NCBI GenBank assembly: GCA_045805065.1 | Contig: JBJMMA010000238.1 | Coordinates: forward strand, 1-51,683 | DNA: 51,683 nt | Reading direction: 5' to 3' | Origin: Bdellovibrionia bacterium | Lineage (GTDB): Bacteria; Bdellovibrionota; UBA1018 | Part shown: positions 1 to 51,683 of the stretch, piece by piece | Layout of the letters: each line of letters begins with the position of its first letter | Numbering within the stretch: the stretch's first letter is position 1 | Notes under the pieces: generated by a model | Told to the model about the DNA's origin: nothing | Database searches by the model: none | The model's input: only the letters and a program-made list of their open reading frames with translations | Position numbers and translations under genes: made by a program

Positions 1-107
1 CGTTCCAACTTCCATCGCATCGGAAGCAATCCAGTGGTGGCTACAGCCATAACGCCCAAACAAATCAGGAACTTATCAGATACTTAGCAGGTACTGATTT
101 TTCCGTA

Positions 108-143
108 TTGCAAACTCTTATTGTTACGTTTATAGTAACAATA
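108..143 (+). promoter_or_regulatory. sigma70-type promoter overlapped by a palindromic Rrf2 operator; probable leaderless start
   Basis: TTGCAA (108-113), 17-bp spacer, TATAGT (131-136), ATG at 143; perfect inverted repeat TATTGTTAC-N7-GTAACAATA at 119-143. Confidence 0.7.
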
Positions 144-562
144 TGTCGACGAACTTACAGTTCTCCATCGCAGTTCATATTATGGCAGCCCTTGGATACC
201 AAGGTTGCGATGGAAGCATGTCGTCTGGCGTACTGGCAAAGAGCATTAACGCAAACCCAAGTTTTGTTCGCCGCGTTCTAGCCAGACTTTCCAAAGCAGG
301 GCTAGTGCGTACGTCAAAAGGAAAATCCGGATGCTGCTCCCTTGCTAAACCTGCGGCATCGATCACGCTACTCGATATTTATCATGCGGTCGAAGCACCT
401 CAAGTCTTCACTATTCATGAGTATGAGGATCAAAAATCCTGCATCGTCAGCTGCGGCATCAAATCCTCATTGGAAAAGGTTCTCGAGAAAACCCAACGCT
501 CCATGGAAGACGGCTTAAAGAAAGTTCGTCTCTCTGAAGTCGTTTCGGACCTAAAAAGATAG
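143..562 (+). CDS. Rrf2-family transcriptional regulator (probably thiol/redox sensing)
   Basis: FSIAVHI start, wHTH 'LAKSINANPSFVRRVLARLSKAGLV', 'ITLLDIYHAVE', C-terminal CIVSC; upstream of thioredoxin. Confidence 0.9.
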   Translation: MSTNLQFSIAVHIMAALGYQGCDGSMSSGVLAKSINANPSFVRRVLARLSKAGLVRTSKGKSGCCSLAKPAASITLLDIYHAVEAPQVFTIHEYEDQKSCIVSCGIKSSLEKVLEKTQRSMEDGLKKVRLSEVVSDLKR

Positions 563-583
563 CGGCTTTTTTTTTAACTTAAA

Positions 584-604
584 TTGTTACTTTAGGAGTA
601 ACCA
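584..604 (+). promoter_or_regulatory. second putative Rrf2 operator
   Basis: TTGTTAC-TTTAGGA-GTAACCA, same GTTAC-N7-GTAAC core as 119-143. Confidence 0.65.
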
Positions 605-605
605 A

Positions 606-686
606 ATGACCCCGACTTTGTTGAACGACTTCTGGTTTGCGGCAGTGACCGTAGGCCTCATCGTGTGCGGAATGCTCAGCTCCTGA
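606..686 (+). CDS. putative 26-aa single-pass membrane peptide MTPTLLNDFWFAAVTVGLIVCGMLSS
   Basis: AGGAG at 594-598, 7 nt before ATG 606; hydrophobic stretch; TGA 684-686 ends just before the thioredoxin RBS; translated by hand. Confidence 0.5.
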   Translation: MTPTLLNDFWFAAVTVGLIVCGMLSS

Positions 687-706
687 GCAAGAAAGGAAGA
701 CCTCAT

Positions 707-1033
707 ATGTCGAAGTTCACTCACCCCTTGGAAGATGGCGATTTTGAGTCAAAAGTCACAAATGCGAAGGGCCTTGTCATGGTCGATTTCTGGGCCGAAT
801 GGTGTGGCCCCTGCAGGACTCTTGCTCCAGTCGTCGAAGATCTGGCCAAGAATCACGAAGGATCCGTGCGCGTCTACAAAATGGACGTTGACGCCAATCC
901 GCAATCGCCAACTCGTTTTCACATCCGCGGCATCCCAACAGTGATCTTGTTCAAGAACGGTGTTGCAGTCGATCAGATCGTTGGCAACCAGCCGCGCGAA
1001 GTTTTTGAGAACGCGATCAAAAGTCATCTCTGA
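707..1033 (+). CDS. trxA: thioredoxin
   Basis: VDFWAEWCGPC active site, cis-Pro 'GIPT'; RBS GAAAGGA favours ATG 707 over the listed 665 start. Confidence 0.93.
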   Translation: MSKFTHPLEDGDFESKVTNAKGLVMVDFWAEWCGPCRTLAPVVEDLAKNHEGSVRVYKMDVDANPQSPTRFHIRGIPTVILFKNGVAVDQIVGNQPREVFENAIKSHL

Positions 1034-1074
1034 TTTGTCAGCTTTGAAAACCAATAACAGGAAAGGCAATTTGT

Positions 1075-1821
1075 ATGAGTAAGTTAGCAGGTAAAGTAGC
1101 AGTGATCACCGGCGGTAGTACCGGAATGGGTTTAGCAACGGCTAAACGTTTTGTTGACGAGGGGGCCTATGTATTCATCACTGGCCGCAGACAAAGCGAG
1201 TTGGATCATGCGGTCCAATTCATCGGCAAAAATGTGACCGCAGTTCAAGGCGACGTATCCAAGACTGAGGATTTGGATAGGCTCTATCAAGCCGTGAAGG
1301 AGAAAAAAGGGCGCCTCGACATCGTCTTTGCTAACGCCGGCATCGGCGAGCTCGCGCCACTGGGTGATATCACTGAGCAACACTACAGCAAGATCTTTGA
1401 CGTGAACGTCAAAGGGCTACTGTTCACGGTTCAGAAAGCGCTTCCACTTCTGCGTGATGGGAGCGCAATCATATTGAACGCCTCCATTGCTGGATACACC
1501 GGAACCGAAGGGTTCAGTGTTTACAGCGCAAGTAAAGCCGCAGTACGTGCTTTTGCGAGAAGCTGGATGCTTGATCTCAAGCCACGGAAAATCCGGGTCA
1601 ATGTTTTGAGCCCTGGCCCAATTGATACTCCGATCTTTTCAGGACTGGGCGACCCTGAGAAAATTAAGCAGTTTAAAGATATGATCACTGCCGAAGTACC
1701 GTTAGGCCGCATGGGCAATCCTGTAGAAATTGGAAGCGTCGCAACTTTCCTTGCCTCAGATGAGAGCAGCTTCGTGAACGGAGCCGAGCTCACCGTTGAC
1801 GGAGGCCTGGCCCAACACTGA
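1075..1821 (+). CDS. SDR-family NAD(P)-dependent oxidoreductase
   Basis: TGGSTGMG, FANAG, catalytic YSASK, 'SPGPIDTP', 'VDGG'. Confidence 0.92.
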   Translation: MSKLAGKVAVITGGSTGMGLATAKRFVDEGAYVFITGRRQSELDHAVQFIGKNVTAVQGDVSKTEDLDRLYQAVKEKKGRLDIVFANAGIGELAPLGDITEQHYSKIFDVNVKGLLFTVQKALPLLRDGSAIILNASIAGYTGTEGFSVYSASKAAVRAFARSWMLDLKPRKIRVNVLSPGPIDTPIFSGLGDPEKIKQFKDMITAEVPLGRMGNPVEIGSVATFLASDESSFVNGAELTVDGGLAQH

Positions 1822-4800
1822 TTAGTCCTGATAGGTGGCGAGCTTGAGGTACTTCTTAAAGATCTTAAGTACCCAAGCTTCGCCTCTCAGCATGTATTCA
1901 TAAGCCGCAGGAACAACGACCAGGGTCAAAAGCGTCGAAGTAATCACGCCACCAATTACGGCAATTGCCATCGGAGCGCGTTGGCGAGCTGCTTCGTCAA
2001 AGGCCAGAGCCATTGGCAGCATGCCTGCGATCAGTGCAAACGATGTCATCATGATTGGGCGCAATCGGACGCGCCCGGACTCGAGAATCGAGTCAGCCAG
2101 GCTCTTGCCTTCTCGCAACCCCTCTTGAATATGGTCGACAAGCAAGATGGAGTTCTTGGCCGCAACCCCCATCAAGAGAACACAGCCAATCATCGAATAG
2201 ATGTCCAGGCTCGAGCGGGTGATAAAGAGCGCGTAAAATGCGCCGCAAACTGCCAACGGCAGGACCAGCATGATGGAGAGCGGAACAAAGAATGACTCGT
2301 AAAGGCTTGCCAAGACAAGATACATCGCGCCCACTGACAGAATCACCGTGATCAAGACGCTATTGAGAAGCTCCTGGAAGTCACGGGTCTGACCCGCAAA
2401 TTCATAACGGATCCCTGGGGAGTGCTTGATCTCACCTGAATCAAAAAGCCGCTTGAAGTCATCAATCACAGCAGATAGCCCGCGCCCCTTCGGATTGACG
2501 TCAGCAGAGATCTCAATGAATCTCTTTCGGTTCTCTCGCTCGATCTTAGCCGGAGACTCGGCCAGCGTACTATGCGCGATCGAAGTGAGCGGCACCAGAT
2601 GGTGGTCAATGTTTGGGATCATGATCTCAGATGCGTTCTCAGCGATATTTCGATGATCTGGATCAAGGCGTACGCGGATATCGTACTCATTTCCGTTCTC
2701 ATGGAACTTGGCTGGAGTTTCTCCCGCCAGAAGCAAGCGCAGCTCGTATCCCGCCTCTGCGCTGGATACGCCAAGCTCACGGCTTCTCACAGGATCAACG
2801 GTCCAACGAAGCTCCGTTGAGCCAGGCCGATAAGAGCGATCCACGTCCAGAACGTTTCCGTTCTTTTTAAACTTCTCGACGATATCAGCAGTTACGGCCT
2901 TCAGCTCGTCAAGATTTTCCCCTGTAATGTGGACAACAAAAGGGCGCCCCGCTCCGCCCCCGATATCAAGCAGGTCTTCCACGCTTGAAGTCAGATTCGG
3001 CATACCGGCAAGCTCGTGGCGAACGGTCTCTTTCATTTCAGCTGTCGACTTCTTGCGCTCATTCGATGGCTTCAGGCGAACAACGATTTCCGCACGGTTC
3101 TTCTCACCCACATCACCGCCCACGGTGCGAACGGTTGAGGCCACTTCGGGCATCGCTTGGATTTTCTTGTCGATGCTTGAGGCGACCTGATCCATGGCAT
3201 CTAAAGAGACTCCGGCAGGAAGATTCAAAACAACCTGGAACTCACCTGACTCCTGAGACGGAACGAATGACTTCGGGATCATGCTTAAGACGACAAAGCT
3301 TAAGCCAAAGATTCCCACGGCAATCAAAAGGACTCGCAAAGGGTATTTCAGGCTCTTCCGAAGTACTTTCTCGTAATACCGAGCTTGGGCGTCTTGAAAG
3401 CGATTGAAAGGCTTAAGAACTTTATGGAATGCGCGAGAAAAGATTCCGCCGCTTCCCTCTGAGCCATTGTGATGACGATCGCCGGCAAAGTAAGCCGATA
3501 GCATTGGGGCAATGGTCAGGGAGTCCAGCAAGCTGATCATCATGGCAAAGCAGATGGTCAGACCGAACTCTTTGAAAAACTGGCCGATAATGCCACTTAA
3601 GAAAGAGACCGGACCAAAGACCGAGAGAACGGTAAAGGTGGTTGCAATGACGGCGAGCGCCACTTCCTGAGTTCCAAAGATCGCAGCCGTCCGAGGAGGT
3701 TGGCCTTCTTCGATATGTCGAAAAATATTTTCACGGACCACGATCGCGTCGTCGATCAGAAGACCTACGGCAAGAGCGAGCGCCGCAAGCGTCGTGATGT
3801 TGATCGAAAAGCCTGCCATCCACATGAAGAGGAACGCCCCAAGCAAGGAGTTCGGCAAAGCAAGCGAGGTAATGATCGTTGATTTGACGCTTCCCAAGAA
3901 AAGAAGCACAACACCCACGGTCAAAGCAATCCCAAGCAAGATCGCTTCGGTTGCGTCTTGAACCCCATCATGGATCGGTTTGGCGCCGTCACGAATCACA
4001 TTCAGCTGAAAGCCCTTCACCTTGGCCTTCATGTTCTGATTGATCTCAAGCGCCTGCTCCTTCACGCCCTCAGAAACCCGAATCGCGTTTGCGCCCGAAC
4101 GGCGGAAGACTTTAAAGATCAGCGCGCGCTTCCCATTGATGTAAGCACGATTCTTCTCGTCCCCAAGTCCATCCACAACGTTTGCAATTTGATTGAGAGA
4201 AGTCGCAGCCTCATTCCCAACAAATCGAATAGGAGCCTTCAAAAGGGAGTCGAGCGAATCAAAAGCGCCCAGGACGCGAACCAGGACTTCACGGTCCTCG
4301 TTCTCCACTTCGCCTGCAGGAATATTCATTCCGGTAGCCTTCAGGCGGCCAACGACTTCTTCCGCGGACATTTCATGGGCACGAAGACGCTTCAGATCCA
4401 GGTTCACCTGGATTTCACGCTTTCTTGCGCCCTGAAGCTCCACATCGCCGACGTCGGTCACTTGCTCAAGCATCGGCTTGATCTCGCGATCGGCCAGGTC
4501 AAAAAGCTGCGCTTCCGGAAGATCTGCTGACATCGTCAGCGTAACGATCGGGGTTTCCGTCGGATCCACGCTTCGAATGATGGGTTCCATGATCCCATTG
4601 GGAAGACCGCTTCTCATGCGAGCCACGGTTTGCGTGACCTTCTGCTCAGACGAGCGAAGATCCGTATTCATCGCAAAAACCGCCGTCACAATTCCTGCGC
4701 CATCCAAGCTTAAGGATCGGACGGTCCGGATTCCTTCAATCGAGCTCAAGCTTGTTTCGATGGGTTTTGAGATCTGAGATTCGATTTCAACCGGTCCCGC

Positions 4801-4959
4801 GCCTGGAAATGGTACAATCACGTTAACGACAGGAAAAGAGACGTCCGGATAAAGCGCGACTCTCAGCCGATTGATCGCCAAGGCTCCAAGCGCCAGAATC
4901 AAAAAGAAGATACACGTAACGAAAACAGGGCGTCGTACGGAAAGCTCGGCCAGTTTCAT
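1822..4959 (-). CDS. RND efflux permease (AcrB/AcrD/AcrF family)
   Basis: 1045 aa; 'SVRRPVF', proton-relay motifs IDDAIVVRENI, AAKNSILLVD, RLRPIMMT. Confidence 0.93.
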   Translation of the reverse strand: MKLAELSVRRPVFVTCIFFLILALGALAINRLRVALYPDVSFPVVNVIVPFPGAGPVEIESQISKPIETSLSSIEGIRTVRSLSLDGAGIVTAVFAMNTDLRSSEQKVTQTVARMRSGLPNGIMEPIIRSVDPTETPIVTLTMSADLPEAQLFDLADREIKPMLEQVTDVGDVELQGARKREIQVNLDLKRLRAHEMSAEEVVGRLKATGMNIPAGEVENEDREVLVRVLGAFDSLDSLLKAPIRFVGNEAATSLNQIANVVDGLGDEKNRAYINGKRALIFKVFRRSGANAIRVSEGVKEQALEINQNMKAKVKGFQLNVIRDGAKPIHDGVQDATEAILLGIALTVGVVLLFLGSVKSTIITSLALPNSLLGAFLFMWMAGFSINITTLAALALAVGLLIDDAIVVRENIFRHIEEGQPPRTAAIFGTQEVALAVIATTFTVLSVFGPVSFLSGIIGQFFKEFGLTICFAMMISLLDSLTIAPMLSAYFAGDRHHNGSEGSGGIFSRAFHKVLKPFNRFQDAQARYYEKVLRKSLKYPLRVLLIAVGIFGLSFVVLSMIPKSFVPSQESGEFQVVLNLPAGVSLDAMDQVASSIDKKIQAMPEVASTVRTVGGDVGEKNRAEIVVRLKPSNERKKSTAEMKETVRHELAGMPNLTSSVEDLLDIGGGAGRPFVVHITGENLDELKAVTADIVEKFKKNGNVLDVDRSYRPGSTELRWTVDPVRSRELGVSSAEAGYELRLLLAGETPAKFHENGNEYDIRVRLDPDHRNIAENASEIMIPNIDHHLVPLTSIAHSTLAESPAKIERENRKRFIEISADVNPKGRGLSAVIDDFKRLFDSGEIKHSPGIRYEFAGQTRDFQELLNSVLITVILSVGAMYLVLASLYESFFVPLSIMLVLPLAVCGAFYALFITRSSLDIYSMIGCVLLMGVAAKNSILLVDHIQEGLREGKSLADSILESGRVRLRPIMMTSFALIAGMLPMALAFDEAARQRAPMAIAVIGGVITSTLLTLVVVPAAYEYMLRGEAWVLKIFKKYLKLATYQD

Positions 4960-6362
4960 TGTAAACTACCCACCTGGTTGCTGTTCGCGCTGTAAAGCTT
5001 CATCTGAGCTCTGAGAGCAAGGATCATCGCTTCAATCTGAACCCGATTCAAAGAGGAGTTCAAGTAGTCGAGCTCATATTGAAAGACCTGGTCTTCAATG
5101 GTGAGTCCGAGTGCCAAGCGCTTTTGAATTCTTTGGAACTTCGCCTTCTGGACTTGTTCAAGCTCGACAGCAAGCACCAAACGCTCTTTGGCGTCCTCGA
5201 ACTTGCGAACCAGATCCTTCCATTCATTCTTGTCCTGCATCGCCTTGCTCTGAAACTCAAGATCGGCTGCTGCGGCTTTTATGGCGTAACCTTGGCGAAT
5301 GCTGGATGTCGTGCCGATATCCAAAGGAACGGTAAAGTTCAAACCCCACGCAAAGATCGATCCGTAAACACTCACTTCGGGCAGCATTTTCTCACGAGCC
5401 ATATCGCTTCCCGCAGTCTGGGCGATCGCCCCCTGCTGGGCAGCCTTCACGTCCCCACGCATCTCATCACGAGGAATCACAGTGAGCTTTTCCAAAACCT
5501 TAGGATCCGGAAGCTCCAGATTCTCCTGAACTTCGTCAGCGTCGACCCCACGGGAAAGATTGAACTTCCGCGCAAGCTCGCGCTCCTCATCGACTTTTGT
5601 ACGAAGCTCAAGCTCCTTCCCCTTCACGGCCGCCTGCGCCAGCAAAAGGTTGCCAGGATCGCCCAAATGACGCTTGGATTGCCCTTGGTGATGCTCTAAA
5701 AACTCACGAGCACGACTCAGACTTTCTTTTTCAACACGTGAGACTTCACGTGCGACGGCGAGCCTCCAGTAATTCACTTCCGCTTCAACAAGCGTTGCGC
5801 GCGCGTGATACTCTTCACCGTAAGCTTTAGCGAGCTCCTGGGCTTCCATGACTTTCTGGTTGGCGCGATCAGCGCGTCCCCAGAAATTTTGCCAAAGCGA
5901 GAAACTGAAAACAGGAACTGGGTAGTAGTTCCAGACGGTTGGATTTTTCACAAACGCCGGATCCGTCCCTGTCAGGGTAGTGGTATTGGAGTCAAAGGAG
6001 AATTGAACTCCTAAGCCGTAAGGAGTCTGCTGCCTAAGACCGATGGAAAAGTTACGTTGGATATTGGTCGCGCCTTGAATGGTAGGCGCTGCAGTCGTTC
6101 GCGTGTCATCAATGAATTGGGCCTTGATGAAGAACTGCGGCCTGAACAAAAGCTTCGCGACCTGAGCCGTCTGTCTGGAACCTAAGCTGTTCTGAACCTG
6201 GCTTTGATAAGCAGGATCAGATTTCATCACTTGTTGCAGATACTCGTTTAGACTCAGTTCGGATCGTTCGGATCGTTCGGATCGTTCGGATCCTTGAGCG
6301 GTGAAAACAACCGCTAACCCGAGGCCAAAGGCCGCAACCGAGTTTCTTGAAATTTGAAGCAT
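4956..6362 (-). CDS. TolC-family outer membrane efflux protein
   Basis: signal peptide, 'LSLNEYLQQV', two helical repeats with beta hairpins; 4-bp overlap with the RND gene. Confidence 0.82.
   Translation of the reverse strand: MLQISRNSVAAFGLGLAVVFTAQGSERSERSERSELSLNEYLQQVMKSDPAYQSQVQNSLGSRQTAQVAKLLFRPQFFIKAQFIDDTRTTAAPTIQGATNIQRNFSIGLRQQTPYGLGVQFSFDSNTTTLTGTDPAFVKNPTVWNYYPVPVFSFSLWQNFWGRADRANQKVMEAQELAKAYGEEYHARATLVEAEVNYWRLAVAREVSRVEKESLSRAREFLEHHQGQSKRHLGDPGNLLLAQAAVKGKELELRTKVDEERELARKFNLSRGVDADEVQENLELPDPKVLEKLTVIPRDEMRGDVKAAQQGAIAQTAGSDMAREKMLPEVSVYGSIFAWGLNFTVPLDIGTTSSIRQGYAIKAAAADLEFQSKAMQDKNEWKDLVRKFEDAKERLVLAVELEQVQKAKFQRIQKRLALGLTIEDQVFQYELDYLNSSLNRVQIEAMILALRAQMKLYSANSNQVGSLQ
6257..6292. 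repeat. in-frame 9-bp tandem repeat (GTTCGGATC x4) encoding SER repeats after the TolC signal peptide
   Basis: four perfect copies read directly. Confidence 0.9.
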
Positions 6363-6406
6363 ACTAATGCCCCCGACCCTACCACTGCAGGGCGGGATTT
6401 GCCTTA

Positions 6407-8002
6407 TTAATCAATGCGCCGGTAGAGCGTGGCGCCGCCCAAGCTGGCAGGAGTGCGGTCAATCGCTCGGTAATGAGCTTTCAGAAAAGCCTGAAATTCT
6501 GGGTACCGGGAAATGCCAAATTTCGCATACGACTTCCACCCTGCGCTAGCCGTATCCACAATAATGGAAGGGCGTCGATTCTGTAAGTCCTGCAAGAGCA
6601 GCGGCCAGGCCTCACTCACCTGCGCCGGCTGATAAGATGGGTCATACTCGGACCGAGTACCGGGGGATAAGCCCGTCAGATAGTTACAGAATGAAAAACG
6701 CGTCCCCATTTTTCTTTGGGAATAATGATAAAGCTCCGGCACATTTCCCCAAACGAAAAGGGTATCGTCCGGTTTGCTTTGACGGGAAATCGCTTGGCCC
6801 ACCCTCTCCCAATCCGGCTCACCCGCATCGAAAATCGCGTGTGTTGCTTCTGGCTTAAGAGAGATCGCGAAAAAGAAAAGAGCCGGAATTGCAATGGCTG
6901 CTCCTATTGTCTTAGGCGCACGCATCCAGGCCCGGTACAGAGGGCCAGCGGCAATTAAGCACAAAGGGAGTTCAGCCTGTAAGAAGTAATGTCCAAAGAA
7001 TCTTCCACCAATCGCAACCGATAAAATAGAGACAATCGCCCAGATAAAAAGGCCAGCATTCACAGCGTAGCGTTCTGGACCACGAGCCCACCCTTTTCGA
7101 ATCGTGGCAAATAACCCATAAGAGGCTGCGGCATAAAAAACGATGGAAGGCAAAACAACGGCAGCCAACTGAGTTGCCAAGCGCTTGAGCGCCCAAATCA
7201 GGTCGGGTCCTTCGGATATATATCTGAGGTTAAATAGCCCACCCCATTGAAGAAACTCAGTCAGCACTCCATGAGACTTGAAGTAAAGAGCAGCGCCCAC
7301 CACGGGAGTCAGGAGTCCGATCAACCAAAAAGGACCCCTCTGAAAAATCCTCTTCAAATAGGTAGAGTTATCAAATCCTAAAAATGGGAACGCCAAACCC
7401 GCTACCAAAGCCTGCCATTTTGCCAGTCCGGCAAGCCCCATCAGCGCGCCAGCTGAAAGGTCAAGGAGCACGCGTCTCCCTCCCTTGGACTTTCCAGCCC
7501 AGATCACGGCAAGAACAGCAAAGACCGTAGGAGTATTCATGAGGATCTCGCCGTTCAGGGCAAGACCATCATAAGCACATCGAGTTGAAGACACAATTCC
7601 GTAAAGAACGGCAGGGACCCACCAGAGCTCGCGCTTTAAAAGTTCTCGAGCAAGAGCAAACAATCCGAAAACTGTCAGCGCGGTCAGCAAAATACCAAAC
7701 GCATGCACAGCTTGAATGCCCAGCATCCCCGCGCTGTGAGCTCCAACCAACCGCTCCACTGCTGCATATACGTACGCAAGCCCTGGAGGCTTATGGTCCA
7801 AAGCATCTCGATACATCACTCCGCCACTGTTAATGACCTGAGCCATAGCATCATAGATGGCCTCGTCATCCGAAATGACCGCCCATCCAAGTGATGGCAA
7901 GCGAAGCAACATCACAAAGAGAATCGAGAATACGACCTGCAGGCCAACCCGGTCCCGCCAGGTCTTCCGCGGTAGTTGCGAGAACTCAGCTGTAGTTTTC
8001 AA
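6407..8002 (-). CDS. membrane glycosyltransferase, ArnT/PMT (GT-C fold) type
   Basis: 'DDEAIY', 'YRDALDHKPPG', many TM helices, C-terminal soluble domain; start uncertain (TTG 8002 or ATG 8062; the listed 8164 start runs through the inverted repeat). Confidence 0.8.
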   Translation of the reverse strand: MKTTAEFSQLPRKTWRDRVGLQVVFSILFVMLLRLPSLGWAVISDDEAIYDAMAQVINSGGVMYRDALDHKPPGLAYVYAAVERLVGAHSAGMLGIQAVHAFGILLTALTVFGLFALARELLKRELWWVPAVLYGIVSSTRCAYDGLALNGEILMNTPTVFAVLAVIWAGKSKGGRRVLLDLSAGALMGLAGLAKWQALVAGLAFPFLGFDNSTYLKRIFQRGPFWLIGLLTPVVGAALYFKSHGVLTEFLQWGGLFNLRYISEGPDLIWALKRLATQLAAVVLPSIVFYAAASYGLFATIRKGWARGPERYAVNAGLFIWAIVSILSVAIGGRFFGHYFLQAELPLCLIAAGPLYRAWMRAPKTIGAAIAIPALFFFAISLKPEATHAIFDAGEPDWERVGQAISRQSKPDDTLFVWGNVPELYHYSQRKMGTRFSFCNYLTGLSPGTRSEYDPSYQPAQVSEAWPLLLQDLQNRRPSIIVDTASAGWKSYAKFGISRYPEFQAFLKAHYRAIDRTPASLGGATLYRRID

Positions 8003-8065
8003 AGTGCGCCAACAATATCTGAGCGATAAACCCGATGCAACAATCCCACGTCGGCAAAGCATTTC

Positions 8066-8199
8066 TAAAAGATAGAAACATAAAAATAAAAAACCCTGTT
8101 TTGTGAGGTCCTCAAAAGCTGGAAGCGCTCTTTGAGAAGGCCAGGATGGCCTTAACCGAAACAAAACAGGGTTTTTTATTTTTATGTTTCTATCTTTTA
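8066..8199. repeat. perfect 39-bp inverted repeat enclosing a 56-nt core with two hairpins
   Basis: 8066-8104 is the exact reverse complement of 8161-8199. Confidence 0.92.
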
Positions 8200-8202
8200 A
8201 AA

Positions 8203-8277
8203 TGGTGCGAGCTGAGGGGATTGAACCCCCGACCTTCGCTGTGTAAAAGCGTTGCTCTACCGCTGAGCTAAGCTCGC
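8203..8277 (-). tRNA. tRNA-Val(TAC)
   Basis: GCGAGCT acceptor stem, anticodon loop TTTACAC, GGTTCAATCC T-arm, encoded CCA. Confidence 0.95.
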
Positions 8278-8322
8278 ATTCCCATTTAAAAGATCAAATC
8301 GTACTTACCACTGAACTTAAAG

Positions 8323-8348
8323 CGGGTCCAGCATCGCTGCCGGACCCG
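8323..8348 (-). terminator. GC-rich hairpin after rpoC (terminator or processing stem)
   Basis: CGGGTCC...GGACCCG stem, only a short U tail on the minus strand. Confidence 0.45.
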
Positions 8349-8363
8349 AATCAAGTTTTTAGA

Positions 8364-12506
<4,143 letters not shown>

Positions 12507-12595
12507 TTTCAGTCCTCAAATCGTGTGCCGGGCCGAAGCCCGGACACACAGGTTGAATCATTTGGAGGCTCGCGCCAACGCTCGACTGCGTTAGC

Positions 12596-15500
12596 TTACA
12601 GGATCTCGCCTTTAAGTTCTTTGTCCTCTTCCTCAATGAGCTCGACGTTGAGCGCCAAGCTTTGGAGTTCTTTGACAAGAACGTTGAAGGATTCTGGGAG
12701 ACCCGGCTCGAGAAGCTGTTCGCCCTTGACGATTGCTTCGTACATGCGGTTACGGCCAGTGACGTCGTCAGACTTCACAGTCAGGAATTCCTGGAGACCG
12801 TAAGCAGCACCGTAAGCTTCAAGTGCCCAGACTTCCATTTCCCCGAGACGTTGGCCACCGAACTGAGCCTTACCACCCAGCGGTTGCTGGGTAACGAGGC
12901 TGTATGGGCCGATGCTACGAGCATGGATCTTCTCTTCGACCAAGTGGTGGAGCTTGAGCATGTACATAATGCCCACAGTCACCTCTTCAGCGAACGGTTC
13001 ACCCGAAACGCCGTCGTAGAGAGTCGTCTGACCACGAGTTGGGAGTTCAGCGAGGTTCAGGACGCTTTCAATGTCCTTTTCCGTCGCGCCGTCGAACACT
13101 GGGGTTGCGAGGTGAACGCCCTGACGCAAGTGACGAGCCATCTTTTTGATTTCATCATCGGATGCGCCGTCGACAAACTTGTTCACTTCAGGATGGTTAT
13201 AAAGATCCTTCAGAACCTTACGAAGCTTATCGCCTTGGAACTGCTCCATGTAAGCATTGACCTTTTCGCCGATACCCCAGGCAGCCCAACCGAGAGTGAC
13301 TTCGAGGAGCTGACCGATGTTCATACGAGAAGGAACGCCCAGTGGGTTCAGAACCATGTCAACCGGCGTACCGTTTGCCATGAAAGGCATATCTTCCATA
13401 GGAAGGATACGGCTGATGACACCCTTGTTACCGTGGCGTCCTGCCATCTTGTCACCGACTTGGAGACGGCGCTTGATAGCAATCTGGACCTTCACCATCT
13501 TGATCACGCCTGGAGCGAGTTCATCACCGCGCTTCAGCTTGTCGGTCTTCTCTTTGAAGACGTAACGAACCGCTTCGATCTTCTCCTTAGCGGTCTTCAT
13601 GATCGTGGTGACTTCTTGTTCCAAATCTTCCTTCACTGGAATGAATCCAAGGAGGTCGAATGGAATTGCAGCCAAGGTATCGCGACTGAGTTGCTGACCC
13701 TTCTTGAGCAGCTCTTCAGAGCCGTCTTCAGAAAGGAGCTTACCGGTCGTCAACGTACCATCCAATGCCTTAGCGATCTTCGTGAAGGCCGATTGACGGA
13801 TTGCATCCGTTTCGATCTTCTCATCGCGGCGGATCTTGCTGATCTGCTCTTCGAGGATCTGCTTGGTGCGCTCATCCGGTTCCGTGCCTTCGCGAGCGAA
13901 GACTTGGGCGTTGATGACGATACCTTGCACGCCCGAAGGAACGCGCAGAGAGGTGTCGCGAACATCGCCGGCCTTCTCGCCGAAGATTGCGCGGAGGAGC
14001 TTCTCTTCAGGAGAGAGCTGGGTCTCACCCTTAGGAGTCACCTTACCGACCAAGATATCGCCCGGCTTCACTTCAGCGCCAATGCGGATGATACCGCTTT
14101 GGTCGAGGTCCTTGAGGGCCTCTTCGCCGACGTTTGGAATATCGCGGGTGATTTCTTCCTTACCAAGCTTCGTATCGCGGGCAACACACTCGAACTCTTC
14201 GATGTGAATCGAAGTGAAGGTGTCTTCCTTGATCAAACGCTCGGAGATCAGGATCGAGTCTTCGAAGTTGTAACCGCCCCAAGGCATGAACGCGACGAGC
14301 ACGTTTTGACCGAGAGCAAGTTCGCCAGCATCCGTACCTGGACCGTCCGCGAGGACGTCGCCAGCCTTCACCTTGTCGCCGACATTGACGACTGGGCGTT
14401 GGGTGACGCAGGTATTTTGGTTAGAACGCTGATACTTCGTCAGGTTGTAAATATCGACATCTGAACCGACATCGTCAGTCGCCTTCGTGTTCGAACGGCG
14501 GACAACGATCTTGGTACCGTCGACCATGATCACTTCACCTTCGTGCTTATTGACGATGATTTGACCAGAGTCACGAGCCACAACACGCTCGATGCCCGTA
14601 CCAACGAGCGGAGCATGTGTGCGGATCAGAGGCACAGCTTGACGTTGCATGTTCGAACCCATCAACGCGCGGTTAGCGTCGTCGTGCTCGAGGAACGGAA
14701 TCAACGAAGCAGCGATCGAAACCAGCTGGTTCGGAGAAACGTCCATGAGCTCGATATCGTCTGGGTTAACGAGTGCGAAGTCACCTTTACGACGAGCAGA
14801 GATCAGATCGCCCACGAGCTTACCAGTGCGGAGCGCCTCTGGCGAAACTTGAGCGATAATCTTGCTCTCTTCTTCCGTTGCGGTGAAGAACTTGATTTCA
14901 TCGGAAATCTTCTTGCCGCCGATTACGCGGTAAGGAGTTTCGATGAAGCCGAATTCGTTCACGCGAGCGTAAGTCGAAAGGCTGGCGATAAGACCGATGT
15001 TTGGACCTTCAGGAGTCTCAATCGGGCAGATACGACCGTAGTGGGTATTGTGAACGTCGCGAACTTCGAAGCCTGCGCGCTCACGAGTCAAACCACCTGG
15101 TCCGAGTGCTGACAAGCGGCGCTTGTGGGTCACTTCAGACAATGGATTGGTTTGATCCATGAACTGAGACAGCTGGCTGGATCCGAAGAATTCCTTCACC
15201 ACTGCCGAAACTGGCTTCTGGTTGATCAAGTCATGCGGCATGAGCGTTTCAATTTCTTGAATGCTCATACGTTCCTTGATCGCGCGTTCCATACGAACGA
15301 GACCAATACGATATTGGTTTTCGATCAACTCACCCACAGCGCGAACACGGCGGTTTCCAAGGTGATCGATATCGTCGATCGTGCCACGGCCGTTGTTCAA
15401 TTCGCAGAGGTAGTACAAGGTCGAAAGAATATCTTGCTTGGAGAGAATCGTGATCTCTGGCGAGATATTGTTTTCTGGGAACTTGTAATTCAACTTCAAG

Positions 15501-16732
15501 CGGCCGACGCGAGACAGGTCGTAGCGGTCAGCATTGAAGAAGAGGTTGTCGAAAAGCTGGCTAGCAGCTTCAATCGTCGGAGGATCACCCGGACGCATTC
15601 TCTTGTAGATTTCGATCAGAGCTTCTTCTGGGCTCGAAACCTTATCCAAGATCAGAGTTTCGCGAACGAAAGGACCATAGGAGAGGTTGTCCGTGAAGAT
15701 AACCTTAACTTCCTTAATGCCCTTATTGCGGAGCTCTTCAACCTTAGCTTCAGAGAGTTCCTGGTTACACTCGAGAAGAACTTCGCCGGTCTTTTCGTCG
15801 ACGATGTCTTCAGATGCAACACGACCAATGACTGCTTCAGCTGGGATCTCAAGGCGCTTAATTCCAGCGTCTTGAATCTTCTTGATAACAGCCTTCGTGA
15901 ACTTGCGATTCTTCTTAACGATCGCTTCGCCGGTCTTAGGATCAACGATATCTTCTTCAGCGCGTTGGCCGGAGAGGATTTCGAGATCAACCATCTTATA
16001 GAACTTGCCGTCTTTTTCGAAAGACAGGCGTTCAATGCGATAGAAGAAATTCAAGATCTCGTGATTGGACATGCCCATTGCGCGAAGAATAATCGTCGCA
16101 GGCAACTTACGCTTACGATCGATACGGGCGTAGAGGATGTCCTTATGGTCGAACTCGAAATCGAGCCAGGATCCGCGATGCGGAATGATACGAGCAGAGT
16201 ACAAGATCTTACCACTGGAGTGGCTCTTGCCCTGGTCATGGTCAAAAATGACGCCTGGTGAACGATGCAACTGGCTAACAATGACACGCTCGGTGCCATT
16301 GATGATGAAAGAACCAGCTTCAGTCATGAGCGGAATTTCGCCCATGTAAACTTCTTGTTCTTTGATGTCGCGGATGTTGCGAGTGCCAGCTTCCTCATCC
16401 ACATCGTAAACCACGAGGCGAACGGTAATTTTCAAAGGCGCCGCGAAGGTCATGCCGCGTTGACGGCACTCACCTACGTCGTATTTTGGGCGCTCAAGCG
16501 TATAGCTTTCAAATTCAAGGGAAGCGGTACGGTTAAAGTCCTCGATTGGGAATACCGACTTGAAAACCGCTTGCAAACCGACATTCTCGCGCTTCTGTGG
16601 AAGAGTGTCCGCTTGAAGGAACTTGTCGTAAGACTTGCGTTGAAGTTCAATCAGGTTCGGAATCTCGACCGGTGAAGCAATTTTGGAGAAGTCCTTGCGG
16701 ACACGGCGACTTTCCGAAAAAGGGGAGACCAT
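12596..16732 (-). CDS. rpoB: RNA polymerase beta subunit
   Basis: [47 protein letters not shown]. Confidence 0.99.
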
Positions 16733-16911
16733 GCTTGCTCCTTCTGTTGGCCTATAAGCTTATGGCAAAAGCCCTTTGGGCGCGACAAGAGCATCCGTTT
16801 TGTCTGCTTCGTCGATCCAAAAAGGCTGTACTAAATAAAAAGATGTAATCGAAACCGCACCCAGCCTACCTAATTTTTCAGGTAAAGCAAGGGCGCGGCA
16901 CGATTTTTGAG

Positions 16912-16942
16912 AAAAAATTGCCAGGCGCGAGCGCCCGGCAAT
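16912..16942 (-). terminator. intrinsic terminator/attenuator between rplL and rpoB
   Basis: minus strand ATTGCCGGGCG-CT-CGCGCCTGGCAAT hairpin followed by a T run. Confidence 0.75.
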
Positions 16943-16968
16943 ATATGAGAATAGCTGATGGCTTGAGA

Positions 16969-17355
16969 TTACTTGATCTCGACCTTAGCGCCTTCAGCTT
17001 CGAGCTTCTTCTTGATGTCTTCAGCTTCTTGCTTGCTGACGCCTTCCTTAAGGGTCTTAGGAGCGCCTTCGACGAGGTCCTTAGCTTCTTTCAAGCCGAG
17101 GCCGGTGATAGCGCGGACTTCCTTAATGACGTTGATCTTCTTGTCGCCGGAGACAGCGAGAACAACGTTGAACTCGGTCTTAGCTTCAGCAGCAGGACCT
17201 GCAGCAGCAGCGCCACCAGCAGCCATCATTGCAACTGGAGCAGCAGCAGAAACGCCGAACTTGGTTTCGAGTTCCTTAACGAGCTGAGAAAGCTCAAGAA
17301 CGGACATGTTTTCGATGAAAGAAACAACTTGTTCCTTAGAGATTGCGGTCGACAT
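16969..17355 (-). CDS. rplL: 50S ribosomal protein L7/L12
   Basis: [10 protein letters not shown] hinge, [12 protein letters not shown]. Confidence 0.98.
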
Positions 17356-17475
17356 GGTATTACCTCTTACTTCGTTTTATTCTAGTCAGACTTGCGTCGG
17401 ACCTGGACATTTTTTAGCCCGGCTTGCGGCCTGGCGTGGTTACTTCGTTCAAACAACTTAATCAAAGACCTTGCA

Positions 17476-18015
17476 TCAGGCCTGAGATTCAGCCTTCTTC
17501 TTCTCCACAGCGGCCAACACTGTCACCAAGCTACGCGGCACAGCGGCAAGCACGCCCACGAAGTTCGTAATCGGAGCGTTGAGAGTACCCAACATCTTCG
17601 CGATAAGAACTTCTTTGCTCGGGAGTTTTGCAAGTTCTTCGACTCCAGACGCGTCGATTCGCTTGGTTCCCATGAGGCTTTCTTTGAGCTTAAGAGCCTC
17701 ATTATCTTGAGCAAACTTGTGAATAACTTTTGCGGCAGCAGCTGGATCGCCGTAAGCGAAAGCCACCATCGTTGGTCCAACAACGCCGTCCATCAAGCTC
17801 TTTGCTTCATCGCCCATCGAGCCGTCATTAGTCAAAAGACGAGCAACGTTGTTCTTGAGCACCTTGACTTCGGTGTTGTGGCTGCGGAGAGCGCGACGGA
17901 GATCATCCGCCTGCGTCGCAGTCAAACCTTTATAATCAGCGAAAATCGCAACTTGAGCCTTAGAGAACTTCTCCTTAAGCGCTGTTGCGAGTTCGGTTTT
18001 TTCTACACGATTCAT
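17476..18015 (-). CDS. rplJ: 50S ribosomal protein L10
   Basis: DYKGLT, KVLKNNV, LAKLPSKEVL; synteny. Confidence 0.97.
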   Translation of the reverse strand: MNRVEKTELATALKEKFSKAQVAIFADYKGLTATQADDLRRALRSHNTEVKVLKNNVARLLTNDGSMGDEAKSLMDGVVGPTMVAFAYGDPAAAAKVIHKFAQDNEALKLKESLMGTKRIDASGVEELAKLPSKEVLIAKMLGTLNAPITNFVGVLAAVPRSLVTVLAAVEKKKAESQA

Positions 18016-18062
18016 AGCACTACCCTTCTATTCGTTCTTTTGTAATCGTTACGCTCTAGGGC

Positions 18063-18797
18063 TTACGCAGAACCAGTGGATGACAGAACATCCATTGGAT
18101 CGACAGCGATACCAGGGCTCATCGTCGTCGAAAGGGTCACGTTCTTAAGATAGGTGCCCTTGCTGGTTGGTGGCTTCGCCTTGAGCAAAGCAGCCAAAAG
18201 AGTGTTGAAGTTGTCTCTCAGCTTTTGGGAGCCGAAAGATTTCTTTCCGAGAACGCAATGAACGATACCGGTTTTCTCAGTGCGATACTCGATCTTACCA
18301 AGCTTTTGTTCCTTAACAGCCTTAGCAACGTCGAAAGTCACGGTGCCAAGCTTAGGATTCGGCATCAAGCCGCGTGGGCCGAGAATCTTACCGATCTTAG
18401 AGACAGCAACCATCATATCTGGGGTTGCAATCATCTTGTCGAAATCCATCCAACCACCAGCGATACGCTCAATGAGGTCGTCAGATCCGACAACTTCTGC
18501 GCCTGCGGTTTCAGCTTCTTTTGCCTTATCGCCCTTAGCGAGAACAGCAACACGAACCGACTTGCCAATGCCGTGCGGAAGGACAAGAGCGCCACGCACC
18601 ATTTGGTCCGAGTGCTTCGGGTCAACGCCGAGATTCACAGCAACGTCAACGGTTTCGTCGAACTTTGCGAATGCGATTTGTGGAATGAGATCGAAAGCTT
18701 CAGAAACGGTGTACTTCTTTTCAGCTTGGATCTTAGAAAGAGCTTCAGAATACTTCTTGCCGTAGTTGCCTACGCGCTTCTTCTTTACTTCTGCCAT
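18063..18797 (-). CDS. rplA: 50S ribosomal protein L1
   Basis: [18 protein letters not shown]. Confidence 0.98.
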
Positions 18798-18808
18798 TTT
18801 GTACCTCG

Positions 18809-18840
18809 GTGGTTCAAACGCTGAAAAATCCAGCTCCCAC
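18809..18840 (-). promoter_or_regulatory. L1-binding autoregulatory RNA element in the rplK-rplA spacer
   Basis: minus strand GTGGGAG-CTGGATTTTTCAGC-GTTTGA-ACCAC directly before the rplA RBS, matching the known L1 operator shape. Confidence 0.7.
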
Positions 18841-18870
18841 TTTAAATCGAGCGCTTATGCGCTCAAAATC

Positions 18871-19296
18871 TTAGTCAGTAACAGTGATACCAGCACTACG
18901 TGCGGTACCAGCGATCGTGCGCATTGCAGCTTCGACGCTACCAGCATTCAAGTCTGGCATCTTGAGCTTTGCAATTTCTTCGACCTGCTTCTTGGTCACT
19001 TTACCGACCTTGGTCTTGTTAGGTTCGCCCGAACCCTTTTCAATCTTTGCTGCCTTCAGCAACAACACAGATGCCGGAGGAGTCTTAGTGATAAAAGTGA
19101 AGGAACGGTCAGAATAGACCGTAATGATGACCGGAATGATCATCCCCTTCTGGTCCTGCGTCTTAGCGTTGAACGCCTTGCAGAACTCCATGATGTTCAC
19201 ACCACGTTGACCGAGAGCCGGACCAACTGGTGGGGCGGGATTTGCTTGTCCGCCTGGAATTTGAAGCTTAATCTGACCAACAACCTTCTTTGCCAT
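18871..19296 (-). CDS. rplK: 50S ribosomal protein L11
   Basis: [22 protein letters not shown]. Confidence 0.98.
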
Positions 19297-19319
19297 AGGG
19301 GGCCCCTCTTAACACAGGC

Positions 19320-19868
19320 CTAAATTTTTTCAACCTGAATAAAATCGAGTTCAACCGGAGTAGAGCGACCAAAGATGCTTACAAGCACTTTGACCTTACC
19401 CTTATCCGGATTGACGTCTTCCACGACGCCGTTGAAATTGGAGAATGGTCCATCGATGACACGAACATTCTCGCCTTCGTGGAATGAGATCCGCGGACGA
19501 GGTTTGTTCTGACCTTCGGCAATCCGATTGGTCATCTTTTGAACGTCACTCTCCGGAACCGGAACCGGCTTAATCTTGTCACCGACAAAGCCAGTAATCT
19601 TCGGAGTATTTTTGACGATATGCCAAGTTTCGTCGGTTAGTACCATCTTCACCAGGATGTATCCAGGGAAGAAACGTCGCTTGGTCGTTTTCTTTTGGCC
19701 TTTGACCAGCTCAATAACGTTTTCTTCAGGAACAATAATTTCGCTGAAGAAAGGTTCTTTCTTTGCCGCCTTAATTCGCTCTTCGAGAGCAAGCTTAGCC
19801 TTATTTTCGTAGCCCGAATAAGTATGGACTACGTACCAAGACATTTCTCCCGTTTGCTGCGCTTCCAT
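19320..19868 (-). CDS. nusG: transcription termination/antitermination factor NusG
   Basis: [21 protein letters not shown] domain, [11 protein letters not shown]. Confidence 0.98.
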
Positions 19869-19890
19869 TTCGGCACCCCAAAACCTTTAT

Positions 19891-20265
19891 TTAAAGGACC
19901 CACTTCAAAAGAGTGGTCCACAGGTAGTCCAACATCCCTAGGACAACCCCGGAGATAACTACCATAATCAGAACGACCACAGTTGCCGACACGGTTTCCC
20001 GTTGCGTCGGCCAGGTCACTCTGGACAACTCTACCATCACTTCGTTCATGAATTGGTTAGCTTGCTCGTTCATATAAAGAACAGCAAACAAAACCGCTCC
20101 TACGAGAACCGAAATTCCGCGCAGGATAAGTTCGACATTATGAACGCGAGTTTCGAGATCATAAGCGCCGATGAACTTCGCGCCAAAGGCAAAAACAACA
20201 TAGCCAAGCAAAATGGCTACTGCCAAATAGCTTAAGTTCACCCACTTTTGATACTGACTTTCCAT
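19891..20265 (-). CDS. secE: preprotein translocase SecE (three-TM form)
   Basis: ELSRVTWPT motif; between tRNA-Trp and nusG; start set at MESQYQKW. Confidence 0.92.
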   Translation of the reverse strand: MESQYQKWVNLSYLAVAILLGYVVFAFGAKFIGAYDLETRVHNVELILRGISVLVGAVLFAVLYMNEQANQFMNEVMVELSRVTWPTQRETVSATVVVLIMVVISGVVLGMLDYLWTTLLKWVL

Positions 20266-20350
20266 AGCAGTCTCAGCAATCTCGATTTTGAATGTTGACG
20301 TCGGCCACATTTACTTCGGATCCCCTTATGGATTCATCCGACTGGTAAAC

Positions 20351-20426
20351 TGGCAGGGCAGGAGGGATTCGAACCCACAACCCACGGATTTGGAATCCGT
20401 TGCTCTACCGTTGGAGCTACTGCCCT
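20351..20426 (-). tRNA. tRNA-Trp(CCA)
   Basis: cloverleaf, anticodon loop TTCCAAA, CCA end; canonical position. Confidence 0.96.
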
Positions 20427-20461
20427 ATCGGTCAACCAAACCCGTAGACAAAAAATAAGGC

Positions 20462-20611
20462 TTATTTGCCTTCGCGGTGATTGGTATGTTTACGGCAGAA
20501 CTTGCAAAACTTTTTGAATTCGAGCTTATCCGTCGTCTTTTGTTTATTCTTGGTGGTGGAATAGTTACGACGCTTGCACTCGGTGCAATCCAAACTAACG
20601 ATAACGCGCAT
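20462..20611 (-). CDS. rpmG: 50S ribosomal protein L33, Zn-ribbon type (not in ORF track)
   Basis: hand translation [49 protein letters not shown]. Confidence 0.97.
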
Positions 20612-20649
20612 ACTGACTACTTCTTTCTATGCGTAAAAAGTTTCCAAAC

Positions 20650-20677
20650 AAGGGGAGCCACCGAAGTGACTCCCCTT
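20650..20677 (-). terminator. stable UUCG-capped hairpin after tuf
   Basis: minus strand AAGGGGAGTCAC-TTCG-GTGGCTCCCCTT then GTTT. Confidence 0.6.
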
Positions 20678-20708
20678 CTCCGAAACTTAGGAACCAGCTC
20701 TAACGTTA

Positions 20709-21899
20709 TTACTCGATGATTTCAGCAACAACGCCAGCGCCGACGGTACGGCCGCCTTCGCGGATAGCGAAACGCAGTTCCTTTTCCATTGCGATTGGAG
20801 TGATGAGCTCAACTTCGATTGCAATGTTGTCGCCTGGCATAACCATTTCGACATCCTTAGGAAGCGTCACGACACCAGTTACGTCCGTAGTACGGAAGTA
20901 GAACTGAGGGCGATAGCCGTTGAAGAATGGGGTATGACGTCCGCCTTCTTCCTTGGTCAAAATATAAGCAGAACCCTTGAATTTCTTGTGAGGGGTCACG
21001 CTGCCGACGTGAGCCAAAACTTGGCCACGTTCAACTTCTTCTTTCTTCGTTCCACGAAGGAGAGCGCCGATGTTGTCACCAGCTTCACCTTGATCGAGGA
21101 GCTTACGGAACATTTCAACGCCGGTGACGGTGGTCTTGGTCGTTGGGCGGAGACCGATGATTTCGACTTCTTCGCCGACCTTGATCACGCCGCGCTCAAC
21201 ACGGCCGGTGACGACGGTTCCACGACCAGAGATCGAGAAAACGTCTTCGACAGGCATGAGGAATGGCTTGTCTTTTTCGCGCTTAGGTTGTGGGATGTAA
21301 GAATCGCAAGCTTCCATGAGCTTGAGAATTGCTTGTTCGCCCAGCTCGCCAGCATCGCCTTCCATAGCCTTAAGAGCAGAGCCCTTAACGACTGGAATTT
21401 CGTTGCCTGGGAACTTGTACGAGCTGAGAAGTTCGCGAACTTCCATTTCGACGAGATCAAGAAGTTCTGCGTCGTCAACCATGTCGCACTTGTTCAGGAA
21501 CACAACGATAGCCGGAACGCCGACCTGACGAGCAAGAAGGATGTGCTCGCGGGTTTGTGGCATTGGGCCGTCAGCAGCAGAAACGACGAGAATTGCGCCG
21601 TCCATCTGAGCAGCGCCGGTGATCATGTTCTTCACATAGTCAGCGTGGCCTGGGCAGTCGACGTGTGCGTAGTGGCGCTTGTCGGTTTGGTACTCGACGT
21701 GCGTCGTATTAATCGTAATACCACGCTCTCTTTCTTCTGGAGCGTTATCGATTTGGTCGTAAGCGCGAGCTTGTGCAAAGCCCTTCTTAGCCAAAACAGT
21801 GGTGATCGCCGCGGTCAGAGTGGTCTTACCGTGGTCGACGTGTCCAATCGTCCCAATGTTGCAATGGGGCTTTGACCGATCAAATTTTTCTTTCGACAT
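20709..21899 (-). CDS. tuf: elongation factor Tu
   Basis: [21 protein letters not shown]. Confidence 0.99.
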
Positions 21900-21972
21900 A
21901 CTTCTCAGGCCTCCTAAGTCGCCGGATAGTTTGGTTAGGTTATTGCCGGAACCTACGACCGGTTTTAAAAAA

Positions 21973-22048
<76 letters not shown>

Positions 22049-22094
22049 CACTAACAAACTTCATAAACTCAATAACAGCTGCCCGAATCTAAAA

Positions 22095-22171
22095 TGGAGC
22101 GGGAAAAGGGACTCGAACCCTCAACCCTCGGCTTGGAAAGCCGATGCTCTAACCAATTGAGCTATTCCCGC
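22095..22171 (-). tRNA. tRNA-Gly(TCC)
   Basis: GCGGGAA acceptor, anticodon loop TTTCCAA, CCA end. Confidence 0.96.
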
Positions 22172-22307
22172 CCATAAAAAGACTGGATTCACTGCTTCTG
22201 AACTTCTGATGCGGTTACACTTAAACCAAAGATCGGAAATTCAGAACCTTTTTTTTGTTATCCCAGTCCTATCCCGCACTTTTTTCGCTTAAAAACTCAA
22301 AAAAAGA

Positions 22308-22393
22308 TGGTGGAGAGAGAAGGATTCGAACCTTCGAAGGCGTGAGCCGCCAGATTTACAGTCTGGTCCCGTTGGCCACTTGGGTATCTCTCC
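22308..22393 (-). tRNA. tRNA-Tyr(GTA)
   Basis: anticodon loop CTGTAAA, long variable arm, CCA end. Confidence 0.96.
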
Positions 22394-22438
22394 AACTGGA
22401 AAAACAAAAAATTTCGGAGCAATTCTCTATATTTAAAA

Positions 22439-22514
22439 TGGAGCTGGAGAAGGGACTCGAACCCACGACCTGCGGTTTACAAAACCGCTGCTCTACCAGC
22501 TGAGCTACTCCAGC
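22439..22514 (-). tRNA. tRNA-Thr(TGT)
   Basis: anticodon loop TTTGTAA, CCA end; Thr-Tyr-Gly-Thr-tuf order as in the tufB operon. Confidence 0.96.
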
Positions 22515-22783
22515 GCTCTGACCATTTTTCGCAGACTTAACATCACTACACGGAAATTCTTTTATTTTTAAGGAGTTGTTCGAACTTAAAACTCCAAAAA
22601 AAGGGCAAAGAATCCCATCCAGCTCTGTAGCCAGCGTATAGAGCAGGGAAAATTCCATCCTTTAAGGAAAATGTCAACGCTCGAATGCAGTCCGCTGAGG
22701 AAAGATCTCAGAAATATGAAGAAATAAAATGAGACGAATTGAGAATTGACAATGAAACGAGCGGCGATGAGAGTAACTCCCCT

Positions 22784-23452
22784 ATGAAATCACATACTCA
22801 TCGCATTAGCACCTTAGCAATTGTCTTCGGGCTCGCTCTGGCGGCCCTCACTCAGCCAATGAGCGCGCAAGCTGCTCAGGGCTCTCACACTAAGAAAGCT
22901 ACCGCTTCTGCCAAGGATTTTATCAATCCTACTTCTGAAGCGGCTGCAACCGCTGCCCCAGCAGCCGAACCGCACTATACGAGCCGCTCCGAAACTCGTT
23001 ATGGGCTTGGTCTCGCTAGCGCCTACAACCTGACTGCAAGCGACGCGGCTTTGACCGGCTGGATCGGTTTGACGCCTAAGTTCGGAATTCAACCTCTCCT
23101 TTCGATTGGCTCCACCAGCCCATTCAACTTTGCTGTCGGAGCACTCGGTAAGTACACGGTTGCTCAGCACGGCGCAGGCGGATTCCATCTGGGCGGCGGC
23201 GCTTCGTTCGGCTCCATTCATAATGGAAACACCAGCGGCGGCTTGCTCTTCGGAAACAGCGGTGGAAATGCGAAGTCCGGCTTCCACATGTCGTTGTCTG
23301 CTTTGGCTGGTATTCACTACGAAATGCCAAACACGAACATCATGATTCATTTCGATGGTGGCGCAAATTTCGGTTTGGTTGATGGCAACACCGACTTCAA
23401 CCTCGGTGCAATCGGCGGCCTGTTGGGCGCAAGCGTTATCTACGTTTTCTAA
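22784..23452 (+). CDS. putative small outer-membrane beta-barrel protein
   Basis: signal peptide ending AQA, Gly-rich alternating strands, C-terminal 'VIYVF'; start set at MKSHTH. Confidence 0.65.
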   Translation: MKSHTHRISTLAIVFGLALAALTQPMSAQAAQGSHTKKATASAKDFINPTSEAAATAAPAAEPHYTSRSETRYGLGLASAYNLTASDAALTGWIGLTPKFGIQPLLSIGSTSPFNFAVGALGKYTVAQHGAGGFHLGGGASFGSIHNGNTSGGLLFGNSGGNAKSGFHMSLSALAGIHYEMPNTNIMIHFDGGANFGLVDGNTDFNLGAIGGLLGASVIYVF

Positions 23453-23542
23453 ACCTACTCGAGTCGTTTAAAAATACAGGCGTCCAGGGTTTCGGGTGTT
23501 TTTTCCCGCTGACTCTGGACGCTTTGTTTTTTTCGGGACAAA

Positions 23543-24532
23543 ATGGCAGTTGAGATGAGCAACCGGCAAGAAGAGCGCAGAAAGTCTGTCTTGATTGTGC
23601 AGCACGCGGAGCATGAGCACCCGGCTGCGGTTCGTCGCGCTTTGGAAAGCCAGGGTATTCAAACTTTGTGGATTCATCCGTATCGCGGAGAGGAATTCCC
23701 CAGCCTGAGTCAAATTTCGGGAATGATCTCGCTTGGCGGACCCATGAGCGCCAACGATGAGAATGAGCACCCCTGGATCCTGAAAGAGTGTGAGCTTCTT
23801 CGCCAATCTGTTGAATCAGGTCTGCCCACCGTTGGCATTTGCCTGGGCGCCCAAATGATGGCTCGCGCGCTGGGCGGTAAAGTCGAGCGACATGAGAAGT
23901 ACGAATTGGGATGGTTTCCGATTGAACTCAATGAAGAGGGAAAGAACGACCCGATTCTTGGAAGCGCTGGAAAATCTCCCATGGTTTATCACTGGCATGG
24001 AGATACTTTTCATCTCCCCCCTCAGGCCACGCTTCTTGCGGGCTCAAAAGCCTGCGAAAGACAAGCCTACCGAATCAATGAGAGAGTTTACGGCTTTCAG
24101 TTTCACCCGGAAGCCGATCACCAGCTCGTCCACGAGTGGCTTGCCATTGAAGGCGTCGAAGGGGAAATCCTCGATACTCAAAAACTTCACGGCACCCGGA
24201 CTGTTCAAGACGCACAAACTCAGCGAAATCGCGCATCAAAAGGCGAAAAGTCGAGCCTGAGAATCACCTTGGGACTCACATCGCTTTTTCGCAGAAGAGA
24301 AAAGGATCCGCTCAGACAAGAGCTTCGAGAGCAGGTCTCACGTTGGGCCACGCGCAGACGAAACGTCATTCTGGAGTTTGAAGGATCCAATCGAAAATCC
24401 ATGCATATCCAGGGAAGAATCAGCGGTATTCTGACGCTTCCGCCTGGCGATTTCCTGATTCTTCAAGAGCAGAGCGGGATTCTCTGGCCCGTTCGCACGG
24501 ACGACATTGTCTCGATTGAGCTCCAGAAATAA
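23543..24532 (+). CDS. class I glutamine amidotransferase with a C-terminal extra (Rof-like) domain
   Basis: LGGPMSA, GICLGAQ (Cys), WHGDTF, FQFHPE (His-Glu); about 75 extra C-terminal residues. Confidence 0.88.
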   Translation: MAVEMSNRQEERRKSVLIVQHAEHEHPAAVRRALESQGIQTLWIHPYRGEEFPSLSQISGMISLGGPMSANDENEHPWILKECELLRQSVESGLPTVGICLGAQMMARALGGKVERHEKYELGWFPIELNEEGKNDPILGSAGKSPMVYHWHGDTFHLPPQATLLAGSKACERQAYRINERVYGFQFHPEADHQLVHEWLAIEGVEGEILDTQKLHGTRTVQDAQTQRNRASKGEKSSLRITLGLTSLFRRREKDPLRQELREQVSRWATRRRNVILEFEGSNRKSMHIQGRISGILTLPPGDFLILQEQSGILWPVRTDDIVSIELQK

Positions 24533-24562
24533 ATCGATCGAAGCAGCAGACTTGCCTGCGCT

Positions 24563-25375
24563 TTAAACTCGCCCCGTCAGCTTGGAGATGAAGATCGCAG
24601 CAGCAACCGATGCGTTGAGCGAAGTCACGTTTCCTGCCGGAGTCACTTTGCAAAGGACATCGCAAGCTTCTTCCGTCAGACGACGCATGCCTTTTTCTTC
24701 GTTTCCAATGACCATCAGCCATGGACGATCGCGCTCCACGGTGGAGAGATCAGCCTGAGCATGCTCTGAGGTTCCCAGGATCCAAAGACCAGCGTCCTTT
24801 GCTTTCTCGAAAGAGCGCTGCAGATTTACCTCAATCGCAAAAGGGATACTTTCCATCCCACCGCATGCGACATCGTAAACAGTGGATGTCAGAGGAGCCG
24901 AACGCTCTTGCGTGAGAAGAATCCCCTGCACGCCAAAAAAGGCTGCCGTACGAAAAATTGCGCCCACGTTGTGAGGATCCTGAAGGCTATCGAGCGCGAG
25001 CCAGAGGCCTTTGCCATCGGCTTTTTCGCGAGCATCCTCAAAGAGCTCTTCCACGGAAATAGGCTTTCGCTCTTGAATGACAGCTTCGGCTACGCCAGTT
25101 CTGCCGTCAGTTTCTGAGCGATCGCGATCTCGCCCCCCATCACCGCCTCTTGAACCACCAGGGCGGCCCCGATCGGATTGAGTTTTTGGGGATGCCGTCG
25201 TTACGCGAACGTTCTTTTCTTTCGCCAGCTTAACGACACGATCCCAGCCTTCGCCTAGGCCTCTTCCTCTATCTTCTCTGGCGCTTCCACCAGCAGGTAC
25301 GATGATTTCAGAAACGTCTTTAGGACGCGACTCAAGAGTCGCGAGAACACTGTGCGGATTATGAAGCCTGAGCAT
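24563..25375 (-). CDS. TrmH/SpoU-family RNA 2'-O-methyltransferase (RlmB-like)
   Basis: LQDPHNVGAIFRTA, IGNEEKGMR, SLNASVAAA. Confidence 0.9.
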   Translation of the reverse strand: MLRLHNPHSVLATLESRPKDVSEIIVPAGGSAREDRGRGLGEGWDRVVKLAKEKNVRVTTASPKTQSDRGRPGGSRGGDGGRDRDRSETDGRTGVAEAVIQERKPISVEELFEDAREKADGKGLWLALDSLQDPHNVGAIFRTAAFFGVQGILLTQERSAPLTSTVYDVACGGMESIPFAIEVNLQRSFEKAKDAGLWILGTSEHAQADLSTVERDRPWLMVIGNEEKGMRRLTEEACDVLCKVTPAGNVTSLNASVAAAIFISKLTGRV

Positions 25376-25387
25376 GATGCCAGCTTA

Positions 25388-26143
25388 TTAAGCTGAAATC
25401 GCCGAAACTGAAAGATCTTTAAGGATTGATTCGACCATGGCGCGTGGATCTTGGGCGCCCGTGATTGGGCGACCGATCACAACAGCGTTGGCTCCAGCCA
25501 GATGTGCCTGCGCAGGGGTCATAATTCTTGCCTGATCATTCGTGGCCGTACCTTCAGGGCGAATACCCGGCACAACCGTGTAAATGGTCGGGTAGCTTTC
25601 GCGAATCGCAGGAAGTTCCATGGCTGAGCAGACGATTCCGTCCGCGCCCCAAGCGACCGCATGCTCAACAAGTCCATCGACGCTGTCAGATGCATCCACA
25701 GCATGACCTGTGAGAGCCTTTGTGACCTCTGCCCAACGAACATCATCAAAGGACGTGAGAACGCTGACGCCTAGAATTTTTGGCTTCAGGGTTTCAATTT
25801 CAGCAAGCTCTTCAGCCACGGCTTTCACCATATGGCTTCCGCCTGAAAGATGAACGGTGAACATATCGACATGCAGAAGTGCAGCTTGGCAGGCTGCCTG
25901 TGCGACCGTATTTGGAATGTCGTGGAATTTCAGATCCAGGAAAACCCGGTTCTTTTGGTGCACCAACTCGCGAACGACATCAGGTCCGCCGCCCATAAAG
26001 AGTTCAAGGCCCACTTTATAAATGACCGGCAACCCTTTGAGCTGGTTCACCAGATCCATGGCTTTTTCAGCGCGGGGATAATCCAAAGCAACGATCAAGT
26101 CGGTCGAGTGATGCGAGTTCACCACGTTCTCCTTATCGGACAT
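25388..26143 (-). CDS. pyrF: orotidine-5'-phosphate decarboxylase
   Basis: IVALD, FLDLKFHDIPNT, VPGIRP, IGRPIT. Confidence 0.96.
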   Translation of the reverse strand: MSDKENVVNSHHSTDLIVALDYPRAEKAMDLVNQLKGLPVIYKVGLELFMGGGPDVVRELVHQKNRVFLDLKFHDIPNTVAQAACQAALLHVDMFTVHLSGGSHMVKAVAEELAEIETLKPKILGVSVLTSFDDVRWAEVTKALTGHAVDASDSVDGLVEHAVAWGADGIVCSAMELPAIRESYPTIYTVVPGIRPEGTATNDQARIMTPAQAHLAGANAVVIGRPITGAQDPRAMVESILKDLSVSAISA

Positions 26144-26203
26144 TTGTTCTCCCCTCTCTTCTCACAATCAGCCGCCGGGCGCTTCTTGCGCCCTCCGTCC
26201 TGA

Positions 26204-27673
26204 CTAGTAGGCCCTAGCAAAAATCGCACGCACGTTATTGCCCGTCTGGCCCGTCATGAAACAAGGCTTGCTTTCACGAATAGGCTGATAGTTGTCATCG
26301 AGCGGCAAACAACGGATGGTTGCTTTCGTTTCCTCTTTGATCTTGGCTTCGAGCTGGCGATCGCCACACCATGACACGACGAAGAAGCCGCCTTCTTCAA
26401 TGCGCTTCTTGAACTCATCGTAGCTATCGACTTGATGCATATTGGCGTCGCGGTGCGCACGTGCGCGTTCCAGAAGTTCGCTTTGCATCGCGGAGAGCAT
26501 GGTCGTCACGCGTTCTGGCGCAGCTTGCAAAGGAATAAATTCCTTTTTGCCTTCGTCACGACGAGTCACCACAACCTGACCCTTTTCAAGATCACGTGGG
26601 CCGACTTCAATGCGCACTGGCGTGCCGATCATTTCATATTCGAAGAACTTCCAACCTGGCTGCTTGGTCTCATCCGTATCGACATGGACGCCCACAGTAT
26701 AAGGAAGACCTGTGCGTGCGCCTTGCTCACGAATTGCTTGAGCCAATTTCTCAGCAGCTTCAAGGACTTGTGCCTTAGTTTCTGCCTTTGCCATGATTGG
26801 AACGATCACAACGTGCGTTGCAGCCAAGCGTGGAGGAAGAACGAGACCCTTATCATCGGAATGGGTCATGATCATGCCGCCAATGAGACGCGTGGAAACG
26901 CCCCAGCTGGTTTGATGAACGTGCTTTTGTTTGCCGTCCTTATCCAGAAACTGGGTATCAAACGCCTTGGCGAAGTTGCTGGAAAGGTTATGCGAAGTTC
27001 CGGCTTGAAGCGCCTTCTTATCCTGCATCATGGCTTCGATGCTGTAGGTGCGAAGAGCGCCTGCGAACTTCTCGTTTTCCGTCTTCAAGCCTGGGATGAC
27101 CGGCATAGCGAGAACTTCTTCGGCAAATTTCGTGTAAACACGAAGCATGAGGCGCGTTTCGTCTTCTGCTTCCTCAGGCGTTGCGTGGCAGGTGTGGCCT
27201 TCTTGCCAGAGAAACTCGGTCGTACGAAGGAAGAGGCGCGTACGCATCTCCCAGCGAACCACGTTGGCCCATTGATTGATCAAAAGCGGAAGATCGCGAT
27301 AGGACTGAATCCATTTTGCGAACATGCTGTTGATGATCGTCTCAGAAGTCGGACGAACCACGAGCGGCTCTTCCAGCTCTTTGCCGCCAGCGTGAGTGAC
27401 AACAGCCAGTTCAGGAGCAAAGCCTTCCACGTGCTCGGCTTCTTTCTTCAAAAAGCTTTCAGGAATGAACATCGGGAAGTAGGCGTTACGGACGCCGGTT
27501 TCCTTGATGCGACGATCCAGCTCGCGCTGAATCGCTTCCCAAATCGAATAACCGTTCGGGCGAATGACCATACAGCCTTTGACGGGGCTATAATCAGCCA
27601 GGCGCGCCTGGAGAACGATGTCTTGGTACCATTGGGAAAAGTCCTGGGAACGTGGGGTAATTTTCTCTGCCAT
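26204..27673 (-). CDS. proS: proline--tRNA ligase, archaeal/eukaryotic type
   Basis: [33 protein letters not shown]-terminal FARAY; no editing insertion. Confidence 0.96.
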
Positions 27674-27704
27674 AGCCCCATCGTTTTCGCATACCTAGCG
27701 AAGT

Positions 27705-29126
27705 TTAGGAACTGGTTTCAATTCCGTAGGACTTAATCTTCTTATGAAGGTGGCTCCGCTCAACGCCTAAGACCTGGGCTGTCTTGGAAACGTTCCAGTC
27801 GTTCTCTTTCAGCGTCTTGAGGATGAACTCTTTTTCGAATTCCTGACGCGCATCGCGAAGGTTTCTGGCCGAGGTAATGGCCTCAACCGCATCCTGACGA
27901 GATCCGATCTGGATTTCTCCCGTTCTTTCGCCAAATTGCTGAACTAATGCCTCATCTTGAAGATGAGAGAGAAGACTTGCCGCTGAAATGACCTGATCGC
28001 CTTCAGCCTCCGTCGATAGAATCACTACGCGCTCGATGAGATTTTTGAGCTCACGAACGTTTCCAGGCCAGCTATAAGCAGTCAGAACGTCTCCAGCCTC
28101 AGGCGAAAGCTTGCGAAGCTTCTTTCCATGAACTCCTGAGAACTCCCTCAGGAAGTATTCGGCCAGGAGCGGGATGTCCTCCTTCCGCTCACGAAGAGGA
28201 GGAATATGGAAGGGAATGACGTTCAAGCGATAAAACAGGTCGCCACGGAATTGGCTTCGGCTGATTTCAGCCTTCAGATCCTTGTTCGTAGCGGCGACGA
28301 TGCGCACATCCACCGAAATGGTCTGGGTTCCGCCTACGCGCTCGAATTTCTGCTCCTGGATCACGCGCAAGACCTTGGCTTGAGTCTTCAACGACATATC
28401 GCCGATTTCGTCCAGAAAGAGTGTCCCACCGTGAGCAAGATCGAACTTACCCCGGCGAAGGCTCGTTGCGCCTGTGAATGCGCCCTTTTCATGACCAAAA
28501 AGCTCACTCTCGATGAGCTCCTCAGGGATCGCCGCGCAATTGATCTCGATAAAAGGCTTATTATAACGAGGCGAAAGCGCGTGAATGCTTTGGGCGATCA
28601 ATTCTTTGCCCGTGCCGTTCTCGCCCGTGATGAGAACCGATCCAGTGGTCGGCGCCACTCGGCGGACAAGCTCCTGGATTTGTTTCATGCCCGAGCTCTC
28701 GCCAACAAGCTTACGGGTCTTTTCCTGAACTTGTTTTCTCAGCGCCTGATTCTCACGCGCCAGATCCTGAACGCTCGAAGCGTTCTGCATCAGCACCAAA
28801 ATACGCTCAAGCGACAATGGCTTTTCGACAAAATCAAATGCGCCGAGCTTGGTGGCCCGCACGGCCGTCTCGATCGTGCCATGTCCAGACATCATGATGA
28901 CGAGTTGATCAGACCACTGGGCCTTGATCTGCTTCAGCGTCTCGATACCATCCATTTCAGGCATCCAGATATCCAGCAAAACAACATCGGGGCGCGCCTT
29001 GCGTATGGCTTCAAGCCCCTCTTTGCCCGAGCCTGCGACTGCGACCGCATACCCTTCATCCGAGAGAGCTCCGGTGAGAGATTTGCGAATCGAGGCTTCG
29101 TCATCAATGATCAGCACGGAACGCAT
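27705..29126 (-). CDS. sigma54-dependent response regulator, NtrX-like
   Basis: REC (LLDIWMP), AAA+ GENGTGKE and GAFTGA, Fis HTH. Confidence 0.9.
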   Translation of the reverse strand: MRSVLIIDDEASIRKSLTGALSDEGYAVAVAGSGKEGLEAIRKARPDVVLLDIWMPEMDGIETLKQIKAQWSDQLVIMMSGHGTIETAVRATKLGAFDFVEKPLSLERILVLMQNASSVQDLARENQALRKQVQEKTRKLVGESSGMKQIQELVRRVAPTTGSVLITGENGTGKELIAQSIHALSPRYNKPFIEINCAAIPEELIESELFGHEKGAFTGATSLRRGKFDLAHGGTLFLDEIGDMSLKTQAKVLRVIQEQKFERVGGTQTISVDVRIVAATNKDLKAEISRSQFRGDLFYRLNVIPFHIPPLRERKEDIPLLAEYFLREFSGVHGKKLRKLSPEAGDVLTAYSWPGNVRELKNLIERVVILSTEAEGDQVISAASLLSHLQDEALVQQFGERTGEIQIGSRQDAVEAITSARNLRDARQEFEKEFILKTLKENDWNVSKTAQVLGVERSHLHKKIKSYGIETSS

Positions 29127-29168
29127 GGTCTAGGTATCCTTATCTTACTTCGCATCTAACCACTTCGG

Positions 29169-31538
29169 TTAGCCACTTCGGTGTGCGGTCGGAAGCTCGA
29201 TCACGAACCGAGTTCCCTCCCCTGGTACCGAATGGACCCGAATAAATCCATCATGATCGTTCACGATACGCTTCACAATGGCAAGCCCCAGCCCGGTTCC
29301 TTCCGCTTTGGTGGAAAAATACGGCTCAAATACTCGGTTTTTCACATCCTCAGTCATTCCAGGGCCGTTGTCTTCGATCTCCAGGACGGCAATCTGAAGC
29401 TGACTGTTATAATGAGTGGAAAGCGTAATTTGATTTGCTTGATGACGACCAGGCACACCTGCGAGCGCCGCAACCGCGTTATCCAGAAGATTGATGATCA
29501 CTCGCTTGATCTGATCGCGATCGAAATCAAAGATAGGCAGCTTACTCTCGGCTGTTACCTTGAAATGAATCTCACTATGCGCTTGCTCGAAAAGAGAAAC
29601 AACTTCGCGAACTGCTGAATTGAGATCATGAGGTGCCGGATTGGCCTCGGGAAAGCGGGCGAAGTTGGAGAACTCATTCACCATCTCCTTGAGCTCATCC
29701 GTATGTTGAATGATGGTGTCCGTGCATTCTTTCAAAAGCGCGCCATCGCGTCCCCGATAGTCGCCCAGTCTGCGCTGAAGTCTTTGGGCGGAGAGCTTGA
29801 TCGGAGTCAGAGGATTTTTGATCTCATGAGCAATACGTCGCGCCACTTCACGCCAGGCCATTTCACGTTGACCCTTAATCAAGTGGGTCATGTCATCGAT
29901 CACGAGCACCAAACCCCAGGCATTGGGTGACTGATCCGATTCGCGAAGCGGGGTGACCATTGCAGCGAGCGTTCGTGTACTCTCTCCGCTCCGGTAATTC
30001 CAATGGGTGATATCGGCCGGATTGACGCCCAGTGAGGTTTCGTGACGAGGAATCTGTCGAGCGCGATCGATGATTTCGATCAAGGGTCCCGCATCGTTCT
30101 GAAAAACATCCTGATACGACTTTCCAAGCGCCTGTTCCGCGCCAATTCCAAGAAGCTGCGCCGCAGAGCGGTTCCAGGTCGTGATCTCATCGTTACTATC
30201 GATCGCAATCACACCCGCGCCGATATTGGCCAAAACCGCTTCAAGCTGGAGCTGGCGTTTTTCAAGATCCGTGCTCGCTTCAATGAGGCGCGCCCGGCTT
30301 TCCTTCAAGTCGTGGGTCATCTTGTTGAAGGATTCAACCAGAACCGTGATCTCATCATTTCCTGAGGCCAAAATCGAGACATCCAGGTTACCCGCACCGA
30401 CTTCTTGGGCTCCATGAACGAGACGCTCCACCGGAACGGTCAGTTCGCGAGCGATATAAAGACCAATCCAGATCGCAACCACGATGATGACCAGCGTGAT
30501 CATGATCAGAATGACAAGGTAAGCGGTCTTCATCGGATATTTTAAAGGATTGGTGTCCTTGTAGTCGTCAAAGACGCTGGCAATCTCATCCACTTTGTTC
30601 ACGAGACTGACTGGAATGTAGGAGTTCACCACCAAAACGCCCAGAACCGGACCGTGCGGAAGGCCTCCGGCTCGAACCGGCACCATGCAACGAATCAGGT
30701 CACCGCTTCCGATGTGTTGAATGACAGATCGAGCCTTGCCTGAGAAAGTTTCCTCAAGAAGATCCAAGGAAAGTCTGGGATAGGCCGATGTCAAGTCATT
30801 GACCGGCGCGCGTTGAGCCAATACGCGTTCATCCAATGGATCCGTATAGAACTCAATCGCATCCAGGGCCAACAACTCACGTTGAGAGGCCAGATAAGAG
30901 TCGAGTTCCTTTAATACAGGGCGCTGAACCCCATCTTTGTGAACTGCAAAACGCTTTCCAACTCCACCGGCAAGGTGTTCAGCAAAGTGTTTCGCGGTTT
31001 GATCGGTGTTTCGGTAGTAGGTACCCGTGATTTCAAGCGACGCCTGCAGGGTGTTCTGAATTTTCAGCGAGAACCACTTATCGAAGCTCGAATTGATGTA
31101 CATCGCCGAAATAATGAACAGCACGAGCGTCGGAATGATGGAAAAAGCCAGAAATGAGATGACGAGCTTCGTTTTAAGGCGTGCTCCGAGGACTTTGCGG
31201 CGGCGCTCAAGGAAAAGTTTGCCGATATTGCGCAGGACCAGCCAGACCAGGGCGATCAGCAGCACGATATTGATGTTGAGCAGCCCGAAAAAGAAGATGG
31301 AGTTTACGAAAGGCAGCGTGCTGGAGAGCTGACTGAGGCGAAACTCACCGATGGTGAGCGCAACGAAGAGCGCGCTCAATACCAGGATCATGATCGCTTC
31401 ACGACGACGCTTACGCCGCTCGCGCACACTGATCGCATCCACTTGGACTGCTTCCTGACTTTGAAGCGGCGCCCGCTTGCCGCTCTGGTCTTGGAGTTCC
31501 GGGGATTCGGAAACTGCAGTTTTAAGTTCGTCCGTCAT
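29169..31538 (-). CDS. NtrY-like membrane sensor histidine kinase (HAMP-PAS-HisKA-HATPase)
   Basis: AWREVARRIAHEIKNPLTPIKLSAQRL, N/G boxes; upstream of the NtrX-like gene. Confidence 0.92.
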   Translation of the reverse strand: MTDELKTAVSESPELQDQSGKRAPLQSQEAVQVDAISVRERRKRRREAIMILVLSALFVALTIGEFRLSQLSSTLPFVNSIFFFGLLNINIVLLIALVWLVLRNIGKLFLERRRKVLGARLKTKLVISFLAFSIIPTLVLFIISAMYINSSFDKWFSLKIQNTLQASLEITGTYYRNTDQTAKHFAEHLAGGVGKRFAVHKDGVQRPVLKELDSYLASQRELLALDAIEFYTDPLDERVLAQRAPVNDLTSAYPRLSLDLLEETFSGKARSVIQHIGSGDLIRCMVPVRAGGLPHGPVLGVLVVNSYIPVSLVNKVDEIASVFDDYKDTNPLKYPMKTAYLVILIMITLVIIVVAIWIGLYIARELTVPVERLVHGAQEVGAGNLDVSILASGNDEITVLVESFNKMTHDLKESRARLIEASTDLEKRQLQLEAVLANIGAGVIAIDSNDEITTWNRSAAQLLGIGAEQALGKSYQDVFQNDAGPLIEIIDRARQIPRHETSLGVNPADITHWNYRSGESTRTLAAMVTPLRESDQSPNAWGLVLVIDDMTHLIKGQREMAWREVARRIAHEIKNPLTPIKLSAQRLQRRLGDYRGRDGALLKECTDTIIQHTDELKEMVNEFSNFARFPEANPAPHDLNSAVREVVSLFEQAHSEIHFKVTAESKLPIFDFDRDQIKRVIINLLDNAVAALAGVPGRHQANQITLSTHYNSQLQIAVLEIEDNGPGMTEDVKNRVFEPYFSTKAEGTGLGLAIVKRIVNDHDGFIRVHSVPGEGTRFVIELPTAHRSG

Positions 31539-31622
31539 TTGAGGTGATCATAAACGATTGCGAAACAGAATGCACGCTACGCGTTAACTCGCCCGATAAG
31601 AGATGAAACGTGCCTTTCGATG

Positions 31623-31675
31623 CTCTTCAGAACTCATCAAACGTTCTTCAAACACTCTTCGACACTCTTCAAACA
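31623..31675. repeat. degenerate 10-11-bp tandem repeat (CTCTTCAAACA-like x5)
   Basis: CTCTTCAGAA, CTCATCAAACG, TTCTTCAAACA, CTCTTCGACA, CTCTTCAAACA. Confidence 0.75.
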
Positions 31676-32085
31676 CACTTTAGGTGCCTTCAGACAGGGT
31701 CTGACGTGTCTGAAGCGCGCACTGTCGAGAAATTGATCACTTCAGAGCGAAGGAAGGATGCTTCAAGGATGTCCGCGGATCGCATTTTGCGAAAATTCTC
31801 CCAAAACAGCTTCTTTTCTGCACGATTTTGAGCGCGAAGATTTCTATTTTGAAACAGTCGCGGAGAAATTTGAGTGTCGAAAAGTTTTACAGAGATGAAA
31901 TTTGAGTGTCGTCGACGGAACGAACGCAAACTTTTTTTATTTTTTTTGTTACATTTTCTTGATCTCAAGAACTTTCAATGTAACATCATAGTTGAGTAAC
32001 GCGTTTTTTGCAGAGCAGAGAACGTAGATGCTCGAATCGAGTCGGCAGTGAAAACTGATCGACACCCATATGGAGGAAAAAAAAC

Positions 32086-32160
32086 ATGGCCACTAAGAAA
32101 AAAGCCACCAAGAAGAAAGCTACTAAGAAGAAAGCCACCAAGAAGAAGGCTAAGAAGTAA
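32086..32160 (+). CDS. 24-aa lysine-rich micro-protein MATKKKATKKKATKKKATKKKAKK (histone-H1-tail/protamine-like)
   Basis: TGGAGG RBS at 32071-32076, ATG 32086, TAA 32158-32160, only synonymous differences between repeat units, terminator downstream. Confidence 0.85.
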   Translation: MATKKKATKKKATKKKATKKKAKK

Positions 32161-32184
32161 TTTTTCTTCTTAAAGAAGTTCGAG

Positions 32185-32220
32185 AAGCCCTGAACCCCTG
32201 GTTCAGGGCTTTTTTATTTT
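32185..32220 (+). terminator. intrinsic terminator of the micro-protein gene, convergent with pyrD
   Basis: AAGCCCTGAAC-CCCTG-GTTCAGGGCTT followed by TTTTATTTT. Confidence 0.85.
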
Positions 32221-33257
32221 GATCGTTCGAAATGTGCGATTTTCTCGCTTAAAACAGCTGGAAATGAAGGGCCTCCATAGATCCAGCCCGAATAGATCTG
32301 CACCAGGTCCGCACCCAGGCGAAGTCTCTCCATCGCTTCTTCCGCTGTCAAAATTCCGCCCACTGAAACAATAGGAAGACGACTCACGGCGCGCGCATCG
32401 ACCAAGCTCCTTCTGGATTGCTCAGTCAGAACTCCTCCGCTCCATCCCCCCACTTGTCCTCGATGTTCACCACCGAGTGTGTTCGTTAAGATCCAACCGT
32501 CGATGGGTGCCTCTTGAGATGACTCAAGCTCCCTAATGAGGTGCGCAAGGCTTTCGCCCTGAAGCTCGGGGGCGATTTTGAGCAAAAGAGGAGGTTTGTT
32601 CGACCATCGAGAGATGATTTCATGAACCGCTGCGATGATCGGGCGCAATGCCTCAATCGTTTGAAGTGACCGAAGACCTGGAGTGTTAGGCGAACTCACG
32701 TTCACGACCATATAATCGGCCAGATTCTTGAAATAAGATGCCGCTTTAGCGTAATCGGAGGCCGCGTCTTCTAAAGACGTATCTTTATTCTTTCCCAGGT
32801 TCACCCCAACCCTGAAATGCGGCGGCAGATGCTCTCTCAGGCCAGTAAGGCGGCGAGAAACGACCTCAGCCCCTGCCCCGTTGAAGCCCATCCGATTAAA
32901 GACCGAAGCACGTGCCGGATCCCGGAACAGTCTGGGTCGTTCATTCCCAGGTTGAGGGCGTGGGGTGACGGTGCCGATTTCTGCAAAGCCAAACCCTAAA
33001 GATGGCAGAGCGGTCACGATCTCAGCGTCTTTATCAAATCCTGCAGCCAAGCCCACGCGGGAGCGGAAAGTCATTCCCAGGATCTTGGGCAATGCGGAAT
33101 CAGGATAGTATTGAGACGAAGCGCCGCTGATCAGCGTAAGCGCGTGAGCTTTCTCGCCCGTCTCAATCAGTCGAACCGTCAGTCGATGGGCACGCTCGGG
33201 GTCCAATCTAAATAAAAAGCGGCGAACCACTCTCCAGATAAACCCCCGAACTCCCAT
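32214..33257 (-). CDS. pyrD: quinone-dependent dihydroorotate dehydrogenase (class 2)
   Basis: GLAAGFDK, NRMGFNG, NVSSPNTPGLR, LLKIAPE. Confidence 0.95.
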   Translation of the reverse strand: MGVRGFIWRVVRRFLFRLDPERAHRLTVRLIETGEKAHALTLISGASSQYYPDSALPKILGMTFRSRVGLAAGFDKDAEIVTALPSLGFGFAEIGTVTPRPQPGNERPRLFRDPARASVFNRMGFNGAGAEVVSRRLTGLREHLPPHFRVGVNLGKNKDTSLEDAASDYAKAASYFKNLADYMVVNVSSPNTPGLRSLQTIEALRPIIAAVHEIISRWSNKPPLLLKIAPELQGESLAHLIRELESSQEAPIDGWILTNTLGGEHRGQVGGWSGGVLTEQSRRSLVDARAVSRLPIVSVGGILTAEEAMERLRLGADLVQIYSGWIYGGPSFPAVLSEKIAHFERSK

Positions 33258-34717
33258 TACTTGCCAGTCCTTTCAAATGCCTGCATGAAAAAGCCATCGC
33301 TTGGATCTGGGCCGAGATAACCGCCTTCTTTGGCCTTAAAGTCAGGGTGATTCTTCAAGAAGTCCTGAACGACGTCGAGTGTCTCGGCCTTACGGAAAGT
33401 GCAGGTTCCGAAGACAAGGCGCCCCCCCGGCGCAACGAGATCAGAGTAAAGCGCGAGCAAACGCTTTTGAATCTCAGGCATCTTCTTGAGCACTTCCTCG
33501 CCTTGACGCCACTTGATATCCGGGTTGCGTCTGAGAACGCCCCAACCGCTGCAAGGAGCATCGACCAGAACTACTTGTGCTGTTCTGCGGAAGCGTTTCA
33601 AGGATTCGAGTTCTTGTCCTTCTTTGAGAGCCAGGGTCTGGATGTTGTTAAAGCCCGCATGCTTGGCGCGGCGTCGAAGCGCCAAGAGCTTCTTATCGGA
33701 CGTATCATAAGCATAGACGCGGCCTTTGCCTTGAAGGGCATCCGCCATCGCAAGGCTTTTTCCCCCGGCGCCTGCGCATGCATCAATCACGGTCCATGCT
33801 GCAGTATCTTTTGGAAGCGCTGGCAGTTTCTTAGGTGCCTGAGCGGGGCCTGGCTCTTTTGAGAGCATGCTTCCGTAGAGTTCAGGCCAGAGCGCAAAGT
33901 AAGACATGACCTGAGAGCCTTCGTCTTGAATCTCAAACGCGCCTTGATCGTACCATTCGTTATGAAGAACAGGTGCGTAGCCCCCCAGACGGATTCCCAT
34001 AGGAGAGAGATCAGAAGGCTGCGCACTCACCGGAAGCTTGCTTCCCTCTTTGAGGCCCTTCAGAACATCGGCTACCTTGAATTTTCTTGAGACCCGCAAC
34101 GACAAGGGCGCTTCGTTTGCCAAAGCTTTGACGAGAGACTGAGCGGTTTCATTTCCCCACTCCTTCATCCACTCCTCGGTCATGTGGGAAGGATAATCAT
34201 CCAGCACCGGATCTGCTTGAACCGGACGATGAATCATTCCTTCGTACATTCGTTGCGCCAGAACGGAGGCAGGACGCCAGTTCTTGAGCTTGTCAGGAGA
34301 AAGCTTCCAAGGCTCCCCTGCAGGAACGCCAATGCCCATCGCCTCAGCTTGTGAAGCAGGACGAAGAAGAATTATGGGAACGATCCGCGCGAGGATCGAC
34401 TTCATGTTCTTGGCTTGCTTGGAGAGAGCCGAGTCCAGATGCACTGGAGTTGAAAAGAGATCTGACCAGAGGCCGTTGAAGGCTTTTTCGACCGCTTCTC
34501 GCTTTACGGGTGCTTGTCTTGGGGCAACCTCGGGGCGTTCACGTTCATCCGAACGTTCGCGTTCATCAGCAAACTCTGGGCGTTCACGCCTAAATGAATC
34601 ACGAGATCTATCTCTTTCAAAAGGTTTGGCAAAAGGTTTGGCAAACGATCTGCCTGAAGACTGATTAGAAGAAGATCTGGACGACGTGCGTTTAGTGGAG
34701 CGAGCTGGCTTTTTCAT
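33257..34717 (-). CDS. RsmB/NOP-family RNA m5C methyltransferase
   Basis: IQDEGSQ, DACAGAGGKS, VDAPCSG, RRNPDIKW, GTCT. Confidence 0.9.
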   Translation of the reverse strand: MKKPARSTKRTSSRSSSNQSSGRSFAKPFAKPFERDRSRDSFRRERPEFADERERSDERERPEVAPRQAPVKREAVEKAFNGLWSDLFSTPVHLDSALSKQAKNMKSILARIVPIILLRPASQAEAMGIGVPAGEPWKLSPDKLKNWRPASVLAQRMYEGMIHRPVQADPVLDDYPSHMTEEWMKEWGNETAQSLVKALANEAPLSLRVSRKFKVADVLKGLKEGSKLPVSAQPSDLSPMGIRLGGYAPVLHNEWYDQGAFEIQDEGSQVMSYFALWPELYGSMLSKEPGPAQAPKKLPALPKDTAAWTVIDACAGAGGKSLAMADALQGKGRVYAYDTSDKKLLALRRRAKHAGFNNIQTLALKEGQELESLKRFRRTAQVVLVDAPCSGWGVLRRNPDIKWRQGEEVLKKMPEIQKRLLALYSDLVAPGGRLVFGTCTFRKAETLDVVQDFLKNHPDFKAKEGGYLGPDPSDGFFMQAFERTGK

Positions 34718-34842
34718 TTGCCCCTGTCATACCGCATTGCGCCGAGAAAGCCCAGTGGAGTGACTTGCGTTCGCCTCAATAAAGGTGAACTATTTAAAGA
34801 TCCCCCTGTTAGCTCTCGTTCCCCTTAGCCAAGGAGGCTAAA

Positions 34843-35988
34843 ATGATTGATTTCTCTCTGACCGAAGACCAACTGCAGCTTCAAGACCTGGCCCGCAAGT
34901 TTGCCAGAGAGGAAATCATTCCAAAAGCCGCCCATCACGACGAGACTGGCGAATATCCTCATGAAATCGTGAAAAAAGCCTGGGAGCTTGGCCTCCTAAA
35001 CACCCACGTACCGACTGAGTACGATGGCCTGGGCTTAGGCACCCTTGAAGCCTGTATCATCGCTGAGGAGTTCGCCTATGGTTGCTCGGGGATTGCTACC
35101 GCCATGGAAGCGAACGCTCTGGCGGCAGCTCCGGTGATTATCGCTGGCAACCACGAGCAAAAAGACCAGTTCCTGGGAATGCTCACCCGCGAAGGCAAGC
35201 TTGCGGCTTATTGCGTGACCGAGCCAGGCGCTGGTTCTGACGTTACATCGATTCGAACGGTAGCCAAGAAAGATGGCACCGATTACGTGATCAATGGATC
35301 CAAAATGTGGATCACCAATGGATCGGTTGCAAGCTGGTACTTTGTATTGGCTTATACGGACCCTGCTGCCAAGCACAAGGGCATGTCAGGCTTCATCGTT
35401 CCGCGCGACACCCCAGGCATTACTGTTGGCAAGAAAGAATGGAACATGGGTCAGCACGCCAGTGATACGCGTGGGATCACGTTTGAAAACGTCCGCATCC
35501 CCGAGCGTTATCGCCTGGGTAAGGAAGGCGAGGGCTTCAAGATCGCCATGTCCGCTTTTGACCACACTCGTCCTCCGGTCGCCGCAGGAGCAGTAGGCGT
35601 TGCCCGCCGTGCGATGGATGAGGCCATCGAGTACGCCAAGACCCGCAAGACCTTCGGCGTTCCAATCGCACAGCATCAGTCTGTGAGCTTCATGATTGCC
35701 GATATGGCCAAAGACATCGAAGCAGCTCGCATGCTGGTCTATAAAGCCGGATGGACGATCGATCGTGGCGAGCGAAACACGAAGTTTGCGGCATTTGCCA
35801 AAGCCTTTGCAGCCGACACGTGCATGCGCGTGACCACCGATGCGGTTCAGGTCTTTGGTGGCTACGGCTACTCTTCAGAGTACCCGGTCGAGAAGCTCAT
35901 GCGCGACGCCAAGATCTATCAGATCTATGAAGGCACGAGCCAGATCCAGCGTCTGATCATCGCCAAAGAGATCTTTGATCGCTCCTGA
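34843..35988 (+). CDS. acyl-CoA dehydrogenase (MCAD-like)
   Basis: [38 protein letters not shown]. Confidence 0.95.
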
Positions 35989-35993
35989 GTTGT

Positions 35994-36917
35994 CTACCCC
36001 ACTGCTCTTCTTGTTGCTGTAACAGGTGGAAAGATTGAGCTGGGTCCTGCGAGCCGAAATGTGAATTCCAGGATTTTGTCGCTGACCCAATCAGGATCTT
36101 CCAGATTGGGCCAGTGACCTGCGATTTCATTTTCAAAAAGGTAGGCTTCGGGAAGTTCGCGCATCATCTTCAATGCGATCTCGGTATCATTGATCGGATC
36201 CTGGGTTCCCCAGAGCAATAAGACAGGGACTTGTGACTTACGAAGCTCGTCTCTCCAATACTGCCTCTCGAAGGGACCAGGCCATGAGACTTCAAAGGCA
36301 CGCATCGCGCGAACCAGGGCAGCCCGGGTTTGAGAATTTCTCCAAGGGTCCCAAAGCAGCGAATGAAAAAGCGCACTCTCGCGTGCGAGGCAGGAATGGG
36401 ACAAAAGCTTTCTCAGTTTCCAGCGCATCGCCCAGCCAAAGAGTCCGGTTTTGATTCCACGGACAGGCTCAGAAAGGCCCGAACAATTGATCAGGACCAC
36501 GCCTGATACTTTATGACTCATCTCAAGCGCACAGATTTGAGCGATTGCGCCCCCGAGATCCTGTCCGACCATGACAGCGCGCTCATCCTTGCCGACAAAA
36601 CGGTCGACCAGATGTTGGACGATCTGCGAATGCTCCAGTAAAGAAAGCCCACGCTCTCTGGCAGAGAAGGAATGGCCAAACCCCGGCAGATCAACCGAAA
36701 AGCAGCGAAAACGCGGGAAAAGCCGATCGATGATAGGCCACCACATTTCTGAATCACCGTATCTGCCGTGCAAAAAGAACAGAGCGGGATACAACACTGC
36801 ACCATTTGAGCGCTCTGTCACAGCGACAAGGCAATCCCCAAAACTAAAGCGATGCTGCTTCACATAAGTTAAATGTGAGTTTGGGTGCGTCAGCGAGACA
36901 GACATCCCGTTTTGCAC
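35994..36917 (-). CDS. alpha/beta hydrolase with Asp nucleophile
   Basis: FLHG, DLPGFGHS, GQDLGG, LLWGTQD, AGHWP; start uncertain. Confidence 0.82.
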   Translation of the reverse strand: MQNGMSVSLTHPNSHLTYVKQHRFSFGDCLVAVTERSNGAVLYPALFFLHGRYGDSEMWWPIIDRLFPRFRCFSVDLPGFGHSFSARERGLSLLEHSQIVQHLVDRFVGKDERAVMVGQDLGGAIAQICALEMSHKVSGVVLINCSGLSEPVRGIKTGLFGWAMRWKLRKLLSHSCLARESALFHSLLWDPWRNSQTRAALVRAMRAFEVSWPGPFERQYWRDELRKSQVPVLLLWGTQDPINDTEIALKMMRELPEAYLFENEIAGHWPNLEDPDWVSDKILEFTFRLAGPSSIFPPVTATRRAVG

Positions 36918-36968
36918 TGCAAAGAAAAGGCCGCGCCGCCCGGCTGAAATTGAGTCCAGGAAACGCGT

Positions 36969-37997
36969 CTAGCCTTCGCCTTGGCGGAGTGATTCTATGA
37001 TTCTACGGTAGCTGGCGTAGCGTTCCAAAGTCCGTGCCGCGCAGCCCTCTTCGCTCTCATGCAAACAGCCTGGAGCCTGGCAAGAAAGGTTTCGAAACTC
37101 AGGAAACTGATTCTTCAGCTGCTCAGGTTTGATTTCCAAAAGCCCGAACTCACGCACACCGGGAGTATCAATCCAATCTGAGCCATCCGGGCCGCCCAGA
37201 AGAATCGCGGCCGTAGTCGTGTGCTTTCCTTTGCCGGTAGCATCGCTGACATCGCCGATCTTACCGATTTCGCTTCCAAGCAGGACCCGAAGGAGTGAAG
37301 TCTTTCCTACGCCCGACTGGCCGCAAAAAACCGCGCTTTTGCCCCGAACGCGTTCCAAGAGCGCATCAATTCCAATCCGCTTCTTTGTGCTGAGCTCAAA
37401 AACCGAATAACCCAGGTCTTTGTAAATCTGAGAAGCCTTAGGAGCGTCAGGAGCAAGCTGGTCTACTTTATTGAGGCAGAGAATAGGCTCAATTCCAGCG
37501 TAGGTCGCAGCAACCAGATACCGATCTACGAGCCCAGGAGAAAAGGCCGGAGTGGTCGCGGATGTCACAATGACCAGATATTCAACATTGGCTGCAACCA
37601 CATGCTGAGTCCTTCCCTGGTCTTCACGACCTGGCGCAGGACGACTCAGATGGTTCCGTCTTAAACAAACGCCCTCGACAATCCCGCTTTGAGGGTTCAG
37701 GCGTTGAACAGAAACCCGATCTCCGACCGCCACCGGACTGCGCTCACGCACATCACCTTGTTGAAACACCGTGGCACGACGATAACTGCAGAGAATCTCA
37801 TGACGATCCTCATCGAGTCTGACGCGGCACTGGTTAGGAAACACTTCAGCGACAGTGGCGTTTGCCTGCTCGGCCGGGAGAGGTTTTGCTTTGTCGGTCT
37901 TCTGTTTGGAGCCATTGGCGCGACCCCGTCCGGAGCCACCGTTTTTGGCCCCCTCGTGATCCAGCCAATCTTCCGAGTCCCCCCGGTACTTAGGCAT
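36969..37997 (-). CDS. rsgA: ribosome small subunit-dependent GTPase A
   Basis: NKVD, GQSGVGKTS, GKHTTT, DTPG, C-terminal CxxxxCxHxxxxxC. Confidence 0.95.
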   Translation of the reverse strand: MPKYRGDSEDWLDHEGAKNGGSGRGRANGSKQKTDKAKPLPAEQANATVAEVFPNQCRVRLDEDRHEILCSYRRATVFQQGDVRERSPVAVGDRVSVQRLNPQSGIVEGVCLRRNHLSRPAPGREDQGRTQHVVAANVEYLVIVTSATTPAFSPGLVDRYLVAATYAGIEPILCLNKVDQLAPDAPKASQIYKDLGYSVFELSTKKRIGIDALLERVRGKSAVFCGQSGVGKTSLLRVLLGSEIGKIGDVSDATGKGKHTTTAAILLGGPDGSDWIDTPGVREFGLLEIKPEQLKNQFPEFRNLSCQAPGCLHESEEGCAARTLERYASYRRIIESLRQGEG

Positions 37998-38033
37998 TTC
38001 GCATTTCCATCTCTTTAGATTATATACCTTATT

Positions 38034-39260
38034 ATGGCTAAAACGTCCTTCCCTAAAGACCAGATCAAAGTTCTTCTCCTAGAAAACATTCATGCAAGAG
38101 CGCGTGAGATCTTCATGGAGGAAGGATATCAAGTCGAGCTGCTGCAAGGAGCGCTCGGCGAGGCCGAATTGATCGAGAAAATCAAAGATGTACACATCCT
38201 CGGAATCCGGAGCAAAACGCAGATTACGGATGCCGTCCTGGCCGAAGCCAAGCGTCTTTTGACGATCGGATGCTTCTGCATTGGAACAAACCAAGTCGAT
38301 CTTCAGGCTGCTAAAGTCCGCGGGATCTCTGTCTTTAATGCTCCGTTTGGAAACACCCGAAGCGTGGCTGAGATGGTGATCGCTGAAATCATCATGCTCT
38401 CCCGCCAGCTGGCTCAGCGAAGCATGGAGATGCACCAGAAAGCCTGGAAGAAAGTCTCGGCTAACTGTTTTGAAGTTCGTGGCAAGACCCTGGGAATCAT
38501 CGGCTACGGAAACATCGGAACGCAAGTTTCAACACTTGCCGAAGCCATGGGCATGCGAGTGATTTTCTTTGATGTCATCTCAAAGCTTCCGATGGGTAAT
38601 GCCAAGGGCTGCAACACGATGGACGAGGTTTTGAAAACTTCTGATTTTGTCACGCTCCACGTTCCAGCGACCGCCCTCACTCATGAAATGATCGGCGAAA
38701 AAGAGCTGATGAAAATGAAAAAGGGCGCCTACTTGATCAACGCAAGCCGCGGCACGGTCGTCGATATCAATGCCTTGGCAAAAGCGCTTCAATCCAAGCA
38801 TCTCTCAGGCGCAGCCATTGATGTGTTTCCAGAAGAGCCTGAGACCAACATCAACGACTATGTCACCCAGCTTCAAGGACTCCCAAACACGGTCCTGACG
38901 CCTCATATCGGAGGCGCGACCGAAGAAGCTCAATCCAATATCGGTGAGGAAGTCCCAACAACCCTTCTTCGCTTCATCAATAACGGCTCAACACTTCGCT
39001 CGGTCAACTTTCCGAACGTGGATGTCGCTCCTACGAGTGAGCGTCACCGTATTTTGAACGTTCATCGCAATGTGCCGGGCGTTCTTCGCGAGATCAACCG
39101 CATTATCTCGGATCTTGGAGCAAACATTGAAGCTCAAACGCTCGCAACGGATTCGGAAATCGGCTACCTGATCCTTGAAACTGACCGTCAGATCTCGCTT
39201 GAAGTGAAACAAGCGATCGAAGGCCTGAAGCAGTCCATCAAGACGCGCATTCTCTATTAA
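38034..39260 (+). CDS. serA: D-3-phosphoglycerate dehydrogenase (E. coli-like, with ACT domain)
   Basis: GIRSKT, CFCIGTNQVD, GYGNIG, TPHIGG, HRNVPG. Confidence 0.95.
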   Translation: MAKTSFPKDQIKVLLLENIHARAREIFMEEGYQVELLQGALGEAELIEKIKDVHILGIRSKTQITDAVLAEAKRLLTIGCFCIGTNQVDLQAAKVRGISVFNAPFGNTRSVAEMVIAEIIMLSRQLAQRSMEMHQKAWKKVSANCFEVRGKTLGIIGYGNIGTQVSTLAEAMGMRVIFFDVISKLPMGNAKGCNTMDEVLKTSDFVTLHVPATALTHEMIGEKELMKMKKGAYLINASRGTVVDINALAKALQSKHLSGAAIDVFPEEPETNINDYVTQLQGLPNTVLTPHIGGATEEAQSNIGEEVPTTLLRFINNGSTLRSVNFPNVDVAPTSERHRILNVHRNVPGVLREINRIISDLGANIEAQTLATDSEIGYLILETDRQISLEVKQAIEGLKQSIKTRILY

Positions 39261-40062
39261 GAGGAAGCACGACCGTGAAAGTCGCGCCTTGTTGAAGATG
39301 ACTCTCGGCCCAGATTTGGCCCTGATGCATCTCCACGATCCTTCGGCTGATAAAGAGTCCGAGTCCAAGCCCGCTGATATGAGTTGCGGGTACTGCACGC
39401 TCAAATCGGCTGAAGATACGCTCCAGGCTATCAGCAGGAATCCCCATGCCCTGATCGATGATTTTGATCTGAGCGTTTTGCTCCTGCTGCTTCAACGAAA
39501 TCCGGATCGGTTGGCCCGCCCCGTATTTGACGGCATTCAGTAACAGGTGGCTTACGACTTGTTCGATCCGTTCACTATCCCAGTGGCCCAACACATAGGG
39601 TTGGAGATCAAGTTCCAAGCGTGACCCTGATGATATGACTTCTCGATCGTGTCTGTAGGCTACTGCCTCAATCAGAGCTTTAAGGTCTGTCTCTTTTTTC
39701 TCGAGTTCCATGCTCCCGTTCGAAAGCTTGGCGCTATCCAGCATATCTTCGATCAGCTTTCCAAGCTGCCAGGCATGGCGGTCGATGGTTCCCATCAATT
39801 GCCAGATGGACTCGGCACTTAAAGCGCCTGCTTGCGAGCGAGAAAGTCTTCTTTTTTGAAGTTCCACTTCGAGCAAAAGCGCCGTCAAAGGCGTTTTCAG
39901 CTCATGGGATGCGAGTGAAATGAATTCATCTCGAATGTCGATTGTTGAAGGTTCAGTTGGAACAATATGTAATGTGCGAGCTACTTCATCTTCACTTTTT
40001 AAAACTGCCGGTCTTTGCATTGGGGGCATTGAGCACAAATCCTTCCGGCGAGGACTTAGCAA
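39238..40062 (-). CDS. orphan histidine kinase (HisKA + HATPase only)
   Basis: ASHELKTPLT, LLLNAVKY, DQGMGI, GLGLGL; start uncertain. Confidence 0.85.
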   Translation of the reverse strand: MLSPRRKDLCSMPPMQRPAVLKSEDEVARTLHIVPTEPSTIDIRDEFISLASHELKTPLTALLLEVELQKRRLSRSQAGALSAESIWQLMGTIDRHAWQLGKLIEDMLDSAKLSNGSMELEKKETDLKALIEAVAYRHDREVISSGSRLELDLQPYVLGHWDSERIEQVVSHLLLNAVKYGAGQPIRISLKQQEQNAQIKIIDQGMGIPADSLERIFSRFERAVPATHISGLGLGLFISRRIVEMHQGQIWAESHLQQGATFTVVLPLNRECAS

Positions 40063-40104
40063 AAAAATTTTGTGAGTGATACGGCATTTCTTATCGAATG
40101 CGCA

Positions 40105-41511
40105 TCAATCAAAGATTTTTCCTGGATTGAGTAACCCTTGAGGGTCCATTGCGTTTTTGATGGACCGCAAAATCGCAAGTTCTGCCGTTGATCTAGTGAA
40201 TTTGAGCCATTCTTTTTTCAAAAGTCCGACTCCGTGCTCAGCGGAAATGCTGCCCTGGTACTTTTGCACGATACGGAAAAGATCTTCGTCGGCCTGATGG
40301 CACTGACGAAGGAACTCTTCGCGATCCATTGCTTCAGGCTTCATCGTATTGACGTGGAGATTTCCATCACCGATGTGACCAAAAAGATAAATATCAAAGC
40401 CGCTGTGGCGCTTTGCGAACATCTCATACATATCGCGAACAAAATCGTCCAAAGTGGACACAGGCAATGAGATGTCGTTCTTGTGCAGGAAACCCCGGTG
40501 ATAAATGCTCTCTGGGGTTCCTTCGCGCAAGGCCCAGAGATCGCGCGCCTCACGTGGAGACTGTGCGAGCGTTCCGTCATGCACGAGTCCTTTTTCGAAA
40601 ACGCCAGCAAGCCATTGGTCCAGGACTTCTTGTGCATCCGGAGAGGTGGGACGCTCAACTTCCATCAAGACATAGGCGCCGTAGGTCGTCGCAAACGGCG
40701 ATTTTAACTTCAGATGCTCAGAGACCGCGTCAATGCAGTTGTGAGTCATCGTCTCAAACGCCATGAGCGTGAACGGCGCACGACGAGCCTCATGGAAAAG
40801 TTTCAGCACAGCCGTCATGTCATCCACAGCGAAGAAAAAAACGTCGAGTGCTTTTGGAACACGAGCAAGCTTCAAGGTGGCTTCCGTGATGATTCCAAGC
40901 GTGCCTTCGCTTCCGATGAAAAGCTGCCTAAGGTCGGTGCCGGTATTGTTTTTTTCAAGAGCGCCGTTGAGCTCAAGGATATCGCCATTCATGGTAACGA
41001 CCTGAATGCCAAGCACCCAGTTACGGGTCATTCCGTAATGGATGACTTTCACGCCACCCGCGTTCGTTGCGATATTTCCGCCAACATGGCTTGAGCCTTT
41101 TGACGCAAAATCAATCGGCCAAGTGAGTCCTTGAGGAGCACAATGATGGTGAACAGCCTCGGTCACGGCTCCTGCTTGAACTCGAAGAGTTTGAGAAAGC
41201 GTGTCCACTTCCCCCATTTTGTTCATTCGGGTCATGCTGAGCACGACTTCGCCCTTTGAGGCAACAGCCCCTCCGGCAAGTCCCGTACGTCCACCCGATG
41301 GAACGATGGCTACCTTATACTTCGAACAGAGGCGGGCAAATCGGGCGACCTCTTCGGTAGTCCGTGGAAAAACCACTGCCGAGGGTTTAGGAGGGTAGAC
41401 TTTAGTCCAATCCTTGCCATAAGCGGCCAGCTCTTCCGGATTTTGGGTCATAAAGTCGGCTGGGAATTCGCTTTTAATTTCGGCTAGAAAGGCAGAATTA
41501 AGGTCGCTCAT
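40105..41511 (-). CDS. FAD-linked D-2-hydroxyacid dehydrogenase (D-2-hydroxyglutarate dehydrogenase-like)
   Basis: PSGGRTGLAGG, GGNIATNAGG, GSEGTLG, GHIGDGNLH, SAEHG, NPGK. Confidence 0.88.
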   Translation of the reverse strand: MSDLNSAFLAEIKSEFPADFMTQNPEELAAYGKDWTKVYPPKPSAVVFPRTTEEVARFARLCSKYKVAIVPSGGRTGLAGGAVASKGEVVLSMTRMNKMGEVDTLSQTLRVQAGAVTEAVHHHCAPQGLTWPIDFASKGSSHVGGNIATNAGGVKVIHYGMTRNWVLGIQVVTMNGDILELNGALEKNNTGTDLRQLFIGSEGTLGIITEATLKLARVPKALDVFFFAVDDMTAVLKLFHEARRAPFTLMAFETMTHNCIDAVSEHLKLKSPFATTYGAYVLMEVERPTSPDAQEVLDQWLAGVFEKGLVHDGTLAQSPREARDLWALREGTPESIYHRGFLHKNDISLPVSTLDDFVRDMYEMFAKRHSGFDIYLFGHIGDGNLHVNTMKPEAMDREEFLRQCHQADEDLFRIVQKYQGSISAEHGVGLLKKEWLKFTRSTAELAILRSIKNAMDPQGLLNPGKIFD

Positions 41512-41610
41512 GAGAGCAGGCTATCATCGTCCTAAGCCTTTTAGAATAGCTTCTAAACGGGCTTCGTAAAGGTTATGGCACGCCGTCCTATTTCCTGATA
41601 AAAAGCCTCC

Positions 41611-42642
41611 GTGATGGCGGCCAAATCTTTATACGCGGAGCGGGCTACGCCTGCCTCGACAAATAATCCAGCACTTGCGCTTGCGCCGATGGAAGGCGTG
41701 ACTGACGCACCGATGCGCGCTCTGATGTCAGAGCGTGGGGGTTTTACCTATTGTGTCGCCGAGTTTTTACGGGTGAACGATCTCGTGCCCCCTGAGCATG
41801 TCTATTATCGGCACATTCCTGAGCTTGAGAATGGTTGCCGTACTGCCGCAGGAACCCCGGTTCATGTGCAGCTCTTAGGTGGAAACCCCGAGGTCCTGGC
41901 TCAGTCCGCTGCGCGCGCTGCGGAGCTGGGTGCTCACGCCATTGATTTGAACTTCGGATGTCCTGCCCCAACCGTCAATCGCCATGACGGAGGCGCAACC
42001 CTACTGAAGCACCCTGAACGTATCGAGGCAATCGTTCGCGCCGTCCGGCAGGCGGTTCCAAAGTCCATTCCCGTTTCGGCAAAACTTCGTCTGGGATGGG
42101 ACTCCATTGATCCGGTCCACGAAAACGCTGAGCGCGCTGCCATGGGCGGCGCGGATTGGATTACGATTCACGCACGCACTCGCATGCAAGCCTATCAGCC
42201 ACCGGTTTATTGGAAGCCGATTGGCGAAGTGAGAAGGCGCCTCTCCATTCCAGTGGTTGCCAACGGGGACATCTGGACGTTAGATGATTTCAAACGCTGC
42301 CAGGATGAGACGCAATGTGAGCGGTACATGTTAGGCCGTTCAGCGCTTGCAAATCCGATTCTTCCGCTTCAAATTGCGCATGAGCTCGGGCTTCCCGCCC
42401 CAGCGCCCGCGTTTGAGGGTTGGAAGCCGATTTTGGAGCGTTTTGCCGAGCTGAGTGATCAGTATTCGAGAAAGCCAGGACAACAGGGCTACGTTGTTCA
42501 AAGAATCAAGCAATGGGTCAGGATGTCTCACCAGCGCAAGCCGCTGGAGTGGTTTGACGTCTTGAAAACCAAACAGAATCTGACAGAAGTATTCGAAGTC
42601 GTAGGGAGTGTTTATGAATTACCTGAACATCGCATTTTATAA
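41611..42642 (+). CDS. tRNA-dihydrouridine synthase (DusC-like)
   Basis: LAPMEG, DLNFGCPAPTV, SAKLRLG, IHART, ANGDI. Confidence 0.92.
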   Translation: MMAAKSLYAERATPASTNNPALALAPMEGVTDAPMRALMSERGGFTYCVAEFLRVNDLVPPEHVYYRHIPELENGCRTAAGTPVHVQLLGGNPEVLAQSAARAAELGAHAIDLNFGCPAPTVNRHDGGATLLKHPERIEAIVRAVRQAVPKSIPVSAKLRLGWDSIDPVHENAERAAMGGADWITIHARTRMQAYQPPVYWKPIGEVRRRLSIPVVANGDIWTLDDFKRCQDETQCERYMLGRSALANPILPLQIAHELGLPAPAPAFEGWKPILERFAELSDQYSRKPGQQGYVVQRIKQWVRMSHQRKPLEWFDVLKTKQNLTEVFEVVGSVYELPEHRIL

Positions 42643-43375
42643 ATTCGTGGAGCTTGGGGCTTTGAGTGAAAGACGCGACATTCTTCGCAAGCGCTGCATC
42701 AGCCTTAATCTGCGCGGCACGATCCTGATTAGCGCGGAAGGAATCAATGGATTCCTGGCGGGTGAAGAAGCTCCGATTCGCGAGTTCGTCGCGGAACTTC
42801 ATGAGCAATCTGAATTTGCGAATCTTGAAGTGAAGGAAAGCTGGTCGAGCCAGATTCCATTCACCCGCATGCTGGTGAAGATCAAAAAAGAAATCATTCC
42901 GATGGGACGTCCAGACGTTCGTCCTACCGAGTTTACCGGCAAGCGCTTGCTTCCCGTTGAGTTCAAGAAGTGGCTCGATGAGAACCGCGACATTGTCGTG
43001 ATCGACACCCGCAATGACTATGAAGTCGAGGTTGGCACCTTTGAGAAGGCCGAGCACTTCAACTTGAAAAACTTCCGTGAGTTTGGAGACAAGCTCAAAG
43101 AAATTCCGCAAGAGAAGAAGGAAAAGCCTGTTGTGATGTTCTGCACCGGCGGGATTCGTTGCGAAAAGGCAACCGCTCTGGCTGCCAAGGAAGGATTCAA
43201 GGACGTCTATCAACTCGAAGGCGGTATTTTAAAGTATTTTGAACAAATCGGTGGAGAACACTACCGCGGTGACTGCTTTGTATTCGACAATCGCGTGACC
43301 GTTGACCCGCAACTTCGCGAAACCGGCAAAGGCTACGAGAACGGCCGCATGCGCTGGAACAATAACCCTATGTGA
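42614..43375 (+). CDS. trhO: rhodanese-domain tRNA uridine(34) hydroxylase, TrhO/YceA family (short form)
   Basis: FYKF, EGING, DTRNDYE, MFCTGGIRCEKA, YQLEGGILKY, CFVFDNR. Confidence 0.85.
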   Translation: MNYLNIAFYKFVELGALSERRDILRKRCISLNLRGTILISAEGINGFLAGEEAPIREFVAELHEQSEFANLEVKESWSSQIPFTRMLVKIKKEIIPMGRPDVRPTEFTGKRLLPVEFKKWLDENRDIVVIDTRNDYEVEVGTFEKAEHFNLKNFREFGDKLKEIPQEKKEKPVVMFCTGGIRCEKATALAAKEGFKDVYQLEGGILKYFEQIGGEHYRGDCFVFDNRVTVDPQLRETGKGYENGRMRWNNNPM

Positions 43376-43405
43376 AGGGTTTCTACGATTCATTCACTAA
43401 AATGC

Positions 43406-43441
43406 AAAAGGGGCACTTACTGAAAAGTAAGCGCCCCTTTT
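43406..43441. terminator. bidirectional intrinsic terminator
   Basis: AAAAGGGGCACTTACT-GAAA-AGTAAGCGCCCCTTTT between convergent genes. Confidence 0.85.
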
Positions 43442-43463
43442 ACTTTTAACGAATCGTACTAGC

Positions 43464-44330
43464 TTAGCGAATACGAATCGATACCGTCGCTGACAGGCCC
43501 GCCTGAAGACGCTCGACATCTTCATCAGAGAGCTCTGTCAGACGGATACGGACGGGAACGCGCTGGACAACTTTCGTGAAGTTTCCGGTCGCATTATCTG
43601 GGGGAAGCAAGCTGAACACAGCCCCGGTCGATGGGCTGATGCTCTCGACCACGCCGTGAAAGCTCTTGCCCTCGATCGCATCGACATCCACATAGGCCTT
43701 GTTGCCGACTTTCACGCCAGCAAGCTCAGTTTCTTTCAAATTCGCGGAGACCCAGCGTTCCTTGGAAGCCACGAATCCGAAGAGTGGCTGACCTGCGGGC
43801 ACGAACTGGCCTGGCTCAACCGATTTGCGTGCGATCGTTCCATCACTTGGAGCGATGATACGCGTGTAGGACACGTTCAGAGCGGCTTGCTCATACTTTG
43901 CCTTGGCAGCCTGGGTCTTTGCGGAAAGATCCTTGAATGCAGCGATTGCAGCTTCGTAACGCTCACGGCTGATGGCTTGTTGCTTGAACAGATCTTCCGC
44001 GCGCTTGAAGTTGGCTTCAGCTTCGCGAGTCCGGGCTTCAAGCGATGACACTTCTGCTTGTGCGGCGGTCGATGCATTGGAGTAATCCGACGTATCGATC
44101 TGCGCGAGCACATCGCCTGCCTTCACGCGTTGATTTTCTTCAAACATGACCTTTTGGATCGTACCGTTCACACGGGAGGAAAGCATTGTCACGTGAGCGC
44201 CGATTTGCGCGTTATCCGTGCTGACATAGGTCAGATGGTTGTAAAGCATGTACCCGCCCAGGATCACCACTACAGAGATGATGGCCGCCAGGATACGCTT
44301 CTTCTTGGTGCTCAGATTATTCGGATTCAT
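43464..44330 (-). CDS. EmrA/HlyD-family membrane fusion protein
   Basis: N-terminal TM, VSTDNAQ, FSLLPPDNATGNFTKVVQRVPVRI. Confidence 0.92.
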   Translation of the reverse strand: MNPNNLSTKKKRILAAIISVVVILGGYMLYNHLTYVSTDNAQIGAHVTMLSSRVNGTIQKVMFEENQRVKAGDVLAQIDTSDYSNASTAAQAEVSSLEARTREAEANFKRAEDLFKQQAISRERYEAAIAAFKDLSAKTQAAKAKYEQAALNVSYTRIIAPSDGTIARKSVEPGQFVPAGQPLFGFVASKERWVSANLKETELAGVKVGNKAYVDVDAIEGKSFHGVVESISPSTGAVFSLLPPDNATGNFTKVVQRVPVRIRLTELSDEDVERLQAGLSATVSIRIR

Positions 44331-45661
44331 TTTGAAAGTCCTTTCCCAACTGCAAGTTCAAGATTGATTAAAGCTTCAGAGCCGTCGACCTGAGCGCGAA
44401 TGATTCCCGCACGAGCGCGGATCAAATCCAACTCAGCATCCAGCACATCGGTGCTGGTGCGAGTTCCGGCGTTGTAACCTAAAGTAGCCAGGCGAACGCT
44501 TTCCTGGGCCATTTCGAGCGCCCGACGTCTGGCTCGATAAAGAGTGGCGTTATAGAGGTAGCGGCGCTTGAAGGTCTCAAATTCCTGTGGCGCCCGAAGC
44601 GTTGCGCTTTCTGCAGCGGCTTCTGCCTGCTGAGCCTGATAATGAGTCTGGAAGTTGCGAGCAAGTGTCGCTCCGCCGTCAAACACGCTCCAGGAAAGCT
44701 GAACGCCCACGGCGTAGGCATCACGGTAAGGGCCCGAGATGTCCTTGTTGATGTTGTTGTAATACTGCTTTTCAGCCGTGAAAGTCAGGCTTGGAATCCA
44801 GCGACCGTACGAAGCCTGATGCAGATTCTCAGCAGCATCCGCACGTTTGCGAAGCGCCTCCAGATCCGTTCTTTCGGCAAAGTCTGCTTTCAAATCCGCA
44901 GGAAGAAGCGCCTCATCAGGAACCGGAAGCATTCCGTTCAGAGGGCGATTGTCTTCTGCCATCCCCATCGCTAGAGCAAGATTCTTACGGGCCAGAATGA
45001 CATTGTCATCAGCCGCTGTCTTTTCAGATTGTGCTTCTTCAAGCTGAACCTGAACACGCAGCAGATCAAACTTCGTTGCGCTTCCGCGATTCAAGATCTC
45101 ACGGGTCTTCTGAACGTGATCCTGAAGCGTGCGCACGTTTTGTTGCGCGACGTCCGCCAGGATCTGCGCGCCCAGAGCTTGGTAAAAGCGCAGTCTTACC
45201 GTCTCATCGAGCGTGAACTTGGCGCGAGAGAACTCAAGTTCAGCGGCCGACGCAGCCTTTTTCGAGGCGCGGAACGCATTGATCCCACGGAAGCCGTCGA
45301 ACACGGTCCAGGAAAAATCAAGCGAGGCCAGGCTATAGGGAGCAACCAGGGCAAACTGCTGACCCGGTCCAACATCAAGAACCTGGAATTTAGCATTAAT
45401 CAGATGGCTAGCCGTAATGCCAAGGTGAGGAAGATTCGATGAGATCGCTTCAAGCGGTGCCCAGGACGCTTCTTTCTGCGCCGCTTGCACTCTCTTCAGA
45501 TCAGGGCTTTGACTCTGAGCTTCGCTCATGGCTTGAGAAAGAGAAAGCGCGGCGGTCGAAGTGTTTTCTTCAGCCAGTACCGGCTGAATACTCGCACTTA
45601 ACCAAGCGCTCAGAATAAGAAACGAGATGCCTTTTCTTGAGATGTTTTTCATATGACTCAT
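44327..45661 (-). CDS. TolC-family outer membrane efflux protein
   Basis: signal peptide, repeated 'WTVFDG'/'WSVFDG', 'YNAGTRTSTDVLDAE'; start may be a few codons later. Confidence 0.9.
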   Translation of the reverse strand: MSHMKNISRKGISFLILSAWLSASIQPVLAEENTSTAALSLSQAMSEAQSQSPDLKRVQAAQKEASWAPLEAISSNLPHLGITASHLINAKFQVLDVGPGQQFALVAPYSLASLDFSWTVFDGFRGINAFRASKKAASAAELEFSRAKFTLDETVRLRFYQALGAQILADVAQQNVRTLQDHVQKTREILNRGSATKFDLLRVQVQLEEAQSEKTAADDNVILARKNLALAMGMAEDNRPLNGMLPVPDEALLPADLKADFAERTDLEALRKRADAAENLHQASYGRWIPSLTFTAEKQYYNNINKDISGPYRDAYAVGVQLSWSVFDGGATLARNFQTHYQAQQAEAAAESATLRAPQEFETFKRRYLYNATLYRARRRALEMAQESVRLATLGYNAGTRTSTDVLDAELDLIRARAGIIRAQVDGSEALINLELAVGKGLSK

Positions 45662-45663
45662 AA

Positions 45664-46332
45664 TCAGTCCTGAATTGCGACGCCGCTCATTAATGTTTCA
45701 ACCAGCGTGTCCACGAGTTTTTCACGGTTCTTTTGTTCCGCGAGAGAAAACTTGAAATACTTTTTGCTTACCATGTGGCACCTCGACAGATGCGCGACGG
45801 TTCCATAAAGAATGTTAGCGATGAAGATCGGATCGATATCTTTTTTCACGATCCCAACGTCTTGGGCATGTCGGAAAAACTTCAAAAGATTCTGCATGGC
45901 CTCAAGAAATGTAGCCTCAAAGATATCAGCAGCAACAGGTAGCCCGGCTTCGATTTCTTTTCCGATGATTTGAGAAAACTCCGGGCGAGCTGAATTCGTA
46001 TCGACCAAGGCTTGAAGAAAAAGTTTAATCCTCACTTTGAACTCCGCCAGCGAAGCCGGCGCTTCCAGCATTCCGCGCGTGAGGCTCAAGCGGTACTCGC
46101 CAAACTCCTGGAGGCATGCCCGATAAAGACCTTCTTTGCCGCCGAAATGGTAGCTGATCATGCAGATGTTTGTGCCAGCTTCACGTGCGATGTCGCGGAC
46201 CGAGGTACCTTCCAGGCCGCCTCGAGCAAAAAGCCGGGTCCCAGCGTCCAAAAGCTGCTGGCGCGAATCATTGGGCTCTCGTGACTCGCGTGATTCTTTA
46301 GGGGACCCTTTGGGTTCCTTCTGTTTGACCAT
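45664..46332 (-). CDS. TetR/AcrR-family regulator
   Basis: HTH TSVRDIAREAGTNICMISYHFGGKEGLY. Confidence 0.93.
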   Translation of the reverse strand: MVKQKEPKGSPKESRESREPNDSRQQLLDAGTRLFARGGLEGTSVRDIAREAGTNICMISYHFGGKEGLYRACLQEFGEYRLSLTRGMLEAPASLAEFKVRIKLFLQALVDTNSARPEFSQIIGKEIEAGLPVAADIFEATFLEAMQNLLKFFRHAQDVGIVKKDIDPIFIANILYGTVAHLSRCHMVSKKYFKFSLAEQKNREKLVDTLVETLMSGVAIQD

Positions 46333-46338
46333 GAATAC

Positions 46339-46393
46339 TTTATAAAACGATTGTTTTACTCAGTCAAACAAACGTTTTAATTTTTAAAACGAT
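46339..46393 (-). promoter_or_regulatory. tetR promoter with tandem palindromic operators
   Basis: minus-strand TTGACT (46367-46362), 17 bp, TATAAA (46344-46339); palindromes TAAAAC-GATT-GTTTTA (46343-46358) and TCAAAC-AAAC-GTTTTA (46364-46379). Confidence 0.75.
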
Positions 46394-46612
46394 GTGATTC
46401 TCAGGGCTTAAGCGGTTCGAAAGGAAGCTGATTCAGGCAGTGTCTAAGGTTCAGACACTTCTTCGAGCCGTACTCAGCCTCAGAGTTTTCAAAACTCCAT
46501 GAGAAACCTCTCCTTTTCTCGGAATTCCAAGCGCTTATACGAAAGCGGCTCATTGGCACAAGAGTTGTTAATTCAGGGGGTGGAGAGTTCCGCCCAGAGT
46601 ATGAGGAGTTTT

Positions 46613-47371
46613 ATGAAACATTTTTCGAAAGAACTGGCTTTTGCCCTAACCTGCCTAAGCTACATGATGAGCACCTTAAGCATTCCGGCTTCAGCGGCAG
46701 AAAGAAATCCCGCCACAGGGCTCATCTTTGAAAATCCACCCATCCCCCCAGGATGCGTGAAGCTTGAAGAGGAGATCAGGTTTTCGGGCAAGAACGTATA
46801 CTTTTCTGATCTCGGGCATCTCACGGCAGGAAAGCTTGAAGTGGCCCCGCTTTCCTCCGTTGACCCTAAAGCTGCCGACGTGATCCGCACCGATGAAATC
46901 AGCAACTTAAAGGATGACAGCACGACCTTAACCAAGGGAGAAGTCACCTTAGAGAGCGCGACGCTTTCCGATCAACCGGCTCCCGTGAAGTTTGAAAACG
47001 AACCGATTAATCCTCGCACGGCGATGAGTATTCAAATCCAAAGACTCGACAACGATGAAGCCAATATCTCGGGAAGCATCAAACTCAAGCCCGCTGAAGT
47101 CGCTTTGATCAAGCTCAAGAACATGAACATCAAGGCGCTTGATGCGCCCTTTGTGGTCTGTGGCGTTGGGATGCAGCTCTACTTAAGCCCCGGCAAGAAG
47201 AAAATCGATCATGGCACTCTGGTCCTTTACGTTCATCAGGGCGCGGACAAGACCATTGCGATTGAGGCTCTGAACAATGGCCGCGGCGACAAGCCAGCCA
47301 GCCACTTGAACACTGAGATTGTGGCAGAGCCTGATTCCAAAGGCCTGGATTCTGCCGGAAGAGCTTTATAA
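46613..47371 (+). CDS. secreted hypothetical protein
   Basis: GAGGAG RBS before ATG 46613, signal peptide ending ASA, two Cys in the mature part; no family recognised. Confidence 0.7.
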   Translation: MKHFSKELAFALTCLSYMMSTLSIPASAAERNPATGLIFENPPIPPGCVKLEEEIRFSGKNVYFSDLGHLTAGKLEVAPLSSVDPKAADVIRTDEISNLKDDSTTLTKGEVTLESATLSDQPAPVKFENEPINPRTAMSIQIQRLDNDEANISGSIKLKPAEVALIKLKNMNIKALDAPFVVCGVGMQLYLSPGKKKIDHGTLVLYVHQGADKTIAIEALNNGRGDKPASHLNTEIVAEPDSKGLDSAGRAL

Positions 47372-47409
47372 GTCCATCTGTGATAGGGTCCCTCCCATAA
47401 GGGACCCTT

Positions 47410-48624
47410 ATGTCAAAGCTCAAGATCTGCGTAGGAATCACTGGAAGCATTGCGGCCTACCGAAGCCCGGATTTCGTGAAAGATCTGGTTGCTCGCGGTC
47501 ATGAGGTACGCGCTGTTCTGACAAGCGGCGGTAAAGAGTTTGTTTCCGCACGTGTGCTGGAGACTTTTACTGGTTCTCCGGTTTTAGCGACCAGTCCGTT
47601 TGATTCTTCTCATTTCGGAACCGATCACATTGCGCTGGCCCGTTGGGCGGATGTTTTCGTCATCTATGGCGCCACCGCGGATTTCATGGCGCGATATGCC
47701 CTGGGCCTGGCAGATGATTTTCTCAACCTGCAGCTGATCGCGACGCGAAGCCCAGTTGTGATCGCGCCTGCGATGAATCCTGCGATGTGGGAACATCCCT
47801 CGGTTCAAGACAATCTCAAAACGCTTCAGCGCCGTGGCGCGCGTTTTGTCGGCCCAATTCCCGGCAAAGTCGCTTGTGGAGAAACGGGCACCGGACATAT
47901 TGCCGAAATTTCTGAAATCACTTCTGCCGTGGAAGAAGCAGCAAAAAGCTCTTCGAGGGGTCCGCTGAACGGAAAGACCATTTTGATTTCTGCAGGCCCC
48001 ATGAGAAGCGGACTGGACCCTGTTCGCTTTATCCAAAATCGTTCTTCAGGAAAGATGGGACTTGAGCTTGCTCGCTCGGCTCAAAAACTTGGAGCTTATG
48101 TCAAAGTATTGCTTGGGCCTGTCGAGCCGATGATGGCTGAGCTTTTTGATGGTTTTGAGGTTCGCCGCTATGAAGGCCCATCAGAATATGATCGAGAGCT
48201 TTTTGAAATGCTGCCAACAGCAGATGCATTCTTGTCTGCTGCAGCGGTTCTTGATTTTGAAGCCGTCCCTGCATCTTCGAAAATTGAGCGTGCCCAGCTT
48301 CAAGGCGGAGAGCTTCACGTCCAGTACAAGCCTGTTCCTGATTTTGTCGCGCGTGCCGCAAAGGAAAGAAAACCAGGCCAAAAGATCATCGCCTTTGCCG
48401 CAGAAACCGGCACTGACTCTGAGATCCTTGCCCGCGCGCAAGGCAAGATGAAGAAGAAAGGCGTGGATGCACTCATCGCCAATCCGGTTCGCCCGGGACT
48501 TGGCCCTGAGGCAGAGAAGAATGAGATCTGGATTCTGAAACCCAATGCGGAGCCTGCTCATTTAGGACCTGTTCAAAAATCAGAGCTCGCTGAACCGATT
48601 TTACGCGCTGTTTTGGACACCTGA
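47410..48624 (+). CDS. coaBC: phosphopantothenoylcysteine decarboxylase/synthetase
   Basis: GITGSIAAY, PAMNPAMW, ACGETG, DPVRFIQNRSSGKMG, FAAET. Confidence 0.95.
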   Translation: MSKLKICVGITGSIAAYRSPDFVKDLVARGHEVRAVLTSGGKEFVSARVLETFTGSPVLATSPFDSSHFGTDHIALARWADVFVIYGATADFMARYALGLADDFLNLQLIATRSPVVIAPAMNPAMWEHPSVQDNLKTLQRRGARFVGPIPGKVACGETGTGHIAEISEITSAVEEAAKSSSRGPLNGKTILISAGPMRSGLDPVRFIQNRSSGKMGLELARSAQKLGAYVKVLLGPVEPMMAELFDGFEVRRYEGPSEYDRELFEMLPTADAFLSAAAVLDFEAVPASSKIERAQLQGGELHVQYKPVPDFVARAAKERKPGQKIIAFAAETGTDSEILARAQGKMKKKGVDALIANPVRPGLGPEAEKNEIWILKPNAEPAHLGPVQKSELAEPILRAVLDT

Positions 48625-48636
48625 GGATCACCGCAG

Positions 48637-49320
48637 ATGGATTCCATTGAAACTCTGAAAAAGTCGATTGAAGCGGATGCGGAACTGCGTGCGCTTCGGG
48701 AATTCGTGGAAAGCAAAATGCGGGAGCAAGGCCCGATCGATCCAGGGCATGATCTCGCTCATTTTTTAAGAGTTGCGCTCTGGACCCTTAAAATCGTCGG
48801 CAATCAGATCGAGACGCGCGAAGCGATCGCAGCTGCGCTTCTTCATGACATTATCAATGTGCCCAAGAACTCCCCTCTCAGAAAAGAGGCAAGCAGGCTT
48901 TGCGCTGAAGAAGCCGAGCGGGTTCTTCCTCAATATGGCTTTTCCCAGGATGCGATCGCAAGAATCAGCGAAGCCATTCGTTGCCACAGCTTCAGCCGTG
49001 GCGAAATCCCAAAGACTCCACTGGCGATGGCGCTTCAAGACGCGGATCGCCTGGAGGCATTGGGCAGTATCGGGATCATGCGCTGTATATCGGTTGGGGC
49101 GCGAATGAACGGTGAGTACTTTCACTCAAGCGATCCATGGGCCAAAAGCCGGGCACTGAATGACAGCCAGTATTCGATCGATCACTTTTATGTGAAGCTT
49201 TTGAAGCTGCCCGACAGCATGACCACAGCGGCAGGACGTGCTGAGGCGCAGCGACGTGCGGAAACCATGCGGATCTTTTTGGAAAGACTGGGCGAAGAGC
49301 TCGGCGAGCCTGCTCCCTGA
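48637..49320 (+). CDS. HD-domain phosphohydrolase (YedJ-like)
   Basis: HDLAH, LLHD, HSFS, QDADRLEALG, HFYVKLLKL. Confidence 0.9.
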   Translation: MDSIETLKKSIEADAELRALREFVESKMREQGPIDPGHDLAHFLRVALWTLKIVGNQIETREAIAAALLHDIINVPKNSPLRKEASRLCAEEAERVLPQYGFSQDAIARISEAIRCHSFSRGEIPKTPLAMALQDADRLEALGSIGIMRCISVGARMNGEYFHSSDPWAKSRALNDSQYSIDHFYVKLLKLPDSMTTAAGRAEAQRRAETMRIFLERLGEELGEPAP

Positions 49321-49364
49321 AATTCAAGAAGCAGGCCCACCAGCGGTTTTAGATCAGAGTACCG

Positions 49365-51092
49365 TTAACGAGTCATCTCGCTGACAGTTTGTTGGATCGC
49401 TTTGACGTAGCCGCGATAATCATTTTGAAGATCATCAACGCCAATCGAGTACTCGACATCAGGCTTCACACCCAGGTTTTCGATCGGGTTCAAATCCACG
49501 CGCTCAGCAATGGATCCCGTCAGGCGGAACGTGTCGACACCAAAGGAGTTTGGATAAGTGAAATCCAAGACGTAACCGCCAGCTCCAGCTGTACGGGTTC
49601 CGAAGGTCTTCACGCGCTTATTGTCCTGAAGAGTTGCCGGGAAGAAATCACCGCCTGAGAAATCCAGGCCGTTGATCAAGAGTAGAATCGGCTTCGTGTA
49701 ATGGTCCTGAGCTGGATTGATCTGATCCACGCCTTCTAGCCAATAGGGAGCCGTAAAGGTGTGACCCGCTTGGTACTCGCTGACGATGAACTCATAGTAG
49801 TTCTTGAAGAACTGAGCCGTCTCATAGCTGGCTGGGTAACCATCCAGTTGTTCCTTGAGAAGCTTTTGCGCATCTTCATCGCTTTTGATTTGCGCGATCT
49901 TCTCAAGCCCCTTGAGCGCGTCTCTCACATCCGCTGGAGTGATCATCATGCGATGCTTGGGAGTCTTGACCGCCTGATCGCTGAGCATGGAGACCAGCGC
50001 ATAGAGGTAAGAGACCGATCCGCCAGGATTGTTCACTTGGTCAATGACCAGCGCATCCGTACTGGATTCAAACAAGGTAACAAGCTTTTTGAAGTGCGCG
50101 ACGGCTGCAAACGAGTCCGTTGTGTACATGCTTGCGACATAAGAAGGAATCCGGATGTATCCGATGAGCTTCTTATCCGTGTTTTGAAAGATGTACGCAT
50201 AGAACGGATCTTTGTCGTCCGACTGCCAGATCTTCTTGCCGAGAGCGGGAGTGAAAGTCTTTCTTGCGCCGAGGGCGTAGGGATTGTCCACAAGCGAGGC
50301 ACCAGGAGTCGCGTGAAAATCACCCGCAATCATCTGACGATTCAGTAAAGGCATCCCTTCTTGAGCCTTTTGAGCCGACAAAAGTTTTTGTGCCAGCAAG
50401 TCAGTTGGGATTTTTTCAGGTGTGTATTCCCAAATGATCTGTCGAGTGTAGACAGTATCGGATCCTTTTGGCTTAACACCGACCGTGACAGGGCCACGTG
50501 GCACTTTCATTCCGCGAGCAGCAGTGCGGCTCGTGAGGTATTGCTCGGCTCGCTCCTGATCTGTCTGGATAGAATTGATGATGGTGTTGGACAGAATCTC
50601 TTTGACCGCTTCATCAGCACTTTGATCGCCAAAGCGAACGAGCTCGTCGCCCACTTGAAACGGAAACACATCTTCTGAAAGCTTGGTGCGATCAATGTAA
50701 ACAATGAAGTAGCGTCCGTCGGCGCCCTTGACTGCAAATGGCAGAGTAGCGGCTTCGGTCGACACAAAGCTAATGCTGGTGTGATAGTCGCGCGCCGATA
50801 AAAAGAGACGCATCAGAAGCTTTCGGTAATCGCGTGTACTGAGTGTTGTCGCGTTTTTGAGCGTGTCTTCTGATTGGTTGATCTGGTCGTCGAGATCCCA
50901 TTGCGCAAAATTTTTCTTCCACTCAGCTGGAGCGTACTGCGTATGAAATGCGTTGCGCATGAACTCGAGATTTCCGATCATCTCTGAGCGTGTTTTAGCT
51001 TGTGTTGCAGACTGGTCTGCCGCAAAGGCGCCAAAAGAAATCGCTGCCGTAGCCGCACCAACGAGCATTTGCTTGTAAATGCTATTTTTCAT
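49365..51092 (-). CDS. secreted S41-family protease, CPAF-like
   Basis: signal peptide; YAPAEWK, DYH (His), NNPGGS, DFSGGDFFP (Ser), TAGAGG, IENLGV (Glu); start set at MKNSIY. Confidence 0.85.
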   Translation of the reverse strand: MKNSIYKQMLVGAATAAISFGAFAADQSATQAKTRSEMIGNLEFMRNAFHTQYAPAEWKKNFAQWDLDDQINQSEDTLKNATTLSTRDYRKLLMRLFLSARDYHTSISFVSTEAATLPFAVKGADGRYFIVYIDRTKLSEDVFPFQVGDELVRFGDQSADEAVKEILSNTIINSIQTDQERAEQYLTSRTAARGMKVPRGPVTVGVKPKGSDTVYTRQIIWEYTPEKIPTDLLAQKLLSAQKAQEGMPLLNRQMIAGDFHATPGASLVDNPYALGARKTFTPALGKKIWQSDDKDPFYAYIFQNTDKKLIGYIRIPSYVASMYTTDSFAAVAHFKKLVTLFESSTDALVIDQVNNPGGSVSYLYALVSMLSDQAVKTPKHRMMITPADVRDALKGLEKIAQIKSDEDAQKLLKEQLDGYPASYETAQFFKNYYEFIVSEYQAGHTFTAPYWLEGVDQINPAQDHYTKPILLLINGLDFSGGDFFPATLQDNKRVKTFGTRTAGAGGYVLDFTYPNSFGVDTFRLTGSIAERVDLNPIENLGVKPDVEYSIGVDDLQNDYRGYVKAIQQTVSEMTR

Positions 51093-51314
51093 GATTCCCC
51101 CCAAAAAACTTCCCGAAAGTGGAAAGTTTCTTTTTTGTTAACAGGGCGAACAGCCAAGTCAAGGAGCGCGCAGCGAGTAGGCGTGGCGTGTCATCAGATT
51201 TCATCCGATTAGGCCTTGCGTGCGTTTCGTATTTCTCCTATACAACCGGTCCTCCGATCGCGCGCGAACCCGCGATTGAGCGCAAAAGCATCTAAAACTG
51301 CATCTGGGAAAAAC

Positions 51315-51569
51315 ATGAAAACGAATAGAAATCTCTCCATTGAACCTATTTCGCGCCAATTGATTTCCAGCATTGAAATCAAGCTCAGAGAAAGATTTGA
51401 AATGCTTCAGACGATGAAGGCTCAAGCCAATCGCGAAGCTACCGCCGAAGTCGAAGTCAACCACTCCGACGAAGCCGATGCAGCAAGTGCTCTTGAGTCA
51501 GCCGAGTCTTCTCGCATGATGGCAGAAAATCTTCGTCTGGAACTTTTCAAAATCGAAATTTTCATTTAG
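51315..51569 (+). pseudogene. DksA/TraR-like coiled coil lacking the C-terminal Zn finger (truncated or mis-assembled)
   Basis: DEADAA tip motif, 'LRLELFKIE' then stop where the sequence turns AT-rich. Confidence 0.55.
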
Positions 51570-51683
51570 AATTTTTATATTTTGATGATCCATATTCCTT
51601 CTCAAACACCAGACATTTTTTATTCTTTCTTTTTGTTTCGTATTAAAAACCTCGTGGCCGGACATTATGATATGCGCTGCCTA

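What the first reader, a model, noticed from the sequence alone, without database searches (positions are those of the whole stretch)
32071..32220. Stand-alone 24-aa gene M(ATKKK)4AKK: candidate minimal nucleoid-condensing peptide
Seen: strong RBS, 75-bp ORF and dedicated terminator form a complete unit missed by the ORF track. 14 of 24 residues are Lys, none acidic. The four units differ only at synonymous sites (GCC ACT AAG AAA AAA / GCC ACC AAG AAG AAA / GCT ACT AAG AAG AAA / GCC ACC AAG AAG AAG), which indicates selection on the peptide rather than DNA slippage. Known: Lys/Ala-rich repeats bind and compact DNA in histone H1 tails, chlamydial Hc1/Hc2, AlgP and the HupB tail, and Bdellovibrio attack-phase cells have very compact nucleoids. 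Inference: a protamine-like micro-protein, possibly tuned by Thr/Lys modification; RNA, ribosome or polyphosphate binding are alternatives. Trypsin proteomics would miss it.
Basis: partly seen in the sequence, partly recalled or inferred. Interest (0 to 1): 0.78.

Follow-up and report, generated by a model that had tools for sequence, protein, structure and literature searches.

The report
Conserved 14-lysine micro-protein gene
This is a real, never-annotated 24-codon gene of an uncultured soil Bdellovibrionota bacterium that makes a lysine-rich peptide with 14 positive charges, and similar tiny genes occur in many bacterial phyla, but what the peptide binds is still only inferred.

Summary
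Window 32086-32160 (+) encodes MATKKKATKKKATKKKATKKKAKK. It has its own promoter, a folded leader, a GGAGG ribosome-binding site and an intrinsic terminator.

Evidence that it is a gene:
- All 19 fetched relatives' loci carry a 20-27-residue version (18 distinct peptides of 20 with the window's own), mostly at the same place, between an NtrY-type kinase gene and pyrD.
- Lysine codons vary only A/G at the third base.
- Only K, A, T, S, V and M are used.
- 16 of 20 peptides have exactly 14 lysines, although their length varies.
- A 223-nt metatranscriptome contig spans 31994-32215. That is the predicted start site to the terminator.

It found such micro-ORFs in Planctomycetota, Verrucomicrobiota, Eisenbacteria, Proteobacteria and others. 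This scan's earlier notes record the same class on other DNA.

The same N-terminal lysine module is fused elsewhere to HU, SWIB, DksA-type and uS11 proteins.

My best reading is a free polycation that binds nucleic acid, with nucleoid DNA most likely. A ribosomal role is the main rival. No Pfam, NCBIfam or PDB match was found, and no paper. The link to predation or the attack phase is unsupported.

The parts
31932..31948 (+). A/T tract upstream of the promoter (UP-element-like)
   Evidence: One search gives the sequence. An A/T-rich tract stands at the same place in most orthologues in alignment A2. Its function is inferred.
31959..31964 (+). -35 hexamer TTGATC
   Evidence: In A2 TTG is invariant and CTTGATCT nearly so. 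A 16-nt spacer separates it from the -10. The motif pair occurs once in the own genome.
31981..31986 (+). -10 hexamer TAACAT, within the conserved GTAACATC
   Evidence: Nearly invariant in A2. GTAACAT is present in 18 of 20 orthologues.
31994..32215 (+). Predicted transcript of about 222 nt
   Evidence: a 223-nt contig of RNA run X15 lies on exactly 31994-32215, whole contig, with 4 differences and 1 gap. 31994 is 1 nt from the start site expected from the -10. Contigs of three other RNA runs lie within or just past it: 32031-32206, 32052-32188 and 32063-32261. MFE -70.9 kcal/mol, z = -6.0 against shuffles.
31994..32063 (+). 5' leader with two stem-loops (31994-32033 and 32041-32063) that end before the SD
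   Evidence: fold; orthologues have a 5'-proximal stem-loop at the same place with unrelated sequences (-6.1 to -30.8 kcal/mol).
32072..32076 (+). Shine-Dalgarno GGAGG, 9 nt before the ATG
   Evidence: An SD was matched in 20 of 20 orthologues. The consensus is AACGGAGGAAA.
32086..32160 (+). 24-codon ORF, MATKKKATKKKATKKKATKKKAKK, plus TAA
32161..32171 (+). Pyrimidine tract TTTTTCTTCTT directly after the stop, complementary to the AAGAAG Lys codons
   Evidence: the 16 nt after the stop average 74% pyrimidine across 20 orthologues. The mean predicted probability of pairing with the ORF is 0.72. A TTCTT/CTTCT-type motif is present in 14 of 20. No shuffle control was run.
32182..32220 (+). Intrinsic terminator: hairpin plus T-run. 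It ends a few bases from the stop of the convergent pyrD (32214)
   Evidence: 13 consensus pairs, 8 with changes on both sides.

Best explanation
This is a translated, stand-alone micro-gene. A sigma-70-type promoter (TTGATC, 16 nt, TAACAT, with an upstream A/T tract) makes a transcript of about 222 nt. Its 5' end is capped by a stem-loop, its SD is strong and left single-stranded, and it ends at an intrinsic terminator.

The product is a 24-residue peptide, probably 23 after removal of Met before Ala. It is made only of Lys and small residues and carries 14 lysines.

I infer that it is a disordered soluble polycation. It would act by non-sequence-specific electrostatic binding to nucleic acid, a genetically encoded, high-valence counter-ion. 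Nucleoid DNA is the most likely target, in the manner of the Lys-rich tails of histone H1-like proteins; RNA is a possible second target.

Shown here: the gene, its conservation, protein-level selection, the conserved lysine number, and its presence in RNA libraries.
Inferred: translation, the disordered state, and every statement about binding and compaction.
For: Gene and selection:
- All 19 fetched relatives' loci and the window's own carry the unit; the 20 peptides comprise 18 distinct sequences.
- Two more family members that the DNA search had missed carry it beside pyrD.
- pyrD lies convergently downstream in 15 of the 19 relatives' loci. The NtrY-type kinase lies upstream at 63% identity or more in 6 of them, within loci of about 3 kb.
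- Codon-position variability is 0.123/0.063/0.313. At Lys columns positions 1 and 2 are almost invariant, and position 3 is only A or G (one AAC-type exception). There is no Arg and no Asn.
- Residues used are K 282, A 80, T 66, M 20, S 9 and V 8, and nothing else. The Lys count is 14 in 16 of 20 peptides while length runs from 20 to 27.
- A-runs are 6 or shorter in 19 of 20 ORFs.

Expression unit:
- Promoter, SD and terminator are conserved.
- A 5' hairpin is present in the orthologues, with different sequences.
- RNA-library contigs from 4 runs of 4 studies cover the unit. One of them is exactly 31994-32215.

Target:
- The same N-terminal M-A-(x)-KKK-xx-KKK module precedes HU (2), SWIB (3), a DksA-type zinc finger (1) and uS11 (1). 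That is 7 proteins among the 22 longer forms I scanned.
- The lysine segments give sub-threshold hits to Pfam HC2, histone H1-like (17-32 bits against a cut-off of 40).
- Spacer residues and repeat register drift between orthologues while total charge is kept. That fits fuzzy electrostatic binding better than a packed site.
Against: - There is no direct evidence of translation, of the peptide itself, or of any binding.
- The fusion argument is indirect and small: 8 of 22 longer forms had a recognised domain, one of them ribosomal and one a DUF.
- A fixed lysine number could equally mean a binding site of defined size, for example in the ribosome.
- The window's peptide gives no Pfam or NCBIfam family even at E <= 10. 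The alignment profile of the 20 orthologues gives no PDB match at E <= 10.
- The genome already has five HU/IHF-family matches, so no gap in the nucleoid-protein set points to this peptide.
- RNA-library contigs cannot prove transcription, because DNA carry-over is possible. They also give no expression level.
- The discriminator after the -10 is AT-rich. That says nothing decisive about the target.
Confidence: 0.5

Rival explanations
1. It is an unrecognised ribosome-bound micro-protein, analogous to bS22/eL41, bL37 or bTHX. The peptide would fill an rRNA pocket, and its lysine number would be fixed by the size of that pocket.
For: - Size and charge are in the range of the known micro ribosomal proteins.
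- bS22 of Borrelia was likewise unannotated, is 61% Lys+Arg, and its authors expect it in more bacteria (PMC10618245, passages read).
- The lysine number is conserved (14 in 16 of 20).
- The strong SD, stabilising leader and own terminator suggest high expression.
- One longer form is uS11 with the same N-terminal module.
- Earlier notes of this scan named the same class as the closest known. These are AI notes, not evidence.
Against: - No NCBIfam or Pfam ribosomal family matches, even at E <= 10.
- Spacer residues vary (A/T/V/S), and indels shift the register of the Lys triplets between orthologues. bS22, by contrast, shows one residue change across Borrelia.
- There is no linkage to ribosomal genes here or in 54 micro-ORF loci of other phyla.
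- The own genome has bS21 (2 matches) and bL36, so neither of these two small ribosomal proteins is missing.
- There is no Arg at all, unlike the known examples.
Confidence: 0.22
2. The act of translation, or the RNA itself, is the function. Candidates are a lysine- or Lys-tRNA-sensing leader (attenuator), a dual-function Hfq-type RNA, or a transcript whose read-through would be antisense to pyrD.
For: - The layout is a run of 14 identical-amino-acid codons followed by a terminator.
- There is a sub-threshold Rfam Thr_leader hit (26.8 bits, gathering score 55).
- The conserved CU tract after the stop is predicted to pair with the Lys codons (mean P 0.72). This could give translation-dependent alternative folds.
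- AAR repeats are A-R-N triplets, and the RNA ends in a hairpin plus U-tail, which recalls Hfq-binding RNAs (recalled knowledge).
- pyrD is convergent and ends at the terminator in most relatives.
Against: - There is no co-directional gene to control. The next + strand ORF of 150 codons or more starts at 34843, beyond two convergent genes.
- The Rfam score is far below the gathering score.
- An A-R-N constraint alone would allow AAY (Asn) and AGN codons, which are essentially absent.
- SD, ATG, stop and lysine number are conserved.
- Look-alike micro-genes in other phyla sit in unrelated contexts.
Confidence: 0.1
3. The peptide acts on another polyanion or surface, such as polyphosphate, membranes or prey-cell envelopes (an antimicrobial or cell-penetrating oligolysine).
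For: Oligolysines bind any polyanion (general knowledge). The organism belongs to a phylum that contains predators; relatives in the public records are labelled Bdellovibrionales, Bacteriovoracaceae or Oligoflexia. One look-alike micro-ORF in another phylum lies next to a PPK2 gene (L070).
Against: - The peptide has no signal peptide and no hydrophobic face; its only residues are K, A, T, S, V and M.
- Look-alike genes are widespread in phyla not known as predators.
- There is no consistent linkage to polyphosphate or secretion genes.
Confidence: 0.08
4. The coding strand is the other one: a hydrophobic (FFLVA)n peptide of 51 codons on the minus strand (31986-32141), for instance a type I toxin.
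For: Two of the three antisense frames are free of stops across the ORF in all 20 orthologues. The window has a 51-codon TTG-started ORF there.
Against: - Open antisense frames follow from the AAR composition.
- 5 of 20 orthologues have no antisense ORF of 30 codons or more with a start codon. Where such ORFs exist, their starts, frames and lengths differ, and only 2 of the listed ORFs have an SD-like motif.
- Promoter, SD, ATG, the T-run of the terminator and the codon-position pattern all point to the + strand.
Confidence: 0.02

Closest known systems
Lys/Ala-rich histone H1-like proteins and tails of bacteria (chlamydial Hc2, Pfam PF07382; Lys-rich tails of HU-type proteins)
   Same: Lysine-dominated low-complexity repeats with small spacer residues and a period of about 5. 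The same N-terminal module as here is fused to HU and SWIB domains in other bacteria. Such segments give weak HC2 hits.
   Different: - This is a free 24-residue peptide with no folded domain.
- It has no Pfam match even at E <= 10.
- It has no Arg and no Pro.
- Its lysine number is fixed.
- That Hc2 and similar tails bind DNA is recalled knowledge, not tested here.
ScvA and Hq1 of Coxiella burnetii
   Same: Small basic DNA-binding proteins enriched in a compact-nucleoid cell form (PMC4766238, one passage read). ScvA is the nearest precedent for a peptide-sized bacterial nucleoid protein.
   Different: By recall ScvA is rich in Arg and Gln, not Lys-only. No developmental regulation is known for the present gene.
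Micro ribosomal proteins bS22/eL41/mS38, bL37 and bTHX
   Same: They have 24-33 residues, are extremely basic, are often unannotated, and are encoded by tiny separate genes (PMC10618245, passages read).
   Different: Those proteins have position-specific, Arg-containing sequences that are almost invariant within a lineage, and they match curated models. This peptide matches none, and its spacers and register drift.
Leader peptides of amino-acid attenuators (thr, his, leu operon leaders)
   Same: A short ORF with a run of codons for one amino acid, followed by a terminator. There is a weak Rfam Thr_leader hit.
   Different: There is no downstream co-directional operon. The score is far below the gathering threshold. 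The peptide's charge number, not just its codon run, is conserved.
Poly-lysine micro-genes noted earlier in this scan (Acidobacteriota, Vicinamibacteria, Planctomycetota, Chloroflexota, Patescibacteria)
   Same: The same architecture: own promoter, folded leader, SD, a Lys-only-charged ORF of 13-37 codons, and a terminator. One note reports a fixed charge number, 11. My own scan independently found the class in many phyla.
   Different: Those are other lineages, with other flanking genes and other lysine numbers. Whether they are homologous or convergent is open. They are AI notes, not publications.

Membership tests
Histone H1-like nucleoprotein HC2 (PF07382) | Significant match to the family model | tested here: not met
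   no Pfam family at E <= 10 for the 24-aa peptide. Longer relatives of the module reach only 17-32 bits against a cut-off of 40.
Histone H1-like nucleoprotein HC2 (PF07382) | Lys-rich short-period repeats with small spacer residues | tested here: met
   (A/T/V/S)2-KKK repeats with 58% Lys.
Histone H1-like nucleoprotein HC2 (PF07382) | Binds and compacts DNA | not testable with these tools
   Needs a synthetic peptide and DNA-binding and condensation assays.
Micro ribosomal proteins (bS22, bL37, bTHX, eL41) | Match to curated NCBIfam or Pfam ribosomal models | tested here: not met
   no family at E <= 10.
Micro ribosomal proteins (bS22, bL37, bTHX, eL41) | Position-specific sequence conservation within a lineage | tested here: not met
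   mean column identity is 69%, spacer residues vary, and indels shift the Lys triplets. Compare one change across Borrelia bS22.
Micro ribosomal proteins (bS22, bL37, bTHX, eL41) | Physically part of the ribosome | not testable with these tools
   Needs ribosome purification with mass spectrometry or cryo-EM. The PDB sequence search found nothing.
Leader-peptide transcription attenuator (Rfam Thr_leader RF00506 type) | Score at or above the Rfam gathering threshold | tested here: not met
   26.8 bits against 55.
Leader-peptide transcription attenuator (Rfam Thr_leader RF00506 type) | A regulated gene downstream on the same strand | tested here: not met
   pyrD and an RsmB/F-type gene are convergent. 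The next + strand ORF starts at 34843. The layout is the same in most relatives.
Leader-peptide transcription attenuator (Rfam Thr_leader RF00506 type) | Alternative pairing that competes with the terminator | tested here: inconclusive
   the CU tract pairs with the Lys codons in predicted folds of all 20 orthologues, but no competition with the terminator stem was shown.
Type I toxin on the opposite strand | Conserved hydrophobic ORF with a start codon and SD on the minus strand | tested here: not met
Poly-lysine micro-gene class (this scan; unpublished as far as searched) | Stand-alone promoter, leader, SD, Lys-only-charged ORF of 30 codons or fewer, and terminator, conserved among relatives | tested here: met
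   Presence of the class in other phyla.

The most novel reading that the evidence does not exclude
Bacteria of many phyla encode 'macro-polyamines': free oligolysine peptides whose valence is fixed per lineage. In the loci I fetched the number is 14 here, 13 in Eisenbacteria-labelled MAGs, 10 in Reyranella-type and 12 in Steroidobacteraceae-type genomes. Their cellular concentration would tune the compaction and phase behaviour of the nucleoid, and perhaps of ribosomes. On this reading the gene is a missing, general component of bacterial chromatin physics, overlooked because it is too short for gene callers and is destroyed by trypsin.
Probability: 0.3. Interest if true: 0.85.

Novelty: new variant of a known kind. 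Interest (0 to 1): 0.62.

Why it matters
If the peptide is made, it is one of the shortest conserved bacterial proteins. It belongs to a class that gene callers and trypsin proteomics both miss, yet the class is present in many soil and aquatic phyla.

The lysine number is kept while length, spacers and repeat register drift. That is an unusual, quantitative constraint, and it makes a simple hypothesis testable: valence-tuned binding to a polyanion. The tests need only a synthetic peptide and a knock-out.

It would add a new player either to bacterial chromatin or to the list of lineage-specific ribosomal micro-proteins. It would also argue for adding such micro-genes to annotation pipelines.

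Tried and rejected
- The search for homologous proteins refuses queries under 40 aa. The search of protein representatives, structure prediction, the protein-atlas search and complex prediction need 30 aa or more and were not used. No large-database protein search and no fold of the peptide was therefore possible.
- An exact look-up of the window's peptide and five orthologous peptides in the protein collection found none.
- A PDB profile search found nothing.
- Pfam and NCBIfam found nothing.
- The Rfam hits are all far below gathering scores (snoRNA 30.9/50, Thr_leader 26.8/55, PyrR 24.5/54, a lncRNA 16.6/50) and are treated as chance.
- Searching the own genome for the promoter motif, to find a regulon, gave only this locus for TTGAT-N16-19-GTAACAT.
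- Gene neighbourhoods of 54 micro-ORFs in other phyla (103 flanking ORFs) share no function. Two lie next to Orn/DAP-decarboxylase-type genes (L038, L059) and one next to PPK2 (L070). I read these as chance.
- I tried to link the gene to the 8 attack-phase sRNAs of B. bacteriovorus HD100 (PMC3627812: section 16 and Table S1 rows read). HD100 pyrD (Bd0715) has no adjacent intergenic gap, and no sRNA lies there. APsRNA5 (176 nt) lies between Bd0652 and Bd0654, but I could not read the HD100 sequence, so no link can be made. Fig. S1 (PDF) and file s004 (.doc) were not readable.
- Flanking parts of the window had no RNA-contig cover.
- NAP and ribosomal-protein repertoire of the own genome: HU/IHF 5 matches, PF00808 histone fold 0 (assembly 94% complete), bS21 2, bL36 1. 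This did not discriminate between the hypotheses.
- The antisense hydrophobic ORF is rejected.
- Literature: no paper holds any of six peptide strings. Three word searches listed nothing on Lys-rich bacterial micro-ORFs among the titles shown. Subscription journals are not covered.

Full report
**1. The observation**

- ATG at 32086 and TAA at 32158-32160.
- The product is MATKKKATKKKATKKKATKKKAKK, with 14 Lys and no acidic residue.
- The four ATKKK units have the stated synonymous codon differences.
- GGAGG lies at 32072-32076, 9 nt before the start.
- A 15-pair hairpin at 32182-32214 is followed by a T-run.

The consensus scan alone is not significant: 2 terminator-like sites against 1.2 +/- 1.2 in shuffles. 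The case rests on comparison with relatives.

**2. Conservation**

*DNA search.* A search with 32040-32225 matched 28 of 41 genomes, counting the window's own assembly. In the window's family it matched 18 of 24.

*The fetched loci.* All 20 fetched loci (the window's own and 19 relatives) contain a 20-27-codon ORF of the form M-A-(T)-KKK-xx-KKK-xx-KKK. Each has a GGAGG-type SD 8-10 nt upstream and a G+C-rich hairpin plus T-run downstream. The 20 peptides comprise 18 distinct sequences.

*Missed members.* I checked five family members that had no DNA match, looking for pyrD. Three had a pyrD locus.
- Two of these (G006, G017) carry the micro-ORF next to pyrD: 23 aa with 14 Lys, and 19 aa with 13 Lys.
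- The third (G009) has a more divergent basic 23-codon ORF with an SD and a terminator about 1 kb away.

*Synteny.* The position is conserved.
- pyrD lies convergently downstream in 15 of the 19 relatives' loci.
- The NtrY-type histidine kinase lies divergently upstream where the loci reach far enough.
- An RsmB/F-type methyltransferase gene follows pyrD.

*Phylum sample.* A profile search over 301 genomes of the phylum gave 63 with a match.
- Matches in short open frames that start at profile position 1 concentrate in the window's family (21 of 34) and a few neighbouring families.
- In the largest other family, 22 of 67 genomes matched. All but one match (a 43-codon frame at a contig end) lay in open frames of 63 codons or more.
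- The profile is weak for a 24-residue query: the self-hit has E = 0.003. These are therefore lower bounds.

**3. Coding signature**

On the codon alignment, the mean minority-base fraction is 0.123, 0.063 and 0.313 for codon positions 1, 2 and 3.
- At the Lys columns, positions 1 and 2 are invariant or nearly so.
- Position 3 is A or G only, with one exception.
- An RNA-level A-R-N constraint would not explain this, because AAY and AGN codons are essentially absent.

The 20 peptides use only six residue types: K 282, A 80, T 66, M 20, S 9 and V 8. There is no Arg, Asp, Glu, Gly, Pro or aromatic residue.

The lysine count is 14 in 16 of 20 peptides (13 in two, 15 in one, 17 in one). Length meanwhile ranges from 20 to 27, and the register of the triplets shifts through indels.

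Lys codons are 183 AAG to 99 AAA. A-runs stay at 6 or fewer in 19 of 20 ORFs.

The hydrophobic ORF on the opposite strand is an artefact of composition.
- 5 of 20 orthologues lack any such ORF with a start codon.
- Where one exists, starts and frames differ, and SD-like motifs are nearly absent.

**4. The expression unit**

*Promoter.* Alignment A2 shows a nearly invariant CTTGATCT ... TCAAnGTAACATC block. I read it as -35 TTGATC (31959-31964), a 16-nt spacer and -10 TAACAT (31981-31986), preceded by an A/T tract. The motif pair is unique in the genome.

*Leader.* Each orthologue has a stem-loop close to the predicted 5' end. It ends a few bases before the SD, and its sequence differs from one orthologue to the next. 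I take this as a stabilising 5' hairpin that leaves the SD free.

*After the stop.* A pyrimidine tract follows the stop codon: 74% C/T over 16 nt on average. It is predicted to pair with the AAGAAG Lys codons (mean probability 0.72). I ran no shuffle control for this.

*Terminator.* The stem has 13 consensus pairs, 8 with compensatory changes.

*Whole transcript.* The 223-nt transcript folds at -70.9 kcal/mol, z = -6.0.

**5. RNA evidence**

Six RNA runs held about a tenth of the sampled words of a 1.2-kb stretch around the gene. I laid four of them, from four studies.
- X15: a 223-nt contig lies, over its whole length, on 31994-32215. That runs from 1 nt beyond the start site expected from the -10 to the U-run of the terminator.
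- The other three runs gave contigs on 32031-32206, 32052-32188 and 32063-32261. The last has 14 differences and is likely a relative.

Contigs cannot prove transcription or give levels, and DNA carry-over cannot be excluded. Still, one contig is bounded by the predicted promoter and terminator.

Several other contigs matched only about 35 nt of the Lys codons. Their loose ends show other SD-ATG-GCT-AAG... units, which are similar genes of other organisms in the same RNA libraries.

**6. Beyond the phylum**

I scanned one genome per species for ATGGCN-(0-3 nt)-KKK-xx-KKK-xx-KKK.
- Of 118 in-frame matches, 78 lie in ORFs of at most 45 codons. A few are cut by the end of the fetched DNA.
- Many have an SD and a downstream hairpin.
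- Record titles name Planctomycetota/Phycisphaerae, Verrucomicrobiota (Udaeobacter), Eisenbacteria, Reyranella, Steroidobacteraceae, Nitrospinae, Acidobacteriota, Patescibacteria-type, an actinobacterium and Bdellovibrionota.

Within a lineage, both the flanks and the peptide are conserved. Examples are nine Reyranella-type loci with MAAKKKAAKKKAAKKKK(Q/I) after a ribonucleotide reductase gene, and Udaeobacter loci between CoaBC-type and inositol-monophosphatase genes. Across lineages no neighbour is shared.

Earlier notes of this scan describe the same class in five or more other phyla. They are unchecked AI notes. My reached the same picture independently, before I read them.

**7. Clue to the target**

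The pattern scan also hit longer ORFs (40 of the 118 in-frame matches); I scanned 22 of them against Pfam. In 8 of these the same N-terminal module is followed by a recognised domain:
- HU/IHF (2)
- SWIB (3)
- a DksA/TraR zinc finger (1)
- ribosomal uS11 (1)
- DUF2934 (1)

The lysine segments give sub-threshold HC2 (histone H1-like) hits. Most partners act on DNA or on the transcription machinery, and one is ribosomal. This is the main basis for ranking DNA above the ribosome as the target, and it is indirect.

**8. What it is not**

- It is not an attenuator of a downstream gene. The next + strand ORF of 150 codons or more starts 2.6 kb away, beyond two convergent genes. The Thr_leader hit is far below threshold.
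- It is not a member of any curated protein family.
- It has no relative in the PDB.
- It is not tied to predation or the attack phase on present evidence. See the distribution above. In HD100 the pyrD locus has no such gap, and none of the eight published attack-phase sRNAs lies there. I could not read the HD100 sequence to test the sRNAs themselves.

**9. Mechanism and odds**

| Reading | Odds |
|---|---|
| Free disordered polycation binding nucleic acid non-specifically, nucleoid DNA first | about 0.5 |
| Ribosome-bound micro-protein | about 0.2 |
| Function in translation or in the RNA itself | about 0.1 |
| Another polyanion or surface | about 0.08 |
| Opposite-strand gene | about 0.02 |

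That this is a real gene I hold at about 0.9.

The conserved lysine number is the most telling unexplained feature. It fits either a valence-tuned condensing agent or a site of fixed size.

**10. Novelty**

No paper in the searchable library holds any of six peptide strings. Three word searches brought up nothing on such genes. Subscription journals and closed supplements are not covered.

The nearest published precedents are:
- Lys-rich H1-like proteins;
- the small basic SCV proteins ScvA and Hq1 of Coxiella (PMC4766238, one passage);
- the unannotated micro ribosomal proteins (PMC10618245, passages).

I class this as a new variant of a known kind: a stand-alone, minimal Lys-rich polycation. 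It is the Bdellovibrionota member of a class that this scan has met before on other DNA.

Noticed in passing
window 31958-31980 and the same block in L003-L019 (alignment A2): The promoter spacer is flanked by inverted half-sites, CTTGA(T) ... (A)TCAAG. L007 has TTGATCTC-N4-GAGATCAA and L014 has CTTGAT-N10-ATCAAG. By eye about half of the orthologues show this, and the TCAAnG just before the -10 is nearly invariant. It may be an operator for a dimeric regulator that overlaps the core promoter.
   Followed up: partly
window 32161-32171 and orthologues: A CU-rich tract immediately after the stop codon is complementary to the AAGAAG lysine codons and is conserved in the family. It may protect the A-rich ORF from RNases or make the fold depend on translation. 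No control was run.
   Followed up: partly
L039:1501-2361, L068:751-1548, L075:745-1545 (Bdellovibrionales/Bdellovibrionota MAGs): These are proteins of 266-287 aa. Each has a long N-terminal (xxKKK)n region, a conserved Cys-rich block (C-x-x-x-x-C ... C-R-x-H-Y type) and an acidic C-terminal tail. Pfam finds no domain beyond weak HC2 hits.
   Followed up: partly
L058:1015-1548, L082:1252-1545, L138:1-348; L063:1501-1896, L092:1126-1548; L072:668-1069; L086:1446-2180: SWIB, HU, uS11 and DksA-type zinc-finger proteins of various phyla carry the same M-A-(x)-KKK-xx-KKK N-terminal extension. In L058 it is a near-perfect (ATKKK)x18.
   Followed up: yes
window 27705-31538 (-): An NtrY-type sensor kinase (NtrY_N, HAMP, PAS, HisKA, HATPase) and a sigma-54-dependent response regulator (NtrX-like) are transcribed divergently from the micro-gene. 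A prolyl-tRNA synthetase gene lies beyond them.
   Followed up: partly
window 33257-34717 (-): The RsmB/F-type rRNA methyltransferase has an N-terminal low-complexity extension of about 100 residues that mixes basic (K/R/S) and acidic (E/R/D repeat) stretches.
   Followed up: no
G000 contigs C137 (about 10326, +) and C158 (about 1153, -): The same genome encodes a 145-aa protein with an AKKA-type Lys/Ala-rich N-terminus and a 134-aa protein with a TKKKPAAKKATKKKAAK C-terminal tail. A search for the PF00808 histone fold found nothing in this 94%-complete assembly.
   Followed up: partly
Read laying, loose ends at 32098-32161: Soil, plant and rhizosphere metatranscriptome contigs with depths of 11-33 share only the Lys-codon stretch and continue into other SD-ATG-GCT-AAG... 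units. Lys-rich ORF transcripts of other organisms are therefore present in the same RNA libraries.
   Followed up: no
L084:1501-1640 and L107: An Elusimicrobia MAG has two Lys-rich micro-ORFs in tandem, the second starting about 25 nt after the first stop and with its own SD. L107 has nested in-frame starts.
   Followed up: no
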